Counted from the stretch's first letter, positions 1-64,000 are shown. The stretch: DNA of 64,000 nucleotides from Candidatus Micrarchaeia archaeon (GCA_038874595.1 JAVZCB010000001.1:128001-192000), one strand, 5' to 3'. Notes: generated from the sequence alone by a model not told the origin. Numbers and translations are program-made.

Positions 1-105
1 AACAGGTACTCAAAAGTTGCAAACCTGATGGAGAAGATACATGATGATATATGCGCTTTTGCCAATCTTGTACAGCGCAGGGATTCGCACAAAGATAATG
101 AGTAA
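1..105 (+). CDS. 3' end of a CDS truncated by the window edge
   Basis: Frame 1 is open from base 1 (NRYSKVANLMEKIHDD...KDNE) to TAA at 103-105. Confidence 0.5.
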   Translation, partial: NRYSKVANLMEKIHDDICAFANLVQRRDSHKDNE

Positions 106-142
106 TTTTTAGTATTTATTTCTTCTTGCTTCAATTTCTACC

Positions 143-616
143 ATGAGAATACTACCTATTGTATTTTTGCTTTTGGTAATGGGTCTTGCAGCAGCAAGCT
201 CTGTGAGCTGCGCAGCGGATGCCTACAGAAAAGCGTGTGCTTCCTGTCCATTTGATAAGAATGGCAAGATAGACCAGTCTTGTATGGGAGGGTATAAAAC
301 CGCCGGAATAAGCTGTGTAAGCACCTCTTATCCCATAATGAGCGCGAAGTACTCTGCTGGCAAATGCCCGGAAGTTGATGCGTGTGCAGCTGAATTGCAG
401 TCATGCGTCTCGCAGTATTCCACCGGTAATGACAGGGCAGACTGCCAGGAGGGCTCCGTCTCTGTGTGTTATTCCGCATCAGACCAGTGCATCAGGAGAG
501 CGGCAATCAAGTGCGGTGAGATAGAAAATGAGTGTCCGGGCTCAAGTTCAGGCATTATTATTGCAGTGCTTGGCATACTCGGTATGGCAGCTGTAAAAAG
601 GGATTTAATTAAATAG
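143..616 (+). CDS. Secreted Cys-rich protein with C-terminal membrane anchor
   Basis: N-terminal signal peptide, many Cys, C-terminal CPG + hydrophobic helix + basic tail (KR). Confidence 0.7.
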   Translation: MRILPIVFLLLVMGLAAASSVSCAADAYRKACASCPFDKNGKIDQSCMGGYKTAGISCVSTSYPIMSAKYSAGKCPEVDACAAELQSCVSQYSTGNDRADCQEGSVSVCYSASDQCIRRAAIKCGEIENECPGSSSGIIIAVLGILGMAAVKRDLIK

Positions 617-663
617 CTGTCCTTTTTTACCTTTTTAAAAAAAACTATCAATATTAATTTCAT

Positions 664-1494
664 ATGCCAGAAGCGGTGGCGCAGAAGCGCTTGGAAGAGG
701 AAGAGACTGAAGAGAAACGTGAAAAGAAGAGGCGTGCCCGTGAGAAGGCCTTTGACCAGAAGAGGGACCTGCCTGTACCAGAGCTTAAGATTGAAACACC
801 TAAAGTTGAGCAGTCAAAACCGCAGGAGGAAAAGAAATCCCAGCCGGTTGAGGCCTCCCTGAAGACGACTGTTCAGGAGCGTGATATTGTAATTGATGAC
901 AAGGGTACTCTTTCCAAAGATTACGTTGGCAAGGAAACGCTGAATTTCAAAAGAACAGAATCTTATCTTGAAGAGCAAAAACGGGAGGACCGGGAGAAAA
1001 AAGCAGCTGCCGTGTCACAGGCGATTAGGGCTAAAGAGGATGAAAATCTTAAAAGAGAAGAGTTGCGGGAGAGATTGCGCAGGGAGGAGCGTTCAGCTGA
1101 GGAAATCCGCCAGGCGAAAGAGAAGGAGCGTGTGGAGCAGGACCTAAAAAATATAGAGAAGGCACATAAAGAGAGGCGTGTAGCTGAGAAGGAAGCATTG
1201 GGCAGGGAGGAGAGGGAGGCTGTTACACGCAGGGAAAAAGTCGAGGTACAGAGGCGTGAGGTTAATGAGCATATGGAGCGCAGTAGGCGCGAGGCGGAAG
1301 AGAGGAAAAAGGATGTTGAGAGACTGAAGGAGAACCTGAACAGGCGCAAAAGAAACATAAGCAGGGAAATCGAAGCTTTGCAGAAGATTCTTTTAGGCGG
1401 TCCGTTCAGGAAAAGCCGTAAAGGGATTGCATTGAAATTTGTACGCTCACTGGATGATTTTATAAAATCGCTTTCCTCAAAGAAACGCAAATAA
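664..1494 (+). CDS. Hypothetical highly charged coiled-coil protein
   Basis: 276-aa ORF dominated by E/K/R. Confidence 0.7.
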   Translation: MPEAVAQKRLEEEETEEKREKKRRAREKAFDQKRDLPVPELKIETPKVEQSKPQEEKKSQPVEASLKTTVQERDIVIDDKGTLSKDYVGKETLNFKRTESYLEEQKREDREKKAAAVSQAIRAKEDENLKREELRERLRREERSAEEIRQAKEKERVEQDLKNIEKAHKERRVAEKEALGREEREAVTRREKVEVQRREVNEHMERSRREAEERKKDVERLKENLNRRKRNISREIEALQKILLGGPFRKSRKGIALKFVRSLDDFIKSLSSKKRK

Positions 1495-1526
1495 TTATTT
1501 AATAAATTTTGGCATAATATATTCAT

Positions 1527-2081
1527 GTGAGGAATATGCAAATCCCAACCATGCTTGAAATGCGTAAATGGAGAGAACGCCTTGGAAAAACACAGGTAGA
1601 GGTTGCGAAGGCACTTGGAATAACCCAGTCTTATCTTGCGAGGATTGAATCTGGTACGGCGAACCCCGGGTATAATCTTGTGCTAAAGATTGCTAATTTA
1701 TATTCTCAATGGGAATTTGGACCAGGTGAAACTATTACAAACAAGTATCATAAAGGTGTTGAGTATGTTGGGCCTATGGAAACAGTTGCAAAGGCGGCCT
1801 CACATATGAAGTGGAAAGGATACTCGCAGATGCCTGTAATTGAGCAGGGGAAGTGTATCGGGAGTATTAGTGAGAGTCTCATAAATAAGAAAATGCGTGA
1901 AATGAATAAAGATGAATTATATAGAATTCCTATTAAGAATATAATGGAAGCACCTTTTATGGAAGTAAACGAAGACTGCCCTCTTGCATTGGCATCAGAT
2001 ATGCTGCGCCACGTTCCACTGCTACTTGTTAAGAATGGTAATAGGTATGTAGGTGTTATTACAAAAAGCGACCTTCTTTAA
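1527..2081 (+). CDS. XRE-HTH + tandem CBS domain transcriptional regulator
   Basis: N-terminal GKTQVEVAKALGITQSYLARIESG helix-turn-helix; CBS motifs YSQMPV and VGVITKSDLL. Confidence 0.9.
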   Translation: MRNMQIPTMLEMRKWRERLGKTQVEVAKALGITQSYLARIESGTANPGYNLVLKIANLYSQWEFGPGETITNKYHKGVEYVGPMETVAKAASHMKWKGYSQMPVIEQGKCIGSISESLINKKMREMNKDELYRIPIKNIMEAPFMEVNEDCPLALASDMLRHVPLLLVKNGNRYVGVITKSDLL

Positions 2082-3793
2082 TCTGTCCTTATAAAAATCA
2101 TTTTTTCCTTGTTATCGAGAATGAAATATCCCATCCTTTCAAGCTGGACAACCTCGCCTTCTGCAATATTTTTTGCAGCCGCAGCTTCACAAACTCCCTC
2201 CACTTTCACAAGGCTTTTTTCATTCTTCTCCTCACCGTTGAATGGCTTTTCCAGATACCAGAACGTGCACGGCACAGCTGTGCGCGCATCCACCCATTGC
2301 AATTTCTTTGAATCCCTAACAATCTCTTGGCTTATTGAGACGATACACTGTGCTTCTTTTCCTTTTTGTATTTTCGTTACGTTTATGTTTTTTAGGTCTT
2401 TAAGGCGGACCAGCTCTAACTCGTGCAACTCATTAAAATCTTCCGCACTTATCAGAACCTCTTCAGAGAAAGGCACTGGGCGCGTGCCCATGTTTGCTGT
2501 TGGATGCAATCTCACTGCAAGAACACCGCTGCCTAACCCCTCTATCCTGAGCTTTCTTGGCTCTTTAACAGCATAATAATGCTTTACTATGGGCTCATAG
2601 TATTTTCGTGTTTCTGCAAAAAGTTTCTTGAGATCTGTCTCAACCTCAACCTTGCTCAGACCGAATGATGTAACATACTCCTCAATGGCTTTTGGAGGTA
2701 TTCCTCTTCTCCTGAGCCCTGCAAGCGTAACGAGGCGCGGGTCATCATAACCAGAGAAAAACCCGCTCTCTACATAAGGCTTGATATATCTCTTACTAAC
2801 AGGATACCCATCTATAGCCAGCCGTGCAAATTCATAATACTGTGGGGACCTCAGCCCGGCAAGCCTTAGTATGGTTGACTGTAGCTCGGCACGCAGTTCA
2901 AATTCTTTCGAGCGGAGCACGTGCGTTACACCAAGCAACGCATCACTTACAGATGTTTCGAAATCATATGTTGGATAAACACGATACTTTTTTCCTTGCC
3001 TGTAATGGGGCGTTTCAAGAACTCTGAACAGTGCTGGGTCACGCATTGTTGTGTTTAGTGATTTCATATCACCTTTAAGCCGCACAACCGCCTCCCCTTC
3101 TTTCATGGTGGTTTTCATCTGTTCCCATAGCGCGAGGTTTTCCTCAATACTTCTTTGCCTGCATTCACACTCCTCCCCTCTCGCGCGCTTTTCTTTTGTT
3201 GCCTCTTGGGAGCACATGCAAACATATGCATTGCCTTCGCGTAGGAGCTTTTCCATGGTTTTAATCATATCTTCAAGCATATCAGAGACAAAAAATACAC
3301 CATCTGGTTTTATTCCAAACCAAGCAATATCATTTAGTATTGAATCCACAAACTCCTGCCTGCATTTTTCAGGGTTTGTATCATCAAACTTGACATAAAA
3401 TTTCCCCTTATATGCATCACAAATTTTCTTGTTGATTATCATCGCCTTTGTATGGCCGATGTGAAGGAACCCGTTCGGCTCAGGCGCAAACCGCGTGATA
3501 ACCTGCCCTTCTGATGCCCCTTCAATCTTCCATTCGCGCTTTTCCTCACGTTTTTCTTCTACAATGCCGTAGCTGTTATACTCTTTGTCAATTTGCTCTT
3601 CGCTGAGTGTATTCACCTCATTGCAACTTTCATTTATCAATGCCATAAGCAATTTCATGTCTGATTTAGCAGATGGCATTTCTGCAATCACTTTACCAGC
3701 AACCGCTTTCGGGTCGGCCTTGCCGTAATCGTGGGCATTTTTAATTGCCAGCTTGCGTATTAACTCTTTAAGTTCCATAAGCATACCTTCCAT
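2078..3793 (-). CDS. gltX: Glutamate--tRNA ligase (archaeal type)
   Basis: RFAPEPNGFLHIGH (HIGH), DDTNP, VSKR, DDPRL; start more likely ATG 3793 or 3778 than 3841. Confidence 0.95.
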   Translation of the reverse strand: MEGMLMELKELIRKLAIKNAHDYGKADPKAVAGKVIAEMPSAKSDMKLLMALINESCNEVNTLSEEQIDKEYNSYGIVEEKREEKREWKIEGASEGQVITRFAPEPNGFLHIGHTKAMIINKKICDAYKGKFYVKFDDTNPEKCRQEFVDSILNDIAWFGIKPDGVFFVSDMLEDMIKTMEKLLREGNAYVCMCSQEATKEKRARGEECECRQRSIEENLALWEQMKTTMKEGEAVVRLKGDMKSLNTTMRDPALFRVLETPHYRQGKKYRVYPTYDFETSVSDALLGVTHVLRSKEFELRAELQSTILRLAGLRSPQYYEFARLAIDGYPVSKRYIKPYVESGFFSGYDDPRLVTLAGLRRRGIPPKAIEEYVTSFGLSKVEVETDLKKLFAETRKYYEPIVKHYYAVKEPRKLRIEGLGSGVLAVRLHPTANMGTRPVPFSEEVLISAEDFNELHELELVRLKDLKNINVTKIQKGKEAQCIVSISQEIVRDSKKLQWVDARTAVPCTFWYLEKPFNGEEKNEKSLVKVEGVCEAAAAKNIAEGEVVQLERMGYFILDNKEKMIFIRTD

Positions 3794-3800
3794 AATTTTT

Positions 3801-5141
3801 TTATCTGGCAAGGATGGATTCAAGCACACGCTCAACTGCATTATTTTTCCTAAGCTTATATGTGACCCTCACCAGTGGTGCTTTTATATCCAGAAAATCA
3901 CTTAAATTTGTGGGTGTTGCAGAAACAACTGCTGACGGCCGCGCTTTCCCAATCAGTACCTTTAGCTCTTCAATCTGCTCTCTCGAATAGCCGACCGCAG
4001 GCACGACCTTCTCAATATGCTTGTGCTGTGCGTAAATTTTTTTATACACCCCAACCGCAAACTTTGAGCCGTCAATGATACTGCAACCTTCTTTTTTTGC
4101 AACGATATACCCTATCCCGTATGGCATCTCACCATGTGTTATGGTCGGGCCGTCTTCGATCACAAGCACTCTCTTCTTCTCCGCGGCAGAAAGCTTCCGG
4201 TCCATCACAGCATCCATAGAAACACGTATTATTTTCGCGTGGGGATTCATCTCCTTTGCACGCCATTCAATCTCACGTGCGCCTTTCTTTGCATTCTCCC
4301 ACTTATTAATTGCAATCACATCCGCCATCCTGAAATTTACTTCCCCAGGATGATATGCAATCTCATGACCGGCGCGCATCGCATCAGCCACAGTTATCAT
4401 AATATCAGGCCTGAAGAAAGGATAATCATTATTGCCACCATCCCAGATAATAACATCCGCTTCCTTTTCTGCGTTGCGCAATACCCTCTCATAATCAATG
4501 CCTGCATACACTATGAAACCGTTGCGTATGTGCCTTTCATAATCCTCCCTTTCCTCAATAGTACAGCCGTGCGCATCAAGGTCGTTAAGCGATGAGTACC
4601 TTTGCACAGCTTTCTTCTCAAGTTCACCATACGGCATAGGATGCCTTACAATTACTGTCCTGAATCCTTTTTTCCTGAGCCATTGGCTTACATATTCGGT
4701 CATCGGGCTTTTGCCGGCACCAGTCCGAGTCGCACACACTGCAATAACTTTCTTTTGGCTTTTTAGCATTGTCGCGTTTGGGCCCAATAGTATGAAAGAT
4801 GCACCAGCTGCAAGCACACGCGATGCAATGTGCATCACAGCGTTATGGCTCAGGTCTGAATAAGAGAGGCACGCAAGGTCAACACTCTTCTCTCTTATTA
4901 TTTTTTCTAGGTCACTCTCTTTGTATATTGGTATCCCGTGCGGGTACAATTTCCCTGCAAGTGACGAAGGATACATGTCAAGCTGGACTGGGAGCTGATC
5001 GGCTAATGTGAACCCAACAACCTCATATCCTATCTTATCCCTGAAATACACATTGAAATTGTGGAAGTCCCTCCCGGCGGCACCTAATATGAGAACACGC
5101 CTTCTTTTCAGCACGCGGTTAATGATTTGCATATGTGTCAT
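3801..5141 (-). CDS. Cyclic 2,3-diphosphoglycerate synthetase-like P-loop GTPase (COG2403-like)
   Basis: GAAGRDFHNFN, RTGAGKS P-loop, RHPMPYG, TIEEREDYE, WDGGNND, EDGPTITHG. Confidence 0.85.
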   Translation of the reverse strand: MTHMQIINRVLKRRRVLILGAAGRDFHNFNVYFRDKIGYEVVGFTLADQLPVQLDMYPSSLAGKLYPHGIPIYKESDLEKIIREKSVDLACLSYSDLSHNAVMHIASRVLAAGASFILLGPNATMLKSQKKVIAVCATRTGAGKSPMTEYVSQWLRKKGFRTVIVRHPMPYGELEKKAVQRYSSLNDLDAHGCTIEEREDYERHIRNGFIVYAGIDYERVLRNAEKEADVIIWDGGNNDYPFFRPDIMITVADAMRAGHEIAYHPGEVNFRMADVIAINKWENAKKGAREIEWRAKEMNPHAKIIRVSMDAVMDRKLSAAEKKRVLVIEDGPTITHGEMPYGIGYIVAKKEGCSIIDGSKFAVGVYKKIYAQHKHIEKVVPAVGYSREQIEELKVLIGKARPSAVVSATPTNLSDFLDIKAPLVRVTYKLRKNNAVERVLESILAR

Positions 5142-5171
5142 GCTTTTTAATTTTCCCCTAAAACTTATATT

Positions 5172-6428
5172 ATGTATGACTTAATGCGGCCGATACAGGA
5201 TAACTTTTACATGTCTGAAGGCATAATCAGGTACTCGCTTATCAGGGGCCACGCAGTCCCTTCAATATCACCTTCAGTACACTATGCAAGTGGGCTTTTT
5301 GAGGGGATGAGCATCATCGCACTGCGCAACGGCCCTCGGCTTAAATTAGGCTTATTCCATCCAGCACTTAACTTTGAGCGGCTTAGGCATAACTTGAAAG
5401 GGCTTGGTTATGATTGGGAGCTTTACAGTGATGAGCAGATAATAGAGAGCATATTTACAATATGTGCACTGAACAGCTGGAACAATGTGATTGAGCTTGA
5501 AGGTGCCAACACTGTTATAAGCAGTGGGGACAAAGAATACCAGCGGATTTATGTACGCCCTCTTGTATACTCAAACTACAATGGGATAGGGATCGTTGAG
5601 CCCAGAAATATTGAATTGATGCTTAACCTTGCACCTATGGGTGAGTATATACCTTGCTCAGACCCGGCGGGCACAACTGCCCTGCTATACCCGCAGCCGC
5701 GTTATTTGGCATTCCCGCAGTTCAAAGTATCAAGCAACTACCAGCTGTCAATTCATGCAAAAACGATGCTCACTGCATATAATAAAACAAATGACCTCAA
5801 ATGCGAGGAGGTAGTGTTCCAGAATACAAAAGGCAATCTTACCGAGGGTACAGGTGAAAACTTAGTGCTTCTCAAAGATAATGAGCTCATTACTCCGCCT
5901 CCAAGTGAAGGTGCACTACCAGGTATAACTTATCGCATAGTATTCCTAATAGCAAACGAGTTAGGAACAAAGGCGCGGTTTGGAACTTTTAAGTACAGTG
6001 ATATAGAGTCTGCGGATGCGCTGTTTTTCACAGGCAATGCGGCCGGCATTGTCCCTATAAAGAGGATTGTGCGTGTTGATAGCAAGTACTCAACACTTGA
6101 TTATATGGATTGCAAGGAGGGCGGGAAAAATAATCTGATGTCCAAGCTTAAATCAGAGTACAACCGCGTTCTTCTTGGTGATACTGCCTATGGGAGCTTT
6201 TTCACTTATCTTGATGAGTGGCTTGATGAGAACAGGTTGGCAGAATTAAACGATCTAGGGTTAGAATTCAAGAGGCGGCTCACTGAAGAGAACCGTAGGT
6301 ATGATGGCACAAACAGCAGCGTGCTTTCTTTTATGGAAATCACACCAAGAATTGCAGTTGAACGGAAATATTTTGATGACAAGAAATGGATGATTGAACG
6401 CCTTGGAATACGTAATTTTCTCAAATGA
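5172..6428 (+). CDS. PLP-dependent class IV aminotransferase (branched-chain amino acid aminotransferase-like)
   Basis: HYASGLFEG, YVRP, catalytic Lys in KVSSNY, EGTGEN, LPGIT, TGNAAG. Confidence 0.85.
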   Translation: MYDLMRPIQDNFYMSEGIIRYSLIRGHAVPSISPSVHYASGLFEGMSIIALRNGPRLKLGLFHPALNFERLRHNLKGLGYDWELYSDEQIIESIFTICALNSWNNVIELEGANTVISSGDKEYQRIYVRPLVYSNYNGIGIVEPRNIELMLNLAPMGEYIPCSDPAGTTALLYPQPRYLAFPQFKVSSNYQLSIHAKTMLTAYNKTNDLKCEEVVFQNTKGNLTEGTGENLVLLKDNELITPPPSEGALPGITYRIVFLIANELGTKARFGTFKYSDIESADALFFTGNAAGIVPIKRIVRVDSKYSTLDYMDCKEGGKNNLMSKLKSEYNRVLLGDTAYGSFFTYLDEWLDENRLAELNDLGLEFKRRLTEENRRYDGTNSSVLSFMEITPRIAVERKYFDDKKWMIERLGIRNFLK

Positions 6429-6474
6429 TGATTCTTCTTTTTATAGGTAATTATAGAGAAAATTATAGAAAAAA

Positions 6475-6689
6475 TGCGGCCGCCGGGATTTTCACACAGC
6501 TTTCTTTGGAATGCCTAAGAAAGCTGGCAAAGAAGACTCAATTGTTTCTTTTTGCCAACTTTAATCATCCAAGGAAATGGCTGCTTTGAACCCGGATCAT
6601 AAGCTTTCTTTTTTCTGGCGCCGCTCTTTAGGCACCCCGAAAGAGCGGCTTGGAAGGCTCATGTCCTAACCAGGTTAGACTACGGCCGC
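6475..6689 (-). tRNA. tRNA-Gly(TCC) with two introns (37/38: 6606-6650, 45 nt; 59/60 in T-loop: 6489-6584, 96 nt)
   Basis: Exons 6651-6689, 6585-6605 and 6475-6488 join into a cloverleaf: acceptor GCGGCCG/CGGCCGC, anticodon stem TGAGC/GCTTA around CT-TCC-AA, T arm CCGGG-TTCAAAT-CCCGG. T-loop intron has a BHB (TTCA/TGAA helix, AAG/AAT bulges). Confidence 0.92.
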
Positions 6690-6803
6690 ACGAGGAGTAT
6701 TTAATTTCCAAAGTATTAAAAAACCAAACTTTATTCGCATGAATTCTGGAAATGAAGAGATTAGAAGGAGAGAGGTGGGCGAAGCCCCCTTCCTCTCCTC
6801 TTA

Positions 6804-7074
6804 TGGGGCTGCCCAGATTTCCACGCCTCTTCTCGTGCAGATTTTTTTATCCTGCAAAGAGAGGGCTTTGAACTGGGGTCTCCAACTTATCCGAAGAGAT
6901 AAATCTCTTCAACCCATCCCAGAGGTTGAGAAGGGAGGGGCTCTGCCTCACCCATGAAGATCCACTTTGTTGTGGATACATCTCAACACCCCGAAGGGGT
7001 TGGGTTGAGAAGGGAGGGGCTCTGCCCCACCCTTCTCCCGAAGCTGGAAGCATACCAGGCTAGCCCACAGCCCC
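6804..7074 (-). tRNA. tRNA-Pro(CGG) with two introns (37/38: 6888-7036, 149 nt; 59/60: 6818-6866, 49 nt)
   Basis: Exons 7037-7074, 6867-6887 and 6804-6817: acceptor GGGGCTG/CAGCCCC, anticodon arm CCAGC-TTCGGGA-GTTGG, T arm CCCAG-TTCAAAT-CTGGG; BHB central helices TTCG/CGGA and TTCA/TGGA. Confidence 0.92.
6924..7032. repeat. 30-bp direct repeat (2 copies) inside the tRNA-Pro anticodon intron
   Basis: ggttgagaagggaggggctctgcc(t/c)caccc at 6924-6953 and 7003-7032, 29/30 identical. Confidence 0.95.
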
Positions 7075-7111
7075 ATGCTTATTACTAGCTCACCAATTTC
7101 CTCGCAACGTT

Positions 7112-8482
7112 TTAGAGGGATTGATGCGCACCATACATCTCAATATCCTTTTTTATATCCTTAGATTTAGCGATTATACTTTTTAAATAGTTTGACCTTT
7201 TTGCAATCTCATCATAGATTTTATTTTCTCCTACACCATTTGCAAACGCAATCTCCTCGATTATGCGCGACTTTGCAGGTGTACGCACAACAGTATCCTT
7301 TTTTGGGTCGTACAAGTACAAATGCCGTATCATTATGGAGCCACGGCTCTCAGCCAGCTCGCACACTTCAACGACTTTCCTAACCTCACGCACCTTCCCA
7401 TCACCATTAAATTTAAGGAACCTTCTTTGAACAATCACTAAGTCAATCGCATTAAAATCAGAGGGCATAACTTCATTGTAACGCAAACGGGATACAAGCT
7501 CTTTTGCACTATGCGCGTGCATAGTTGCATAACAGCCGCGGGCCTGGCCAGCATTCATGCTTTCAATCATTGCAAGTATCTCTTCTTTAGAGCGCACTTC
7601 ACCTATGATCACTCTATCTGGCCGCATACGGAGACTATCCTCTATCAGGTCTTTCATCTCAATCCCGAGCTGTGGGTTGGTCTTCATTTTGACCTGATGT
7701 TTATGCGGTATTACTATCTCAGGTGTTTCTTCAAGGAGTATTATACGCTCACTTGGCGGTACAAAGGAGAACAGCGCATTCAACGTGGTAGTTTTACCCG
7801 CAGCTGTATTGCCGCAAATTATTACATTTTTATCATTCTGGAAAACTGTCCATAAGAATGCGAGCAGGTCATAATTGTATCCAGTTTTAATCAGCTCACG
7901 TATAGTCAGGGGCGTTTTCTTGAACTTCCTGATTGTAAGCTCAAGGTCAGACACAGGCTCTATGGTTGCGTGCAATCTTGAGCCATCCGGCAGCACAGCA
8001 TTAAGCCGTGGATTCTGCAATGTTATTCGCCTACCAATTGTCCTGGACATTTTATTGATTATATCGATAATTGCTTCCCGCTCGATGAACATTACATTAG
8101 TATCAAGCCATCCCTTTTCACGGTGGAATACAAATATTGGATTATCAAGACCTACAACCGCGATCTCCTCAAGCTCTTCATCTTCAAGCAAGTATGTAAT
8201 CGGTCCGAACGCATACGTTGCAAGGTACGCCGCATCGGTAAGGTATGTTATCTGGTCTTCATCAGCACGAATATTATTTCTCTGCAGGTTTTGAATCAGA
8301 AGCTTGTTAACAATCTTTTTAGCTGCGGCACCATTCTCAATAACTTCATCTTTAACGGTATCGCTGAATTCCTTGCATACATTGTTTATTACATCTATCT
8401 CTTCAAGGCTTAGCTTCTGGACCGGAATTTTATACTGCCCACCGTCAATTACTTTCCATCCAATCCAAGACATTACGTACAC
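7112..8482 (-). CDS. Type II/IV secretion / pilus assembly ATPase (VirB11/CpaF/TadA family)
   Basis: LPDGSRLHA, TIRKF, Walker A GNTAAGKTT, EETPE, LRMRPDRVIIGEVR, ATMHA. Confidence 0.92.
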   Translation of the reverse strand: MYVMSWIGWKVIDGGQYKIPVQKLSLEEIDVINNVCKEFSDTVKDEVIENGAAAKKIVNKLLIQNLQRNNIRADEDQITYLTDAAYLATYAFGPITYLLEDEELEEIAVVGLDNPIFVFHREKGWLDTNVMFIEREAIIDIINKMSRTIGRRITLQNPRLNAVLPDGSRLHATIEPVSDLELTIRKFKKTPLTIRELIKTGYNYDLLAFLWTVFQNDKNVIICGNTAAGKTTTLNALFSFVPPSERIILLEETPEIVIPHKHQVKMKTNPQLGIEMKDLIEDSLRMRPDRVIIGEVRSKEEILAMIESMNAGQARGCYATMHAHSAKELVSRLRYNEVMPSDFNAIDLVIVQRRFLKFNGDGKVREVRKVVEVCELAESRGSIMIRHLYLYDPKKDTVVRTPAKSRIIEEIAFANGVGENKIYDEIAKRSNYLKSIIAKSKDIKKDIEMYGAHQSL

Positions 8483-8487
8483 CTATG

Positions 8488-9267
8488 CTATTTTCCAAAT
8501 CTTCGTTCCCTTTTTGAATATTCTTTAAGTATCTTCTCAAAATCTTCCTTTGAGAAATCTGGCCAATACTTATCAACAAAGAACAGCTCACTGTAAGCAC
8601 TCTGTAGAGGAAGCAATCCTGAGAGCCGGTATTCACCGGAAGTACGGATAATCAGGTCAGGAGGCTGCAAATCGCCGGTCCACAGGCGTTTCATAATCTC
8701 TTCCTCATTTATCTCAGTGATTATACCTTTTTTGTAGTCCTCTGCAACTTTATGTATACAATCAATAATCTCAGGCTTACCCCCATAATTCAGCAGGAAA
8801 TTGACACGATACTCCCCATTTTTTGAGGATTCCTTCTCGGCCCTTTTTATATACTCTTGCAGACGCTGTGGCAAATCATCAATCATCCCATAGAACTTTA
8901 TACTCACTTTTGGGTACTTACTTTCGTTTCCAGCCTCTTTTTCTTTCTGTGCGCGCTGTAGTATCTCCATAAGCTTTGTTTCAAACAGGCGCATCAGGCC
9001 CTCGACCTCTTCATTTGTCCTGTTTTTATTTTCAGTTGAGAACCCCCAAAAAGTTGCTGTATGTATGTTATGCTCTTTGCACCATTTAAGCACTTCACCA
9101 ATTAATTCAATACCTGCCTCATGCCCTTTAATTACATCTAACCCACGTTGTTTAGCCCACCTGCGGTTGCCATCTGGGATGAAAGCAATATGATCCGGTG
9201 TTTTTACTTCAGTATTCCCAGTTTTGCCAACTGGTTGTGAGTGTGCAGTGGACGTAATATATATCAC
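8488..9267 (-). CDS. uppS: cis-prenyltransferase (polyprenyl diphosphate synthase)
   Basis: HIAFIPDGNRRWA, FSTEN, NYGG, PDLIIRTSGEYRLS, RRFGK. Confidence 0.95.
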   Translation of the reverse strand: MIYITSTAHSQPVGKTGNTEVKTPDHIAFIPDGNRRWAKQRGLDVIKGHEAGIELIGEVLKWCKEHNIHTATFWGFSTENKNRTNEEVEGLMRLFETKLMEILQRAQKEKEAGNESKYPKVSIKFYGMIDDLPQRLQEYIKRAEKESSKNGEYRVNFLLNYGGKPEIIDCIHKVAEDYKKGIITEINEEEIMKRLWTGDLQPPDLIIRTSGEYRLSGLLPLQSAYSELFFVDKYWPDFSKEDFEKILKEYSKRERRFGK

Positions 9268-9435
9268 CCTCTCTTCTTAAACCAACATTCCAATTATTAC
9301 CAGCTGTTACTGGAAGATATATGTACTTTATACAGGTGTGCTTTTTTAACTCTTTGATTGCCCGAGATGCGGTATGATTTAAACGCTTGTTGCAATAATA
9401 TTACCATTTATGAACTGCAACCCTTGTATACCTAC

Positions 9436-10377
9436 CTATTTTTGTGAGATTGGTTCTCCTAATAATATTTCGCATCCTGCAGGCAGTGAGAGCTGTCCTG
9501 CACCAACCAGCTTTACATATCCTATAAGCGGTAACGTAAGCCATGAGCGCCCGAGCACCTGCGATGCGCTGGCGATCGAATTTGTCCGCCTTAAGTTCTT
9601 ATCATAGGCTTGCACATCAAACATCGGGTTATTATCCCCTTTTATTAGATAATAGCTTTCCCCATCTACATTTATTTTTACGATTGCCCTGTGTATTATA
9701 TCACCAATCTCTGAAAACAGGTCCTCTTTTTTAGGCCTGTATACGATTATATCCCCTGTACGGTCGACTGCACTGAAATAATGCCCTGCAATTGTGACCC
9801 CTTCGGTACACACAATCTCCCCTGGTTTCCCACTTACCTTTATGCTGCACAATGAGCATTTATATTGCAATACCTCCCCCTTTGCTTCCAGTCCTGTTTG
9901 TGGGTTTATTGTGCACGGCCTTACAGTTATGCCGTCATCTGAGCACTTGCCACATACATAATGCTCCTCACCGTTTTGTAGTATTTTATTGAACTGCTCT
10001 TTTGTTAATGATACTTCGTATGCTTTGATGGGTGCGTTCTGGAGCAGCACAACATCACCGCGCTGCAAAGTATTAAGCATACTGCAGGAGACAACGGCGT
10101 TAAAAGGTGAGGATGTCCCAAGCAGTATGGATGCTGCAAACAGGACAGAGAGTGCAACCGCGATTGCAATTACAATTTCCCTCAATTCGTGCATTATTCC
10201 TTTTTCTCTTGCGCTCTCGATGCTTTCTGCAACTACCCCCAGTATGAAAAATATCGCAGCGGTTATTGCAAAAATATCAATACGCACAATTACAAATATT
10301 ACTACAAAAGCTATCGCGAGAATATAGAACCATTTGTTCTTATTTATTTTTTTTATGGGTGCTAAGTCTTCTTCCAT
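9436..10377 (-). CDS. Signal peptidase I (S26B/Sec11-like) with Cys-rich insertion
   Basis: Three N-terminal TM segments; VVSCSM..TLQRGD (catalytic Ser), IIHR, KGDNN, LPLIGY. Confidence 0.85.
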   Translation of the reverse strand: MEEDLAPIKKINKNKWFYILAIAFVVIFVIVRIDIFAITAAIFFILGVVAESIESAREKGIMHELREIVIAIAVALSVLFAASILLGTSSPFNAVVSCSMLNTLQRGDVVLLQNAPIKAYEVSLTKEQFNKILQNGEEHYVCGKCSDDGITVRPCTINPQTGLEAKGEVLQYKCSLCSIKVSGKPGEIVCTEGVTIAGHYFSAVDRTGDIIVYRPKKEDLFSEIGDIIHRAIVKINVDGESYYLIKGDNNPMFDVQAYDKNLRRTNSIASASQVLGRSWLTLPLIGYVKLVGAGQLSLPAGCEILLGEPISQK

Positions 10378-10395
10378 TAAATAAACACCTATCAC

Positions 10396-10920
10396 CTATT
10401 CATATTTGATATTTGTTGCATTTTTGATGCATCTTGCAAATATGTCCGCAACGCGCACCGGCTCATAGCCTATCTTACGCACAAGCCCGACCGCCTCACT
10501 ATAAGTTATGCCCGAGTAAGAAATATAATACCTACCAATCTTGAAAATCTCCTTAAGAAGAGATAATTTGTGTGGAAATTTCCTGGCAAGCGTACTTTTC
10601 AGCGCAGTGCCACGAACTTTCCTGTCTGTGATGCATACAACACCGCAATTCAGCTCTTTACTAATTTTATCAATATCAACTACGTTAAGGCCGGCTAGCG
10701 TGATGCTATGCACAAAAACAACTTTGCCCTGGTTTCCATATTTCTTTTTGAGCAGCTTTATAATTTGGTCTGTGGAGTCATCCCCATCAACCGTGACGCG
10801 TGTAACCAGTGCATCTTCAACCTTTCCATATCGCATCACAATAGCAACAAGCACAGTTTCTCTGTCACCGCGTCTGAACGGTGCATCATCAATCCCAATT
10901 ATACGGATTCCCGTTTTCAT
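10396..10920 (-). CDS. DUF99 family (endonuclease V-like) protein
   Basis: RIIGIDDAPF, VDGDDSTD, ITLAGLNVVD, EPVRVA; position after rpoL. Confidence 0.88.
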   Translation of the reverse strand: MKTGIRIIGIDDAPFRRGDRETVLVAIVMRYGKVEDALVTRVTVDGDDSTDQIIKLLKKKYGNQGKVVFVHSITLAGLNVVDIDKISKELNCGVVCITDRKVRGTALKSTLARKFPHKLSLLKEIFKIGRYYISYSGITYSEAVGLVRKIGYEPVRVADIFARCIKNATNIKYE

Positions 10921-11183
10921 TTTGAGAATGCACTTTTAATATCCTCCAATGTGCCGATAGCCTCTTTTAATGCTTCCTTTAATAATTTCCGCGCTTCACC
11001 CTTTTTGGTTTTTAGCACAAGCAATGGCGGGTCCCTGCTTGGATGGCCTATCACATAAGTCACAAATTCCACATCCTTATTCTCGCTTAGTATATCTTTA
11101 AGAATAGCAGGTATGCTATATTCCTCCCCAATGAATTGTACTTCTATATGGTTTTTTTCATCAACAATAAAATTTACTTTCAC
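10917..11183 (-). CDS. rpoL: DNA-directed RNA polymerase subunit L (Rpo11)
   Basis: GEEYSIPAIL, VEFVTYVIGHP; adjacent to csl4. Confidence 0.9.
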   Translation of the reverse strand: MKVNFIVDEKNHIEVQFIGEEYSIPAILKDILSENKDVEFVTYVIGHPSRDPPLLVLKTKKGEARKLLKEALKEAIGTLEDIKSAFSK

Positions 11184-11749
11184 ACCATCACCTCAATATA
11201 CGAGGACGAAATTTTTCGTGTCTCCGTCCTGTTGCAGTTTGAGCAGAACAATTTATTATCCTTATTAAGCACCAGCGGCCTCCTGCAGTTTGAGCAGAAC
11301 GCTTTCATCACGCCAAGGTCCTTGCCTTTCATTATAACATCTATACCTCCGCGCTCAACCTTTGATACCTCAACTTTGACAATATCACCTACACGGACGG
11401 CCTCAGACATATTTTTTAAGAAGACACCAAAAGACTTGACACCTTCTATACGCATCATTGCAGAATCATTTGCCAGGTTTACCCTCTTGTCGTTACCATC
11501 CTTTTCATAGTCAAACAACGTCATCATCGCATGGGTTTCTCCAACACTATCAATTATTGCGTAAATTTTCTGCCCAACCTTGACGTTGACCGCGGTGGCA
11601 AAGCTGGGTTTTATACTTATTGTTCTTGTTTTTTCGTCAACCAGTTTATCCCCGCATAGAGATGCGCGCACCAGCTCATTCTCTATATAAGTGCCATCCC
11701 CAGCTGCAAACTCAATTTCTTCTCCAAGCACTTTGCCCGGTGTTTCCAT
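11180..11749 (-). CDS. csl4: Exosome complex component Csl4
   Basis: PG..LG.EIEFAAGDGTY, S1 domain, LGVMKAFCSNC...CSNC..ETRKISS zinc ribbon. Confidence 0.92.
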   Translation of the reverse strand: METPGKVLGEEIEFAAGDGTYIENELVRASLCGDKLVDEKTRTISIKPSFATAVNVKVGQKIYAIIDSVGETHAMMTLFDYEKDGNDKRVNLANDSAMMRIEGVKSFGVFLKNMSEAVRVGDIVKVEVSKVERGGIDVIMKGKDLGVMKAFCSNCRRPLVLNKDNKLFCSNCNRTETRKISSSYIEVMV

Positions 11750-11801
11750 AGCTAGTTTAAACGTTATTAGGTTTAAATACTTTCTAAAACAATTTTAGCT
11801 G

Positions 11802-13019
11802 ATGCCTCGCAAAACCCTTATATTATGTATTGACAGGGATGCTGACCTTAAAGAGAAAATAGGCGTTGTTGGCCCAGTTGTCGGGCGGGCGCGCAATATT
11901 GATGTGGCCAACCGCCTCCTCCTGGCTGACCCCGAGGAAGTTGACGGTAATACAATATTTGAAGCAGTAAAGCTGTTTGATTCAATGAAAGCAAACGGTG
12001 AGGATGTAGAAGTGGCAACACTTACAGGTGACCCATCACGGGGTTATGTGGCAGACAGGGAGATTGCAGAACAACTTGATAAGGTGTTAACTGAGTTTCC
12101 TGCGGAGGCTTGTATTTTTGTCAGTGATGGCGCAGATGATGAGCAGATACTTCCAATCATAAATTCCAGGATGAAAGTTGACAGTTTACGGCAGGTTTCT
12201 ATGAAGCAGTCAAAAGAACTTGAGAGGACATATTTTCTTATCTTAGACAAGTTGAAAGAGCCGTACTTTGCAAGAATGTTTATCGGCTTGCCAGCACTTA
12301 TACTTCTAGCACTTGTTGCAAGCTATTCACTCGGGTTTGAATGGAAGCCTGTTGCCGCACTTGTTGGTATTTACCTGCTTGCGAAGGGGTTTGGCATAGA
12401 AGATAGGATAATCTACATGCTTTCCCATTTCAAGGTTAGTGCTGAGGAGGTCAGTACTATTGCCTATGTAATAGCAATGCCTTTGTTTGTGCTTGCACTA
12501 TGGCTATCCGCGGATGATTACATAAAGACGGCTGCATCTATGGATAATCTCAAGGCGATAGGTCACAGTGTGCGCTCACTTGTCATTTTTATTGTGCCAC
12601 CAATGGTACTCATATATCTTGGAAAGCTTTATGATAATATCAGGGATGGTAACAGTCTTGGAACTTTACGTATGATGTTTTATGTTATTATGACAGGCAT
12701 TACGTTGTATCTGGTATGGGTCTTTGCAGGATGGGTGATTGCCGAAGTGTATTTCAGTGAATTTGTTAATGCGCTCATTGCAAGCATCATACTTGGAGCT
12801 ATTACGATGGAAACAGTACAATATCTAAAGAGAGACACTATAAAGGGTGTTGACCTGCTCGGCAAGGAGGTCTATTCATCATCCGGCAATTATCTTGGCA
12901 GGGTTGTATCTGTAAGTGATGAGGATAAGGATTTTGTATATATTAATCCCTGGAAGAAAAAGCAGGTATGTGATTATGATAAGATAAAGGATATTGATAC
13001 TAGGATTAATCTTATTTGA
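11802..13019 (+). CDS. DUF373 family membrane protein with C-terminal PRC-barrel-like domain
   Basis: LILCIDRDADL, DPEEVDGNT, VSDGADDE, KQSKELERTY, several TM helices, GKEVYSSSGNYLGRV. Confidence 0.85.
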   Translation: MPRKTLILCIDRDADLKEKIGVVGPVVGRARNIDVANRLLLADPEEVDGNTIFEAVKLFDSMKANGEDVEVATLTGDPSRGYVADREIAEQLDKVLTEFPAEACIFVSDGADDEQILPIINSRMKVDSLRQVSMKQSKELERTYFLILDKLKEPYFARMFIGLPALILLALVASYSLGFEWKPVAALVGIYLLAKGFGIEDRIIYMLSHFKVSAEEVSTIAYVIAMPLFVLALWLSADDYIKTAASMDNLKAIGHSVRSLVIFIVPPMVLIYLGKLYDNIRDGNSLGTLRMMFYVIMTGITLYLVWVFAGWVIAEVYFSEFVNALIASIILGAITMETVQYLKRDTIKGVDLLGKEVYSSSGNYLGRVVSVSDEDKDFVYINPWKKKQVCDYDKIKDIDTRINLI

Positions 13020-13031
13020 AAATAGAAGAAG

Positions 13032-13496
13032 GTGGATATATCAATGATACCTGAATCGCAATATATTGAATCGACGATTGTGGTCCGTGATATGCGTATG
13101 CCGCAAGAGGTAACGCTGACCAAAGCGTCTTTGATAAGATGGTTAGCCCTTGCGCTGGGCTTGATTAATCCCAACGAGTCACGCAAATCCTTAATAGATC
13201 TTGTTGAGGTTCTTCTCAATCACCAGCTTAGAACAAGGCAAGGTATGTCTGTTGATGATATTATGTCTGCGCTCAAATCTGCAGGGAAGGTGTGCAGTGA
13301 GAAAACTGTTAGGTATCACCTGCTGAGGATGGAGAGACGCGGTGTGGTGCGCAGGAAGAATAAGGAATATTCATTTATCATATCAGACCTGGATGATGCA
13401 GGCATTGAGTCAATAGCAGATTCTTATGATTTGAGATATAAAAGTGCAATGGATAAGATAAGGATTGCACTTTCCAAGCTTAAAGGGATGTACTGA
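13032..13496 (+). CDS. Winged-helix DNA-binding protein
   Basis: SEKTVRYHLLRMERRGVVRR wHTH signature. Confidence 0.7.
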   Translation: MDISMIPESQYIESTIVVRDMRMPQEVTLTKASLIRWLALALGLINPNESRKSLIDLVEVLLNHQLRTRQGMSVDDIMSALKSAGKVCSEKTVRYHLLRMERRGVVRRKNKEYSFIISDLDDAGIESIADSYDLRYKSAMDKIRIALSKLKGMY

Positions 13497-14428
13497 TGAC
13501 CCGTGTTTTTGTAACTGGTGGTACCGGAAGGCTTGGTGCATATACTGTTCAGCTACTTCTCAGGAATGGGTATGAAGTTGTTGCATTGAGCCGGGATAAG
13601 GAAGTTCCAGGATGCATTACAGTGAAAGGAAGCATGTTTGATTTTGATTATTCAAAGATTAAAGGGTGCACTCATGCAATCCATCTTGCAGGCACAACCG
13701 ATATGTCTTTGCCTCCTCAAACAATCTATTCGCTTAATGTTGAAGGGACAAAAAGCATTGTTGAGCGCTGCTCGCAAGCAGGCATTCCACATTTCATATT
13801 TATAAGCTCAATCTCGGTTTATGGAAAGCTGGACAATAAGAATATAACCGAGCGCACGCCACTGCACCCTGATACGCCATATGCAAAGAGCAAGTTCCAA
13901 GGTGAGATGGTCGTTCATGGATATTCTGGTGATGTATGCATCTTGCGCCCTTCTATAATATACGGCCGCGGGTTTGATACCGGGTTTAGGACAGCTTATG
14001 ATATGATAACTTCTGGCAGAATGCTTCTGGTTGGGGATGGTAACAACCACGTTCCTCTGGTTCATGCGAGGGATGTGGCAAATGCAATCCTGCTAGCAGT
14101 TGCAAGTGATGCACGTGGGATATACAATGTAAATGATGAGCGTGAGCTGACACAGAAACAGCTTGTTGATTATGTTGCTAAGCTTACTAACTCTTCAAGC
14201 GTGCGTACCAGTGTACCTAGGTTTGCGGTGGGACCGCTTCTTGCAATTTATAATGTCTTGCGCTCGCTAAAAGCCAAACCACCAATTCCTTCTGAATTTA
14301 TTGATATGCTTGCTACGGACAGGGTCATAAAAACAGGGAAAATACAGGAAGAGCTTGGGTTTAATAATTCGTGCACAGTTGAGGAGGGTGTAAGAGAGTT
14401 TGTTGAATACCTCTCAACTAAACAATAA
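13496..14428 (+). CDS. NAD-dependent epimerase/dehydratase
   Basis: VTGGTGRLG, HLAG, SSISVYG, YAKSK, LRPSIIYG, VHARDVA. Confidence 0.92.
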   Translation: MTRVFVTGGTGRLGAYTVQLLLRNGYEVVALSRDKEVPGCITVKGSMFDFDYSKIKGCTHAIHLAGTTDMSLPPQTIYSLNVEGTKSIVERCSQAGIPHFIFISSISVYGKLDNKNITERTPLHPDTPYAKSKFQGEMVVHGYSGDVCILRPSIIYGRGFDTGFRTAYDMITSGRMLLVGDGNNHVPLVHARDVANAILLAVASDARGIYNVNDERELTQKQLVDYVAKLTNSSSVRTSVPRFAVGPLLAIYNVLRSLKAKPPIPSEFIDMLATDRVIKTGKIQEELGFNNSCTVEEGVREFVEYLSTKQ

Positions 14429-14430
14429 AA

Positions 14431-15381
14431 TCATAAGTCCCTAGCTGCTTTTTTGAGTGTTGACCAAAACTCTTTTTCTGCCTCTTTCCATTCATTTTCA
14501 ATATCTGGGCGGAGTTTTGTGCGTGACAGTATTGTGTTGTGGAACAGTTCAAGCCCGCCAATTCTTCTTTCTAGGCCGAACGTTCCTGAAACCGAAGTTG
14601 CACGCGGAATTATATGTATTTTAAACATGTCCTTATCATATTCCGAAATCATCCAGTTTACCCCAATCCCTGAGGTTACCCGGGTATTAAGAAGGAACTC
14701 TATGTTGTTTAGATTGTCTGTAGAAATACCATATAACCAGGCAACCCTTTCAAGATTATGATAGCCATACCCATACTGCACAACTTGCTCGTACATTCTG
14801 CTTTGCACTAAACGGAAGAAGCCATCAAACAGCTGTGGGATAATGCTTCTAATATAATCGTACAAATCATTCCTGTGAATCTTACGCGTAACCGCAGTAT
14901 CATACCCGTTGCAGAGTGTCAAATGCCCGCTTTCAACAAGAATAGGCACCGATAACGGGTCAGCTATCAGGTTTTCAGCAGATTTAAGCTCAAGATATTT
15001 TGACTCTTCCACCTTTGAACAAAGAAGATGGATGTGTAAGTGCCGTATCGTTTGCCCGGCAACAATCCCAAAATTGCCAAGTGCGGTTGCACCGGGGAAG
15101 TGTTGTAGTATTTTGCCGATAGCTGTGAACATACTATCAAACTGGTTCTTTGATATATTATGGAGTGTAAGCAGATGCTCTTTTGGTGTGATAATACAAT
15201 GTTGTGGTATATAGGGATACTTTGCCTTAAGTATCCTCCAGTTTGAGCTGCTTTCAACCAAAGGTTCCTCAGCAAGCGTACAAAATCTGCAATTTGATAT
15301 ACCCTTGGTCTTCATCTCTCTTGATGTGAATGAAGGTGTTTTTTCGTCCCATCTAGGTGCCTTGATTTCATAGACGACCAT
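14431..15381 (-). CDS. HIT-family nucleotide hydrolase/transferase with extended C-terminal region
   Basis: CRFC, KYPYIPQH, AGQTIRHLHIHLL histidine triad; degenerate second motif FKIHIIPR. Confidence 0.8.
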   Translation of the reverse strand: MVVYEIKAPRWDEKTPSFTSREMKTKGISNCRFCTLAEEPLVESSSNWRILKAKYPYIPQHCIITPKEHLLTLHNISKNQFDSMFTAIGKILQHFPGATALGNFGIVAGQTIRHLHIHLLCSKVEESKYLELKSAENLIADPLSVPILVESGHLTLCNGYDTAVTRKIHRNDLYDYIRSIIPQLFDGFFRLVQSRMYEQVVQYGYGYHNLERVAWLYGISTDNLNNIEFLLNTRVTSGIGVNWMISEYDKDMFKIHIIPRATSVSGTFGLERRIGGLELFHNTILSRTKLRPDIENEWKEAEKEFWSTLKKAARDL

Positions 15382-15491
15382 ACAGCGATATTATGAAAAA
15401 TTATGGATTAAAAACATTTTGGTTTTTTGTGAAGCAAAAATGCGGGCGGCTGCGCCAAATAAAGCAGAATGGCCAAAAATAAAATGGGTAA

Positions 15492-15950
15492 TGGACCTGC
15501 GCGGAATTGAACCGCGGATCTCTCGCGAAAGGGGGCATGTTTTCTTCAGCATTTTTGGCTGAAGATAAATTACCTTTCCCCACCAATCCCATATTTTAAT
15601 GGAGTTGGGTCTTATGGGGCGTCTTTGGGCTTGCCAATGACGCGTCATTTTCCCGAAGGGAAAATGCACGGAGGGGGACACCTCCCCCTCACATTCCCAA
15701 TACCTCAAAACCTCCTTAGAGGGGGAGTTGGGTCTTATGGGAGAGGGGGACACCTCCCCCTCACATTCCCAATACCTCAAAACCTCCTTAGAAGGGGAGT
15801 TGGGTCTTATGGGAGAGGGGGACACCTCCCCCTCACATTCCCAATACCTCAAAACCTCCTTAGAAGGGGAGTTGGGTCTTATGGGAGAGGGGGACACCTC
15901 CCCCTCACCCATATGTGAGGCGAGCGTCTTAACCACTCGACTACAGGTCC
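15492..15950 (-). tRNA. tRNA-Val(CAC) interrupted at 37/38 by a 386-nt insert (15528-15913)
   Basis: 5' exon GGACCTGTAGTCGAGTGGTTAAGACGCTCGCCTCACA (15914-15950) and 3' exon CGCGAGAGATCCGCGGTTCAATTCCGCGCAGGTCCA (15492-15527) form a cloverleaf with fully paired acceptor, anticodon and T stems. Confidence 0.88.
15671..15908. repeat. 72-bp tandem repeat, 3 full copies + 22-bp partial, inside the tRNA-Val insert
   Basis: Unit gagggggacacctccccctcacattcccaatacctcaaaacctccttaga(g/a)ggggagttgggtcttatggga starts at 15671, 15743 and 15815; partial at 15887; further fragment at 15601-15618. Confidence 0.97.
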
Positions 15951-15956
15951 ATTTGT

Positions 15957-16787
15957 ATGGTTTTAAGGCGGCTTAATATTAAAATAATTCGCCGTTTCAG
16001 CATACCTGTGGCCACCTCAATAAGGATTAACAGCCTTCGCATAAGCAGAGATGAATTTGAAGGTATAATGTCAAAGTATGGGATAACTCCAGTTTCATGG
16101 TATAGTGGGGCGTACACTTCAGATTACGAAAATTTGAGTAAGACACTTGAGTACCAGCTTGGTTATTTTTATATCCAGTCACTTTCTTCAATGGTCCCAC
16201 CACTCGTGCTTGACCCAAAACCTGGTGATGTCGTTCTTGACGTTGCAGCTGCCCCGGGCAGCAAATCAACGCAGTGCGCAATGCAAATGAACGATAAGGG
16301 AGTGGTTATTGCAAATGACGTGTCATATATGCGTTTGAAAAGCCTTGCAAGTCATATAAACCGGTTAGGGATAACTTGCATTGCAATGACCAATTTTGAT
16401 GGCCGGAGGTTTCCTAAATTAGCATCGTTCAACAAAGTGCTATTAGATGCGCCGTGCAGTTCGATGGGCTCGCGCAGGTGCACAATCCAGCATTCAGATG
16501 GCAGGATAAAAAGCCTTGCGCATTTGCAGAAATCTCTGCTTTTGCGGGCATTTGACTTGCTTTCGCCTGAGGGCACACTTGTCTATTCAACATGCACAAC
16601 TACCATTGAAGAGAATGAGGGGGTTATTAATGCTCTCCTCGAAAAGAGGGATGATGTAGTTCTTGAAACACCCGTGCTGCCTTTCAGGCACGAAAAAGGC
16701 ATTTCAGGCAATTCCGTAATAGATGAGAAGGTATGCAGGTTTACGCTTGATGAATCCTTTTTCATTGCAAAGCTGCGGAAGAGATGA
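15957..16787 (+). CDS. RsmB/NOP2-family RNA m5C methyltransferase (true start probably downstream of 15957)
   Basis: YIQSLSSM, VLDVAAAPGSKS, VLLDAPCS, LVYSTCT, EENE. Confidence 0.92.
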   Translation: MVLRRLNIKIIRRFSIPVATSIRINSLRISRDEFEGIMSKYGITPVSWYSGAYTSDYENLSKTLEYQLGYFYIQSLSSMVPPLVLDPKPGDVVLDVAAAPGSKSTQCAMQMNDKGVVIANDVSYMRLKSLASHINRLGITCIAMTNFDGRRFPKLASFNKVLLDAPCSSMGSRRCTIQHSDGRIKSLAHLQKSLLLRAFDLLSPEGTLVYSTCTTTIEENEGVINALLEKRDDVVLETPVLPFRHEKGISGNSVIDEKVCRFTLDESFFIAKLRKR

Positions 16788-17212
16788 TTATGGGCTCAAA
16801 ATTCTCTGAATACATTAAATCGAGGTTCGGCATCATACTTAGCGATGAATTTGTAATAGAGGAGAGGACGAGCAAGGTTTACGTATATTCAAAATCTCTT
16901 GATCAATTAAGGTTAAGAAACATACACAGAAAAGGCATTCTTGCTGGCAAGCTCGATTCAATATACGGTGTCAAGCCATCACTGGATTTCGTGCTTGTGT
17001 TTGGGCATCTTGCACAGAAGAACAATATTACAATATCCGATGATGATGTGGTAAGGTTGTTTTCAGGTGAGAATATCGTGCTCAACTGCCAGCCACAAAA
17101 CTGCACAGATGGCCTTGTAATTCTCACATGCAGGAGAGGTATGGGTGTTGGTATTGCTTATAACAGGGGCGGTGTGCTGCAATCCCTTATCCCGAAAGAC
17201 CGCCGGATATGA
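16784..17212 (+). CDS. NIP7/PUA-like partner of NOL1/NOP2 methyltransferase
   Basis: Overlaps the methyltransferase stop; GILAG, KPSLDF, LIPKDRRI C-terminus typical of this pair. Confidence 0.6.
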   Translation: MIMGSKFSEYIKSRFGIILSDEFVIEERTSKVYVYSKSLDQLRLRNIHRKGILAGKLDSIYGVKPSLDFVLVFGHLAQKNNITISDDDVVRLFSGENIVLNCQPQNCTDGLVILTCRRGMGVGIAYNRGGVLQSLIPKDRRI

Positions 17213-17274
17213 CATAGGAGCATTTTTAATATTGCCTTATCATAGAATTAACAGTTGCAATTAAAGGTGTAACT

Positions 17275-18051
17275 ATGCGCATTGGAAAAGTTGAGCAATA
17301 CCTGCTGGACAAGATAGAGGCAAAGAAGGCTATACTGTCAATTGTGATAGACCCTGTTGATTACCCATCACCTGATGCTGCAATAAAAACAGGCATATCC
17401 GCAGCTGAGGCTGGTGCCGACATAATTGCAATTGGCGGCTCGATAGGTGCACAGGGCGAGCTGTTAGATAACGTTACAAAAGAGATAAAGAGCCACATTT
17501 CAGTTCCAGTAATCTTGTTCCCGGGCAATGTTGGGACAATAACAAGGTATGCAGATGCAATCTATTTCCTTACACTTATTAACTCACGCAACCCGTATTG
17601 GCTCGGCCAGGCGCAGATGTTAGGTGCACCGTTGCTCAGGCAGTTTAACATAGAATCTATCCCGACAGCATATATTGTGGTTGAGCCGGGCGGCACGGTC
17701 GGTTGGGTAGGCGATGCAAAGCTTATCCCGAGAAACAAGCCTAAGATTGCAGCTGCACTTGCAATGACAGGTGAGCTTGCCGGTAATCATATGGTATTTA
17801 CCGATGCAGGGTCGGCAAGCGAGATGGGCCCGATACCGATAGAGATGGTTAGGTATGTGCGCAAAGCAACCACACTGCCGTATATGGTCGCTGGTGGGAT
17901 AAGAAAGTTTGAGGAAGCGCGTGAAATAATCAGGGCAGGTGCAGATATGGTACAGATAGGGACCGCAGTTGAGAATGCAAGCGATATTAAGTACAGGGTT
18001 GAGACGTTCAAGAAGGCGGTAGATGATGCAATCAAGAGCAGGGTTGTGTAG
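17275..18051 (+). CDS. Geranylgeranylglyceryl phosphate synthase
   Basis: IDP, DIIAIGGS, PVILFPG, LINSRNPYW, TAYIVVEPGG, DAGS, AGGIR, GAD..QIGT. Confidence 0.93.
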   Translation: MRIGKVEQYLLDKIEAKKAILSIVIDPVDYPSPDAAIKTGISAAEAGADIIAIGGSIGAQGELLDNVTKEIKSHISVPVILFPGNVGTITRYADAIYFLTLINSRNPYWLGQAQMLGAPLLRQFNIESIPTAYIVVEPGGTVGWVGDAKLIPRNKPKIAAALAMTGELAGNHMVFTDAGSASEMGPIPIEMVRYVRKATTLPYMVAGGIRKFEEAREIIRAGADMVQIGTAVENASDIKYRVETFKKAVDDAIKSRVV

Positions 18052-18053
18052 GC

Positions 18054-18455
18054 ATGTATGAATTTTCAATTACAACCTCCAGTAAGATAGGAATAGTGGA
18101 CATAACAGAAGAGGTTATGCGCGCCGTTACAGGGGCAAAAGTTGATGAAGGTATATGTGTGGTTTACGTACCGCATGCAACCGCTGGTGTAATCATTAAT
18201 GAGTACGAGCCTAATCTTAAGCAGGATCTTCTGGATATGCTTCAAAGCATTATCCGGGAAGACTCGAAATACAAGCACAACACGATTGATGATAATGCAT
18301 CCGCACACCTGCGAAGCGCGCTTACTGGTTCATCCGTTGTTTTGCCAATTTCAGGGCATAAGCTTATGCTCGGTACTTGGCAGAGGATACTACTTTGCGA
18401 ATTTGACGGTCCGCGACGAAGAACAGTTTATGTCAGTGTAATTAAGTCAAGTTAA
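18054..18455 (+). CDS. YjbQ/UPF0047 family protein
   Basis: PHATAGVIINE, HNTIDDNASAH, LGTWQRILLCEFDGPRRR. Confidence 0.93.
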   Translation: MYEFSITTSSKIGIVDITEEVMRAVTGAKVDEGICVVYVPHATAGVIINEYEPNLKQDLLDMLQSIIREDSKYKHNTIDDNASAHLRSALTGSSVVLPISGHKLMLGTWQRILLCEFDGPRRRTVYVSVIKSS

Positions 18456-18486
18456 CATTATACAATACATAATTCTTGTTTTAGTA

Positions 18487-20091
18487 ATGTTTAAAATAAA
18501 ATCAAGGCCAAACTTTGATGTTATGGCTGATGATGCTTACACAAGAGCGCTCGATGAGATTCTTGATGTGCTTTCTTCAGGTACGAGCACAGATATTGAG
18601 AGGCTAAAGCGTACTGTGTGCGATAAGAACAGGTTTTCAGCGTTCATACGGAATTCGGCACTTGTCAAGCGGGCAAAGGAGCGCGGCCTTTATCATTTGA
18701 TATCGCAGCTGCGCAAGAGGCCTATGCGAAGCATAAGTGGCATTGTTAACATTGCAATAATGACGATAAGCAACTGCCCGCATGGCAGGTGTACTTATTG
18801 CCCAAAAGGTGAAGGTGCCCCAAATTCTTATACGGGTTTTGAGCCAGCTACAATGCGCGGTATCCAGAATAAGTTTGATGCATACGAGCAGGTAAAATCC
18901 CGCATAACACAACTAAGTGAGATTGGCCATCCGACTGATAAATGCGAGGTTATCATACAGGGGGGGACATTTCTGGCGCAGCCCAGGGAGTACCAGGAAA
19001 GTTTTATGCTTGGCATGTACAATGCGCTGAACGGGTACAAATCAGATACTCTTGCGCAGGCGATAACGCTAAACGAGAAAGCGCCGCACAGGTGCATAGG
19101 ATTAACAATTGAGACGCGCCCCGATTGGTGTTTCCAGCAGCATGTTGATGCAATGTTATCTTTCGGTGCAACGCGTGTGGAGATAGGTGTGCAGACGCTT
19201 AAGCGCGATGTACTTGAAAAAACTAACCGCGGGCATACGCTTGAGGATGTATGGAAAGCCACACAAGTTGCAAAGGATTCTTTTTTCAAGGTATGCTATC
19301 ATATGATGCCTGGGCTGTATGCTACACCCGACGAGGATGTTGGGATGTTCAGGGAGCTTTTTGATAACCCGTACTACCGGCCAGATATGCTTAAGATATA
19401 CCCATTTTTGGTTATGCGTGGCACAGAGATTTATGAAGAGTGGCTGCAGGGCAAGATAACTCCGTATACAACTGAAGAGGCTGCAGATGTAATTGTTAGG
19501 GCATATGCTCACATACCCTATTATGTAAGGGTGATGCGTGTACAGCGCGATATACCTGCTTACTTGATTGAGAGCGGTGTAAAAAAAAGCAACCTGCGCC
19601 AGCTTGTTGAGAATAAGCTGGCTGAAAAAAGAATAACAACAGGTGAGATAAGGTACCGGGAGATAGGTCACAATCTGCTTAAGGGCAATGTCAATTATGA
19701 AATGCTCGAGCCGGAACTCATTGTAAGGAAGTATGATGCGTCAGATGGCGAGGAGTATTTCATTAGCTTTGAAGACAAGAGGACATCAATCCTGTTTGGT
19801 TTTGTTAGGTTAAGAGTGCCATCATCACCGCACAGGAAAGAGATAACACAGCGCTCTGCCGGCATACGTGAGCTTCACGTATACGGTGAACAGCTACCAT
19901 TAAGGCACAGGAGTGATGCGTCACCACAGCATAGGGGGTTTGGTAAAAGCCTGATGGCGGAAGCTGAGCGCATTTCTAAAGAAGAGCTTGATATGAACAA
20001 GCTGCTTGTTATAAGTGGTGTTGGTGTAAGAGATTACTATAGGAAACTTGGCTACACACTTGATGGGCCATACATGTCAAAAATGCTTTAG
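18487..20091 (+). CDS. elp3: tRNA uridine(34) acetyltransferase Elp3 (radical SAM + GNAT)
   Basis: CPHGRCTYCP, SYTG.EPA, QGGTF, ETRPD, KIYP, RVQRDIP, IRELHVYG, QHRGFG, ISGVGVRDYY. Confidence 0.96.
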   Translation: MFKIKSRPNFDVMADDAYTRALDEILDVLSSGTSTDIERLKRTVCDKNRFSAFIRNSALVKRAKERGLYHLISQLRKRPMRSISGIVNIAIMTISNCPHGRCTYCPKGEGAPNSYTGFEPATMRGIQNKFDAYEQVKSRITQLSEIGHPTDKCEVIIQGGTFLAQPREYQESFMLGMYNALNGYKSDTLAQAITLNEKAPHRCIGLTIETRPDWCFQQHVDAMLSFGATRVEIGVQTLKRDVLEKTNRGHTLEDVWKATQVAKDSFFKVCYHMMPGLYATPDEDVGMFRELFDNPYYRPDMLKIYPFLVMRGTEIYEEWLQGKITPYTTEEAADVIVRAYAHIPYYVRVMRVQRDIPAYLIESGVKKSNLRQLVENKLAEKRITTGEIRYREIGHNLLKGNVNYEMLEPELIVRKYDASDGEEYFISFEDKRTSILFGFVRLRVPSSPHRKEITQRSAGIRELHVYGEQLPLRHRSDASPQHRGFGKSLMAEAERISKEELDMNKLLVISGVGVRDYYRKLGYTLDGPYMSKML

Positions 20092-20111
20092 AGCGGCATG
20101 TTATCATGCGT

Positions 20112-20777
20112 TTAGTTTTGGGCTGAAAAGACAGTTGATACATTTTTTGCGATTGCGTTGATGCTTTCGATTTTCAGTATTTTTCCTTGTGCATGATGTA
20201 TAACTATTCCTGTGAGATATCCAGGCCTACCACCAATGCCTTCCAGGCAAAACCCAAGTTTATTGCTCAGTGCGACCCACAGTGGTGCTATTGTAAAATC
20301 ATGAGTAACAGCAATTATGCTTTTTTCAACCAGGTATTTTTGCAGGACTTCATCGGCATAATCTGATGGAGAGTTGTATTTGAAAAGGTTGAATTTGCTA
20401 TATCTCTTGAACAGAGTTTCTGTTTGCATAAAGAACATCGAGAAGAAGTCACTATTCATACATAGATGGTTCCATTCATCAACGTTCTTAACAAAACCAG
20501 CACAGAGCGTATCCGGCTCCTTAAGCTCACTTATCAGCGGCACCCTTTTTATAGGTGAATACCCTAATGAGATTAGCATAGCTGTTTCGCGACACCTCTT
20601 TCTCCTGCTTGTGTGTATCTCTTGTATATCCTCTGAGAATCTCCCTTTAAGGAATCTGCCAGCCTTGAATGCATTTATCTTTCCTTCGATTGTAAGGCCG
20701 CCTTCAGAAAAATCACTTGGTACGGATATATGCCGCCTGTTTGCATGTCTAATAAATATTGTCTTGTGTATTTGCAT
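20112..20777 (-). CDS. Histidine phosphatase superfamily protein
   Basis: FIRHA, LT.EG, TSRRKRCRETA, AVTHD. Confidence 0.8.
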   Translation of the reverse strand: MQIHKTIFIRHANRRHISVPSDFSEGGLTIEGKINAFKAGRFLKGRFSEDIQEIHTSRRKRCRETAMLISLGYSPIKRVPLISELKEPDTLCAGFVKNVDEWNHLCMNSDFFSMFFMQTETLFKRYSKFNLFKYNSPSDYADEVLQKYLVEKSIIAVTHDFTIAPLWVALSNKLGFCLEGIGGRPGYLTGIVIHHAQGKILKIESINAIAKNVSTVFSAQN

Positions 20778-20857
20778 AGGGGAAATTTTGGAGTTGATGA
20801 GTTAATAAACATTTAGGTTTTAGGTATGCTTTTATTATTCCATTGCATTATATTCTT

Positions 20858-22549
20858 ATGCGCATATTCAACAATCTTGTCTTTGCAAGCGTGTTCACGC
20901 TTGTACTGTTATTCTCAATGGTTGGGTTTTTTGTTATTCTGGCCTTTTTTCTTACGGGGGCATTGAGCCTAATATTTGCAATAGCATTTATCATCCTGTT
21001 CAACTTCATCCTGTTTTTCATCTCACCGATATTAATGGACTTAATGCTGAGATTTCTCTATAAATCCGAAGAAGTCAAGCTTGATGCTTTTATTAGCAGG
21101 ATTGGTAGGCCAGCAGAAGTTATACATAGGGTGATGGCCGAGAAAAAGTACATTAACATACGCAACGTTTACATAATTAACGATAATACACCAACCGCAT
21201 TCACTTACGGTTCTCTCCCATCGGAAGCACGCCTTGCAGTATCGCGTGGGCTTCTTGAAATGCTAAATGAAGACGAGATTGAGATTGTGCTCGCGCACGA
21301 GCTGGGCCACATCGCGAACCTTGATTTTATAATAATGACGATTGCGCAAACTATTGTAGAAATATTCTATGTAATATATACTTCATTGCTTAAAAGCGCA
21401 AAGTCAGGCGCACAGAGCAGTAGAGGTAGTAAGAAGGGAGGAGGTATATTATTCATACTTCTGTTTGCAATACTTGCGTACTCTTTTTATGTTATATCCC
21501 GTTACGTAGTTCTTTACCTGAGCAGGGTACGCGAGTATTATGCCGACGAATTTGCAGTAAAGCACACAAGAAAGCCAAAATCGCTTGCAATGGCACTCAT
21601 TAAGATTGCATACGGCCTTGGCATTGCACCGCCAGAGCAATGGAACAAGTTTAAGGGTCTGGAGGCACTTTGCATCTCATCACCAACAAGCTTTGTAATA
21701 AAACCTTCCAACAACCCGGATGATTTCATTAAATATACGGATTTTGATTTCAAATCCCCATGGGCTTCCCTTGTAGAGCTCGATGCAACGCATCCGCTAA
21801 TTGGGAAACGCGTTAAAAGGATATATGAGGTTGGGATAGAGATGGGGCTTATTGACAGGTTGCCTAAGGATATTGCAAATGTAAAAGAGCACGTTGTAAA
21901 AGCAAACCCCGCTGTAATAGGGTTGTATATTCTTGCAATGCCGTTGTTTATAGTGTGTGCATATATTCTATCATTTATAATCGGGCTGGTAGGCGTTTTT
22001 GCAGCTGGTGCTGTCGGGGCTGGCATTGCACTGATGATCTTGGCGGGAGCGGTAGGAATTTCAATTATTGCAAAGGGCATCCTGCAATTTTTGCGTTATG
22101 CAGATAGGAATGAGCATCAGCTCGAAGAGCTTCTAATGGATGAGACGGCATCACCTGTGCAGGGCAAGGCACTTAGCATAGAAGGCACAGCACTTGGTAG
22201 GGGCGAGGCAGGGTTCCTGCTTTCAACAGACCTATATGTCCGCACGAAGGAAAACGTGTTTTTGCTTGTAAAGACGGGATTCGCAATCCCAATTCTTAAT
22301 TTTGTGATTGGCATACTCCGTATATTCAGGATGGAAAAACTTCTTGGGCAGGATGTCCGTATTAAGGGATGGTTTTTCAGGGGTAACGGCTACTGGATAG
22401 ACGGAGATAAGATAGAATTCAAAATAGGCGACAAGTGGGAAAACCTAATGGGGATAGGGGCAATAATTAATGGTCTTCTATACTTAGTCACCGGTGGGTT
22501 TGTTATGGTTCTTGCACTATTTGCACCACTTTTGCTGCTTGTGCTTTAA
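20858..22549 (+). CDS. M48 (HtpX-like) membrane zinc metalloprotease with C-terminal extension
   Basis: PTAFTYG, LAHELGH, LSRVREYYAD, THP..GKR; extra TM and beta-rich tail. Confidence 0.9.
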   Translation: MRIFNNLVFASVFTLVLLFSMVGFFVILAFFLTGALSLIFAIAFIILFNFILFFISPILMDLMLRFLYKSEEVKLDAFISRIGRPAEVIHRVMAEKKYINIRNVYIINDNTPTAFTYGSLPSEARLAVSRGLLEMLNEDEIEIVLAHELGHIANLDFIIMTIAQTIVEIFYVIYTSLLKSAKSGAQSSRGSKKGGGILFILLFAILAYSFYVISRYVVLYLSRVREYYADEFAVKHTRKPKSLAMALIKIAYGLGIAPPEQWNKFKGLEALCISSPTSFVIKPSNNPDDFIKYTDFDFKSPWASLVELDATHPLIGKRVKRIYEVGIEMGLIDRLPKDIANVKEHVVKANPAVIGLYILAMPLFIVCAYILSFIIGLVGVFAAGAVGAGIALMILAGAVGISIIAKGILQFLRYADRNEHQLEELLMDETASPVQGKALSIEGTALGRGEAGFLLSTDLYVRTKENVFLLVKTGFAIPILNFVIGILRIFRMEKLLGQDVRIKGWFFRGNGYWIDGDKIEFKIGDKWENLMGIGAIINGLLYLVTGGFVMVLALFAPLLLLVL

Positions 22550-22605
22550 TTATTTTTTTGTATTCTTTTTGGATTTGTGTGATAGCTTATTAATCCTGTT
22601 GTAGA

Positions 22606-23283
22606 ATGATATTTATGGCCTATAAGTTATCTGCATCCTCTTTGTATCTATTCGAGGAATGTCCTCGTTGCTTCTGGCTTAAGCTTAACAAGAAAATATC
22701 GCGGCCTGAGGTTGCATTCCCATCACTTCCCGCAGGTATGGACCACATATTAAAGGAGCATTTTGACAGCTATACGCTGCTCGGTGAGCTGCCCCCAGAG
22801 CTAAATGGTAAGGTTGCAGATTGTAAGCTGTTTGATGATGTTAAGGCGCTCAGGTCTATGAGGGCACCTAATGGGTCGCTGAAATGGGAGGATGAAGACG
22901 GTAATGTTTTATGTGGTGCGATTGATTGCCTTCTCGTAAAGGGGGATAGGGTTATCATTCTTGATTACAAGACGCGCGGGTATGCTATCAAGGAAGACAC
23001 GCATAAACATTACAATAACCAGATGGACATTTATGCGTTCCTTCTCCAGCAAGCTGGTTATAATATTGAAGATTATGCTTTCCTTTTGTTCTATTTCCCA
23101 AAACAAGTTAATCGTAACGGAGACTTTGTGTTTGATTCAAGACTTGTTAGGATAAATGTAAGCCCTGAGCGTGCAAGGAAATTATTCAGGAGAGGAGTAG
23201 AAGTTCTTAAGGGCCCAATGCCGGCACCATCACCAGATTGTGGGTTTTGCAGGTGGGCTGAAAAATTGAGCGTTCTCTATTGA
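22606..23283 (+). CDS. Stand-alone PD-(D/E)XK (RecB/Cas4-like) nuclease
   Basis: LSASSL, CPRCFW, GAID..ILDYKT, QMDIYA, CGFC. Confidence 0.85.
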   Translation: MIFMAYKLSASSLYLFEECPRCFWLKLNKKISRPEVAFPSLPAGMDHILKEHFDSYTLLGELPPELNGKVADCKLFDDVKALRSMRAPNGSLKWEDEDGNVLCGAIDCLLVKGDRVIILDYKTRGYAIKEDTHKHYNNQMDIYAFLLQQAGYNIEDYAFLLFYFPKQVNRNGDFVFDSRLVRINVSPERARKLFRRGVEVLKGPMPAPSPDCGFCRWAEKLSVLY

Positions 23284-23330
23284 AAAATCCCAGGTAGCGT
23301 TTTATTTAAGATATTTCTGTGTAAATATAC

Positions 23331-23897
23331 ATGAGGGAAAAGGAGCTGATTATGATGGATATGTTCAAACCAAAACCAATGCCACGTGTGCAGGATGCGA
23401 AATCACAGGCTGAGGAAAAGATATACACCAAAATCATAGGTGATGATGACGATGATGGCGGTGCGGCTGTTGCAGCTGCAGAAGACGTGCAGAAGCTGCC
23501 ACAAAAGCCATCCTCAGGGGTTGTCAAGATTGAGCTTGCAAAAGTATTTTTCAAGTGTGGCCAGGAAGTTTCAGGAAGGGTCTCTGTAAAGATGAACAAA
23601 CCACTCAACGCAGAATCGCTGGTTGTTGCAGTGTGGGGGCAGAAAGCAGTTAATGTCCCTCCTTCACTGAGGAACCAAGGTGAGACAGGTGCAAGACAGA
23701 TTTTTGTGAGCCAGCGCTCGCGAGAGTTATCAGGCCCAAAGGTATTTGATGGTGAGCACGTGTTTGAATTTAAATTACCGATTGTTGCACCCATGCCCGA
23801 CATTGCAGCAAACTATAGGTGGTATGTGGGCGCATCGCTTCTTGCACCACAGGAAGAAATCACCGATATGATTGAGATCAAAGTTGCAGATTACTAA
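23331..23897 (+). CDS. Arrestin-N/SpoOM-like beta-sandwich protein
   Basis: IELAKVFFKCGQEVSGRVSV..., GEHVFEFKLP, YRWYVGASL pattern after an acidic disordered N-terminus. Confidence 0.55.
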   Translation: MREKELIMMDMFKPKPMPRVQDAKSQAEEKIYTKIIGDDDDDGGAAVAAAEDVQKLPQKPSSGVVKIELAKVFFKCGQEVSGRVSVKMNKPLNAESLVVAVWGQKAVNVPPSLRNQGETGARQIFVSQRSRELSGPKVFDGEHVFEFKLPIVAPMPDIAANYRWYVGASLLAPQEEITDMIEIKVADY

Positions 23898-23977
23898 CTT
23901 ATTTTGCCTTTTGTTCTTAATTTGTGGCCATACTCAGAAATATAAATATAATTCCTAATTATTTTAGCAGTGATAGT

Positions 23978-24190
23978 ATGTTTGGTTTGGAAGTAAATGA
24001 AGGCACTATTGACCGAGCAGTACGTATCATTGTAGGGGTACTGGCTGCGGCGGTAGCATTTTTTAGGATGGTAATGCCTCCTCTTGACTTGCTATTGTAT
24101 GTTATTGCAGTGGTATTGATTATAACAGGGATTACAGGCTTCTGCGGCCTTTACAGGCTATTGGGAATAAACACTCTAAGCAAGAAGTAA
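23978..24190 (+). CDS. DUF2892 (YgaP-like) small membrane protein
   Basis: NEGTIDRAVRIIVG...TGFCGLYRLLGINT. Confidence 0.9.
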   Translation: MFGLEVNEGTIDRAVRIIVGVLAAAVAFFRMVMPPLDLLLYVIAVVLIITGITGFCGLYRLLGINTLSKK

Positions 24191-24318
24191 CAATTCTTAT
24201 AATGTTACAGTTTGTATTGGATGAACACAGAGACTAATCGAATTTTGTATTCTTCAATAAAACTGCAGTAATACATCCAATCAAAAATTTTTTATTTGTA
24301 ATCTACCAGAATTGCGTC

Positions 24319-25029
24319 GTGCGCGTTACTGGCATAATTCCAATAGAAACCACAAGGCACATGCATAAGAGTAATCTGGCAAGGTTGCTTCCGCTAACTG
24401 ATATAATAGAAGCGCAGCACGCTGCCTGCGATTTTGTATCCGGATGGCAGATGCCTGCACACTTAAAGATATATTATAGGTGCTCACACGAGCTTGCAAT
24501 GGGCAAGAAAAGTGTTGCATACTATAACTATATTGGCAACAAGCCGAGCAGGCGTAGGATAGTGGTGTTTATTGACAAGATGGTGCGGCGCCTTTACAGG
24601 ACGAAATCAAAAGAGCCGTATAAAGTCTACCTTGGCGGAGTGCTTGTGCATGAGTTTTGCCATGTAAGGGATTACAGTAACAGGTTCCCAATAGTATTTA
24701 AGCAATACCAGCCTTTACAAAATGAAGAAGACAAAATGCTTACTTACATATATGACTTTATATGTGAAGCACATGCGGAAGAGCAGTGCACCTCTTTCAT
24801 TCAAAAATATTCCCCAACATACAAGCCGTTGAGCATATTTAAGCTGTACCGTGAGCTGCTCACAGAGTTTAAGTCACCTATGTATATATACCGCAAGATT
24901 ACTCGGTTGATTAATGTTTGTCGTTTAATACTCGGTGATGGATGGTTTTACAAGGTGGCTTTAAATCCACCTGATTTTGATGATTTGTCACATCCTGAGG
25001 AATATGCAGAATGGCTTGGTGGGATTTAA
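24319..25029 (+). CDS. Hypothetical zincin-like metalloprotein
   Basis: VLVHEFCH (HExxH) with downstream CEAHA. Confidence 0.55.
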   Translation: MRVTGIIPIETTRHMHKSNLARLLPLTDIIEAQHAACDFVSGWQMPAHLKIYYRCSHELAMGKKSVAYYNYIGNKPSRRRIVVFIDKMVRRLYRTKSKEPYKVYLGGVLVHEFCHVRDYSNRFPIVFKQYQPLQNEEDKMLTYIYDFICEAHAEEQCTSFIQKYSPTYKPLSIFKLYRELLTEFKSPMYIYRKITRLINVCRLILGDGWFYKVALNPPDFDDLSHPEEYAEWLGGI

Positions 25030-25054
25030 AATAATTTATGTATATATACCGTAA

Positions 25055-26653
25055 ATGGATTTTCTTGACGGGATACCAATAGATATGCTGCTTTCGATAC
25101 TGCCAGCTGTTGTGCTTTTCCTTTATGGTATAGAGCATTTCAGCAAAGAGATTCTAAAAGCATCAGGTGATTTCTTTCGATCAACAGTTCATAAGCTCAC
25201 AAAAACTCCTGTTAGAGGCCTGGTTTCAGGAATGATTGTCTGCTCAATCATACAATCAAGTACAGCTACCACACTCATTGCAGTAGGCCTTGTAAATGCA
25301 GGGCTCATCTCATTTTCACAGAGCTTGGGTGTGATATTTGGCGCAAACATAGGAACTGCGGTAACGGCACAGCTCATTGCACTTAAGCTTACTGCTTTTG
25401 CTCCTGTGTTCATTGTTATTGGCTTCATAGTGGATATTATAGGAGGAAAATACAAGTTTATCGGCAAGCCGCTGTTTTATTTCGGCCTTGTATTCTTCTC
25501 TCTCACTCTTTTATCCGGCTCGGTAGAGGTGCTTAAGGATAATCCACAGGTACTTAGTTTGTTTTCGCACTTCACAAACCCATTATGGGGAGTTTTTGTT
25601 GGCTTTATTGTAACAAACCTGTTCCAGTCAAGCTCGGTAACTACTGGCATTGTGGTCATTTTTGCACAGGGCGGCCTGATTGGATTTAGTGATGCGCTCC
25701 TGCTCATACTTGGCGCTAACATTGGCACAACTGTGACAACACTACTAGCGTCAACAAGGATGGACCTTGCAGCGAGGAGGGCAGCGGCAGCACATTTCCT
25801 GTTTAATGTGCTAGGTGTAATACTGATACTCCCATTCCTTCCACAATTCAGTGCGTTTGTAGAGTCGCTGGGTGGTGATGAAGGCCAAATGGTTGCAAAT
25901 GCACATATGCTGTTCAACGTATCTGCAGCGCTTTTGTTCTTGCTTGCACTCGGCCCATTCGAGATACTTGTGAAACGGCTCGTGCCGGGAGAGCAAAAAG
26001 AGATCGTGCTCGCTCCAAAATACCTAAATGGCGAAGTACCAAAGGATAATACCGAAGCGTTTAAGCTGGTTGAAAAAGAGATACATCATATGATGGACGT
26101 GTCGCGTGATATGTACGATGAGGTTATACATTCCATACAGGCAAGAAAGGATTGCCGCAGCCGTGTTGATAAGCTTTAGGCATATACCGATTTGCTTGAT
26201 GACCAAATTAGCATGGCACTGCTTAAAATCTCACAGCGTGAACTTACTAAAAAGGAGGTGGAGCATATAGTGCTACTCACGCGCATATCCAACCAAGTTG
26301 AGCAGTTTGCGGATTCGATAAAAATAATCAGCAATCTTTATTCAAACCTTCGCGACCGGGGTGTTTATCTTTCAGATGAATCAATGGCGGCATTTCTTAG
26401 CTGTTCAGTTATGGTACGGGAGAACCTTGAGCTGCTGCTTGAGAGCGAACTCAATAAGATGGATGATAAAACGGTTTCAAGGATGCGACAGAACGATGAT
26501 AAGCTGCGCGCAGAGATTAACAGTGCATACAAAGAGCATCTCAAACGTATTCAAATGAAATCCTCAAACTATGGGAGCCTATTTATTGAGATGCTTTCCA
26601 CGCTTGACAATGCCAACGATCGCCTGAGAACTATACGTAAGATGTTGCAGTAA
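25055..26653 (+). pseudogene. Na/Pi cotransporter (NptA/YjbB family) with PhoU-like tail, broken by one in-frame TAG at 26177-26179
   Basis: QSSTATT/GANIGT and QSSSVTT/GANIGT repeats; ORFs 25055-26179 and 26192-26653 are in the same frame (DKL*AYTDLLDDQI). Confidence 0.8.
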
Positions 26654-26750
26654 TCAGGTATCTATAAATCAAAGGATGTTACGCATATGCCAATATAAGT
26701 ATGCTTATTATTTTTTATATTCCATATTTGGTTCTGGCAAGGTGCTGCTT

Positions 26751-27719
26751 ATGATACAGGAGCGTGGTTTATTTGGCCTTAATATGACCATATTGGTTAC
26801 GTCAGTGTTGGTGTTTGGTGTAATCGCAGGTATACTTGGCGTGATATTGCTTTATGCTGGTGTTACAGGGGAAGGTGCAATACTGCTTTGGCTTATTATA
26901 TCGTTCCTTATGATATTCTTGCAGTGGTATTTTGGACCCGCGCTTATACGCTTTGTGACCGGTGCCCGAGAGGTTAAGCCTGAGGAGGCACCTAAGCTGC
27001 ACGCTATGCTTGACCGGCTGAGTAGTGAAGCCGGCATCCCAAAGCCGAAACTCTATGTAGTTAACAACCGCACACCCAATGCATTTGCATTCGGTAGGAC
27101 ACAGGGCAGCTCAGGCATTGCCGTGCACACTGGTCTTCTTGAAGTGCTTAATGAGGATGAAGTGGAAGCTGTGCTGGCACACGAGGTTGGCCATATCAAG
27201 CACCGTGACGTGCTGGTGATGACAGTTGCAAGCTCGCTTCCTGTGATGTTATATTACGCAGTGCTCATATTTGGAGGTGGTAATGACCGCGAGCGCGGGC
27301 TCGGTAGCATAATGCTTACGTTTATAGGAGCAATAATTGCACAGCTCATAGGTCAGCTGATGGTGATGTGGCTGTCAAGAAGGCGTGAGTATTATGCAGA
27401 TGCATTTGCAGCGTATGCCACCCGTAAGCCGGAACTGCTTATGAGCGCACTTGCGAAAATCACTTACAAGGCAGGCCCGGAGCCTGCAGCGTCTGGCTTA
27501 TCTTCACTTTATATTGCAGACCCGTCACCCCCAGAGAAGGAAAAAGTGGCTGAAATTGCCCGTGCGCTGGGTACAGGCAATCCTGCGCTTATTGAAAGTG
27601 CAATACAGAATGAGGTGCAAAAAGCTGGTGTTTTTGAGATATTCATGACACATCCGCTTACTGCAAAGAGACTCGCTGCACTCTGGGAGATTAAAAAAGA
27701 GAATGAATTTGCAGCATAA
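26751..27719 (+). CDS. htpX: Protease HtpX (M48)
   Basis: PNAFAFGR, LAHEVGH, LSRRREYYAD, FMTHP..AKR. Confidence 0.92.
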   Translation: MIQERGLFGLNMTILVTSVLVFGVIAGILGVILLYAGVTGEGAILLWLIISFLMIFLQWYFGPALIRFVTGAREVKPEEAPKLHAMLDRLSSEAGIPKPKLYVVNNRTPNAFAFGRTQGSSGIAVHTGLLEVLNEDEVEAVLAHEVGHIKHRDVLVMTVASSLPVMLYYAVLIFGGGNDRERGLGSIMLTFIGAIIAQLIGQLMVMWLSRRREYYADAFAAYATRKPELLMSALAKITYKAGPEPAASGLSSLYIADPSPPEKEKVAEIARALGTGNPALIESAIQNEVQKAGVFEIFMTHPLTAKRLAALWEIKKENEFAA

Positions 27720-27773
27720 GAGCTTATGTATGATATGAAAGCTGTAATAAATATAGGTACCTGGCTAGTATGA

Positions 27774-29087
27774 GTGGTGTATATGGTTAAAAAGCAGGAA
27801 CTTAAGCGTGAACTGGGCCTGTTCCAAGTTACAATGGCAGGTGTTGGATATATTTTAGGTGCAGGTATTTACGTGCTAATTGGTTTAGCTGCGGGCTATG
27901 CAGGTAATGCAACGTGGATTTCTTTCTTGTTAGGTTCTTTTGCAGCAATATTTACAGGACTTTCATATGCGGAATTGAGCTCTATGATGCCACGCAACGC
28001 CAGTGAGTTCCTTTATGGAAAGCGCTCACTGGGTGAACTGTTCGGGTTTTTTGGGGCGTTTATGATGATGTTTTCAGCCATACTTGCATCAACGTCAGTG
28101 GCGCTTGGGTTTGCAAAGTATTTTTCATCGATGTTTGGTACGGACTCTATCGTACTGATTGCAGCAGGCATTATCATTTTGCTTACATACATTAACTGGA
28201 AGAGCATAAAGGGCAGCTCAAACCTTAACATATTGTGTACTTTTGCAGAACTCGGAGGTCTGCTCATAATAATTGCGCTTGCATTGTTATATGGCAGTTC
28301 AGTTGACTTATTTGAGATGCCGAACGGCTTTGGTGGTGTGTTTAAGGGTGCTGCATTGGTGTTCTTTGCATACCTCGGGTTTGAAGGGCTGGTTAAGTTG
28401 GCAGAAGAGACAAAAGAGCCACATAAAACAATTCCACAGGCGCTTGTTCTCTCAATAATAATAACTTCGCTGGTATATATTGCAGTGGCAATTTCAGCAG
28501 TAAGTGTACTTGATTGGCATGAGCTTGCCGCATCAAAAGCACCATTGGCGGATGTTGCCTCAAAAGTTATGGGAAGTAATGCGTTTATACTTCTAAGCAT
28601 AATTGCACTGTTTTCAACAGCCAACACTGTATTGATGGGGCTCGTGACATCTTCTCGCGGGCTTTACGGCCTTGCAACAGAATTCAAAAAGATAGGTGTT
28701 TTTGCAAGAGTGGGCAATACGGGCACACCAACCAACGCAGTTGTTATTACTGCCATCGTTGCAATATTGTTTTTGCTTATAGGGAGCATTTCTATTGTAG
28801 CGGAGCTTACAAACTTTACAATATTCATGACTTTTATTATAGTAAACCTATCTGTAATATTCCTCCGGTTAAAGGAACCACGAGCCAAGAGGCCGTTTAA
28901 AGTGCCGCTTAGCATTGGGCGTGTGCCTATACTGCCCGTGCTTGGGATTCTTACAGTTATATTCCTAACACTTAATCTTGAACCGTATGTTATCATAGGT
29001 GGGATAATTTTTAGCCTGCTTGTAGTGCCTCTTTATTATTTTATTAGGAATCACGGTGGCAGAACAAAAAATAGGAAAACTATTTAA
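27774..29087 (+). CDS. APC-family amino acid permease
   Basis: LKRELGL, ILGAGIY, SYAELSS, FFAYLGFE, AEETKEP, RPFKVP; about 12 TM. Confidence 0.93.
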   Translation: MVYMVKKQELKRELGLFQVTMAGVGYILGAGIYVLIGLAAGYAGNATWISFLLGSFAAIFTGLSYAELSSMMPRNASEFLYGKRSLGELFGFFGAFMMMFSAILASTSVALGFAKYFSSMFGTDSIVLIAAGIIILLTYINWKSIKGSSNLNILCTFAELGGLLIIIALALLYGSSVDLFEMPNGFGGVFKGAALVFFAYLGFEGLVKLAEETKEPHKTIPQALVLSIIITSLVYIAVAISAVSVLDWHELAASKAPLADVASKVMGSNAFILLSIIALFSTANTVLMGLVTSSRGLYGLATEFKKIGVFARVGNTGTPTNAVVITAIVAILFLLIGSISIVAELTNFTIFMTFIIVNLSVIFLRLKEPRAKRPFKVPLSIGRVPILPVLGILTVIFLTLNLEPYVIIGGIIFSLLVVPLYYFIRNHGGRTKNRKTI

Positions 29088-29110
29088 GATATACTTTTTC
29101 CAAAAAATCT

Positions 29111-29695
29111 ATGAAGTTAAGGTATAGATATCCATCGGATTTAACAGCAAAGAACTGTAATGAGTTAGCTACTAACAGAAAAGAGTACGTAAAAGCACTG
29201 GCTTCAAGGTATTTCAGGCTCCAGCATGGGAAAAGCATACTTTTAAAAAAACAAAAAGAATACAATAACGATCAGCAGAATCAGGATATATTGACATTGC
29301 AATTGTGGAAAAATCACAATAAGATCCGTAAGCAGGAAGCGATGTTGCTCGCTACAATTAAAAATAAATCAGACTTCTATTCTGCTTTGCAAGGTGTTTA
29401 TGACGATTACAAAAATCACGAGGTAAAACTCAAGGAATCCCTATTGAAAAATCATATTATGTATGCGATCATAATGTTCCAGATATTTCTTAATGGTATA
29501 ATTGTTTATTGTAAAGAGCTTTCAGCAAAAGTGGCAATTTTTATTGGGGGTGCGGGAGTTTTTACAATATTTGCAGGAATGAGCAGTTTTTTGGATTCTC
29601 TGCATAAAAATAAGGATTATAAATTACTTGAAACAACCTATAACCGAACAATTGAAAAGTTTACAGAGATTTTTAAAGATAGAGGGTTTATATAG
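29111..29695 (+). CDS. Hypothetical protein with two TM helices
   Basis: 194-aa ORF, AT-rich, hydrophobic hairpin near the C-terminus. Confidence 0.6.
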   Translation: MKLRYRYPSDLTAKNCNELATNRKEYVKALASRYFRLQHGKSILLKKQKEYNNDQQNQDILTLQLWKNHNKIRKQEAMLLATIKNKSDFYSALQGVYDDYKNHEVKLKESLLKNHIMYAIIMFQIFLNGIIVYCKELSAKVAIFIGGAGVFTIFAGMSSFLDSLHKNKDYKLLETTYNRTIEKFTEIFKDRGFI

Positions 29696-29931
29696 AGAAA
29701 TAAATTAAGAAATTCTAATATTTTATTAGAATTGATAGAATCAAGCAATTTTTTAGATTTTCTAAAAAGATATGGGTTTTATGTTTTAAAACTGTTTTAA
29801 TCTATACCAACTGTTGATTTTTTTGGTAAACACAATGGGATAAAATACTTTATTGATAAACCGATTTGGAAGCTATAAACTCCTTTTTAAAAAGTTGATT
29901 TACCATTATGATGTTTAATGAAAATTTTTGA

Positions 29932-30133
29932 TAGTACAACCTTGCTTGCAGCCCAAACTGGACCAGAAACAATGAAAACAGCTGGTGAGAAGGGTTTTTG
30001 TTTACTGCATCAGTAACTGTGCCAGCATTGCTGAAAATGCTGTTTACTTAAGCAGTTTACGATTTTTTACTTACTAAAATTTACGACGGAGAAAAGAGTT
30101 TGCATCTTTGGTCCAGTTTTGGCCTGTGTACTA
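29932..30133. other. Non-coding element bounded by inverted repeats
   Basis: aaactggacca (29955-29965) / tggtccagttt (30109-30119) perfect 11-bp IR, plus tagtac/gtacta outer ends, within a ~570-bp AT-rich gene-free gap. Confidence 0.5.
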
Positions 30134-30275
30134 GGGGTAAATGCAAAAATAGTTATAAAAAATATTTTTGAATATTATATTAGATTTTCTAATAGTTTTT
30201 TAGAAAACAATATTCAAAAATAATATTCAAAATAATTAAAAGATAGAAAACCCAAAGGGTGCTAAAACTTTTTCT

Positions 30276-30861
30276 CTATCTCTTTAAAGAGCCAAGTGCA
30301 AATTTAATAAACTCGCTTAATGTGCCACCACCATTATGGTTCCACACTTTTGCAAGCTCCTTGTACTCATCCACTTCTTTTTTGTATTCTGAAAGGTGCT
30401 TTTCATATTGCGCTCTCTCATGTACTCCGGGGACCCAATGATAAGGGCATGCGCGGGAGTTTAAGCTTTGAAACCCTTCCTTTGTGGGCGAGAATGGATA
30501 GGTGCGGCAGAGCATAGGCCTGCTCTGATAGATTGAACAGCCCTCTGAAAAATAAAACAGGCATATGCGGTTATTATGAAGCTCTTTTTCCATATAAGCG
30601 GGATAGGCAGGGCCAATCCGCTTGTTATAAAGCTCTTTCCACTTAAGCACGATTAAAGAGCTCCCCTTCAATAAGGACAGCTGGCTCTGGGCGTTCCCGG
30701 CCTTCCTGCTCTGGGATCACGTGCAAAAAGTCTTCAGGTTCTAATCCAGTGGCTTTCTTTATTCTAAGAATATCATATGGATTAACACAAACCTTTAATT
30801 GTGTGTAATACCTTCCACAATGAAATCATCAGGTCGTTTTAATTATATTGACGATTTCCAT
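30276..30861 (-). pseudogene. YkgJ/CxxCxxCC-family Cys-cluster protein pseudogene
   Basis: From ATG 30861: MEIVNIIKTT**FHCGRYY..VNPYDILRI; frameshift near 30660 into the frame with CLF..GCSIYQSRPMLCRTYPF..ACP. Confidence 0.8.
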
Positions 30862-30921
30862 GGGGTTATATAATATATTCTAACATAATGTTAGAATTTC
30901 TAAATCTTTTTGAATAGATGC

Positions 30922-33132
30922 TTATTCAATTCGCATCAATAATGAATTTGAAACAACAGATATTGAGCTAAAAACCATTGCTATTCCAGCAATTACTGGA
31001 TTAAGAAGAAATCCATTAATTGGGTAAAGAACACCCATGGCAACCGGAATACTTACTATATTGTAGAAAAATGCCCAGAACAGATTTTGTTTTATCTTCT
31101 CATAGACGTACTTGCTGAGCTGTACCGCCGTAACAAGATCTGTCAAATTGTTCTTTACAAGAACAACGTTACCACTTTCTATGGCAACATCTGTTCCAGC
31201 ACCTATTGCAACCCCTATGTTCGCCTGAGCAAGTGCAGGCGCATCGTTTATGCCATCTCCAACAAATGCAACCTTTTTCCCTGAAGACTGTAATTCCCTT
31301 ACCCTAGCAGCCTTCTCATGTGGGAGTACGTTTGAAAGCACCTCATCTATTCCAGCCTCTTTTGCAATTGCCTGTGCAACCTGCTTATTATCTCCTGTTA
31401 TCATCATGGTTTTATATCCAAGAGAGTGAAGTTTTGCTATTGTCACACGTGAATCTTCCTTTATTGTATCTGCTATCGCAAGCAACCCTATAATCCTATT
31501 GTTGACTGCAACAAAAACAACCGTTTTACCTTGTAATTCAAGCTTACGATATATTGATTCATAAACAATTCCCTTAATCTTGTGCATGCTCATTAAAGCA
31601 ATGTTCCCAATTAGTACCTTCTTTCCTGAAACAACTGCTGCAATCCCATACCCTTCAATAGCATTAAAGTGAGAGGACTTAAGGATACGAACTTTTGCGT
31701 CCTTTGCTTTATTAACAATTGCCTGAGCAAGAGGATGCTCTGAGTTTTTTTCTGCTGATGCTGCGATTATAAGCAGTTCTTTCTGAGAACCTATAACTGG
31801 GATGATATCCGTAACAACTGCCTTCCCTTTAGTTATCGTACCTGTCTTATCCAGAATAATCGTGTCAACCTTGTGAAGGTTTTCAAGACTCTCAGCATCT
31901 TTGAAAAGAATACCTTTATCAGCACCCTTACCAGTACCGAGTACAATGGCAGTTGGAGTGGCAAGACCCATAGCACACGGACACGCGATTATGATGGTTG
32001 CAACAAATGTGGAGAGCGCAAATGTTAGAGATTGACCTACAACAAAGTACCAATATATAAATGCAGTAAGTGCTAAAACTAGTACCATCCATACAAAATA
32101 TCCAGAAACGATATCTGCAAGTTTCTGTACTGGTGCCTTACTGCTTTGTGCATTTTCAACAAGATGTATTATTTGAGCGAGCAAGGTCTCGCTTCCAACC
32201 TTACTAGCCTTAAACTTAAATGACCCAGTTTTGTTTGTAGTTGCACCTATTACAGTATCACCTTTCTTCTTATATACAGGGAGACTTTCACCAGTAATCA
32301 TGCTTTCATCAATACTGCTTGCACCCTCTAAAATAATACCATCGACGGGTATTTTTTCTCCTGGCCTGACAATGACTATATCTCCAACTTGCACATCACT
32401 TACATTTACTTCAACTTCCTTACCTCTTCGTATGACCCTTGCCATCTTTGGTTGTAATCCGATCAACTTTTTTATTGCTTCAGAGGTCTTTCCCTTAACA
32501 ACTGCCTCCATATACTTTCCGATCGTGATAAACGTGATAATAAGTGCAGATGTCTCATAGTACATACTACCTTGTATTATATTAAAACCAGTTAGTATGC
32601 TATACAAATATCCTGTCCCTACTCCTAATAGAACAAGACTATCCATTCCGGGCATCATGCTCAAAAAGCTGTGCACACCTCTAATAAAAGTCTCTCGGTT
32701 TATATAAAGAACAATTGATGTAAGAATAAACTGTGCAAGTGGAGTACCAGATATTATCATCTCTGGATATGTGATAGCTACGGTTCCATGCAACATCTCA
32801 GGCAAAGCAAGGAGTAATATAAGGAGTGTGAGTATTATAGAATGAATTGCTCGTTGTTTCATATTCTGCATTTCACGTTCACGGGCCCTTTTTTCAATAT
32901 CTTCAAGAACAGGTTGTGCCTCTTCCTTTATATTGGTCTTATAACCGAGACTCTCAATCGTACTAGATATTGTGCGTAAATCCGCTGGTGCATCATACTC
33001 CACTAATGCTGTGTTGTTTACAAAGCTTACATTTGCCGAAGCCACTCCGGCTATTTTCCTCAACTTGTTCTCTATGTTTACTGCACAACTCGTACAATGC
33101 ATACCACTTATGTATACTTTTAACTTTTTCAT
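30922..33132 (-). CDS. copA: Copper-translocating P1B-type ATPase
   Basis: GMHCTSC HMA domain, [26 protein letters not shown] and MxxSS. Confidence 0.95.
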
Positions 33133-33164
33133 AGAATCATCTCTAGTTATCTAGAATTACAATT

Positions 33165-34157
33165 CTAACTACGTATACTGCAAGCGCGAGCATCACTATC
33201 GCAGCAATCTCCACCACTAGCACAACAACCACAACCTGCAACGGAAGAAATTTGTGTTGGAGTAGACACTTTCTCACTGATAACCTTTGCAGGATATGTT
33301 TTAAATACTTCAATTCCAAGGATCTGGTCTTTGTTTGCTATTCTATCATCATATTCAATATAGAACTTATTTGGAGAATCAAAACGCACATTGAGTATGC
33401 CTTCAAGCCTCTTTAATTCGCTTGTTATAAGTGGTGCATGACCAGGGCAGGGAATAGATACTTCCAAGTATATTGACCTAAATTGCTGTTTGGAAGTTAG
33501 TGAGGTTGGTGCTGAAACTCTACTCTGTGCATTGGCAAATGTTGCTGTTGTAATTGGCTGTTGCACAGCTTGGATATTTGCAAGTATTGGAAATATAAAT
33601 AAGAACATTAAGAGATTAACTCCTACTGTGGTACCATACATTATTGCAAGATATTTCCACTTCTTTTTTGCACCCACCCACGAAAGCAAACCATTCTTGT
33701 GCAGGTACAATACAGATGAAACTGTCGCAAACCCAACTGAGATTAACAACAAAACATAAAAGAAGTGCTGGTTGAGCAATAGAGACTTAAAAAGAGATGT
33801 CAGAAATGTAACTCCAAGTATTGAACCTATTATAAATGCAATGCAACCAATGTGCGGAATAAGCCCATATGTTATACCTTCTAGCAAGGGTGTGTTTTTT
33901 TCATTTGAATCGAGGTTTGCTTGTGTTTCTATCTTATCCGCGCCAATAGTGTATCCAAGAGATACTACAGTCTTTTTTATCACATCTATGGTTATATACT
34001 GTGGATCAAAAGTTACCGTTGCTTTTTCATCTAAAAGATCTACGTTCACTGCCTTCACTCCCTCAAGACCTCTAATGGTATACTCTATCCTATCCACACA
34101 ACTCTTACAACGCATACCTTTTATCGAAAAGGTTTCCGTTTGCATGTTTTCGCTCAT
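33165..34157 (-). CDS. Membrane protein with two HMA-like domains and Cys-rich tail
   Basis: GMRCKSC N-terminal HMA, TM region with PHIGC, second HMA-like IPCPGH, tail GCGCCASGGDCC; likely start ATG 34157. Confidence 0.8.
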   Translation of the reverse strand: MSENMQTETFSIKGMRCKSCVDRIEYTIRGLEGVKAVNVDLLDEKATVTFDPQYITIDVIKKTVVSLGYTIGADKIETQANLDSNEKNTPLLEGITYGLIPHIGCIAFIIGSILGVTFLTSLFKSLLLNQHFFYVLLLISVGFATVSSVLYLHKNGLLSWVGAKKKWKYLAIMYGTTVGVNLLMFLFIFPILANIQAVQQPITTATFANAQSRVSAPTSLTSKQQFRSIYLEVSIPCPGHAPLITSELKRLEGILNVRFDSPNKFYIEYDDRIANKDQILGIEVFKTYPAKVISEKVSTPTQISSVAGCGCCASGGDCCDSDARACSIRS

Positions 34158-34158
34158 G

Positions 34159-34240
34159 GTTACAAATAAGCTGAAACTGCAGTTAAATATTTGTAACAGA
34201 AAAATGAAACTGCATATATATTTCACTGAAACTAGTTTCA
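34159..34240. promoter_or_regulatory. Palindromic putative operators in the HMA/copA promoter
   Basis: tgaaactagtttca perfect palindrome (34227-34240); tgaaa..tttca (34205-34225); 10-bp IR gttacaaata/tatttgtaac (34159-34197). Confidence 0.55.
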
Positions 34241-34245
34241 TAATC

Positions 34246-34719
34246 TTACTTTCGGAGGAGGATCATGTTTGTCATTCCGCGCCTTCTTCTTTCAATGAGA
34301 CCTTTCCCCTCTAGCTTATCAAGCAGACGGGAAATACGCACCTTGCCAAACCCTGTCTTATCAACCAGTTCGGATTGGTAAATTGCACCATTTGATTTAA
34401 TAATTAGTTTAATTATCTCCTTTTCTTCACCAGAAAGTCTTGAATATAAGTCTTCCTGCTTGTTTGGTGCCGCAACATTAAATTCAGCTTTCTTTTTATC
34501 ACTGAAAAAAATAAGATACAATCCAATTAAAATTATCACTACCATTATACCTAAACCTATGTTGGTCTGGAATTCTATTGTATCCCACATAGGGCATGTA
34601 GGTCCATGTGTACATGATTGATTTACTATATCAGTTAATGCTGTGTTAAAAGAATATACAATATAACCTATAAGTATTGATATGAACACTATTAGATATC
34701 CGATTGTTCGATTATCCAT
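34246..34719 (-). CDS. Membrane-anchored winged-helix transcriptional regulator
   Basis: Two TM helices flanking SCTHGPTCPMW; C-terminal IYQSELVDKTGFGKVRISRLLDKLEGKGLIERRRRGMTN. Confidence 0.85.
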   Translation of the reverse strand: MDNRTIGYLIVFISILIGYIVYSFNTALTDIVNQSCTHGPTCPMWDTIEFQTNIGLGIMVVIILIGLYLIFFSDKKKAEFNVAAPNKQEDLYSRLSGEEKEIIKLIIKSNGAIYQSELVDKTGFGKVRISRLLDKLEGKGLIERRRRGMTNMILLRK

Positions 34720-34775
34720 TTTGATCAGTATTTTTAGCCTTTATATGTTTTTATTGTTTATTTAGATCCCTTACA

Positions 34776-34795
34776 GGTGTCAATGAGTTGACACC
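34776..34795. promoter_or_regulatory. Palindromic site upstream of the regulator gene
   Basis: ggtgtcaa-tgag-ttgacacc with 8-bp perfect arms, ~30 bp upstream of a minus-strand TATA-like box (34739-34747). Confidence 0.5.
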
Positions 34796-34961
34796 GGACA
34801 GAGACTCACCTCTATTGTGATTAGAAGGTTATCTAAATATTATTTTCCTTAAGAGATTTTTGAGTATTTATATCGAACAACACCTATATAATAAAATTTT
34901 GATATGTTGTTTCACAATTAATAGTTCTTTCTGAAGATAGAAGTTCTTTGATGAGAACTCT

Positions 34962-35603
34962 CTAGTAAACTTTAGCATTTTTAGTAGTAAGTGTTTCATG
35001 CCATAATTGTAGTGGTCTTACCTTTGAAACTTCTCTTTTAATGTGTGAAAAACACTTCTTTTCTTCGGCATTGAGATGGCCGCGTGTAAGGGTTACCTGC
35101 CCCTTTCCCCTTGCCTTATTAAACGAAAACGTAAATCCAAACCCTATAAAGAAATCTCTCAAAAGACCATATTTTTCCTTGTCATATGTTTTACTTATGG
35201 GATTATACCCTACATCCTCCCCAAAAATTTCCTCAACAATAAAAGCAAAATTGAATTTGTGCAATACATCAAGCATTTCCCTCATAAAATATGCACCTTC
35301 CTGTGTACTAAACAGCTCTGGCCGCATATTAAAGTTAGGGTTTGGCGGGGAGTGGAATCCACACTTGTCTGATTTTACCAGAAGAATCCCAGCCTGTTTG
35401 CTTTCCATTGCCTCATCCCAGATTTCAACACTGAGCATTCTCCTTTCTTTTTTTGTGATTTTCCCAGTGTAGCTAAAATCTTTTGCGATTACAAGATAAT
35501 TCCTGCCACGGACATCTATTTTTTTAGGATAGCCGTCTGCAGGAACAGCATCAAGGTACGCAAAGAATTCCTCATTGGTTACTTCGTCACTACAGCTTCC
35601 CAT
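34962..35603 (-). CDS. Hypothetical protein
   Basis: 213-aa ORF with ATG and upstream TATA-like element. Confidence 0.6.
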   Translation of the reverse strand: MGSCSDEVTNEEFFAYLDAVPADGYPKKIDVRGRNYLVIAKDFSYTGKITKKERRMLSVEIWDEAMESKQAGILLVKSDKCGFHSPPNPNFNMRPELFSTQEGAYFMREMLDVLHKFNFAFIVEEIFGEDVGYNPISKTYDKEKYGLLRDFFIGFGFTFSFNKARGKGQVTLTRGHLNAEEKKCFSHIKREVSKVRPLQLWHETLTTKNAKVY

Positions 35604-35687
35604 GTATGAATATAGATGTAAAAACTATATAAAAACGCTGAATTCTTCTAAGTAGGCTTATATTATTTGAATAGCCTTTATATCAAT

Positions 35688-36029
35688 ATGCGCTGGGTTC
35701 TAAGGTCAAAAATACACAATGCAACTGTGACAGAATCTAATCTTAACTACATTGGAAGTATCACAATTGATAAGGCGCTTATTGAAAAGGCTGGTTTTAT
35801 CCCTGGAGAAAAGGTGACCGTTGCAAGCACAACTACAGGAGCACGGCTTGAAACCTATATAATAGAAGGAAAAAAGAATTCCGGTGTAATTGCAATGAAC
35901 GGCCCTGCAGCACATATAATAAAAGCAGGGGAACACGTCGTGATTATGGCGTTTGAGCTCGCTTCAAAGAAAATCAAGCCAAAAGTTATACTAGTTGATG
36001 AGCACAACCGTTTTTTGAGACAACTGTAA
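35688..36029 (+). CDS. panD: Aspartate 1-decarboxylase (pyruvoyl-dependent)
   Basis: LRSKIHNATVT, YIG/SITID cleavage site, GARLETYII, NGPAAH. Confidence 0.95.
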   Translation: MRWVLRSKIHNATVTESNLNYIGSITIDKALIEKAGFIPGEKVTVASTTTGARLETYIIEGKKNSGVIAMNGPAAHIIKAGEHVVIMAFELASKKIKPKVILVDEHNRFLRQL

Positions 36030-36039
36030 AAATGGCCTC

Positions 36040-36519
36040 TCATTTAAAGCCCACTAGCATGCTTCCCACACCAATGAACATAAGAAACAGTGCCAATCCA
36101 GTACACACACCCTCATTAAAGGGTGATTCACTTTTGAATGCTGCCGCAGGCAATACATCATTAAGCTGTGCCTCACAATCGGCAATACACTTCTGGCGTT
36201 GTATGTTTGCATTTGACATTACATTATCAAGGCAGCACTTTTGTAATGAGTCCCAGCATACAGTTATACAAGTATCCCAGTTTGAGCTGTTGCACATCTC
36301 CCTGCACGCATAGAAGTCTGAGGGGCATTTTTCTTTTGGGCTAACTACACTGTCAGGACATCGCATTGGTGATGTGTCTGCCACCCCCCAGTGTCCATAA
36401 TTTGCCTTTTGTGTTTCAATATAGTCGTAATATTCTGTTTGGCATTTTGCAGCACATTCATTAGCATAAGCTAAAGAGAATGAAACAACAACCAACATAA
36501 GAAAGAGCTGCCTTATCAC
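36040..36519 (-). CDS. Secreted Cys-rich protein with C-terminal membrane anchor
   Basis: Signal peptide, CxxxC repeats, C-terminal GVCTG + hydrophobic helix + K. Confidence 0.7.
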   Translation of the reverse strand: MIRQLFLMLVVVSFSLAYANECAAKCQTEYYDYIETQKANYGHWGVADTSPMRCPDSVVSPKEKCPSDFYACREMCNSSNWDTCITVCWDSLQKCCLDNVMSNANIQRQKCIADCEAQLNDVLPAAAFKSESPFNEGVCTGLALFLMFIGVGSMLVGFK

Positions 36520-36569
36520 GCTATAAAATTAGGTAGTAAAATTAATAACTATATATAAAACCAAACGGC

Positions 36570-37043
36570 TTATTCGTCCATTTTTTCTACAATTTTACTT
36601 ACCAATTCTTCTCTATCGCAATTTAGGCCGTATTTCTTAATTATCTCATCTGCTGCTCCGTAAAAAACGGATCCATTATGCAGCAAAAGATTGCGCTCTC
36701 CCTCTATATATCTCTGATGCAGCTTTTCCATTTCGGGAGTGATCTTAACATTAACCCCTACTAGATTGTTGTTTTTATCATAGCACATTATTGTTGCATA
36801 GTTGCCATCTTTGTTGCTAGTCAAAGATTGCTCTTTGGTGTTAGATAATGGATTTTCAGGATTGTTTTGGCACGCCGTTGTAACCATTAAAGACATTAAT
36901 GCAATAGCGGCACCAGTACGTGCTTTTCTTAGTATGCGTTTTACTATGCCTTCAGGAGCAGGTTTTTTTTGCATTATCACCTGCGAAAACGTATTTTTCT
37001 CTGGTTGGCCTTCATTATGCAAAGTGTTTTGTTTGTGATTCAT
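36570..37043 (-). CDS. Hypothetical lipoprotein-like protein
   Basis: Basic stretch followed by hydrophobic AAIALMSLMVTTAC. Confidence 0.55.
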   Translation of the reverse strand: MNHKQNTLHNEGQPEKNTFSQVIMQKKPAPEGIVKRILRKARTGAAIALMSLMVTTACQNNPENPLSNTKEQSLTSNKDGNYATIMCYDKNNNLVGVNVKITPEMEKLHQRYIEGERNLLLHNGSVFYGAADEIIKKYGLNCDREELVSKIVEKMDE

Positions 37044-37149
37044 GAGGATATTTTATAAGAACACATATATATAATTTTCTTTTAAGCTGTTGTGATTCTT
37101 GTGGTATAAAAAAGAAATCTTTATATATTACAAAAATAAGAATAAATAC

Positions 37150-37665
37150 ATGTCTGAGATGCAAAATCAATTGAAGCCCAAATATCTCAAGAAAACTGTT
37201 GCGAGCGTGCAGGAATTCAAAAGAAAATTCCTTGAATTCGATAAGGATACTGCAAAAAAAGAGCTTGATAACATCAAAGAGATTTTTTATTATGAGAAAA
37301 AGGCAGCTGCAAGAAAGAGTGAACGGCTGTACAAAATAGAGAATATCTTAGAAACGATAGAAAAAAATTCATTTGAGAATTTTATATGTGCTTCAGTATG
37401 CCTTCTTGGCTATTATGGCTCTGCAGGATTTCTTGTTGGGTCGATTGTAAGTTATCTGAAGGGAGATGTTGATACTTTTAAGAATTTGTTTAAGATAAGC
37501 GTTTTATTTGGTGGAGGGGCTACAGTTTTCTTAGGTGTATGCAGACTAATCGAGCAAGCCGCAAATTATTTAATAAGAAAGTGTACTGATAAAGAATTGG
37601 AAATTTACGAGGAAATTCGCAGGACGGATAAAGAGATTCATAATATTGAGAAAGAAATCAAATAA
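37150..37665 (+). CDS. Hypothetical protein with two TM helices
   Basis: Charged helices flanking a hydrophobic hairpin. Confidence 0.6.
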   Translation: MSEMQNQLKPKYLKKTVASVQEFKRKFLEFDKDTAKKELDNIKEIFYYEKKAAARKSERLYKIENILETIEKNSFENFICASVCLLGYYGSAGFLVGSIVSYLKGDVDTFKNLFKISVLFGGGATVFLGVCRLIEQAANYLIRKCTDKELEIYEEIRRTDKEIHNIEKEIK

Positions 37666-38478
37666 TTACATTATTTTTCGTATTTCTTCAATCCGCTTTT
37701 CAGCAGGCACTGATACCTTATAGAAATCCCAGAATATATCCTTTACAAATCGTATCCATATCGGGTCCTTTATTTCGTAATATATAGTTTTCTTAAGTGC
37801 TGCCGGCGTTTCAACAAGCCTTACCAACTTATCATCAACTATTGCGCCTCGGAGCGGCTGGTCAACGTGCCGTATATCTATTGCATCCATCCCAAATTTT
37901 TTATTTAGCATAAGAAGCTGCTCAACCCGATTAAGGGACTTTGTATCTATCCGTCCAAGCATATGTATTGTTGTGCCTCTCTCAATCACATCAACAATTG
38001 TTTTCATAACCTTTTTTCCTTTTTCGGTACTTTGTACCCACGAGAAATCTCCAGAGAATGAAAGGTATTCATTTTTGGCAAGTTGCAAGAGGTTATTTAT
38101 GTCTTCATGGCCTTTTTCTATAAATGTGGTCTCCTCAGCCTCCCAAAATGCCTTTTTCATTTTCTCATCAACATACTGATACAATTCGAACGGCGAAAAA
38201 TCCGTTTTATTGTTAGCGTTCATAATTCTCTTATATAGAAATTTCATCAATTGGCCCTTGTTTTTTGCATCCGCAGTTATAAATACAATTTTTAGACCTC
38301 CTCTTAAACCGTTTTTGAAGACATGTGTAGATATCGACCCATCTGTTTTACACAATTCATCAATGTATTTATCAGCCGTTTTCCATGAAACTTCTAACGA
38401 GTTAGCGATTTCTATTATAGAATGCGGCCTTTGTGCCAGGAGTTGTTTTATTTTATCTATTTTATCCGGTGAGAGCAT
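37666..38478 (-). CDS. HTH regulator with TrmB/PLD-like C-terminal domain
   Basis: SIIEIANSLEVSWKTADKYI HTH; LRGAIVDDK..FWDFY TrmB-like effector domain. Confidence 0.6.
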   Translation of the reverse strand: MLSPDKIDKIKQLLAQRPHSIIEIANSLEVSWKTADKYIDELCKTDGSISTHVFKNGLRGGLKIVFITADAKNKGQLMKFLYKRIMNANNKTDFSPFELYQYVDEKMKKAFWEAEETTFIEKGHEDINNLLQLAKNEYLSFSGDFSWVQSTEKGKKVMKTIVDVIERGTTIHMLGRIDTKSLNRVEQLLMLNKKFGMDAIDIRHVDQPLRGAIVDDKLVRLVETPAALKKTIYYEIKDPIWIRFVKDIFWDFYKVSVPAEKRIEEIRKIM

Positions 38479-38543
38479 CAGTAAGACCTTTTAAAATATG
38501 GCAGAGAATTTTAAAAACCAGCACATGATTTTGCAGTATCAAA

Positions 38544-39074
38544 ATGTTTTTAAGTATAATGACTACCAAAAAATTCGGTGAACCTATGAGTGAGATTAAA
38601 AAGTATGTACAGGATCTAAGGTCTAAAAGTTTAAAGGACAGAGGAAGTGCCCTTGATTGGATAAACAAACATGCTAAACTAGTAGATTGTACTGTTGCGA
38701 TTCCAGCGCTTATTGAATGCCTAAAAGATGACCATTTAAGTATACGCCATATGGCAAGAAAGGTGCTGATAGAATTAGGAAAACCTACTTTACCACATCT
38801 ACTTGAAGCAATGAAATGCAATAATCACCATGCCAAATTCCAAGGAGGTATCATCATCAAAGCGCTTGCTGAAAAAGGTATTGATTGTTCAGTAGCCGTT
38901 CCTACACTCAAAGAGGCGTTAAAAGACGAAAGCGAGTATGTGCAGCTTGCCGCCCAGCTTGCACTTAAGGAGATTTATGCAAAGCAGATGTGCGCAAGGC
39001 CGGAAAAAGATAAGAAGTTCCCAGAAAAGAATCCCCCAGAAAAAACACCTCATAAGGACAGATCAAAAGTATAA
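38544..39074 (+). CDS. HEAT-repeat protein
   Basis: AIPALIECLKDDHLSIR and AVPTLKEALKDESEYVQLAA. Confidence 0.8.
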   Translation: MFLSIMTTKKFGEPMSEIKKYVQDLRSKSLKDRGSALDWINKHAKLVDCTVAIPALIECLKDDHLSIRHMARKVLIELGKPTLPHLLEAMKCNNHHAKFQGGIIIKALAEKGIDCSVAVPTLKEALKDESEYVQLAAQLALKEIYAKQMCARPEKDKKFPEKNPPEKTPHKDRSKV

Positions 39075-39161
39075 CTGCCTTTTTTTCCTTTTTTGAAGTA
39101 TACGAAAGTTTTAATATTGTTCCCTCTTTAAACTACCATTGACATATAGAGAGTGGTATAA

Positions 39162-39500
39162 ATGGTTAAATTTCATGTTCGTGGCGGTCCAAAGCTGAGA
39201 AAGGCTTATGTTAAAATTAAGAGGGCAAAGACTGCGCGGTATGCATGCCCCGCCTGCTCAAAGCAATCTGTAAAAAGGGTATCTGTTGGCATGTGGGAGT
39301 GCAGGTCTTGTGGTTCGCAGTTTGCTGGTGGTGCATATGAGTTTTCAACACCCACAGGTAGGCTCTCACAACGTCTCATATCCGATTTGCGTAAAGGTAT
39401 CCTTGGAAAGGAGGCCCTTAAGATGATAGAAGCAGAGATTGAAAAAGCAGAGGTTGAGACAAACACATTGGCGGATGTGGCGCCAGCCGATAAAGAGTAG
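39162..39500 (+). CDS. rpl37ae: 50S ribosomal protein L37ae (eL43)
   Basis: YACPAC..VKRVSVGMWECRSC..FAGGAY. Confidence 0.93.
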   Translation: MVKFHVRGGPKLRKAYVKIKRAKTARYACPACSKQSVKRVSVGMWECRSCGSQFAGGAYEFSTPTGRLSQRLISDLRKGILGKEALKMIEAEIEKAEVETNTLADVAPADKE

Positions 39501-39508
39501 GTGGTTTG

Positions 39509-39640
39509 ATGTACAAATGCGTTAACTGCAATAATTTAATAGAGAAGATGGACCCGAGTTATGTAAGGTGCCCTTTCTGTGCATCGCGCATAGTGTTCAA
39601 GGCGCGACCGCCCGTAGCAAAGGAGACAAAGACTGATTAG
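39509..39640 (+). CDS. rpoP: DNA-directed RNA polymerase subunit P (Rpo12); absent from the ORF track
   Basis: MYKCVNC...VRCPFCASRIVFKARP, 43 aa, between rpl37ae and the Brix gene. Confidence 0.93.
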   Translation: MYKCVNCNNLIEKMDPSYVRCPFCASRIVFKARPPVAKETKTD

Positions 39641-40099
39641 ATGGCCCTGGTAACCACAAGCCGTAAAGCCGGTCCTGTGACCCGGCGCCTTGCACGCGTC
39701 CTGTCTTCTGTTTTTAGGTGCATTTACATTAATCGTGGGAAGAGCAGTTTTAATGCTGTGCTCACGCATGCGGAATCGCTTGGGTGCAAGCGGGTAGTTT
39801 TCATATATGAGAAGCATGGCAACCCAAATGAGATAAGGGCAGTGCATATTGGCGGCAAAAGCACATACAAGGAGGTAGGAAGTTTCATTTTCAATCCTAT
39901 ACAGATTATACGACCGCGCCGTTTTTTCCCATACCTCTCATATGACCGTTATGCAGCTAACTTTGTGCATCTTTTTCTTGAGCGTGGCGAATTGAATAAG
40001 ATGCAGGGGAAAGATGTTGTTGAGGTAACTCTTGAAAAAGGCGTGCTGAGTATATCCGTTAATGGAATAGTGATTGTAGCATTACGAAAGGCAAATTAA
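39641..40099 (+). CDS. Brix-domain ribosome biogenesis protein
   Basis: VTTSRKAG..TRRLAR, INRGKSS, EKHGNP; conserved gene order. Confidence 0.88.
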   Translation: MALVTTSRKAGPVTRRLARVLSSVFRCIYINRGKSSFNAVLTHAESLGCKRVVFIYEKHGNPNEIRAVHIGGKSTYKEVGSFIFNPIQIIRPRRFFPYLSYDRYAANFVHLFLERGELNKMQGKDVVEVTLEKGVLSISVNGIVIVALRKAN

Positions 40100-40114
40100 T
40101 CGCAAAATCCTCAA

Positions 40115-40489
40115 TTATTTTCTAATTCTTGGGCCGAATGTGCGCATAATAGGTGTACGCACCGAACCTGGTTTTTGCAGCTTATTACTATTTTTTGTAA
40201 GCATCTCCAGGCTCATTTTAAGACCGCTGGCGTGCACCACATTATAAATCGCAATAAGCACCACACAAACAACAAAATAAATAGCCCTCAAATGCATATC
40301 TTCCTCTACAACCATAAATGCCATAACAATAAGAATCAAAAAAATGATGAGAAGATGTATCATGCTCAGAGCTCTCCTACTCTTCTCTTGACTTTTCTCT
40401 TCATTCTTTTTCTTCTTTTCTTTAGCCATTTCCAGCGCATCCTGCCTTTTTTCTTCCATTTTCTCGGTATTGCTCCCAAGCATTAACAC
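40115..40489 (-). CDS. Hypothetical membrane protein
   Basis: Two TM helices, downstream of lemA. Confidence 0.6.
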   Translation of the reverse strand: MLMLGSNTEKMEEKRQDALEMAKEKKKKNEEKSQEKSRRALSMIHLLIIFLILIVMAFMVVEEDMHLRAIYFVVCVVLIAIYNVVHASGLKMSLEMLTKNSNKLQKPGSVRTPIMRTFGPRIRK

Positions 40490-40531
40490 CTCATAAAGTA
40501 TTTCCTTAAAGAAGTGAAGATTTATATGTGC

Positions 40532-41107
40532 TTACTCAAACTTTACTTTTACTGCACTCCTTTCGCCTTCCTCTGCACGGAAGAACTCCTCTTTCTCAAA
40601 CTTGAATATCCCAGCAAAGATATTACCCGGGAACTGCATTATTGCGTTGTTATAATCGTATACGGAATCATTATAGAACTGCCTTGAGTAAGCAATCTTG
40701 CCTTCAATATCGCTCAGCTCCGCCTGCAGATGCTTAAAGTTTTCGCTTGCTTTCAGCTCAGGATATGCCTCTGCAACTGCAAACAAGCTCTTCAATGCAG
40801 CTGCCATCATATTATCAGCTTGTGCAGTCTCCTTTGGGGTTTTTGCACCAAGGATAGCTGCCCTTGCTTTTGCAACATTTTCAAACACTCCTTTCTCGTG
40901 TTTTGCGTACCCCTTCACAGTTTCCACAAGGTTAGGCACAAGGTCAGCTCTTTTCTTTAACTGGACATCAATCTGCGCCCAAGCAGTTTTTACCCTGTTT
41001 CTTTTTACTATAAACGAATTATATAGGAAGATACCTGCCGCAAGCACAACAAGCGCTCCAAGGACAAGAATTATGAGGCATCCACCTCCTAATAGTGCAA
41101 TATCCAT
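40532..41107 (-). CDS. lemA: LemA family protein
   Basis: [44 protein letters not shown]. Confidence 0.95.
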
Positions 41108-41181
41108 ACATCCCGCCTCGTTATTAAGTAATACACTATTTACTTATCTAGTTTTTTAAAGGTATATCTCTAATTCCTAAT

Positions 41182-41445
41182 ATGCAGGTTGGCAAAGAGG
41201 AGCTAAACGCAATTATCGCGGAATACATCTCTTCATACGGTGGAGAAATTGAGGCGCAGGTAGACAGCATCTCAAAAAGCCGTTTTACAGTCCATTTTTC
41301 AGGCAGGATATGCCGTGCGTGTGGTGTGGAGGACTTGTTTGATGGCTTGGCTTACGCGCTCAGATTGAGCGGGTTTCACATTCGTATGGAAAATTTTAAG
41401 GAAGAAAAAGGAGGGTATTCTGTAACATACATCTTGTATGATTGA
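41182..41445 (+). CDS. Small hypothetical protein with CxxC
   Basis: VHFSGRICRACGVEDLF. Confidence 0.6.
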   Translation: MQVGKEELNAIIAEYISSYGGEIEAQVDSISKSRFTVHFSGRICRACGVEDLFDGLAYALRLSGFHIRMENFKEEKGGYSVTYILYD

Positions 41446-41489
41446 TTAGCAAAATGTAAAGTGCATCTTTTATGGTTAGCAAGTATCCA

Positions 41490-42914
41490 TTACTCGTAAA
41501 GTGCCTGCATCTTCCATCTGCCTTTTTTGATTGCAATCTCCGAAAGCTTTGCAGAATTTTTCTCGGCTTCTTGAATTTCTTTTAAAACGCGGCGCGGGCT
41601 CACATACCCCCACGTTTTAAGTGCTTGTGCAAGCTCTGGATGTGTTTTTGCATATTCTGGTGCAGGTATCCCTTTCATTACGGCATCTACTGCTTGCCTC
41701 ATTGACATTGCACCTTTTCTGGTGCCCCCAGGGTGCCCGTGTACACCAGCACCTGCCTGCAGATTTGTATCTTTCCCATGGAGCGCCACCACAGCATCAA
41801 CCATAGCAGCATTCAAGCCCCCAGATGCGATGCTTAGCATTGGGTTAATACGAGGGACGAATTCCATCGCAAGCGAACCTAAATACATCTTCTCCTCAAT
41901 TCTAAACTGGTCGGCAATTTCGTGCAACCGCTTTATCATAAGGGGTGAGCCCTCCATTTTACCGACACCCGTTCCTATGTGCAGCTGGTCAATTCCAAGC
42001 AGCCTGTAAAACTTTTCATACACCTGGAAATTAATACCGTAATTGCCTCTGTTTGCAGCAGCGTATCCAGCACGGTGCCCGTGTGTTGCAAACCCATATT
42101 TCTTTGTTAGTTCAAGAATATCCTGCAGTGCACTCATTCCCATAACATATACATCCAGCATTACAAGCACGTTTCTCTGCAAGCCCATATCCTTAAGATA
42201 GTCAATACGCTCAACCATTCGCGAGTACCTGTCAGTGACATTACAGGAGTACAAATGGTTCTGGTTCGTCTCATTGCCAGCCTTCTCAATTGATCTAACA
42301 GTCTCGTGCAGCCTGTCTTTCCACTTGCAGAAATCCTGGTCTACAAGGTTCTCATCATCTTTTACTAAGTCTATCCCGCCAGCATATGCTTCGTATGCAA
42401 CACGTGCCCATTCTTTTGCAGTTAATCCCACCTTCGGCTTCACAATGGTTCCTATATGAGGTCTTCTGCTTTTTAATGTCCCAGCAAGCTTTCTTATGCC
42501 ATCCAGGCCGTGGATAGGCCCTGTAAATTGCCTTTGGAACTCTATGGGAAAGGATACATCAAATATGTACAACTCCTCAAGCTCTTTAAGGCCAAAAATG
42601 TTACCAAAAACAGATGCCATAAACTGCATTATGTTCTTTTTATCAAAATGCTCAAGTGGGTATGCAATTTTAATAAATCCGCTCTTTTTGTCAACCTTAC
42701 CAATCCAAAATACACGTGCACGGTAGTGCTTCCACACGAAATCATTCATTGTCTTAAGCTTGGTCCAGGAACCCACACTGCTTTCTGCCGCGATTGCCTC
42801 GGCAATTTTTTCAATGCTTACCTTGCCCTTTGCCCACATCAGAACAATGAAATCATTATCTTTGTCAGGGACATACTTGTAATCTATATAATCATACCCC
42901 CCATATGCCATCAC
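41490..42914 (-). CDS. rbcL: RuBisCO large subunit, archaeal form III/III-like
   Basis: AAESSVGSW, GN, KPKVG, KDDEN, HGHRA, LHIGT..GKMEG, SGG, GHPGG. Confidence 0.92.
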   Translation of the reverse strand: MMAYGGYDYIDYKYVPDKDNDFIVLMWAKGKVSIEKIAEAIAAESSVGSWTKLKTMNDFVWKHYRARVFWIGKVDKKSGFIKIAYPLEHFDKKNIMQFMASVFGNIFGLKELEELYIFDVSFPIEFQRQFTGPIHGLDGIRKLAGTLKSRRPHIGTIVKPKVGLTAKEWARVAYEAYAGGIDLVKDDENLVDQDFCKWKDRLHETVRSIEKAGNETNQNHLYSCNVTDRYSRMVERIDYLKDMGLQRNVLVMLDVYVMGMSALQDILELTKKYGFATHGHRAGYAAANRGNYGINFQVYEKFYRLLGIDQLHIGTGVGKMEGSPLMIKRLHEIADQFRIEEKMYLGSLAMEFVPRINPMLSIASGGLNAAMVDAVVALHGKDTNLQAGAGVHGHPGGTRKGAMSMRQAVDAVMKGIPAPEYAKTHPELAQALKTWGYVSPRRVLKEIQEAEKNSAKLSEIAIKKGRWKMQALYE

Positions 42915-42977
42915 AACACCCTGCTTCTAATCGATAAGAAAGCATAAATATGTATTGCCTTATAGCCCATTACCAGC

Positions 42978-43136
42978 TTAGCCAAATCCAAGGCCTTTTC
43001 CATATTTGCCTTTCAGGCAATTTATGCATACCCCTCCCTGTTGGTGGTGCATACACACGATTGCACCACACAGCCGGCACGTTATACACTTTGCGCACGG
43101 CTTCCCGCAAATTGCACATATCCCATTAACTTCCAT
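42978..43136 (-). CDS. Small Cys-rich zinc-finger protein (52 aa; absent from the ORF track)
   Basis: MEVNGICAICGKPCAKCITCRLCGAIVCMHHQQGGVCINCLKGK. Confidence 0.75.
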   Translation of the reverse strand: MEVNGICAICGKPCAKCITCRLCGAIVCMHHQQGGVCINCLKGKYGKGLGFG

Positions 43137-43145
43137 ATAATCACT

Positions 43146-44228
43146 TTATTCTTTTGTGAACAGCAGCCGCCACTTCTTAGTCAGGACATACTTGTGCGGC
43201 CTGTCCAGCGTCTTTGTGCACACCGGGTTGCGTAATCCTTTCCTGAACATCATATCAACATCTGTTTGGAGCATAAGCCTGCCAAGCTCCTTGGTAAGGC
43301 TGCCATATGAGATGCCAAGCTCTTTCTCAAGCTCCTGTGCAGTTTTAGGCTTTAGCAATGCCTTTATTATCATCTGCTGGTTGTCAGATAAGTTTCTGTA
43401 TACCCAATCAATATCCTCGTCACCGTGCTCTGCAACAGGTTTCCCCGTGAGCAGGATCTCAAGGTCTGCTTTACCAAGCTCACGGTCGTACTTTTCATCA
43501 ACATAATACATGGCAGCATTTTGGCAGTTGATGAGGACTTCGCGCGGTATGTTCCCGGAAATTTTTGCAATATAGTCAAGTGCCTCATCTGCAAATGGAT
43601 ATGTGCCACTTCCACCCACTGATTCGATTCGCTCACGCACCATATTTTTAAGGTCTTCCCTTAACGGGAGCGGGAATGGTATCTCACGCGAAACCCGGCC
43701 TTCCCTGAAAGAGCCCTTATAAATTTCATATGCTGAGAGTGGCTCAATACTGGTTGACACAATCGAAGAATGCGTCCTATCTTTTATTGTTGCAAGCAGG
43801 CTAGCCACATCTTCGCTTTTAAGCAGTCCCGCTTCATCTATCAGAAGAACAAGCGTTTTTTTGCCTATGATGGAGTTGATTTTATCGGTTATCCCTTTAT
43901 TGCTTCCAACAAGCAGCTCTGAAATCCTCCAAAAGAAACCGCCTTCAGCTGCAAGCCTTTGTTTCAGGACCGTGAGAAACTCATCTTTACTTGTGATTTC
44001 CCTAAAGTCAAAAAACACAGTTGCATATTTGCTTTTAGAGAGTGTGGCATCCAGGTAGTAAAGCAGGGAAGTTTTTCCAATGCCAGCTATGCCATACGTG
44101 CTAACAACCGCGTTGGATTCAACATGTTTGCTCACTTCAGCTGCAAGCCGCTCAAAAACAAAAAAATCTGCACTAGGCCGGTAATCGAACGGATTCGCCC
44201 TCCAGCCTAGTGTGTGGTACCATGGCAT
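43146..44228 (-). CDS. AAA+ ATPase (ExeA/Cdc6-like) with C-terminal wHTH
   Basis: W..LGWRANPF, Walker A GIAGIGKT, Walker B LLIDEA, SGNIPRE, TAQELEKELGIS. Confidence 0.8.
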   Translation of the reverse strand: MPWYHTLGWRANPFDYRPSADFFVFERLAAEVSKHVESNAVVSTYGIAGIGKTSLLYYLDATLSKSKYATVFFDFREITSKDEFLTVLKQRLAAEGGFFWRISELLVGSNKGITDKINSIIGKKTLVLLIDEAGLLKSEDVASLLATIKDRTHSSIVSTSIEPLSAYEIYKGSFREGRVSREIPFPLPLREDLKNMVRERIESVGGSGTYPFADEALDYIAKISGNIPREVLINCQNAAMYYVDEKYDRELGKADLEILLTGKPVAEHGDEDIDWVYRNLSDNQQMIIKALLKPKTAQELEKELGISYGSLTKELGRLMLQTDVDMMFRKGLRNPVCTKTLDRPHKYVLTKKWRLLFTKE

Positions 44229-44249
44229 ATAAATTAACCTGCTAAGGCA

Positions 44250-44399
44250 TCAGAACATCGAAGGTAACGTTGCCAACCCCCGCTTGACAACGTGTTTTCT
44301 AACGTTTATTATTACATCGTTGCCCCTTCCTTTCATTACGACCTCGACATTTTCAGGAACCTTCTTGAGAAGGTCTACATACCTCATGTTTATGCCCAT
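44250..44399 (-). CDS. Small hypothetical protein (49 aa; absent from the ORF track)
   Basis: MGINMRYVDLLKKVPENVEVVMKGRGNDVIINVRK; GAGGTG Shine-Dalgarno just upstream. Confidence 0.5.
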   Translation of the reverse strand: MGINMRYVDLLKKVPENVEVVMKGRGNDVIINVRKHVVKRGLATLPSMF

Positions 44400-44615
44400 A
44401 GGAGCACCTCTTGTTCGGCAAATATATGTGCGCCATTATTTATAAACTTATGCCTGATTTGCCGAACTCAATTGTCGTAATACATCTGAGCCAATAACCC
44501 TTTACCTTATAGGAACAAACGGAAACCTACCACCAAAACGGCAATATTTATTTGAAAACCAATTACTATTGAATTGGAGCATTGCCTGCGGTAGCGGGTA
44601 ACAGGAGTGGTGGCT

Positions 44616-44885
44616 ATGATAGAGGATGAGCTTATCCATTGGTGGAAAGATGATGCAGGGGAGCAGCACAGGACAATATTGCGCCTTGAGAGTGAGGAGC
44701 CACAAATCGCCAGTAATTTTCCACGTGATGGGAAAGTTGTTGTGCGCCTGATAAATACGGTGAGCTCACAGGCGATTAAGCTCAGCCCGGAAGAAGCGCT
44801 TAGGGTTAGCACACAGATGATGAGTATTGCAAAGGAGCTATTGAATCAAAAAAGGGACCTTTGGAAACGCATTGATGATGCATAA
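44616..44885 (+). CDS. Hypothetical protein
   Basis: GGAG-type RBS; protein-like composition (IKLSPEEALRVS). Confidence 0.7.
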   Translation: MIEDELIHWWKDDAGEQHRTILRLESEEPQIASNFPRDGKVVVRLINTVSSQAIKLSPEEALRVSTQMMSIAKELLNQKRDLWKRIDDA

Positions 44886-44957
44886 GGGAACTCAAGTGCA
44901 TTTTAGAGATAGCAAAACACTCCCTGCTTTTAATTATTCTTTGCTAAAAATATAAAC

Positions 44958-47564
44958 ATGCATTTAGATAAGATGCAGAGCGGGCTTACAACAGCTCAAG
45001 CGAAAGAGCTACTTAGCAAATACGGCCCGAATGAGCTTGTAAAGCCTGAAGAAAACAAAGACCTTAAGATTCTACTCAGGCAGATAACCCAGAACCCAAT
45101 CATATACATTCTCTGCGCGGCTGCAGTCATATCTTATTTTTCTGAGGAGTTCATAAACACTTATATAATTCTCTTTGTTATTGCGTATGTAATCATCCTT
45201 GGGTTTTATCAGGAACGGAAAGCTGATAAGGCGATGGCTGCCCTTAAGGCAATGATAAAACCTGAAACGAGGGTATTGCGTGATGGGAAAGTAACCACTG
45301 TAGAAGTGAGGGAAATTGTGCCTGGTGATGTTCTTGTTTTGGAAATGGGCGATAACATTGGGGCAGATGCGCGCGTATTCAATTCCCTTGGGTTGAGGGT
45401 AGATGAGGCTGCGCTTACTGGTGAATCCGTACCAGTAAACAAATCTGATGGTGATATGATTTATGCAGGCACACAGGTTGTTTATGGCAAATGCTATGCA
45501 GTTGTTGAGAGGACAGGTATGGCCACCCGTCTTGGTGAGATTGCCAAATTAATAGAGGCACACGAAGAAGAGACACCGCTTCAAGCTAAGATTAACGTGC
45601 TCGTAAGGAAGTTTGCGCTGTTTACGCTTGCACTAATGGCCCTAATGTTTATCATCGGGCTTTTAACCCCAGGTACAAGCATTTCACATTTGCTTGTGCT
45701 TACGCTTGCGCTTGCGGTTGCCTCTGTCCCTGAAGGGCTTCCCCTGGTGCTTACAACTACATTGGCTCTTGGTATGAACTGGCTTGCAAAAAGAAACGCT
45801 ATTGTGAGGCGGCTTTCAGCCGTTGAGACACTCGGTTCCGTTACGGTGATATGCACAGATAAGACAGGGACAATGACAAAGAATGAGATGGTTGTGGAGA
45901 AGGTGTTTTTTGACGGCAAGCTGTATGATGTCAGCGGGTCCGGTTATGAGCCGGTTGGAAAAATTATGCTTAACGGAAAAAAAGTGACAAATAGCGCACT
46001 TAACCCCCTCAAGCCAATGATGCGTGCCGCAGTGCTCTGCAATAACAGCAATATAGAGAAAAAGGATGGCAAGTGGCGCGTTGTTGGTGACCCTACTGAA
46101 GGTGCGCTGATTTCACTTGCTGCCAAGTGCGGAATTTTCAAGGCCGAGCTTGATAAAAAGTACCCAAAAATCAAGGAGAATTTCTTCACTTCTGAGCGTA
46201 AGATGATGAGCACAATGCATAAAGTGGATGGCAAAACTGTTGCTTATGTCAAAGGCGCACCAGAGGTGCTGTTATCAAAGAGTACACACATTGTGCGCAA
46301 CGGTAAGGTCAGAAAGATCACAAGCACAGATATGTATGAGATAAGGAAAACGCTTGATGAATTTGGCAAAAGCTCACTGCGTGTCCTTGGGCTTGCATAC
46401 AAGGAAGTTAAGAGGGCAGAGCATTCCTGTGATATTGAGACCAATCTCATATTCTACGGGCTTGTTGGAATGGCTGACCCGCTCAGGGAAGGCGTTGTTG
46501 AATCGGTTGCTGCGTGCAAGGAGGGGGGAATACGTGTGATGATGATTACAGGTGATAACCCTGAAACTGCCCGCACAGTCGCTATAAAGGCAGGGATTAT
46601 TACACCTGAGTCCAGGGTTGTCACTGGCGCTGAGCTGGACAAGATGAGCGATGATGAGCTTGTGCAGGTCGTTCGCGAGGTTAATGTATATGCCAGAACA
46701 TATCCAGAACACAAGCTGAAAATAGTTGAAGTGCTGCGTGCCGATAATAATATAGTTGCGATGACAGGAGATGGTGTTAACGATGCACCTGCGCTTAAGA
46801 AGGCAGATATAGGGGTAGCGATGGGGATAAAGGGCACGGATGTGTCAAAAGAGGCAAGTGATGTTGTGCTTACTGATGATAATTTTGTTACACTTGTTGA
46901 GGCTATAAGGGGCGGGCGCAGCATATTTGAAAATGTGCAGAAAACAACTGCCTTTATTGTTTCCAGGAATTACGCAATGGTTTTCCTTCTGCTTATAGCA
47001 ACAGTCCTGGTAGGTGTTGAGTATTCTCCACTTCTGGCGCTTCAGATTTTATTCATAAACCTGATCGATGAGGAGATTCCTGCGGTTGTGCTCTCGCTTG
47101 ACCCGCCAAGAAAAGGAATAATGCAAGCAAAGCCAAGAAACCCTAAGGAAGGGCTATTGCCACCTCGCCTGCTCGTGCTCATGTTTAGCCTTGCAATATT
47201 CACGGCATTCATAATATATGCGGTGTTTGCCTACTATGACCCGATAAACAACCTAGATATTGCGCGCACAACAGCGTTTGGGGCAGTTGTCCTTACTGTT
47301 ATATTCAATGCGGCTAGTTTCAAATCACTTCACGAGCCACTTTCGATAGGAGATATCTTATCAAGCAAACTTCTACTTCTATCACTTGTGTTTTCACTGC
47401 TTGCAGCTGGGCTGATAGTATACACCCCAACTTTGCAAGGCCTTTTTAGTACGGTTGCATTGCCACTTGAAAACCTTGCGGTAATTCTCTTTGTAGGCAT
47501 TGCAACAATGGTGTTTATGGAATGCGGGAAATTCATACTAAAAACAGGCACGCAATTAAATTAG
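44958..47564 (+). CDS. Cation (Ca2+-type, P2A) transporting P-type ATPase
   Basis: LTGES, VPEGL, DKTGT, KGAPE, MITGD, TGDGVNDAPALK. Confidence 0.95.
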   Translation: MHLDKMQSGLTTAQAKELLSKYGPNELVKPEENKDLKILLRQITQNPIIYILCAAAVISYFSEEFINTYIILFVIAYVIILGFYQERKADKAMAALKAMIKPETRVLRDGKVTTVEVREIVPGDVLVLEMGDNIGADARVFNSLGLRVDEAALTGESVPVNKSDGDMIYAGTQVVYGKCYAVVERTGMATRLGEIAKLIEAHEEETPLQAKINVLVRKFALFTLALMALMFIIGLLTPGTSISHLLVLTLALAVASVPEGLPLVLTTTLALGMNWLAKRNAIVRRLSAVETLGSVTVICTDKTGTMTKNEMVVEKVFFDGKLYDVSGSGYEPVGKIMLNGKKVTNSALNPLKPMMRAAVLCNNSNIEKKDGKWRVVGDPTEGALISLAAKCGIFKAELDKKYPKIKENFFTSERKMMSTMHKVDGKTVAYVKGAPEVLLSKSTHIVRNGKVRKITSTDMYEIRKTLDEFGKSSLRVLGLAYKEVKRAEHSCDIETNLIFYGLVGMADPLREGVVESVAACKEGGIRVMMITGDNPETARTVAIKAGIITPESRVVTGAELDKMSDDELVQVVREVNVYARTYPEHKLKIVEVLRADNNIVAMTGDGVNDAPALKKADIGVAMGIKGTDVSKEASDVVLTDDNFVTLVEAIRGGRSIFENVQKTTAFIVSRNYAMVFLLLIATVLVGVEYSPLLALQILFINLIDEEIPAVVLSLDPPRKGIMQAKPRNPKEGLLPPRLLVLMFSLAIFTAFIIYAVFAYYDPINNLDIARTTAFGAVVLTVIFNAASFKSLHEPLSIGDILSSKLLLLSLVFSLLAAGLIVYTPTLQGLFSTVALPLENLAVILFVGIATMVFMECGKFILKTGTQLN

Positions 47565-47618
47565 CTTAGTGCTTTTTTTACTTTTGAGAAGCCCTTATCA
47601 ATCTGAAGACCAAATCAG

Positions 47619-49190
47619 TTAGTGTTTTTTTATTAAGCCCGCTAGTCTTTTTAGCATCCAAATAATCCATAACCTAGCAGCACTCGTTTTCTGTTTCTGT
47701 CTTTTTCTGGCTGCCTTATCAAATGCAAATATAACCTCCGCCAAATTACGTCTATTTTTTTGTGGGTAGGCTGCCCTCAAATTACACTTGTTTTGAGAAT
47801 TATGTGTGTTTCCTGCGTCATAACCACCCTTTTCTTTGTGCAGCCTACGGCTTGTCGAACTCTTACAGCCCAGTTCGGCAATTATTCTTTTTATGAGGTA
47901 TAGCTGCGTTTTAGTTGCATCTGCACGGCCATGGCACATTAATTTACTTTTATTACTCCCGTGTTTGCCCGAAACAGCGTGCAACGATTCAGTTGTTAAC
48001 CTCATCAAAACTCTTTCAAGAGGTTTTGGTAATGGGCGCGCACGCGCCTTTACTGCTGGGCTATTAATCTCTCTTTTTAGGATGATTGGCCCTTTTGTCG
48101 AACTATAAGATTGTTGTTCGGCAGGATATATTTCTCTTTGTTTTGCAAGCAAAGGTTTATTATGTGCTACAAACGAACGCTTACCAAGTATAGAAATGCG
48201 ATTGCTTATATCCAGAGCATATGTATTATTGGTCGTATCTCTTTTAGATTTTATAACGCGGATCGTGTTACAAGCAGTATCCTTATGTTCTACATTTGGG
48301 TGCTGCTGAGCTTCAACATAATTATTCATTAATGCAAAATCGCGGATTTTCTCGCTTGAGCTTGCATTATGCTCTTGCGGCCGTGCCTTATTCTCAATCA
48401 AGCAAATCTGCGTTGTACTACCATCAACTTTAGGAGTTTGATTGCCCAAAGCCCTGATAACCAATAAGCCTTTTTGTGAAGTATTTTCAAGTGTGCCTGT
48501 TATGATTTCATTTCCACACATACTTTCCAGTTTGTTATTGGGCTTTGGTATCCTACAAGTAGTATCTTCCTTCAACAATCTTGGCAAGCCAGCGGTCCCA
48601 CAGCATAAGCCAGCAAACACAAGGCCGCTACCTATACTGGCAGTACCATCAACTGGAAAATGCATTATCTCATGCGATGAAAATGTAATATTTAAGCAAT
48701 CTCTCATAGACTTATCAAAAGGTGAGGTGCACGATGCACACAGCTGGTTGTCCTCAGTTTTCTTTGGTTTAAGCAGGTTTCCCAGGAGTAGCTTGACTTT
48801 GAGCATGAGCGGTACTCTTATATCATCAAGAAAAGGGTCATACTGCATTCTCAGCTCAAATTCGCTTGTCACCGCAATGTTTTGAAACCCAAGAAAGAAA
48901 GGGCTTGAGCTTGCAGCAACGTACGGAAGCATATTGTTTATGTATCCCTGAATGCCCCCGTTTGTATCCTCACGTATTCTGATACGTTTACCTGATATGC
49001 TAGTTATCCACGTGCCAAACTCATTGCTTTTCAGAGTGACATCAAAATTCCTTGATATGAGGTCCAGGAGGTTTTCCCCGTACTTTGCATATAACGTATA
49101 ATGCTCCGTAAATCCCAGTTTATCCCTGAGTAGCAGCTTTATTGGAATCCTTCTGCCCGTTTGTGGCTGTGATGCTAGTGAACTCTTCAT
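47619..49190 (-). CDS. Hypothetical protein; N-terminal DUF4430/beta-grasp-like domain plus long low-complexity tail
   Basis: GENLLDLI..EFGTWITSISG..YINN pattern; rest is polar/basic. Confidence 0.5.
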   Translation of the reverse strand: MKSSLASQPQTGRRIPIKLLLRDKLGFTEHYTLYAKYGENLLDLISRNFDVTLKSNEFGTWITSISGKRIRIREDTNGGIQGYINNMLPYVAASSSPFFLGFQNIAVTSEFELRMQYDPFLDDIRVPLMLKVKLLLGNLLKPKKTEDNQLCASCTSPFDKSMRDCLNITFSSHEIMHFPVDGTASIGSGLVFAGLCCGTAGLPRLLKEDTTCRIPKPNNKLESMCGNEIITGTLENTSQKGLLVIRALGNQTPKVDGSTTQICLIENKARPQEHNASSSEKIRDFALMNNYVEAQQHPNVEHKDTACNTIRVIKSKRDTTNNTYALDISNRISILGKRSFVAHNKPLLAKQREIYPAEQQSYSSTKGPIILKREINSPAVKARARPLPKPLERVLMRLTTESLHAVSGKHGSNKSKLMCHGRADATKTQLYLIKRIIAELGCKSSTSRRLHKEKGGYDAGNTHNSQNKCNLRAAYPQKNRRNLAEVIFAFDKAARKRQKQKTSAARLWIIWMLKRLAGLIKKH

Positions 49191-49244
49191 TTGCCCTATT
49201 CAGCAATTAAATTGTTATAAGCTTGCTTATAGTTATAATCAAGT

Positions 49245-49682
49245 ATGGATGAAGAGCGGTCCGCGGGAGCTGTTATTTTTTACAGGAATCCCCGGGATGG
49301 TAATATAGAATACCTGCTGCTTCATTATGAGGAGGGGCACTGGGATTTTCCAAAAGGGCATATAGAAAAAGGTGAAAAGCCGCTTGATACAATGTTCCGT
49401 GAGGTCAAAGAAGAGACCGGCCTTGATGTTGAGCCAGTGTTTGGGTTTGTGGAAAAGATAGATTATGTTTTCAGGGCGCGCTATGATAATGGTAACTTGA
49501 AACACAAAGTTGTCGAGTATTTTCTTGCCTCAGCACCAAAAAAGAAAGTTTCCCTGTCCAACGAGCATATTGATTATAAATGGTTACCTTATGAACTGGC
49601 ACTTAAACAACTTACACACGATAACTCGCGCAAGGTGCTTAGGGCCGCTGATACATTTTTAAGGTCTATTTACAACAAATAA
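49245..49682 (+). CDS. Nudix hydrolase (Ap4A hydrolase-like)
   Basis: SAGAV, HWDFPKGHIEKGE..REVKEETG, LSNEH. Confidence 0.92.
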   Translation: MDEERSAGAVIFYRNPRDGNIEYLLLHYEEGHWDFPKGHIEKGEKPLDTMFREVKEETGLDVEPVFGFVEKIDYVFRARYDNGNLKHKVVEYFLASAPKKKVSLSNEHIDYKWLPYELALKQLTHDNSRKVLRAADTFLRSIYNK

Positions 49683-49697
49683 GCACGGTGTTTTATT

Positions 49698-50015
49698 ATG
49701 GTCGATGAGCTCAATTCACAGAGTTTTGATACTGCAATAAAAGATGGGAAATTTGTGCTTGTAGATTTTTGGGCACCCTGGTGTGGCCCATGCAGGGCAG
49801 TTGCACCGATAGTTGAAAAGATTGCAGAGATATATTCAGGCAAACTCAAAGTATACAAAGTGAATGTTGATGAGGCGCCAGAGCTCGCACAGCGTTTTGG
49901 CGTTATGGGTATACCATCTTTGATGCTGTTTAAAGATGGCCAGCTTAAAGATAAGATAGTAGGTGCAATGCCTCTTGAAGGCCTAAGGAAGTTCATTGAC
50001 AAGAATCTACAATAG
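49698..50015 (+). CDS. trxA: Thioredoxin
   Basis: DFWAPWCGPC, GIPSL. Confidence 0.96.
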   Translation: MVDELNSQSFDTAIKDGKFVLVDFWAPWCGPCRAVAPIVEKIAEIYSGKLKVYKVNVDEAPELAQRFGVMGIPSLMLFKDGQLKDKIVGAMPLEGLRKFIDKNLQ

Positions 50016-50062
50016 GGCGGATTTGAAAATGTTTATAAATATGTACAGTTCCTTTTACCCGC

Positions 50063-50647
50063 ATGGTTGAAAGTAACACCAAAAAGCCAGGATTGCTTGC
50101 AAAGCTGAAGAAGCTCTTTGCTAGGGATGATGCAAAAGAGGCCAGTGGCGCGGCAAGCGACCGCACCAAAACACTTAATCAAATGAAAGCAGATGCTGAC
50201 ACGCTTATACAGAAAAGACAAACCGATGTAGAAGAGGCATATAATACCGTGCCTTCCTCAATCAATAGTAAGGATTCCTGGGGTAGATCCTTCTCAGGCA
50301 TTCATGAGATATATAGAAAGCACACCCCTTTTGGTATAGTTAAGACTAACGGCAGGGAGATTGAGATAGAGCATTTTGACTTGAGCCTGCTTGAATTGAT
50401 CAAGCAACATAAATTGATACCGCTGTTCGAAAACATAAATAATCATTCGATAATTGGGTATTACGAAATAAACATTGCAACTTTACGGGTCTCTAATGCG
50501 CACAAATTTACAAAAGAGGGTAAGGAACACGCGTTTGGTATCCTGCGCGCAAGCATAAGCAAGAGCGCTTATGAAGGTAGAATGTCTGAAAAGGACCTTC
50601 TCGAAATAGATACGCTCATGCTGAAGCTTGAAAAATACAAAAAATAG
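50063..50647 (+). CDS. Hypothetical protein
   Basis: 194-aa ORF with upstream TATA box (tttataaa ~50032). Confidence 0.6.
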   Translation: MVESNTKKPGLLAKLKKLFARDDAKEASGAASDRTKTLNQMKADADTLIQKRQTDVEEAYNTVPSSINSKDSWGRSFSGIHEIYRKHTPFGIVKTNGREIEIEHFDLSLLELIKQHKLIPLFENINNHSIIGYYEINIATLRVSNAHKFTKEGKEHAFGILRASISKSAYEGRMSEKDLLEIDTLMLKLEKYKK

Positions 50648-50659
50648 TTTTTTTATCTT

Positions 50660-51142
50660 TTATTGCTTATTTTCTGACAGCATAACGGCAATCTCCTTTA
50701 AAGGTCCTTCGCATTTTGACAGTAGGTATTTCTGGTCAATGTCATTGTTCTTAATATCTTTTATATCAAGGTCAGTAAATGCACATATCCCATCTGCACC
50801 CTCCAGGCCCTGTGCAAACATTTGATATTGTGGTGGGAGCTGTGAGGTATCAATACTAACCACTTTTAAGTAAACTATGCACTCATCATTTACCGAGCGC
50901 CCTCTTATTTCTGCATGTACCTGTGTCCCGTTAATTACAGTGTCAAACTGCGACGGCACACATTCACCAAAATTGTTATTCATACACTCTATTGAATTGC
51001 ACACCTCAAATTGTGCCGGGTTCTTTAATTGATACCTTTGATTTCCAAACCCGGCTTCCTGCCATCCATTGCCGCATATCCCACACATACCTACCAGAAG
51101 CAGTAAAGGAATTGCTATAATTGCCTTTTCCATATGATTCAA
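50660..51142 (-). CDS. Secreted/lipoprotein-like hypothetical protein
   Basis: Signal IPLLLLVGMCGIC; Cys pattern C..C..C, CEGPL. Confidence 0.65.
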   Translation of the reverse strand: MNHMEKAIIAIPLLLLVGMCGICGNGWQEAGFGNQRYQLKNPAQFEVCNSIECMNNNFGECVPSQFDTVINGTQVHAEIRGRSVNDECIVYLKVVSIDTSQLPPQYQMFAQGLEGADGICAFTDLDIKDIKNNDIDQKYLLSKCEGPLKEIAVMLSENKQ

Positions 51143-51184
51143 TTTTACGTTAAAGCTTAAATGCTTGCAGTTCTCAATAGCACC

Positions 51185-51832
51185 ATGCTTGACACAGAAA
51201 CAAAGGATGAAATAAGAAAACGGCTTTCTGCTATGCGGAATGAGGTTGAGATACTGTTTTTTCCCGGTCCCGATGAGAACTCAATACGCTTACACGAGCT
51301 ATTAGCTGAACTTAGCGGTATCACACCAAAACTTAAAGTTGTATTTTATGATGAAACTGCACCCGAGACCGCCAGCTTTTCAATACAAAACGTCCCTGTG
51401 ATGGTATTCCGCGGGCCGGGCATAAAAGGAGACGCAAGATTTTATGGGTTCCCAGGAGGCCTCGAATTTCCTATGTTTATAGAGTTTATAGCGCTTGCAG
51501 GAAGTACAGAACGCACAGGGCCGCTAACAGGCGTTATACCTCTTGTGAAGGATACGCTTCTTGTGGAATCACTTGTCTCCCCAACGTGTCACTTCTGCCC
51601 TACGGCAGCATATCTTACACTTAAGCTTGCAACGATGGGTGAGCATATCAAAGGGTATGTGTATGAGATACAAGAATTCCCGCACCTTGCACAGAAATAC
51701 CAGGTCCAGGCAGTTCCAAGGACTATAATAAATGAGGGAAAGCTGGATATACGCGGTGCACAGCCTGAGGATGTTCTCGCAATGCTCATTAAGAAGATGC
51801 TTACAGGGCAGCTTAACACAAATAACAACTAA
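51185..51832 (+). CDS. Protein disulfide oxidoreductase (two thioredoxin folds, PDO/AhpF-N-like)
   Basis: RFYGFPGGLEF, SPTCHFCP, YQVQAVP, GAQPE; N-terminal CxxC absent. Confidence 0.85.
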   Translation: MLDTETKDEIRKRLSAMRNEVEILFFPGPDENSIRLHELLAELSGITPKLKVVFYDETAPETASFSIQNVPVMVFRGPGIKGDARFYGFPGGLEFPMFIEFIALAGSTERTGPLTGVIPLVKDTLLVESLVSPTCHFCPTAAYLTLKLATMGEHIKGYVYEIQEFPHLAQKYQVQAVPRTIINEGKLDIRGAQPEDVLAMLIKKMLTGQLNTNNN

Positions 51833-51887
51833 AATGCAACTGCGCTGGATTCATTACATGTTCAACACCCAAATGTGTTATGTTTAG

Positions 51888-52778
51888 CTACTCCAGTTTA
51901 AGTATGTCATTTATTTGCTCAACACTTTTACAATGACTTATTTTTTCTCTGATATCTGCGGCACCGCCAAAACCTCTTATTATCTGCAGTGCCTTTTGCC
52001 GTATATCATTCACATTGCAAGTGCCAAGCTGATTGCATACTTCAATATACTCCCTAATAGTATCTAGGCAATCGCCTTTTTCGCGCGCCATTAAATTCGA
52101 AAAGCATTTCGGATTGCCCATTGCGGCCCGCCCGATCATAAATGCATCACAGTATCCATCTTTAATTTTTTCTTCACCATCTTTCCTGCAAGTTAGGTCA
52201 CCGTTCCCAACTAAAGGCACATCAACAGCATCTTTTACACATCGGATCTCCTCCCAATCAGCTTTTCCAGAGTACCCTTGCTTTGGTGTTCGCCCGTGCA
52301 CAGTAATAAAATCAATACCCTCCTCAGCAATCGCTCTTGCAAACGCAATCGTTTCTTCGTGTGCCCCAGCAAGCCGCATCTTAATCGAAAGAACTTTAAT
52401 CCCTGCACGCATTTGCCTTATAATATCAGCCACAGTATCCGGGGACTTAAGAAGCGCACTACCTGCACCTGGCTCACATACTCTATAAGACGGGCAACCG
52501 CAGTTTAAATCAACCCATTTCAGCGAAGGAAATTTTTGTAATAACACATCCAGTGCAATTTTGAAATCGGCTGGGCGCGCCCCAAACAGCTGTATACCAT
52601 CATCAAACTCAGGGCTGTAATCAATCTTCTCCGCATAGCGAGGATTACGTGCGATAGCGGTCGCACTTACAAGAGGTACAACCACCAAATCAGCACCGTA
52701 CTTTTTGCAGAGTTTCCTAAAAGGTGCCGTTGTATACTCGCTCAACGGTGCAAGAATCGCCTTGTTTTTTATATTCAT
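51888..52778 (-). CDS. dus: tRNA-dihydrouridine synthase
   Basis: LAPL, QLFG, DLNCGCP, GAGSALL, VHGRT, GNGD, MIGRAAMGNP. Confidence 0.93.
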   Translation of the reverse strand: MNIKNKAILAPLSEYTTAPFRKLCKKYGADLVVVPLVSATAIARNPRYAEKIDYSPEFDDGIQLFGARPADFKIALDVLLQKFPSLKWVDLNCGCPSYRVCEPGAGSALLKSPDTVADIIRQMRAGIKVLSIKMRLAGAHEETIAFARAIAEEGIDFITVHGRTPKQGYSGKADWEEIRCVKDAVDVPLVGNGDLTCRKDGEEKIKDGYCDAFMIGRAAMGNPKCFSNLMAREKGDCLDTIREYIEVCNQLGTCNVNDIRQKALQIIRGFGGAADIREKISHCKSVEQINDILKLE

Positions 52779-52791
52779 TATGCACACCAAA

Positions 52792-54525
52792 TTACTCAGA
52801 ACGCTTGAATTTTTTCTCAATGTCCCCCCAACTCATCCTTATGGTTGTTGGCCTCCCATGGGGGCAAGTATAAGGATTCCTGCATCTGGCAAGCGCTGCA
52901 AGAAGTGCGTTCATCTCAGGAATGGTAAGCTCATCACCTCCCTTGATAGCTTTCCTACACGCACGTGTGGCAATCCTGTGGTCAAGCGTCTCATCAATCG
53001 TAACTGGCCCGTTAGCATTTTCCCTTAATTCATCTAGCACATCGCGGATAACTTCTGCATCAAAAGCTTTCCCAAAAAGTGCCGGAATAGATATCAGTGC
53101 ATACTCGCTCCTTCCAGCCATCTCAACAAAAAACCCATACCTTTCAAGCAAATTTTTGTTTTGCTCTATTATTTTCTCATCATCGTGGCCAACCGTAAAC
53201 AGGAAAGGCTTAAGCAACTTGTTCACAGCAACAGCATTCTCCTTGAGCTGCTGCGTAAACTTCTCATAAAAAACGCGCTCTTGAGCCGCGTGCTGGTCTA
53301 TCAGCACTAAACCATCATTATCATACCCTATTATGTAGGTCTTGTTTAACTGCCCCAATGCACGAATGTATAAAAATTCTTCGCCTGGTTGTGTAATGCT
53401 CTTTTTCTCCTCAGAGTGGCCTGATTTATGAGTGTTTGTAACTGTATCGGTTAATACGGTTTGTAATCCTTTTTCTGTGGCATATGCATGTGCCGGCCTG
53501 GACATCTTACCATCCGCGCTTGCTATTATTGTTTGGCTGCTGCCCTGAAGAGATTTTTGTATGGCATTGATAATCATATCCTCAATAAAATGCTCATTCT
53601 TAAATTTGACCTCTTCTTTTGATGGGTGTATGTTTACATCAATCATCTCAGGAGAAAGCCTTATGTGAAGTATTGCAACAGGATATCTTCCAAGGAATAT
53701 CTTGTCTGAATACCCACGCTCAACTGCACTGGTGATTGTGCTGCTTTTCACGAGCCGCCCGTTTATGAATATTACCTGATACTCCCTCGTCTTTCTCGAG
53801 TATCCAATTTTAGATACGTATCCACTTATGCGTATATTTTCATTATGATGCTCAACCCGGATTACATTTTCTGCAGTTTCCTGGCCGAAAGCATGAAACA
53901 CTTTCCCAAGCTCATCACACTGTGGCGATCGAAACACCTCAGTACCATCCTTGTATAGCGTGAATGCTATGTTTGGGCTGGCAAGTGAGTACTTTGTAAC
54001 AAGTGACATAATCTTAGATGCCTCTGCCTCATCTGACTTAAGAAAGTTTAAGCGCACCGGAAACCTGCTGAACAGGTTCCGCACCTCAACAATAGTGCCC
54101 CTAACAATCGGTGATTCCTGGATTTTGGTTGGTATCCCATCATCACCAAATTCGGCTGCGTACCCAATATTAGCGCCATTTTTTATAGATTGCACCGAAA
54201 GCACACTCACAGCCGCAATGCTCGCAAGGGCCTCACCTCTAAACCCAAGAGTGCCTATCCTCTCAAGATCCTGGATGCTATGCACCTTGCTGGTTGTGAA
54301 CCTCCTGCTGCATATTTCTAAGTCATTCCTATCCATCCCCTTGCCGTTATCAATTACCCTTACCAAACGTTTCCCGCCTTTCTCAATATATACTTTAATA
54401 TCATCTGCGCCGGCATCTATACTATTTTCAATAAGTTCTTTTACCACTGAGTATGGAGATGTAATTACTTCACCTGCAGCTATTTTCTCGCGCAACGCCT
54501 GCGGCATCTCAATTATTTCACCCAT
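52792..54525 (-). CDS. mutL: DNA mismatch repair endonuclease MutL
   Basis: IAAGEVI, VKELIENSIDAGA, GFRGEALASI, DVNIHPSK, DQHAAQERVFYE, ACR, CPHGRP. Confidence 0.97.
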   Translation of the reverse strand: MGEIIEMPQALREKIAAGEVITSPYSVVKELIENSIDAGADDIKVYIEKGGKRLVRVIDNGKGMDRNDLEICSRRFTTSKVHSIQDLERIGTLGFRGEALASIAAVSVLSVQSIKNGANIGYAAEFGDDGIPTKIQESPIVRGTIVEVRNLFSRFPVRLNFLKSDEAEASKIMSLVTKYSLASPNIAFTLYKDGTEVFRSPQCDELGKVFHAFGQETAENVIRVEHHNENIRISGYVSKIGYSRKTREYQVIFINGRLVKSSTITSAVERGYSDKIFLGRYPVAILHIRLSPEMIDVNIHPSKEEVKFKNEHFIEDMIINAIQKSLQGSSQTIIASADGKMSRPAHAYATEKGLQTVLTDTVTNTHKSGHSEEKKSITQPGEEFLYIRALGQLNKTYIIGYDNDGLVLIDQHAAQERVFYEKFTQQLKENAVAVNKLLKPFLFTVGHDDEKIIEQNKNLLERYGFFVEMAGRSEYALISIPALFGKAFDAEVIRDVLDELRENANGPVTIDETLDHRIATRACRKAIKGGDELTIPEMNALLAALARCRNPYTCPHGRPTTIRMSWGDIEKKFKRSE

Positions 54526-54559
54526 ATAGATAACACCTAATTTTTCAAACCTTGCTAGG

Positions 54560-57082
54560 CTACCAGCTTTCAATGCTGGTTTGCCGGTCCTCTCTCAGGC
54601 TCTTTTTGCCGTGTGCAAGCCTATGCAGTGTCTCTTTGTGCACGAAATCGTTCTGTTCCAAGCTTTTTGAGAGCTGTGCTGCCTTGTCAACAACTTCGCG
54701 TGGCAGGCCGGCAATCCTGGCTACGTGCACACCATAACTCTTATCAGTGCCGCCCTGCACAAGCTTATGCAGAAATACAACGGAATTCCCGCTTTCCTCA
54801 ACTGAGACATTGTAGTTGTTTATGTATGGGTACTTTACAGAAAGCAGGTTAAGAAGATGATAATGTGTTGCAAACATCGTCTTGCATTTTATTTTTTCTG
54901 CTATATATTCAATGATTGCCCACGCGATAGCCATCCCGTCATAAGTAGATGTGCCCCTGCCGACCTCATCAAGAATAACCAAAGAGCGGCTTGTCGCATT
55001 GTTAAGTATGTTTGCGCATTCAACCATCTCTGCCATAAACGTAGACTGGCCACGGGTAATATCATCGCGTGCTCCAACACGCGTGAACACCCTGTCTATC
55101 AAAGGTATCTGTGCGCTTTCAGCAGGCACAAAACAACCTATGTGTGCCATTATAGAAATTAGCGCAACCTGTCGCATCACTGTTGATTTCCCAGCCATAT
55201 TTGGGCCGGTGATTACCATGATTAGGTTATCATTATCAAGCCTTGTATCGTTAGGCACAAAATTTATTGTAACCCTCTCAACCACTGGGTGCCTACCGCC
55301 AATTATTACGAGCGCCCCATCTTCAATAATCGTAGGCCTTTTGTACCTGTTTTCATAAGATACCTTTGCAAAGCTCTGGTATATGTCAAGCTCTGCAATA
55401 TATGAAGAAAGGGCGTACATCCTGCTTGTGTACCCACTAAGGTATTCTACAATCTTATCATAAATCTCCTGCTCAAGCTCCTTGATTCTCTCCTCTGCGT
55501 TGAGGACCATAACCTCCGCTTCTTTCAGCCTTGGGGAAATAAACCGCTCACTTGCAAGCTGTGTCTGCTTGCGTATGTATTCCTGAGGCACTTTATCAGC
55601 CTGGCTTTTTGGGACTTCAATAAAATATCCTATTATCTTGTTGTATCTTATCTTCAGTGTTTTTATTCCTGTCCTCTCCCGCTCTTCCTCCTCGAGCTTC
55701 TCCAGCCATTGGTGTGAGTTTCCAATCATATCTCTTAACTGGTCCAGCTCATCAGAATATCCTTTCTTAATCACGCCACCTTCGCGTACGAGCTGTTTTG
55801 TGTTTTCATCTATCCCTATCCCTATCTGCTTTACCACATCATCAAGTGGCTCCGAAGCGATAAACTCATCAAAGAATTTCCCATGCATCTTATACTCAGC
55901 AAGCATCTGCTTCAGCTCGTTTGCCTTCTCGATTGACTGTTTAAGCATCAGCAACTCACGAGGTAGTACGCTTCTGTAATTAATGCGGGTTGCAATCCTC
56001 TCTATATCACCTATGGATGAGAGTGTGCTTCTTATCTTTTCGAGATGTATCGGATTGAGCGTAAGCGCTTCAACATTATCAAGCCGTTCATCAATCCTCT
56101 TCTTATCCAGCAGCGGTGAAGAGAGCCAGCGCTTGAGCATACGCCCGCCCATCGGTGTCACAGTCCTGTCAAGCACGCTTAAAAGTGTGCCCTTTTCACT
56201 TCCATCGGCTTGGTTCACAAGCAGGTCAAGATTGCGCATTGTTGTAGCATCAATAACCATATTCTTAGAAGTGCTATAATACGAAATCTTGTGCAGCCTA
56301 GGTAGTGTAGACCCAGCAGCAGTGTATTCCATATATGAAAGCATTCCTGAAACTGCCCTCTTCGCATATGGGAACTCTTCTAACCCATAAGGCGCAAAAG
56401 ATGCAGCACTGCCTGATTTGGATAAAACATACTCTCCGTTTTTCTCATCAAACTTGTACGCTTCAATCTCAGTCCTCTTAAACCCATACTCGCGCTCCAG
56501 CCTATCGAGCCAATCATATTCCTGCGTTGCGCCTTTTGGCAGTATAACTTCCGCTGGCCGGTACTTCTCAAACTCAGTATCAATACCATCTTTTGCAAGC
56601 TCAGTTGTGAACGCCTCACCTGTCGAGATATCACAGGCACACAGGCCTATCTTACCTCCATCTGAAAATATACTAAGAATATAGTTGTTTGCTTTCTCGT
56701 TCATCAGTGCAGGCTCAATCAGCGTCCCGGGGGTTATTACCCTTACGACACCCCTCTTTACCAATCCTTTGGCCTTGCGTGGGTCTTCAAGCTGCTCAGC
56801 TATAACTACCTTGTGCCCTTTTCCCATAAGCTTTTTCAAGTACTGCTCAAGTGCGTGGTAAGGTATGCCCGCAAGCGGCGCCTTCGCATCATTCTTCCCG
56901 CGTGATGTGAGGACTATCTGCAGGTCGCGCGATACTATTTTTGCATCCTCATAGAACGTCTCGTAAAAATCACCCATCCTGAATAAAACTAAGCAATCAG
57001 GATACTTCTTTTTTATCTCCCAATACTGTGCCATTGCAGGAGTAATCCTCCCTGTAACGCTTTCCCCCACCATCGCTTCCAT
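54560..57082 (-). CDS. mutS: DNA mismatch repair protein MutS (MutS1)
   Basis: TPAMAQY, FRMGDFYETF, TGPNMAGKST, STFMAEM, LDEVGRGTST, FATHY, SYGVHVA. Confidence 0.97.
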   Translation of the reverse strand: MEAMVGESVTGRITPAMAQYWEIKKKYPDCLVLFRMGDFYETFYEDAKIVSRDLQIVLTSRGKNDAKAPLAGIPYHALEQYLKKLMGKGHKVVIAEQLEDPRKAKGLVKRGVVRVITPGTLIEPALMNEKANNYILSIFSDGGKIGLCACDISTGEAFTTELAKDGIDTEFEKYRPAEVILPKGATQEYDWLDRLEREYGFKRTEIEAYKFDEKNGEYVLSKSGSAASFAPYGLEEFPYAKRAVSGMLSYMEYTAAGSTLPRLHKISYYSTSKNMVIDATTMRNLDLLVNQADGSEKGTLLSVLDRTVTPMGGRMLKRWLSSPLLDKKRIDERLDNVEALTLNPIHLEKIRSTLSSIGDIERIATRINYRSVLPRELLMLKQSIEKANELKQMLAEYKMHGKFFDEFIASEPLDDVVKQIGIGIDENTKQLVREGGVIKKGYSDELDQLRDMIGNSHQWLEKLEEEERERTGIKTLKIRYNKIIGYFIEVPKSQADKVPQEYIRKQTQLASERFISPRLKEAEVMVLNAEERIKELEQEIYDKIVEYLSGYTSRMYALSSYIAELDIYQSFAKVSYENRYKRPTIIEDGALVIIGGRHPVVERVTINFVPNDTRLDNDNLIMVITGPNMAGKSTVMRQVALISIMAHIGCFVPAESAQIPLIDRVFTRVGARDDITRGQSTFMAEMVECANILNNATSRSLVILDEVGRGTSTYDGMAIAWAIIEYIAEKIKCKTMFATHYHLLNLLSVKYPYINNYNVSVEESGNSVVFLHKLVQGGTDKSYGVHVARIAGLPREVVDKAAQLSKSLEQNDFVHKETLHRLAHGKKSLREDRQTSIESW

Positions 57083-57117
57083 TAGGAATTGATTATTTTT
57101 AATGGTTTACCTGCTGC

Positions 57118-57459
57118 CTAACGTTCCCCGCTATTTTTAACAAGGTTTGAAACGGTTATCCAGTCATCAATTATAGTCTTTGCATTACCTAGGCACTCCT
57201 CCATCATCAATTCGCTCTCCAGCCCGTACTTAAGCTCTCCTGCAAGAACAATCCCTAGTGATGCAGCATCCTCCTGCCTGCATATCTTCTCAAGCTCTTC
57301 TATTTTTGGAGCAAGCCGTGGAAATTCTGCCTTTGCCTTTGTAACCGCCTCCGTCAACTCCTTATCGTATTTCCCACCTGCAAGCTTTTCGGTGCAGGTC
57401 CTTAGAAAAGTCACCTGTATCCGTACTTCCTCAGGGTCTGGTTTTTTGCTTTTTGTCAT
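57118..57459 (-). CDS. Small hypothetical helical protein
   Basis: 113 aa; AGGTGA RBS; starts 11 bp after the upstream stop. Confidence 0.7.
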   Translation of the reverse strand: MTKSKKPDPEEVRIQVTFLRTCTEKLAGGKYDKELTEAVTKAKAEFPRLAPKIEELEKICRQEDAASLGIVLAGELKYGLESELMMEECLGNAKTIIDDWITVSNLVKNSGER

Positions 57460-57470
57460 AATATCACCTT

Positions 57471-59369
57471 CTAATAACTCATAAAATAATGTAACATCGC
57501 AATGGAATCACGGGCCCACGGCGAAATATCGGCACCTTCCATATGAAGCCTTGCAATTGTACGATTGATATCTTTAACGCGCGGTAGAATCTGCTTAATC
57601 GTGTCTTCATTTACACCCATCCTGGAAAGCATCTTTGTAGTTACTATGTCATCAATTTCATCTGCGGTGCCCACAAAAAACCTAAGCTTTACTTTTGTAT
57701 TGCCTACAATTGCTTTTATCTCTAGCCCGTTTATCCTTGAGAGATTCTTTGCGACATCATCTGATTCAATGGAATATGTTAGTGCTGCCTTTTGGGATAT
57801 TGCCTTTGCCTCTTCCTTGGTTATTTTACCGCTGGATACGAGCGCATCAAACGCGGCAGCTGTCATGCTATCTGCATTTATATGACCAAACTGGTTAGCT
57901 GTGCTCGGCCCGATTAAGTTCAGGTTAGCCTGATGCACTGCTTTGTTGTTTGATTCAGTTATCTTCTTTAGCGCATTTTGCATTTTTGGGTCCTCAAATT
58001 CGTATAAAACCTTTATTTGCAACCCAGTTGTCCTCTCAGGTGGTGATTTTTTCATCAGCTTAACTTTGCGCAGCCCATCAACAAAATTGTACACAATCTT
58101 CTTTTCTGAATCTGACAACGATTTAAGCGAATGCTGAATCTCAGCATCATTAATCAGCTCGCTTAAGCTAAACGGAACTTCCTTGCCAGCACTCTTGTAC
58201 ATAACCTTGCCTTCCCTAATAACAATATCTGTTGAGAGTATTGATGCTTTGGCACATTTTTCCTCAAACCCAAGCGAGCTTTTAATCCCATATCTCTTAA
58301 AAACCTCTTTTGCTGACTCCTTAAGCGCACCTTGTATTTCTTTCTCAAGCCCTTTTCGGCCGAGTATAACTACCTCATCACCCTTCTCAGTAATCCTGAC
58401 TACATATAAGCCTTTATTACTGAGCTTTTTCATTGCCTCAAAATAAACCAGAAGCCCAAGATCACCGGCTTTTGTGTCTATACCGTTAAGCAACCACGTA
58501 CCGCTCTTGTCAAGCACGTATACACATCCATCCTTAGCAATCTCTTCAATGTTCGCGTATTTTTTAACCAGCATATCAAGCGAGCCATCAACCTTTTCCA
58601 GTGACTTAAAAATGCTTTCTGTATGATATGGAATCGATTTACGGGCGACCTCTAGCTTATCGGTCACTTCCGCAGGGATTTGTTTCACAAAATCATCTGC
58701 CCGCCTAATTACCTCTTCTGTTGATTTTAGCCCAAACAGCTTTTCGACTGCGCGGCCCTTATTCAACTTTTTGATTAATTTTATTGAGGCGGCACCGCCG
58801 GGAATAAGCATGAGCGCACCTACAATATATAGGTTTATGCGCGCAAGTGATGCATTCTCGCCTTCCTTAACTGCCTTATCATAATCAAGCATTGCAGTGG
58901 TAACAGCCACCGGCCCACCGACTACCGGGACTGATTCTGCAGCTGTTCTCATAGCTTCTTTTTTGAGCATTGCCCACGGTGAATTTTTCAAATAGTCATC
59001 AAGAAATTTTTTTGTCTTAAGATTCAGCTCATACGCTTGTTTTGACCTGTTGAGCGCAAAATCCTTAATCTCATATGCGGACAGTGCTAAACTAGATTCG
59101 TTAAGCTCCTTTATCAAGTGGTCAACCTGCTTAATCACAGACTTGCAGTTTTCTTCTGCAGCAATTAATTGTATATGCTGCGGGGACTCCTTTCTCAGCT
59201 CTTGTGTAGTTTTCAAGTAATACTCAGCCGATTTCTTAATTGATGTGAGGTATTTGAGCGCATTCAGGTATGCCTGCACTTTCTCTATCTGGGCAAACAT
59301 CTGCATCTGCTCTTCTTGAGTTAGGATGTTTCCAGATGGCTGTTGCTGTAGCATCTCTTTGGTAGGCAT
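57471..59369 (-). CDS. Large hypothetical protein with pre-toxin-like hairpin and degenerate GGDEF-like domains
   Basis: ESVPVVGGP..LMLIPGG; VYVLDK..LLN..AGD..VVRITEKGDEVVIL; TANQFGHINAD; likely start ATG 59369. Confidence 0.6.
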   Translation of the reverse strand: MPTKEMLQQQPSGNILTQEEQMQMFAQIEKVQAYLNALKYLTSIKKSAEYYLKTTQELRKESPQHIQLIAAEENCKSVIKQVDHLIKELNESSLALSAYEIKDFALNRSKQAYELNLKTKKFLDDYLKNSPWAMLKKEAMRTAAESVPVVGGPVAVTTAMLDYDKAVKEGENASLARINLYIVGALMLIPGGAASIKLIKKLNKGRAVEKLFGLKSTEEVIRRADDFVKQIPAEVTDKLEVARKSIPYHTESIFKSLEKVDGSLDMLVKKYANIEEIAKDGCVYVLDKSGTWLLNGIDTKAGDLGLLVYFEAMKKLSNKGLYVVRITEKGDEVVILGRKGLEKEIQGALKESAKEVFKRYGIKSSLGFEEKCAKASILSTDIVIREGKVMYKSAGKEVPFSLSELINDAEIQHSLKSLSDSEKKIVYNFVDGLRKVKLMKKSPPERTTGLQIKVLYEFEDPKMQNALKKITESNNKAVHQANLNLIGPSTANQFGHINADSMTAAAFDALVSSGKITKEEAKAISQKAALTYSIESDDVAKNLSRINGLEIKAIVGNTKVKLRFFVGTADEIDDIVTTKMLSRMGVNEDTIKQILPRVKDINRTIARLHMEGADISPWARDSIAMLHYFMSY

Positions 59370-59420
59370 AATATGACTATTGAGCTCTATGCTTAAATAG
59401 TTTTCCGGCAAGGTAATCTT

Positions 59421-60113
59421 ATGCCTTCGTTTTGTGTTTATGCAAATATGCAAAAAGACTGGGCTGTTGAAATGGTAATGGATATATCACAGCTGCTCAT
59501 GAAAAATGGATATTCATATACAAAAGACCGCCCGGATTTCACGATTGTAATTGGGGGTGATGGGACACTGTACCATTACCTCAGCGAGCTCAAAGGCAAG
59601 GTCCTGCTTATCGGCTCTGAAACAACTTACCGCTCACAGCTAAACAACAAAAACTGGAAATCACGCATAATCAGGCTGTTAAGGCGTGGCAAATCAGTAA
59701 GATTGCCTTTGCTTGATGTTCGGTCTGAGGGTGTAATAATCGGTAGGGCGATGAATGATGTGGTGTTTCATACCAACGACCATAACATCGTAAAAATAAA
59801 GTACATCATTGATAAGAAAGTGGTTGAATTTTGCGGTGATGGTCTTATCATCGCAACTCCTTTTGGCTCGTCTGCCTATTCATATTCTGCCGGTGGGAAA
59901 AAACTACCTCTTTCTTCATCATCACTTTCAATAACTCCAATTTGCCCATACCTGAAACGCGTCAAACCTAAAGTTTCAAATACAAATGAAATAGATGTTG
60001 TTGCACCATCAAACGCATCGCTTCTTTTGGATGGAAAGCTTGCAAGGGTCTCCTGCCAGGGAAGCATCTTCACAATAACAAAATCAAGCAGGCATGTTGA
60101 GTTCCTGCAGTAA
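59421..60113 (+). CDS. nadK: NAD kinase
   Basis: IGGDGTL, AMND, GDGLIIATPFGSSAYSYSAGG, LDG. Confidence 0.92.
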   Translation: MPSFCVYANMQKDWAVEMVMDISQLLMKNGYSYTKDRPDFTIVIGGDGTLYHYLSELKGKVLLIGSETTYRSQLNNKNWKSRIIRLLRRGKSVRLPLLDVRSEGVIIGRAMNDVVFHTNDHNIVKIKYIIDKKVVEFCGDGLIIATPFGSSAYSYSAGGKKLPLSSSSLSITPICPYLKRVKPKVSNTNEIDVVAPSNASLLLDGKLARVSCQGSIFTITKSSRHVEFLQ

Positions 60114-60123
60114 GCCTGAGCCT

Positions 60124-60801
60124 TTATTTCTTCAGGGAGTCGTTGAACATCTTGATTTCCCTTTGAACCTCAACATTTATCAGCCAGAGCTGCTCCTGGG
60201 ATATGGTTTCTATAAGGTACAACCCGTGGGTTGTAATCGCCTGTCCAGGTTTAGGCACTATATTATCAAAAGGAAGTGGGGTAAGTGTTTCCTTTGTTAT
60301 GACCTGCACTATCTTGTTATCGGAAAACGCAAACGTGGTTATGTTGGCAAAAATGTTATAATTCCCACTTGATATAACCGTCCCGCACCTTACTGTACAG
60401 CTGTTCAAGCGTGTTATGAAATGTGTTCTTGCAGCATCGTTTTTTGTGTTGCATGCCATTGTCCCATCTGTTATCAATATATCCATAAGATGTGTCATGG
60501 GCCTGCCGTTCTCTTCATATGGGTAAATTCCAAGAAAATATGCATTTATGACACGAGAGTCAAAAGTATCCAGGTTTCTCTGCATGGCAATCTTCGCACA
60601 GCGTTTCCCAAGATAAGGCAAGGATATAAGGAATTCGCGGGCTTTCTCAGTATTTTCAAAAAGAAGCCTGTAACTGTCAATGTCAAGCTTTGGCCCGCAT
60701 AATTTAAGCTGGTTGGGCGGGAATGCATACCTTAATGCACGATGGATGCCTGTTACGCCTGCTTTTTCAGTTAACATGCATATATTCCGAGAATTTAACA
60801 A
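60124..60801 (-). CDS. DUF6390-like protein
   Basis: RYAFPPNQLKLCGP, LPYL..IA, VINAYFLG, C.V..G.V, C-terminal PGQAITTH. Confidence 0.6.
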   Translation of the reverse strand: MLNSRNICMLTEKAGVTGIHRALRYAFPPNQLKLCGPKLDIDSYRLLFENTEKAREFLISLPYLGKRCAKIAMQRNLDTFDSRVINAYFLGIYPYEENGRPMTHLMDILITDGTMACNTKNDAARTHFITRLNSCTVRCGTVISSGNYNIFANITTFAFSDNKIVQVITKETLTPLPFDNIVPKPGQAITTHGLYLIETISQEQLWLINVEVQREIKMFNDSLKK

Positions 60802-60891
60802 TATAAAACTAAAAGTTATGGCAGTTTTTCAGACGTGGTTATATTCTGATGGCCAGAAGGGTATAAAAATAAGTTTATGCCCTAAGTATTT

Positions 60892-62226
60892 ATGGCACGC
60901 GCAACCATTAAGGTTAAAGAGTGCCTGAGAAGCGTAAGAGATAAGTTTAACTCCATGTTTGACATTAGACCGCCTTCCTTACAGTTAGCGTTTGCCATGG
61001 CGGGCGGGACGGCGTTTGCATCCAAAAGTCCACTTATAGAGCAAATCGCCGTGCCATCTTCACCTGATGATTATATTTCAAAATTCGATACGGGCCCCTT
61101 CCCTGAAAAGGGTACTCCTGCGCGTGGGCTTGCTGAGTGGGAATCATTGCATATACTTTATCCAAAGGAAATTAATGATACAAATAAGGGATGGAAGAGA
61201 TTCATAGAAATGAAAGATGCCCAAAAAGAAGTTAAAAGGATGCTTGAAGCGCCAGGTGCATGCCATGAGTACCTTGCATATGAAGCTGCAAAGCTGTCAT
61301 GCGAGAAGAGCGCCATTAGGTATACATTGCATATAATGGTAGGTGCACTTGCAGAAGATTATGTTTTTATGCCTGGTGAGACACTTGATGACCTGTTCGT
61401 AAAGAAGCCAATTAAAAAATACAAAAACATAGAGGAATATGCAAACGCACTTGTGCCTTTAAACGAGAGGGACCCGGAAGTGCCGAGCATGCTCAAAAGC
61501 ATGTTCTGGCTGGTTGCAAAAATATGGAAGAAAATTGCCGGAGGCAATATCCAGGATGATGTGATAAACAGGCCGTACATGGCACATTTCTATGATAATT
61601 CTCGTGAAGAAGGGGACCGTGGCCTCAATGTTCAGAATGGCGAGATTAAATTCCAGAGTGCGCTTGACAGGCTAAAAGCATACTGGAAGCTTGCAACTAT
61701 ATACTACCAGAATGGTGATAAGAGCAAGGCATACGTGGCGCTTGGGCATATGGTCCATTTAATATCAGATTTGCACGTGCCTGCACACGTTCACAATGAC
61801 ATCCACGGCCCAACACGATTCCTTGGCAAGCTGGATTCTTTTGAGCAATGGTTAAAGAGAAGTGATTATCCTCATATCCAGCGCGGCGAGAAAGACATGA
61901 ACATTAAAATTTGGAGCAGCGCTTCCCTTACCCCACCTTCACCGGATACTTCTTGGACACCTGATAACATCAACGAAAAACTAGATCATTTTGTAAACAG
62001 CATCGTTAATGTAACAAGGCAATATAAAAGCGTAGATGTTGAGGGCGATGCGCCCGGGCAGAAAGTCCTATCCAAGAAAGGGCTTACTGATGATGAGTGC
62101 TACTACCAAGCTGAGCACCTGATACCACTGGCGATACAGAATTCATCTCAGTTAATAGTGAACTTCATCAATTACCAGAAAGCACTTGAATTGAAAAATA
62201 TGACGGTATCCGCCTCCATCTGTTAA
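60892..62226 (+). CDS. Zinc-dependent phospholipase C / S1-P1 nuclease-like protein
   Basis: W...H, GALAED, HFYD, LGHMVHLISDLHVPAH, FEQW. Confidence 0.75.
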   Translation: MARATIKVKECLRSVRDKFNSMFDIRPPSLQLAFAMAGGTAFASKSPLIEQIAVPSSPDDYISKFDTGPFPEKGTPARGLAEWESLHILYPKEINDTNKGWKRFIEMKDAQKEVKRMLEAPGACHEYLAYEAAKLSCEKSAIRYTLHIMVGALAEDYVFMPGETLDDLFVKKPIKKYKNIEEYANALVPLNERDPEVPSMLKSMFWLVAKIWKKIAGGNIQDDVINRPYMAHFYDNSREEGDRGLNVQNGEIKFQSALDRLKAYWKLATIYYQNGDKSKAYVALGHMVHLISDLHVPAHVHNDIHGPTRFLGKLDSFEQWLKRSDYPHIQRGEKDMNIKIWSSASLTPPSPDTSWTPDNINEKLDHFVNSIVNVTRQYKSVDVEGDAPGQKVLSKKGLTDDECYYQAEHLIPLAIQNSSQLIVNFINYQKALELKNMTVSASIC

Positions 62227-62290
62227 CTGGAGCTTATATTATTTTGTGGCAATCATTACATATTTTATCTAATAGGCAAAAGGTGCAAAT

Positions 62291-63829
62291 GTGCAAAACA
62301 AACTATCACAGCTGAATGCGCTTTTCCTTGCGGTATTACTACTTATTGCAGGGTGTGCGATATCTATAAGTATTCTTGACCTGTTCGTGCTGCCTGCTTT
62401 GGTGCCAGCAGAAAGCGCAACTGCAAGGCTGGCAGATATACCTCACGGAATTAATGCATCAATCGATTCGCCACAAGAGCTGTATGTGCCTGAGGATTCG
62501 CCGTTTGAAATTGCAATTACGCTAAGCACACCTGAAATCAAAGATGGCGAAACTGTGGTTGTGTATATTGTTGCTAACGATAGCATACGCGATGTGCACG
62601 AATGTGTGCCATCTGACGAGGAAGTAACTTTTGTCGGGAAAACACAAATACACTGTAATGTGAGCATTGCACACGCATACATAGTGCGTGAGCAGGTAAT
62701 CTTGTACCCTGTGCTTGAGCATTACCTAACCGGCCCGATTGCGCGTGCCGACCCGATAGTGCTGGCGATTGATTGGGATGAGTATGATTCACTGCTGTGG
62801 GGATACTCAATAATGATGCTTTTTGCCTCAATCATCGCGCTTGCGTTTATGGCAGCTGTGCTCATAATCGTGCTTTATGTTGCGGCTGGCGCGAAGCACA
62901 TTGAGGAATACAAAGAAGAATACAGCCTCTCAACCCTCCTCCTTCCGTTCAAGAATGCCAAAAGCTGGACCGAAATGTACCAGGCGCTTATCTCATCACC
63001 ATGGTTCTGGATTACAGAGGTTGCAGGTATCGCAGTTCTTCTCTTTTACATTATGTTTGCATCAAACTCGCTCGTATCGTTCTCGGCGTTTTTTGCGTTT
63101 ATGCTGAGCGGTTTTCTTGCGTTCATAACACCTTTCCTGTGGACTGCTGTTATGTGGCTTGCAGATTACAAGGAGCGTGAGCCTCTCAGGATTATTGTAT
63201 CGCTGTTCCTGTGGGGCGGCCTTGCAGGCCTGATGTCAATAGGCCTGAACTCACTGTTAGGCAATATATTCATTGCAATTGGGGTAGGGTTTCTCTCTGC
63301 GATGATCATTGCACCGCTTGTAGAGGAGTTTTTCAAGGGTATGGGCATCGCAGTGTTCTCGTTGCATCATGAACTCAACAATATGGTCGATGGCCTCGTA
63401 TATGGTTTTATAATAGGGATGGGGTTTGCTTTTGTTGAGGATTGGCTGTATCTATTAAACAATCCAATGGGTGGCAATCCAGCAATGTGGTTTGCAGTGT
63501 TCATATTGCGCTCGATAGTATTCTCTGCAACACATGGTGTGTTCACATCCCTCACAGGAGCTATAATAGGTTACCTTAAAGAGAAGGAGTTTGCGTTCCC
63601 GACACTCGGCCTGCTGTTTGCACCGTTGCCTGCGATGGCCCTGCACGCCATACACAATTCAATGGAATTCTGGTCATTGTTCGGTGGACTTGGGCAGGTT
63701 GCATACTGTTGCATCCTCCTCCCACTGTTTGATTATGGTGGCTTGGCTTTTGTAATGATTCTTCTCATCATTGGAGTGTATCTAATGCAGCCATTAAAAC
63801 AAAAGGGCAAGAAAGCACTTGGAACCTAA
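62291..63829 (+). CDS. PrsW-family intramembrane glutamic protease with extracellular domain
   Basis: EREP, APLVEEFFKG, DGLVYG..GMGFAFVED, HGVFT, LHAIHN. Confidence 0.9.
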   Translation: MQNKLSQLNALFLAVLLLIAGCAISISILDLFVLPALVPAESATARLADIPHGINASIDSPQELYVPEDSPFEIAITLSTPEIKDGETVVVYIVANDSIRDVHECVPSDEEVTFVGKTQIHCNVSIAHAYIVREQVILYPVLEHYLTGPIARADPIVLAIDWDEYDSLLWGYSIMMLFASIIALAFMAAVLIIVLYVAAGAKHIEEYKEEYSLSTLLLPFKNAKSWTEMYQALISSPWFWITEVAGIAVLLFYIMFASNSLVSFSAFFAFMLSGFLAFITPFLWTAVMWLADYKEREPLRIIVSLFLWGGLAGLMSIGLNSLLGNIFIAIGVGFLSAMIIAPLVEEFFKGMGIAVFSLHHELNNMVDGLVYGFIIGMGFAFVEDWLYLLNNPMGGNPAMWFAVFILRSIVFSATHGVFTSLTGAIIGYLKEKEFAFPTLGLLFAPLPAMALHAIHNSMEFWSLFGGLGQVAYCCILLPLFDYGGLAFVMILLIIGVYLMQPLKQKGKKALGT

Positions 63830-64000
63830 TCAAACACGGCAGCCAGCTGGCCAGGCACGTATGCTTTTATTACCATATCACCAGGAGGGCAAAATGCAAT
63901 TGCGTTGGCCAGTATGGTAATGTTTTTATTACTGGCAACTTATAATTTGGCATGGCCAATACGGAATCATCCTCACTTATGCAGACGATGCTGAGGAGAA

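Follow-up and report, generated by a model that had tools for sequence, protein, structure and literature searches.

A 386-nt, probably composite intron in an archaeal tRNA-Val(CAC) gene and a recurrent predicted BHB fold at its 3' splice site

Described BHB introns and the tRNA-Val(CAC) gene

The closest published concept for the intron described here is the ordered processing of multiple BHB (bulge-helix-bulge) introns, and multiple-intron pre-tRNAs are reportedly processed in order according to Sugahara et al. 2007 (RNA 13:671) and Tocchini-Valentini et al. 2009 (PNAS 106:20246). The pre-tRNA-Val(CAC) of a Candidatus Micrarchaeia archaeon resembles such precursors in that it would hold more than one BHB, one forming after or instead of another, and differs from them in that its predicted second intron interrupts the 3' splice signal of the outer intron rather than the tRNA body, so that the motifs share a bulge (AA|A) and a strand (GGGG). 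Sequential BHB processing in Cyanidioschyzon merolae is summarised in PMC3978253. A similar logic is known from the stwintrons of fungi, twin introns of the spliceosomal kind whose external member has one of its splice signals split by an internal intron (PMC5587772, PMC9024468). There, as would be the case here, the internal intron must be excised first for the external signal to exist; stwintrons depend on the spliceosome, whereas a protein endonuclease and a ligase would act on tRNA-Val, and the comparison is meant as an analogy, not as membership.

With canonical BHB introns at 37/38, which are removed by the splicing endonuclease EndA and the ligase RtcB and include those of ARMAN-2 (Candidatus Micrarchaeum acidiphilum), the Val intron shares its position, a 3-4-3 motif at the 3' junction and the type of enzyme (PMC3239211, PMC3488258, PMC12397907), and the heavily interrupted tRNA genes of ARMAN-2 reflect a phylum-level habit that is also seen here. 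The epsilon2 EndA of ARMAN-2 cuts strict BHB as well as relaxed bulge-helix-loop substrates in vitro (PMC3239211; PMC12397907). In contrast to canonical introns, the two real splice sites of the Val intron are not found together in one motif, and its 386 nt compare with 13-25 nt in the ARMAN-2 substrates used for cleavage assays in vitro. For archaeal tRNA introns, published descriptions give lengths of less than 100 nt (PMC4033280), which bears out an earlier, sequence-only reading of this locus that had singled out the intron as exceptionally long. In Thermoproteales, BHB introns that were transposed or duplicated are described by Fujishima et al. 2010, as summarised in PMC4090602 and PMC4033280. 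The Val-type introns studied here likewise have bodies assembled from reusable hairpin modules; unlike the transposed introns, the 72-nt unit and the 48-nt piece of the source genome (G000) are confined to a single locus, with growth by local tandem duplication. In kind, the Val intron is an archaeal protein-spliced tRNA intron, to which the definition by a single motif does not apply as a whole and does apply piecewise.

The window, by which we mean the whole 64-kb stretch of DNA analysed, carries the tRNA-Val(CAC) gene including its intron on the minus strand at 15492..15950, as established by direct reading and by ARAGORN with long introns allowed. Direct reading places the 5' exon (positions 1-37, 37 nt, ending CUCACA) at 15914..15950, where the minus strand reads GGACCUG-UA-GUCG..AGAC-G-CUCGC-CUCACA from 15950 to 15914, and the 3' exon (positions 38-73, 36 nt, beginning CGCGAG) at 15492..15527, where it reads C-GCGAG-AGAUC-CGCGG-UUCAAUU-CCGCG-CAGGUCC-A from 15527 to 15492; CCA is not encoded in the 3' exon. 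The acceptor, D, anticodon and T stems are all present and intact, as the sequence-only reading had claimed of both exons, the anticodon CAC occupies positions 34-36, and the joined exons give a normal cloverleaf. Between the exons lies a composite intron of 386 nt (15528..15913, minus strand), whose placement at 37/38 had likewise been recognised correctly. The boundary is set by C38, which matches the intronless orthologues L013 and L016; the 38/39 boundary proposed by ARAGORN was rejected because it gives U38 and no motif and is contradicted by the orthologues. ARAGORN in default mode reports nothing in the 64-kb window and detects the gene only when long introns are permitted, so default tRNA finders overlook tRNA-Val(CAC) entirely, with consequences for annotation. 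Rfam gave no match in the window at the gathering score, and chance-level matches only at E values up to 1. An A/T-rich, TATA-like box (TTTTAATATT, 15975..15984, minus strand) occupies -34 to -25 relative to the tRNA 5' end, and we take it to be a putative promoter from general knowledge of archaeal promoters. Direct reading also finds a T-run (TTTTATTTTT, 15475..15484, minus strand) 8 nt past position 73, likely a transcription stop.

The 3' splice junction and its counterparts in related genomes

We surveyed the 15 tRNA genes called by ARAGORN in G000, of which Cys, Asn and a few others were left without an assigned solution. In at least eight of the 14 genes other than Val, all with an intron in or near the anticodon loop, positions 32-35 pair with the last bases of the intron beside the anticodon stem, and AA| closes five of these introns (Gln CUG, GGGGAA|A, 106 nt; Leu UAA, UAAGAA|A, 115 nt; Leu CAG; Phe; Met). 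Val has no such 32-35 pairing solution at its real 3' end, relaxed criteria included: the last bases of the intron (CCCU UU|C) form none of four pairs with CUCA at 32-35, exactly as the sequence-only reading had noted, and no single BHB joins both splice sites even when a helix with three of four base pairs and bulges of 2-4 nt are allowed. Farther inside the Val intron, a GGGGAA|A resembles the normal 3' splice site of other G000 introns.

The conclusion formerly drawn from this mismatch, that there is no BHB, was wrong, as the 3' junction finds its partner strand 48 nt upstream, outside the anticodon loop. GGGG (15581-15578), part of a UGGGG at 15578..15582 on the minus strand, pairs with CCCU (15533-15530) to form the central helix of a 3-4-3 BHB at the 3' junction. 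Its 3-nt bulges lie on opposite strands, AAA at 15575..15577 (15577-15575, minus strand) and UU|C38 at 15529-15527, and it is flanked by a 4-bp inner helix (GGUA/UGCC) on one side and by the anticodon stem on the other. CCCU together with the bulge UU|C38 spans 15527..15533 on the minus strand and contains the true 3' splice site, whose 3-nt bulge is flanked by a 4-bp helix and an exon helix; the two bulges of one hBHBh' motif do not contain both real splice sites. The predicted cut in the other bulge, AA|A, falls between 15576 and 15575 and would be common to the outer and the inner BHB. Between the two predicted cuts lies a putative inner intron of 48 nt (15528..15575, minus strand), made up of a hairpin whose stem is GGUA..GCUGAAG and, after it, CCCU and UU.

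Under a constraint on the tRNA body, the fold containing the inner BHB is as stable as the minimum-energy structure at 60 C and 1.2 kcal/mol less stable than it at 37 C. Pairing probabilities in G000 at 60 C come to 0.44 in the central helix, ~0.7 in the inner helix and ~0.2 in the GAAAGG/CCUUUC stem, values that are rough for a 459-nt RNA with G/C-rich repeats. The latter stem had been pointed out in the sequence-only reading; it is present, and is the minimum-energy choice at 37 C.

For comparison we used nine family genomes, including G000, and two contigs from one metagenome scan. The 5' exon core was found in all nine genomes and both contigs, an exact 31-nt core of D arm and anticodon arm recurs in five other family genomes, and every Val(CAC) core adjoins the same RsmB/F-type methyltransferase gene, whose protein is 55-78% identical across genomes. 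G000 shares its 5' exon sequence without change with G001, G004, G007 and G008, and with G001 the 3' exon as well, while the G000 and G001 introns have no detectable similarity. Exons are identical or compensated (in the G002 acceptor stem, U6-A67 is replaced by C-G) while introns diverged beyond alignment. The comparison of orthologous introns proposed with the sequence-only reading has therefore been run, and it finds the nested layout recurring in relatives and the array in G000 only.

At 37/38, G003 and L016 have no intron; G007 has a canonical intron of 16 nt that ends GCUGGGAA|C, with UGGG paired to CUCA; G001 has 176 nt, G004 185 nt, G002 200 nt, the metagenome locus L017 227 nt with a canonical 3' end (UGAGAA|C), and G000 386 nt. 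The G008 intron is incomplete at a contig end and reads ..UUGGGAA followed by further sequence. This dated series for Val(CAC), from none through 16 nt and ~180-230 nt to 386 nt, shows archaeal tRNA intron growth, by insertion at a cleavage site, by duplication of hairpin modules and by tandem amplification.

An ending CCCU-UN|C with an upstream RGGG-AAA is present in all four of G000, G001, G002 and G004, the AAA of the latter three occupying the corresponding position. In G000, G001 and G002, which belong to one genus, the layout is RGGG-AAA-[stem...stem]-CCCU-UN|C, with a helix that starts directly after AAA and ends directly before CCCU. The sequences of these inner helices have no relation to one another (GGUA.., AUGCAUCCGC.. 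and GAU..CUGCC), and their presence at one layout is the kind of support that covariation gives, with n=3. The inner BHB of G001 has a probability of 0.98; in G002 there are two registers, the one shifted by one base being the more probable and the strict 3-4-3 form having a probability of ~0.2 at 37 C; and in G004, which belongs to another genus, the motif is degenerate, with GGG/CCC only (3 bp) and no inner helix. The counterparts of the 48-nt inner piece measure 53 nt in G001, 129 nt in G002 and 118 nt in G004. When the inner piece is deleted in silico, the G004 intron ends GCUGGGAA|C, identical to the end of the G007 intron, and a canonical CUCA/UGGG BHB becomes the minimum-energy fold in G004, while it stays weak in G000, G001 and G002. 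AAUGCAUYCGC is common to the inner elements of G001 and G004, and GCCUU..CAAUC..GGGGUUKAAG to those of G002 and G004, the simplest history being a single old insertion into the 3' cleavage site. Hairpins of the G004 inner element recur at six other sites in G004, and those of the G002 inner element also recur within G002.

Proposed splicing of the composite intron

On the molecular level, the intron can be rationalised as two introns in a live gene, an outer one of 338 nt and an inner one of 48 nt seated on its 3' splice site, removed by three EndA cuts and followed by joining of the exons by RtcB. We favour this model with a confidence only slightly better than even, and we infer cutting, cut order and expression of the gene from sequence and from modelled folds. 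Both enzymes are encoded in the genome. A PF01974 match at the start of contig C7 is the EndA gene, interrupted by the contig end and an N run, whose fragments best match the ARMAN-2 epsilon2 EndA (4FZ2; residues 151-260, E 1e-43, and 264-387, E 1e-40), and RtcB is complete (572 bits). With the 3' site in a canonical BHB that recurs in relatives, and with a broad-specificity EndA of the epsilon2 type and RtcB encoded, the non-standard splicing suggested formerly is unnecessary.

The outer intron would open with hairpin 1 (UAUGGG...CCCAUA, 15880..15913, minus strand), predicted from the folds to start at intron nt 1-2, right past CA|U, and to supply the inner helix (h') beside this 5' bulge; the same module opens the introns of G002 and of L017. 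The outer intron would end ...UGGGGAA, which corresponds to the 'loop-pairing strand + AA' usual for anticodon-loop introns in G000. In the precursor, the tail of the inner intron, CCCU-UU, would pair back on the GGGG of this outer ending and so complete the full 3-4-3 BHB, which the epsilon2-type EndA would cut at AA|A and UU|C in a first step. In a second step, the freed UGGG(G) would pair with CUCA (32-35) beside hairpin 1 and give a relaxed BHB that exposes the 5' site. The GGGG at 15581-15578 can serve either motif, pairing with CCCU in the inner one or, as UGGG, with the anticodon loop in the outer one, never both. Since GGGG is exclusive to one motif at a time and both motifs would be cut at AA|A, we propose three cuts in all (A37|U, AA|A and UU|C38), which would release pieces of 338 nt and 48 nt while the exons are held by the acceptor and anticodon stems until their ligation by RtcB. 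If the ends were instead re-ligated between rounds, a partly spliced intermediate with the junction GGUGGGGAA-CGCGAG would arise; two-step splicing through this intermediate and three cuts without re-ligation would fit the sequence equally. The sequence-only reading had proposed that the upstream UGGG could be used only after removal of the piece closed by GAAAGG..CCUUUC, which is essentially right. We also considered an inner BHB coexisting with CUCA paired to the other UGGG (15591-15588) and rejected it, as it costs 5-7 kcal/mol.

The model would have its weak point at the 5' site, where the folds suggest that EndA would have to capture a rare conformer. The CUCA/UGGG helix of G000 has a probability of ~0.01 in the precursor and of 0.02-0.04 after removal of the inner piece, because GGGG favours a CCCC run upstream, and the 5'-site geometry with this helix requires a 4-nt bulge or a 3-bp helix. 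Further competing folds arise in the G-rich and C-rich repeats, whose four X copies (the 22-nt hairpins of the array, see below) can also pair with the 3' tail of the intron and which allow three duplexes with the anticodon loop.

These features also lend themselves to the explanation that the gene is dead or dying, the expansion or an earlier insertion at the 3' site having blocked or crippled splicing, and that Val(UAC) reads GUG, which we regard as unlikely. The genome, a draft of 918 kb in 7 contigs with N runs, encodes Val(UAC) at C4:107767 as well as Val(GAC), so that the cell might survive without the tRNA-Val(CAC) gene. No single BHB links both splice sites, the predicted probability of the 5'-site helix is very low, and with an array as recent as its 99% identity implies, the exons would not yet have decayed; intact exons may thus be compatible with a very recent inactivation by repeat expansion. 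The nested layout, however, is old, being present in the three genomes of the genus and, degenerate, in another genus, with partial data in a third, and in all those genomes the exons are perfectly conserved or compensated. The expansion, moreover, spares hairpin 1, the GGGG-AAA...CCCU-UU motif and the promoter-like box. We count the conservation or compensation of exons next to diverged introns in favour of a live gene, and likewise the TATA-like box and the T-run on its two sides.

A live gene could also be spliced in a single step through two independent half-motifs, in which case AA|A would be no meaningful cut and the pathway would be neither ordered nor nested. Enzymes of the epsilon2 and (alpha-beta)2 types do accept motifs without one bulge (hBH / HBh'; PMC3239211), and the inner motif of G004 has no proper helix on the AAA side. 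Yet the AAA bulge and its adjoining helix recur in G000, G001 and G002 alike, in a different sequence in each, and the active sites of EndA act as a pair across a 4-bp helix, as established from the A. fulgidus and ARMAN-2 RNA complexes cited in PMC12397907. We consider such half-motif splicing quite unlikely, and return to the model of an outer and an inner intron. Under that model, the 386-nt intron looks unspliceable for two reasons only: its 3' splice site is exactly where a small second intron lies, and its core was recently copied three times in tandem.

If the intron is spliced in this manner, a protein-only system would handle an intron roughly five times as long as the tRNA, and the two real splice sites would never share one motif. 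More tentatively, and as a possibility that we hold with well under even confidence, the locus may represent an archaeal twin intron, that is, a BHB intron kept across genera on the 3' cleavage site of a larger one, with one bulge and one G-run serving two exclusive motifs and with an array that makes recursive trimming and circular RNAs possible. Maturation of a twin intron would, on the modelled folds, need three cuts or two rounds of splicing.

The tandem array and its anti-anticodon copies

Most of the outer intron is occupied by an array X-Y-X-Y-X-Y-X (15671..15908, minus strand), in which X is a 22-nt hairpin, GUGAGGGGGAGGUGUCCCCCUC, and Y measures 50 nt. TRF gives a period of 72 with 3.3 copies and 99% matches (15671-15908), in agreement with the 72-nt tandem repeat of 3.3 copies in the sequence-only reading; units 1 and 2 are identical over 72 nt, and unit 3 has one distinguishing substitution. 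The array is followed by a non-repeated insert of 51 nt (15620..15670), which separates it from the last, degenerate unit and holds a hairpin, CAUUUUCCC-UUC-GGGAAAAUG (15646..15666, minus strand); in place of the TTCG loop formerly ascribed to it, this hairpin has a 9-bp stem with a UUC loop (15666-15646). The degenerate unit, Y', was recognised by 18-nt self-matches as a fourth copy of the start of Y (CCCAUAAGACCCAACUCC, 15601..15618, minus strand) and precedes UGGGGAA. Y' and the bases down to 15576 are homologous to the 3' part of the core intron of G002, and one 72-nt unit aligns with the whole of this core intron (~70 nt), which suggests that a unit corresponds to an ancestral core intron composed of hairpin X and hairpin Y. 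Of the earlier description as a nested, repeat-expanded intron without a normal splice motif, the repeat expansion and the nesting, in the sense of a split splice signal, stand, and the missing motif does not.

Neither the 72-nt unit nor the 48-nt inner piece has another copy within G000, and the array is absent from all relatives searched (the nine family genomes, G000 excepted, and the two metagenome contigs). Its confinement to G000 and the 99% identity of its copies argue for recent local amplification, and the array is most likely a neutral or mildly costly passenger.

Each full unit carries an exact complement of C31-A37 plus intron nt 1, AUGUGAGG, as was claimed; the three occurrences on the minus strand (15831..15838, 15759..15766 and 15687..15694) all lie inside UGGGAAUGUGAG, a 12-mer created in every unit by the fusion of the old intron end (UUGGGAA) with the first bases of X (U-GUGAG). 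The repeats might thus be functional, the 8-mers or the UGGGAAUGUGAG decoys acting as a lock, as a ladder for recursive splicing or as the body of a circular RNA, with copy number setting the output of tRNA-Val(CAC), and an exact 8-nt complement has an estimated chance of ~0.1-1% per 72-nt unit for one event. Having been multiplied by duplication, the three copies count as one event and are not independent, and their parts have a plain origin, hairpin X opening with GUGAG and UGGGAA being a duplicate of the old end of the intron. On paper, UGGGAAUGUGAG would make a decoy 3' splice site in each unit with perfect geometry, fitting an hBHB with positions 27-35 in which UGGG pairs with 32-35, AAU forms the bulge and GUGAG pairs with 27-31 (one G.U). 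We rejected the decoy as a major state on energy, since its folds are less stable than the native body fold by 8-10 kcal/mol, with a probability of ~0, nascent transcripts included. Only for a 119-nt nascent transcript does the minimum-energy fold contain the duplex of AUGUGAGG with the anticodon loop, which is minor in the full precursor. RtcB commonly circularises excised archaeal BHB introns, which would suit a circular-RNA role. The array is nevertheless absent from relatives, including congeneric genomes in which the core intron is shared, and no selection can be read from copies that are 99% identical, and we judge functional repeats highly unlikely.

An assembly error that turned a shorter intron into the array, or gave it a wrong copy number, is barely credible: the identity of units 1 and 2 over 72 nt prevents short reads from fixing the copy number and the genome is a 7-contig draft with N runs, but the substitution in unit 3 distinguishes it, unique sequence flanks the array on both sides, and X-Y-X style duplications are found in other G000 introns and in G001.

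Several other readings of the intron were rejected. An intron-borne box C/D guide of the tRNA-Trp type is contradicted by the absence of the boxes, no C box (RUGAUGA) lying beside AUGUGAGG, and of an Rfam match, and a self-splicing group I or II intron by the absence of a ribozyme core and of an Rfam match, the 386 nt consisting of simple hairpins. A dispersed, MITE-like hairpin family does not fit a 72-nt unit and a 48-nt piece that match only themselves in G000. An ORF of 181 aa across the intron is an artefact, with Pfam matches only as sub-threshold summed fragments, and its frame stays open because a 72-nt period equals 24 codons. A rolling-circle origin of the array is unsupported, as the units do not meet exactly head to tail, 4 nt being absent where they join; a split tRNA was rejected for want of long complementary leader and trailer sequences, and an integrated element for want of an integrase.

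Long introns with duplicated modules are common here, examples being those of tRNA-Cys (205 nt) and tRNA-Gln (X-Y-X) and the Val intron of G001. A module of the G000 tRNA-Gln intron, CGAAGGG..CCCUUCGCAA, recurs in the Val intron of L017.

Genomic neighbourhood and coding content of the tRNA-Val(CAC) locus

The tRNA-Val(CAC) gene is adjoined by a gene for an RsmB/F (NOL1/NOP2/Sun) type m5C RNA methyltransferase (window 15957-16787, forward strand), and this adjacency recurs in all relatives examined (loci L002, L004, L006, L009, L010, L013, L016 and L017). The two genes are divergent in the genome under study (G000), in the family members G001, G002, G007 and G008 and in the metagenome locus L017, whereas they are co-directional in G003, G004 and L016. 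As both orientations of the tRNA gene occur, it must have flipped at least once with its adjacency to the methyltransferase gene kept. A functional link between the two, for example intron-dependent m5C modification, is only a thought.

Within the intron, each 72-nt unit of the tandem array carries AAGGAGGU on the reverse strand (window 15860-15867, 15788-15795 and 15716-15723), which resembles a Shine-Dalgarno sequence in being perfectly complementary to the 3' end of 16S rRNA and is followed 16 nt downstream by an AUG. A 181-aa frame running through the array (window 15391-15936) owes its lack of stops solely to the unit length, 72 nt being exactly 24 codons, and shows no genuine match to any protein family.

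Other interrupted tRNAs of the genome

Besides Val(CAC), G000 has two valine tRNAs, both interrupted. Val(UAC) (C4:107767-107930) contains two introns, one in the anticodon loop and one in the T-loop, and appears to have a U.U pair in its anticodon stem, while Val(GAC) (C2:184734-184570) contains a T-loop intron of approximately 90 nt.

Modular introns are found outside the window as well. The 205-nt intron of tRNA-Cys (C3:128966-129245), for which a search found no clean BHB, contains two modules, each present twice, and shares the arrangement CACUGAUGG, hairpin, CCUCGUGUGGUCUACACC with the 115-nt intron of tRNA-Leu(UAA) (C1:122396-122597). A gene labelled tRNA-Pyl by ARAGORN (C4:126535-126714) is actually tRNA-Gln(CUG); its canonical 106-nt intron, with the 3' end GGGGAA|A, has an X-Y-X build from the hairpin ACGAAGGGAGCCAGCGCCCCCUUCGCAA. 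The tRNA-Val intron of L017 holds two copies of a closely related hairpin.

Splicing endonuclease and dispersed hairpins

The sole EndA gene of G000 (C7:1-733, locus L040) lies at a contig start, lacks the N-terminal unit and is broken by a run of N. Because the gene is incomplete, its putative three-unit epsilon architecture is not seen whole, and we infer it from the match to residues 151-387 of the ARMAN-2 epsilon2 EndA structure (4FZ2).

With regard to the inner elements, one part of the G002 counterpart is found once more in that genome at 83% identity. In G004, the two hairpins at the ends of the inner element are found again, with 90-94% identity, at six other sites of the genome (C29:16508, C48:326, C48:421, C18:3055, C45:43912 and C2:6174) and constitute a dispersed hairpin repeat family.
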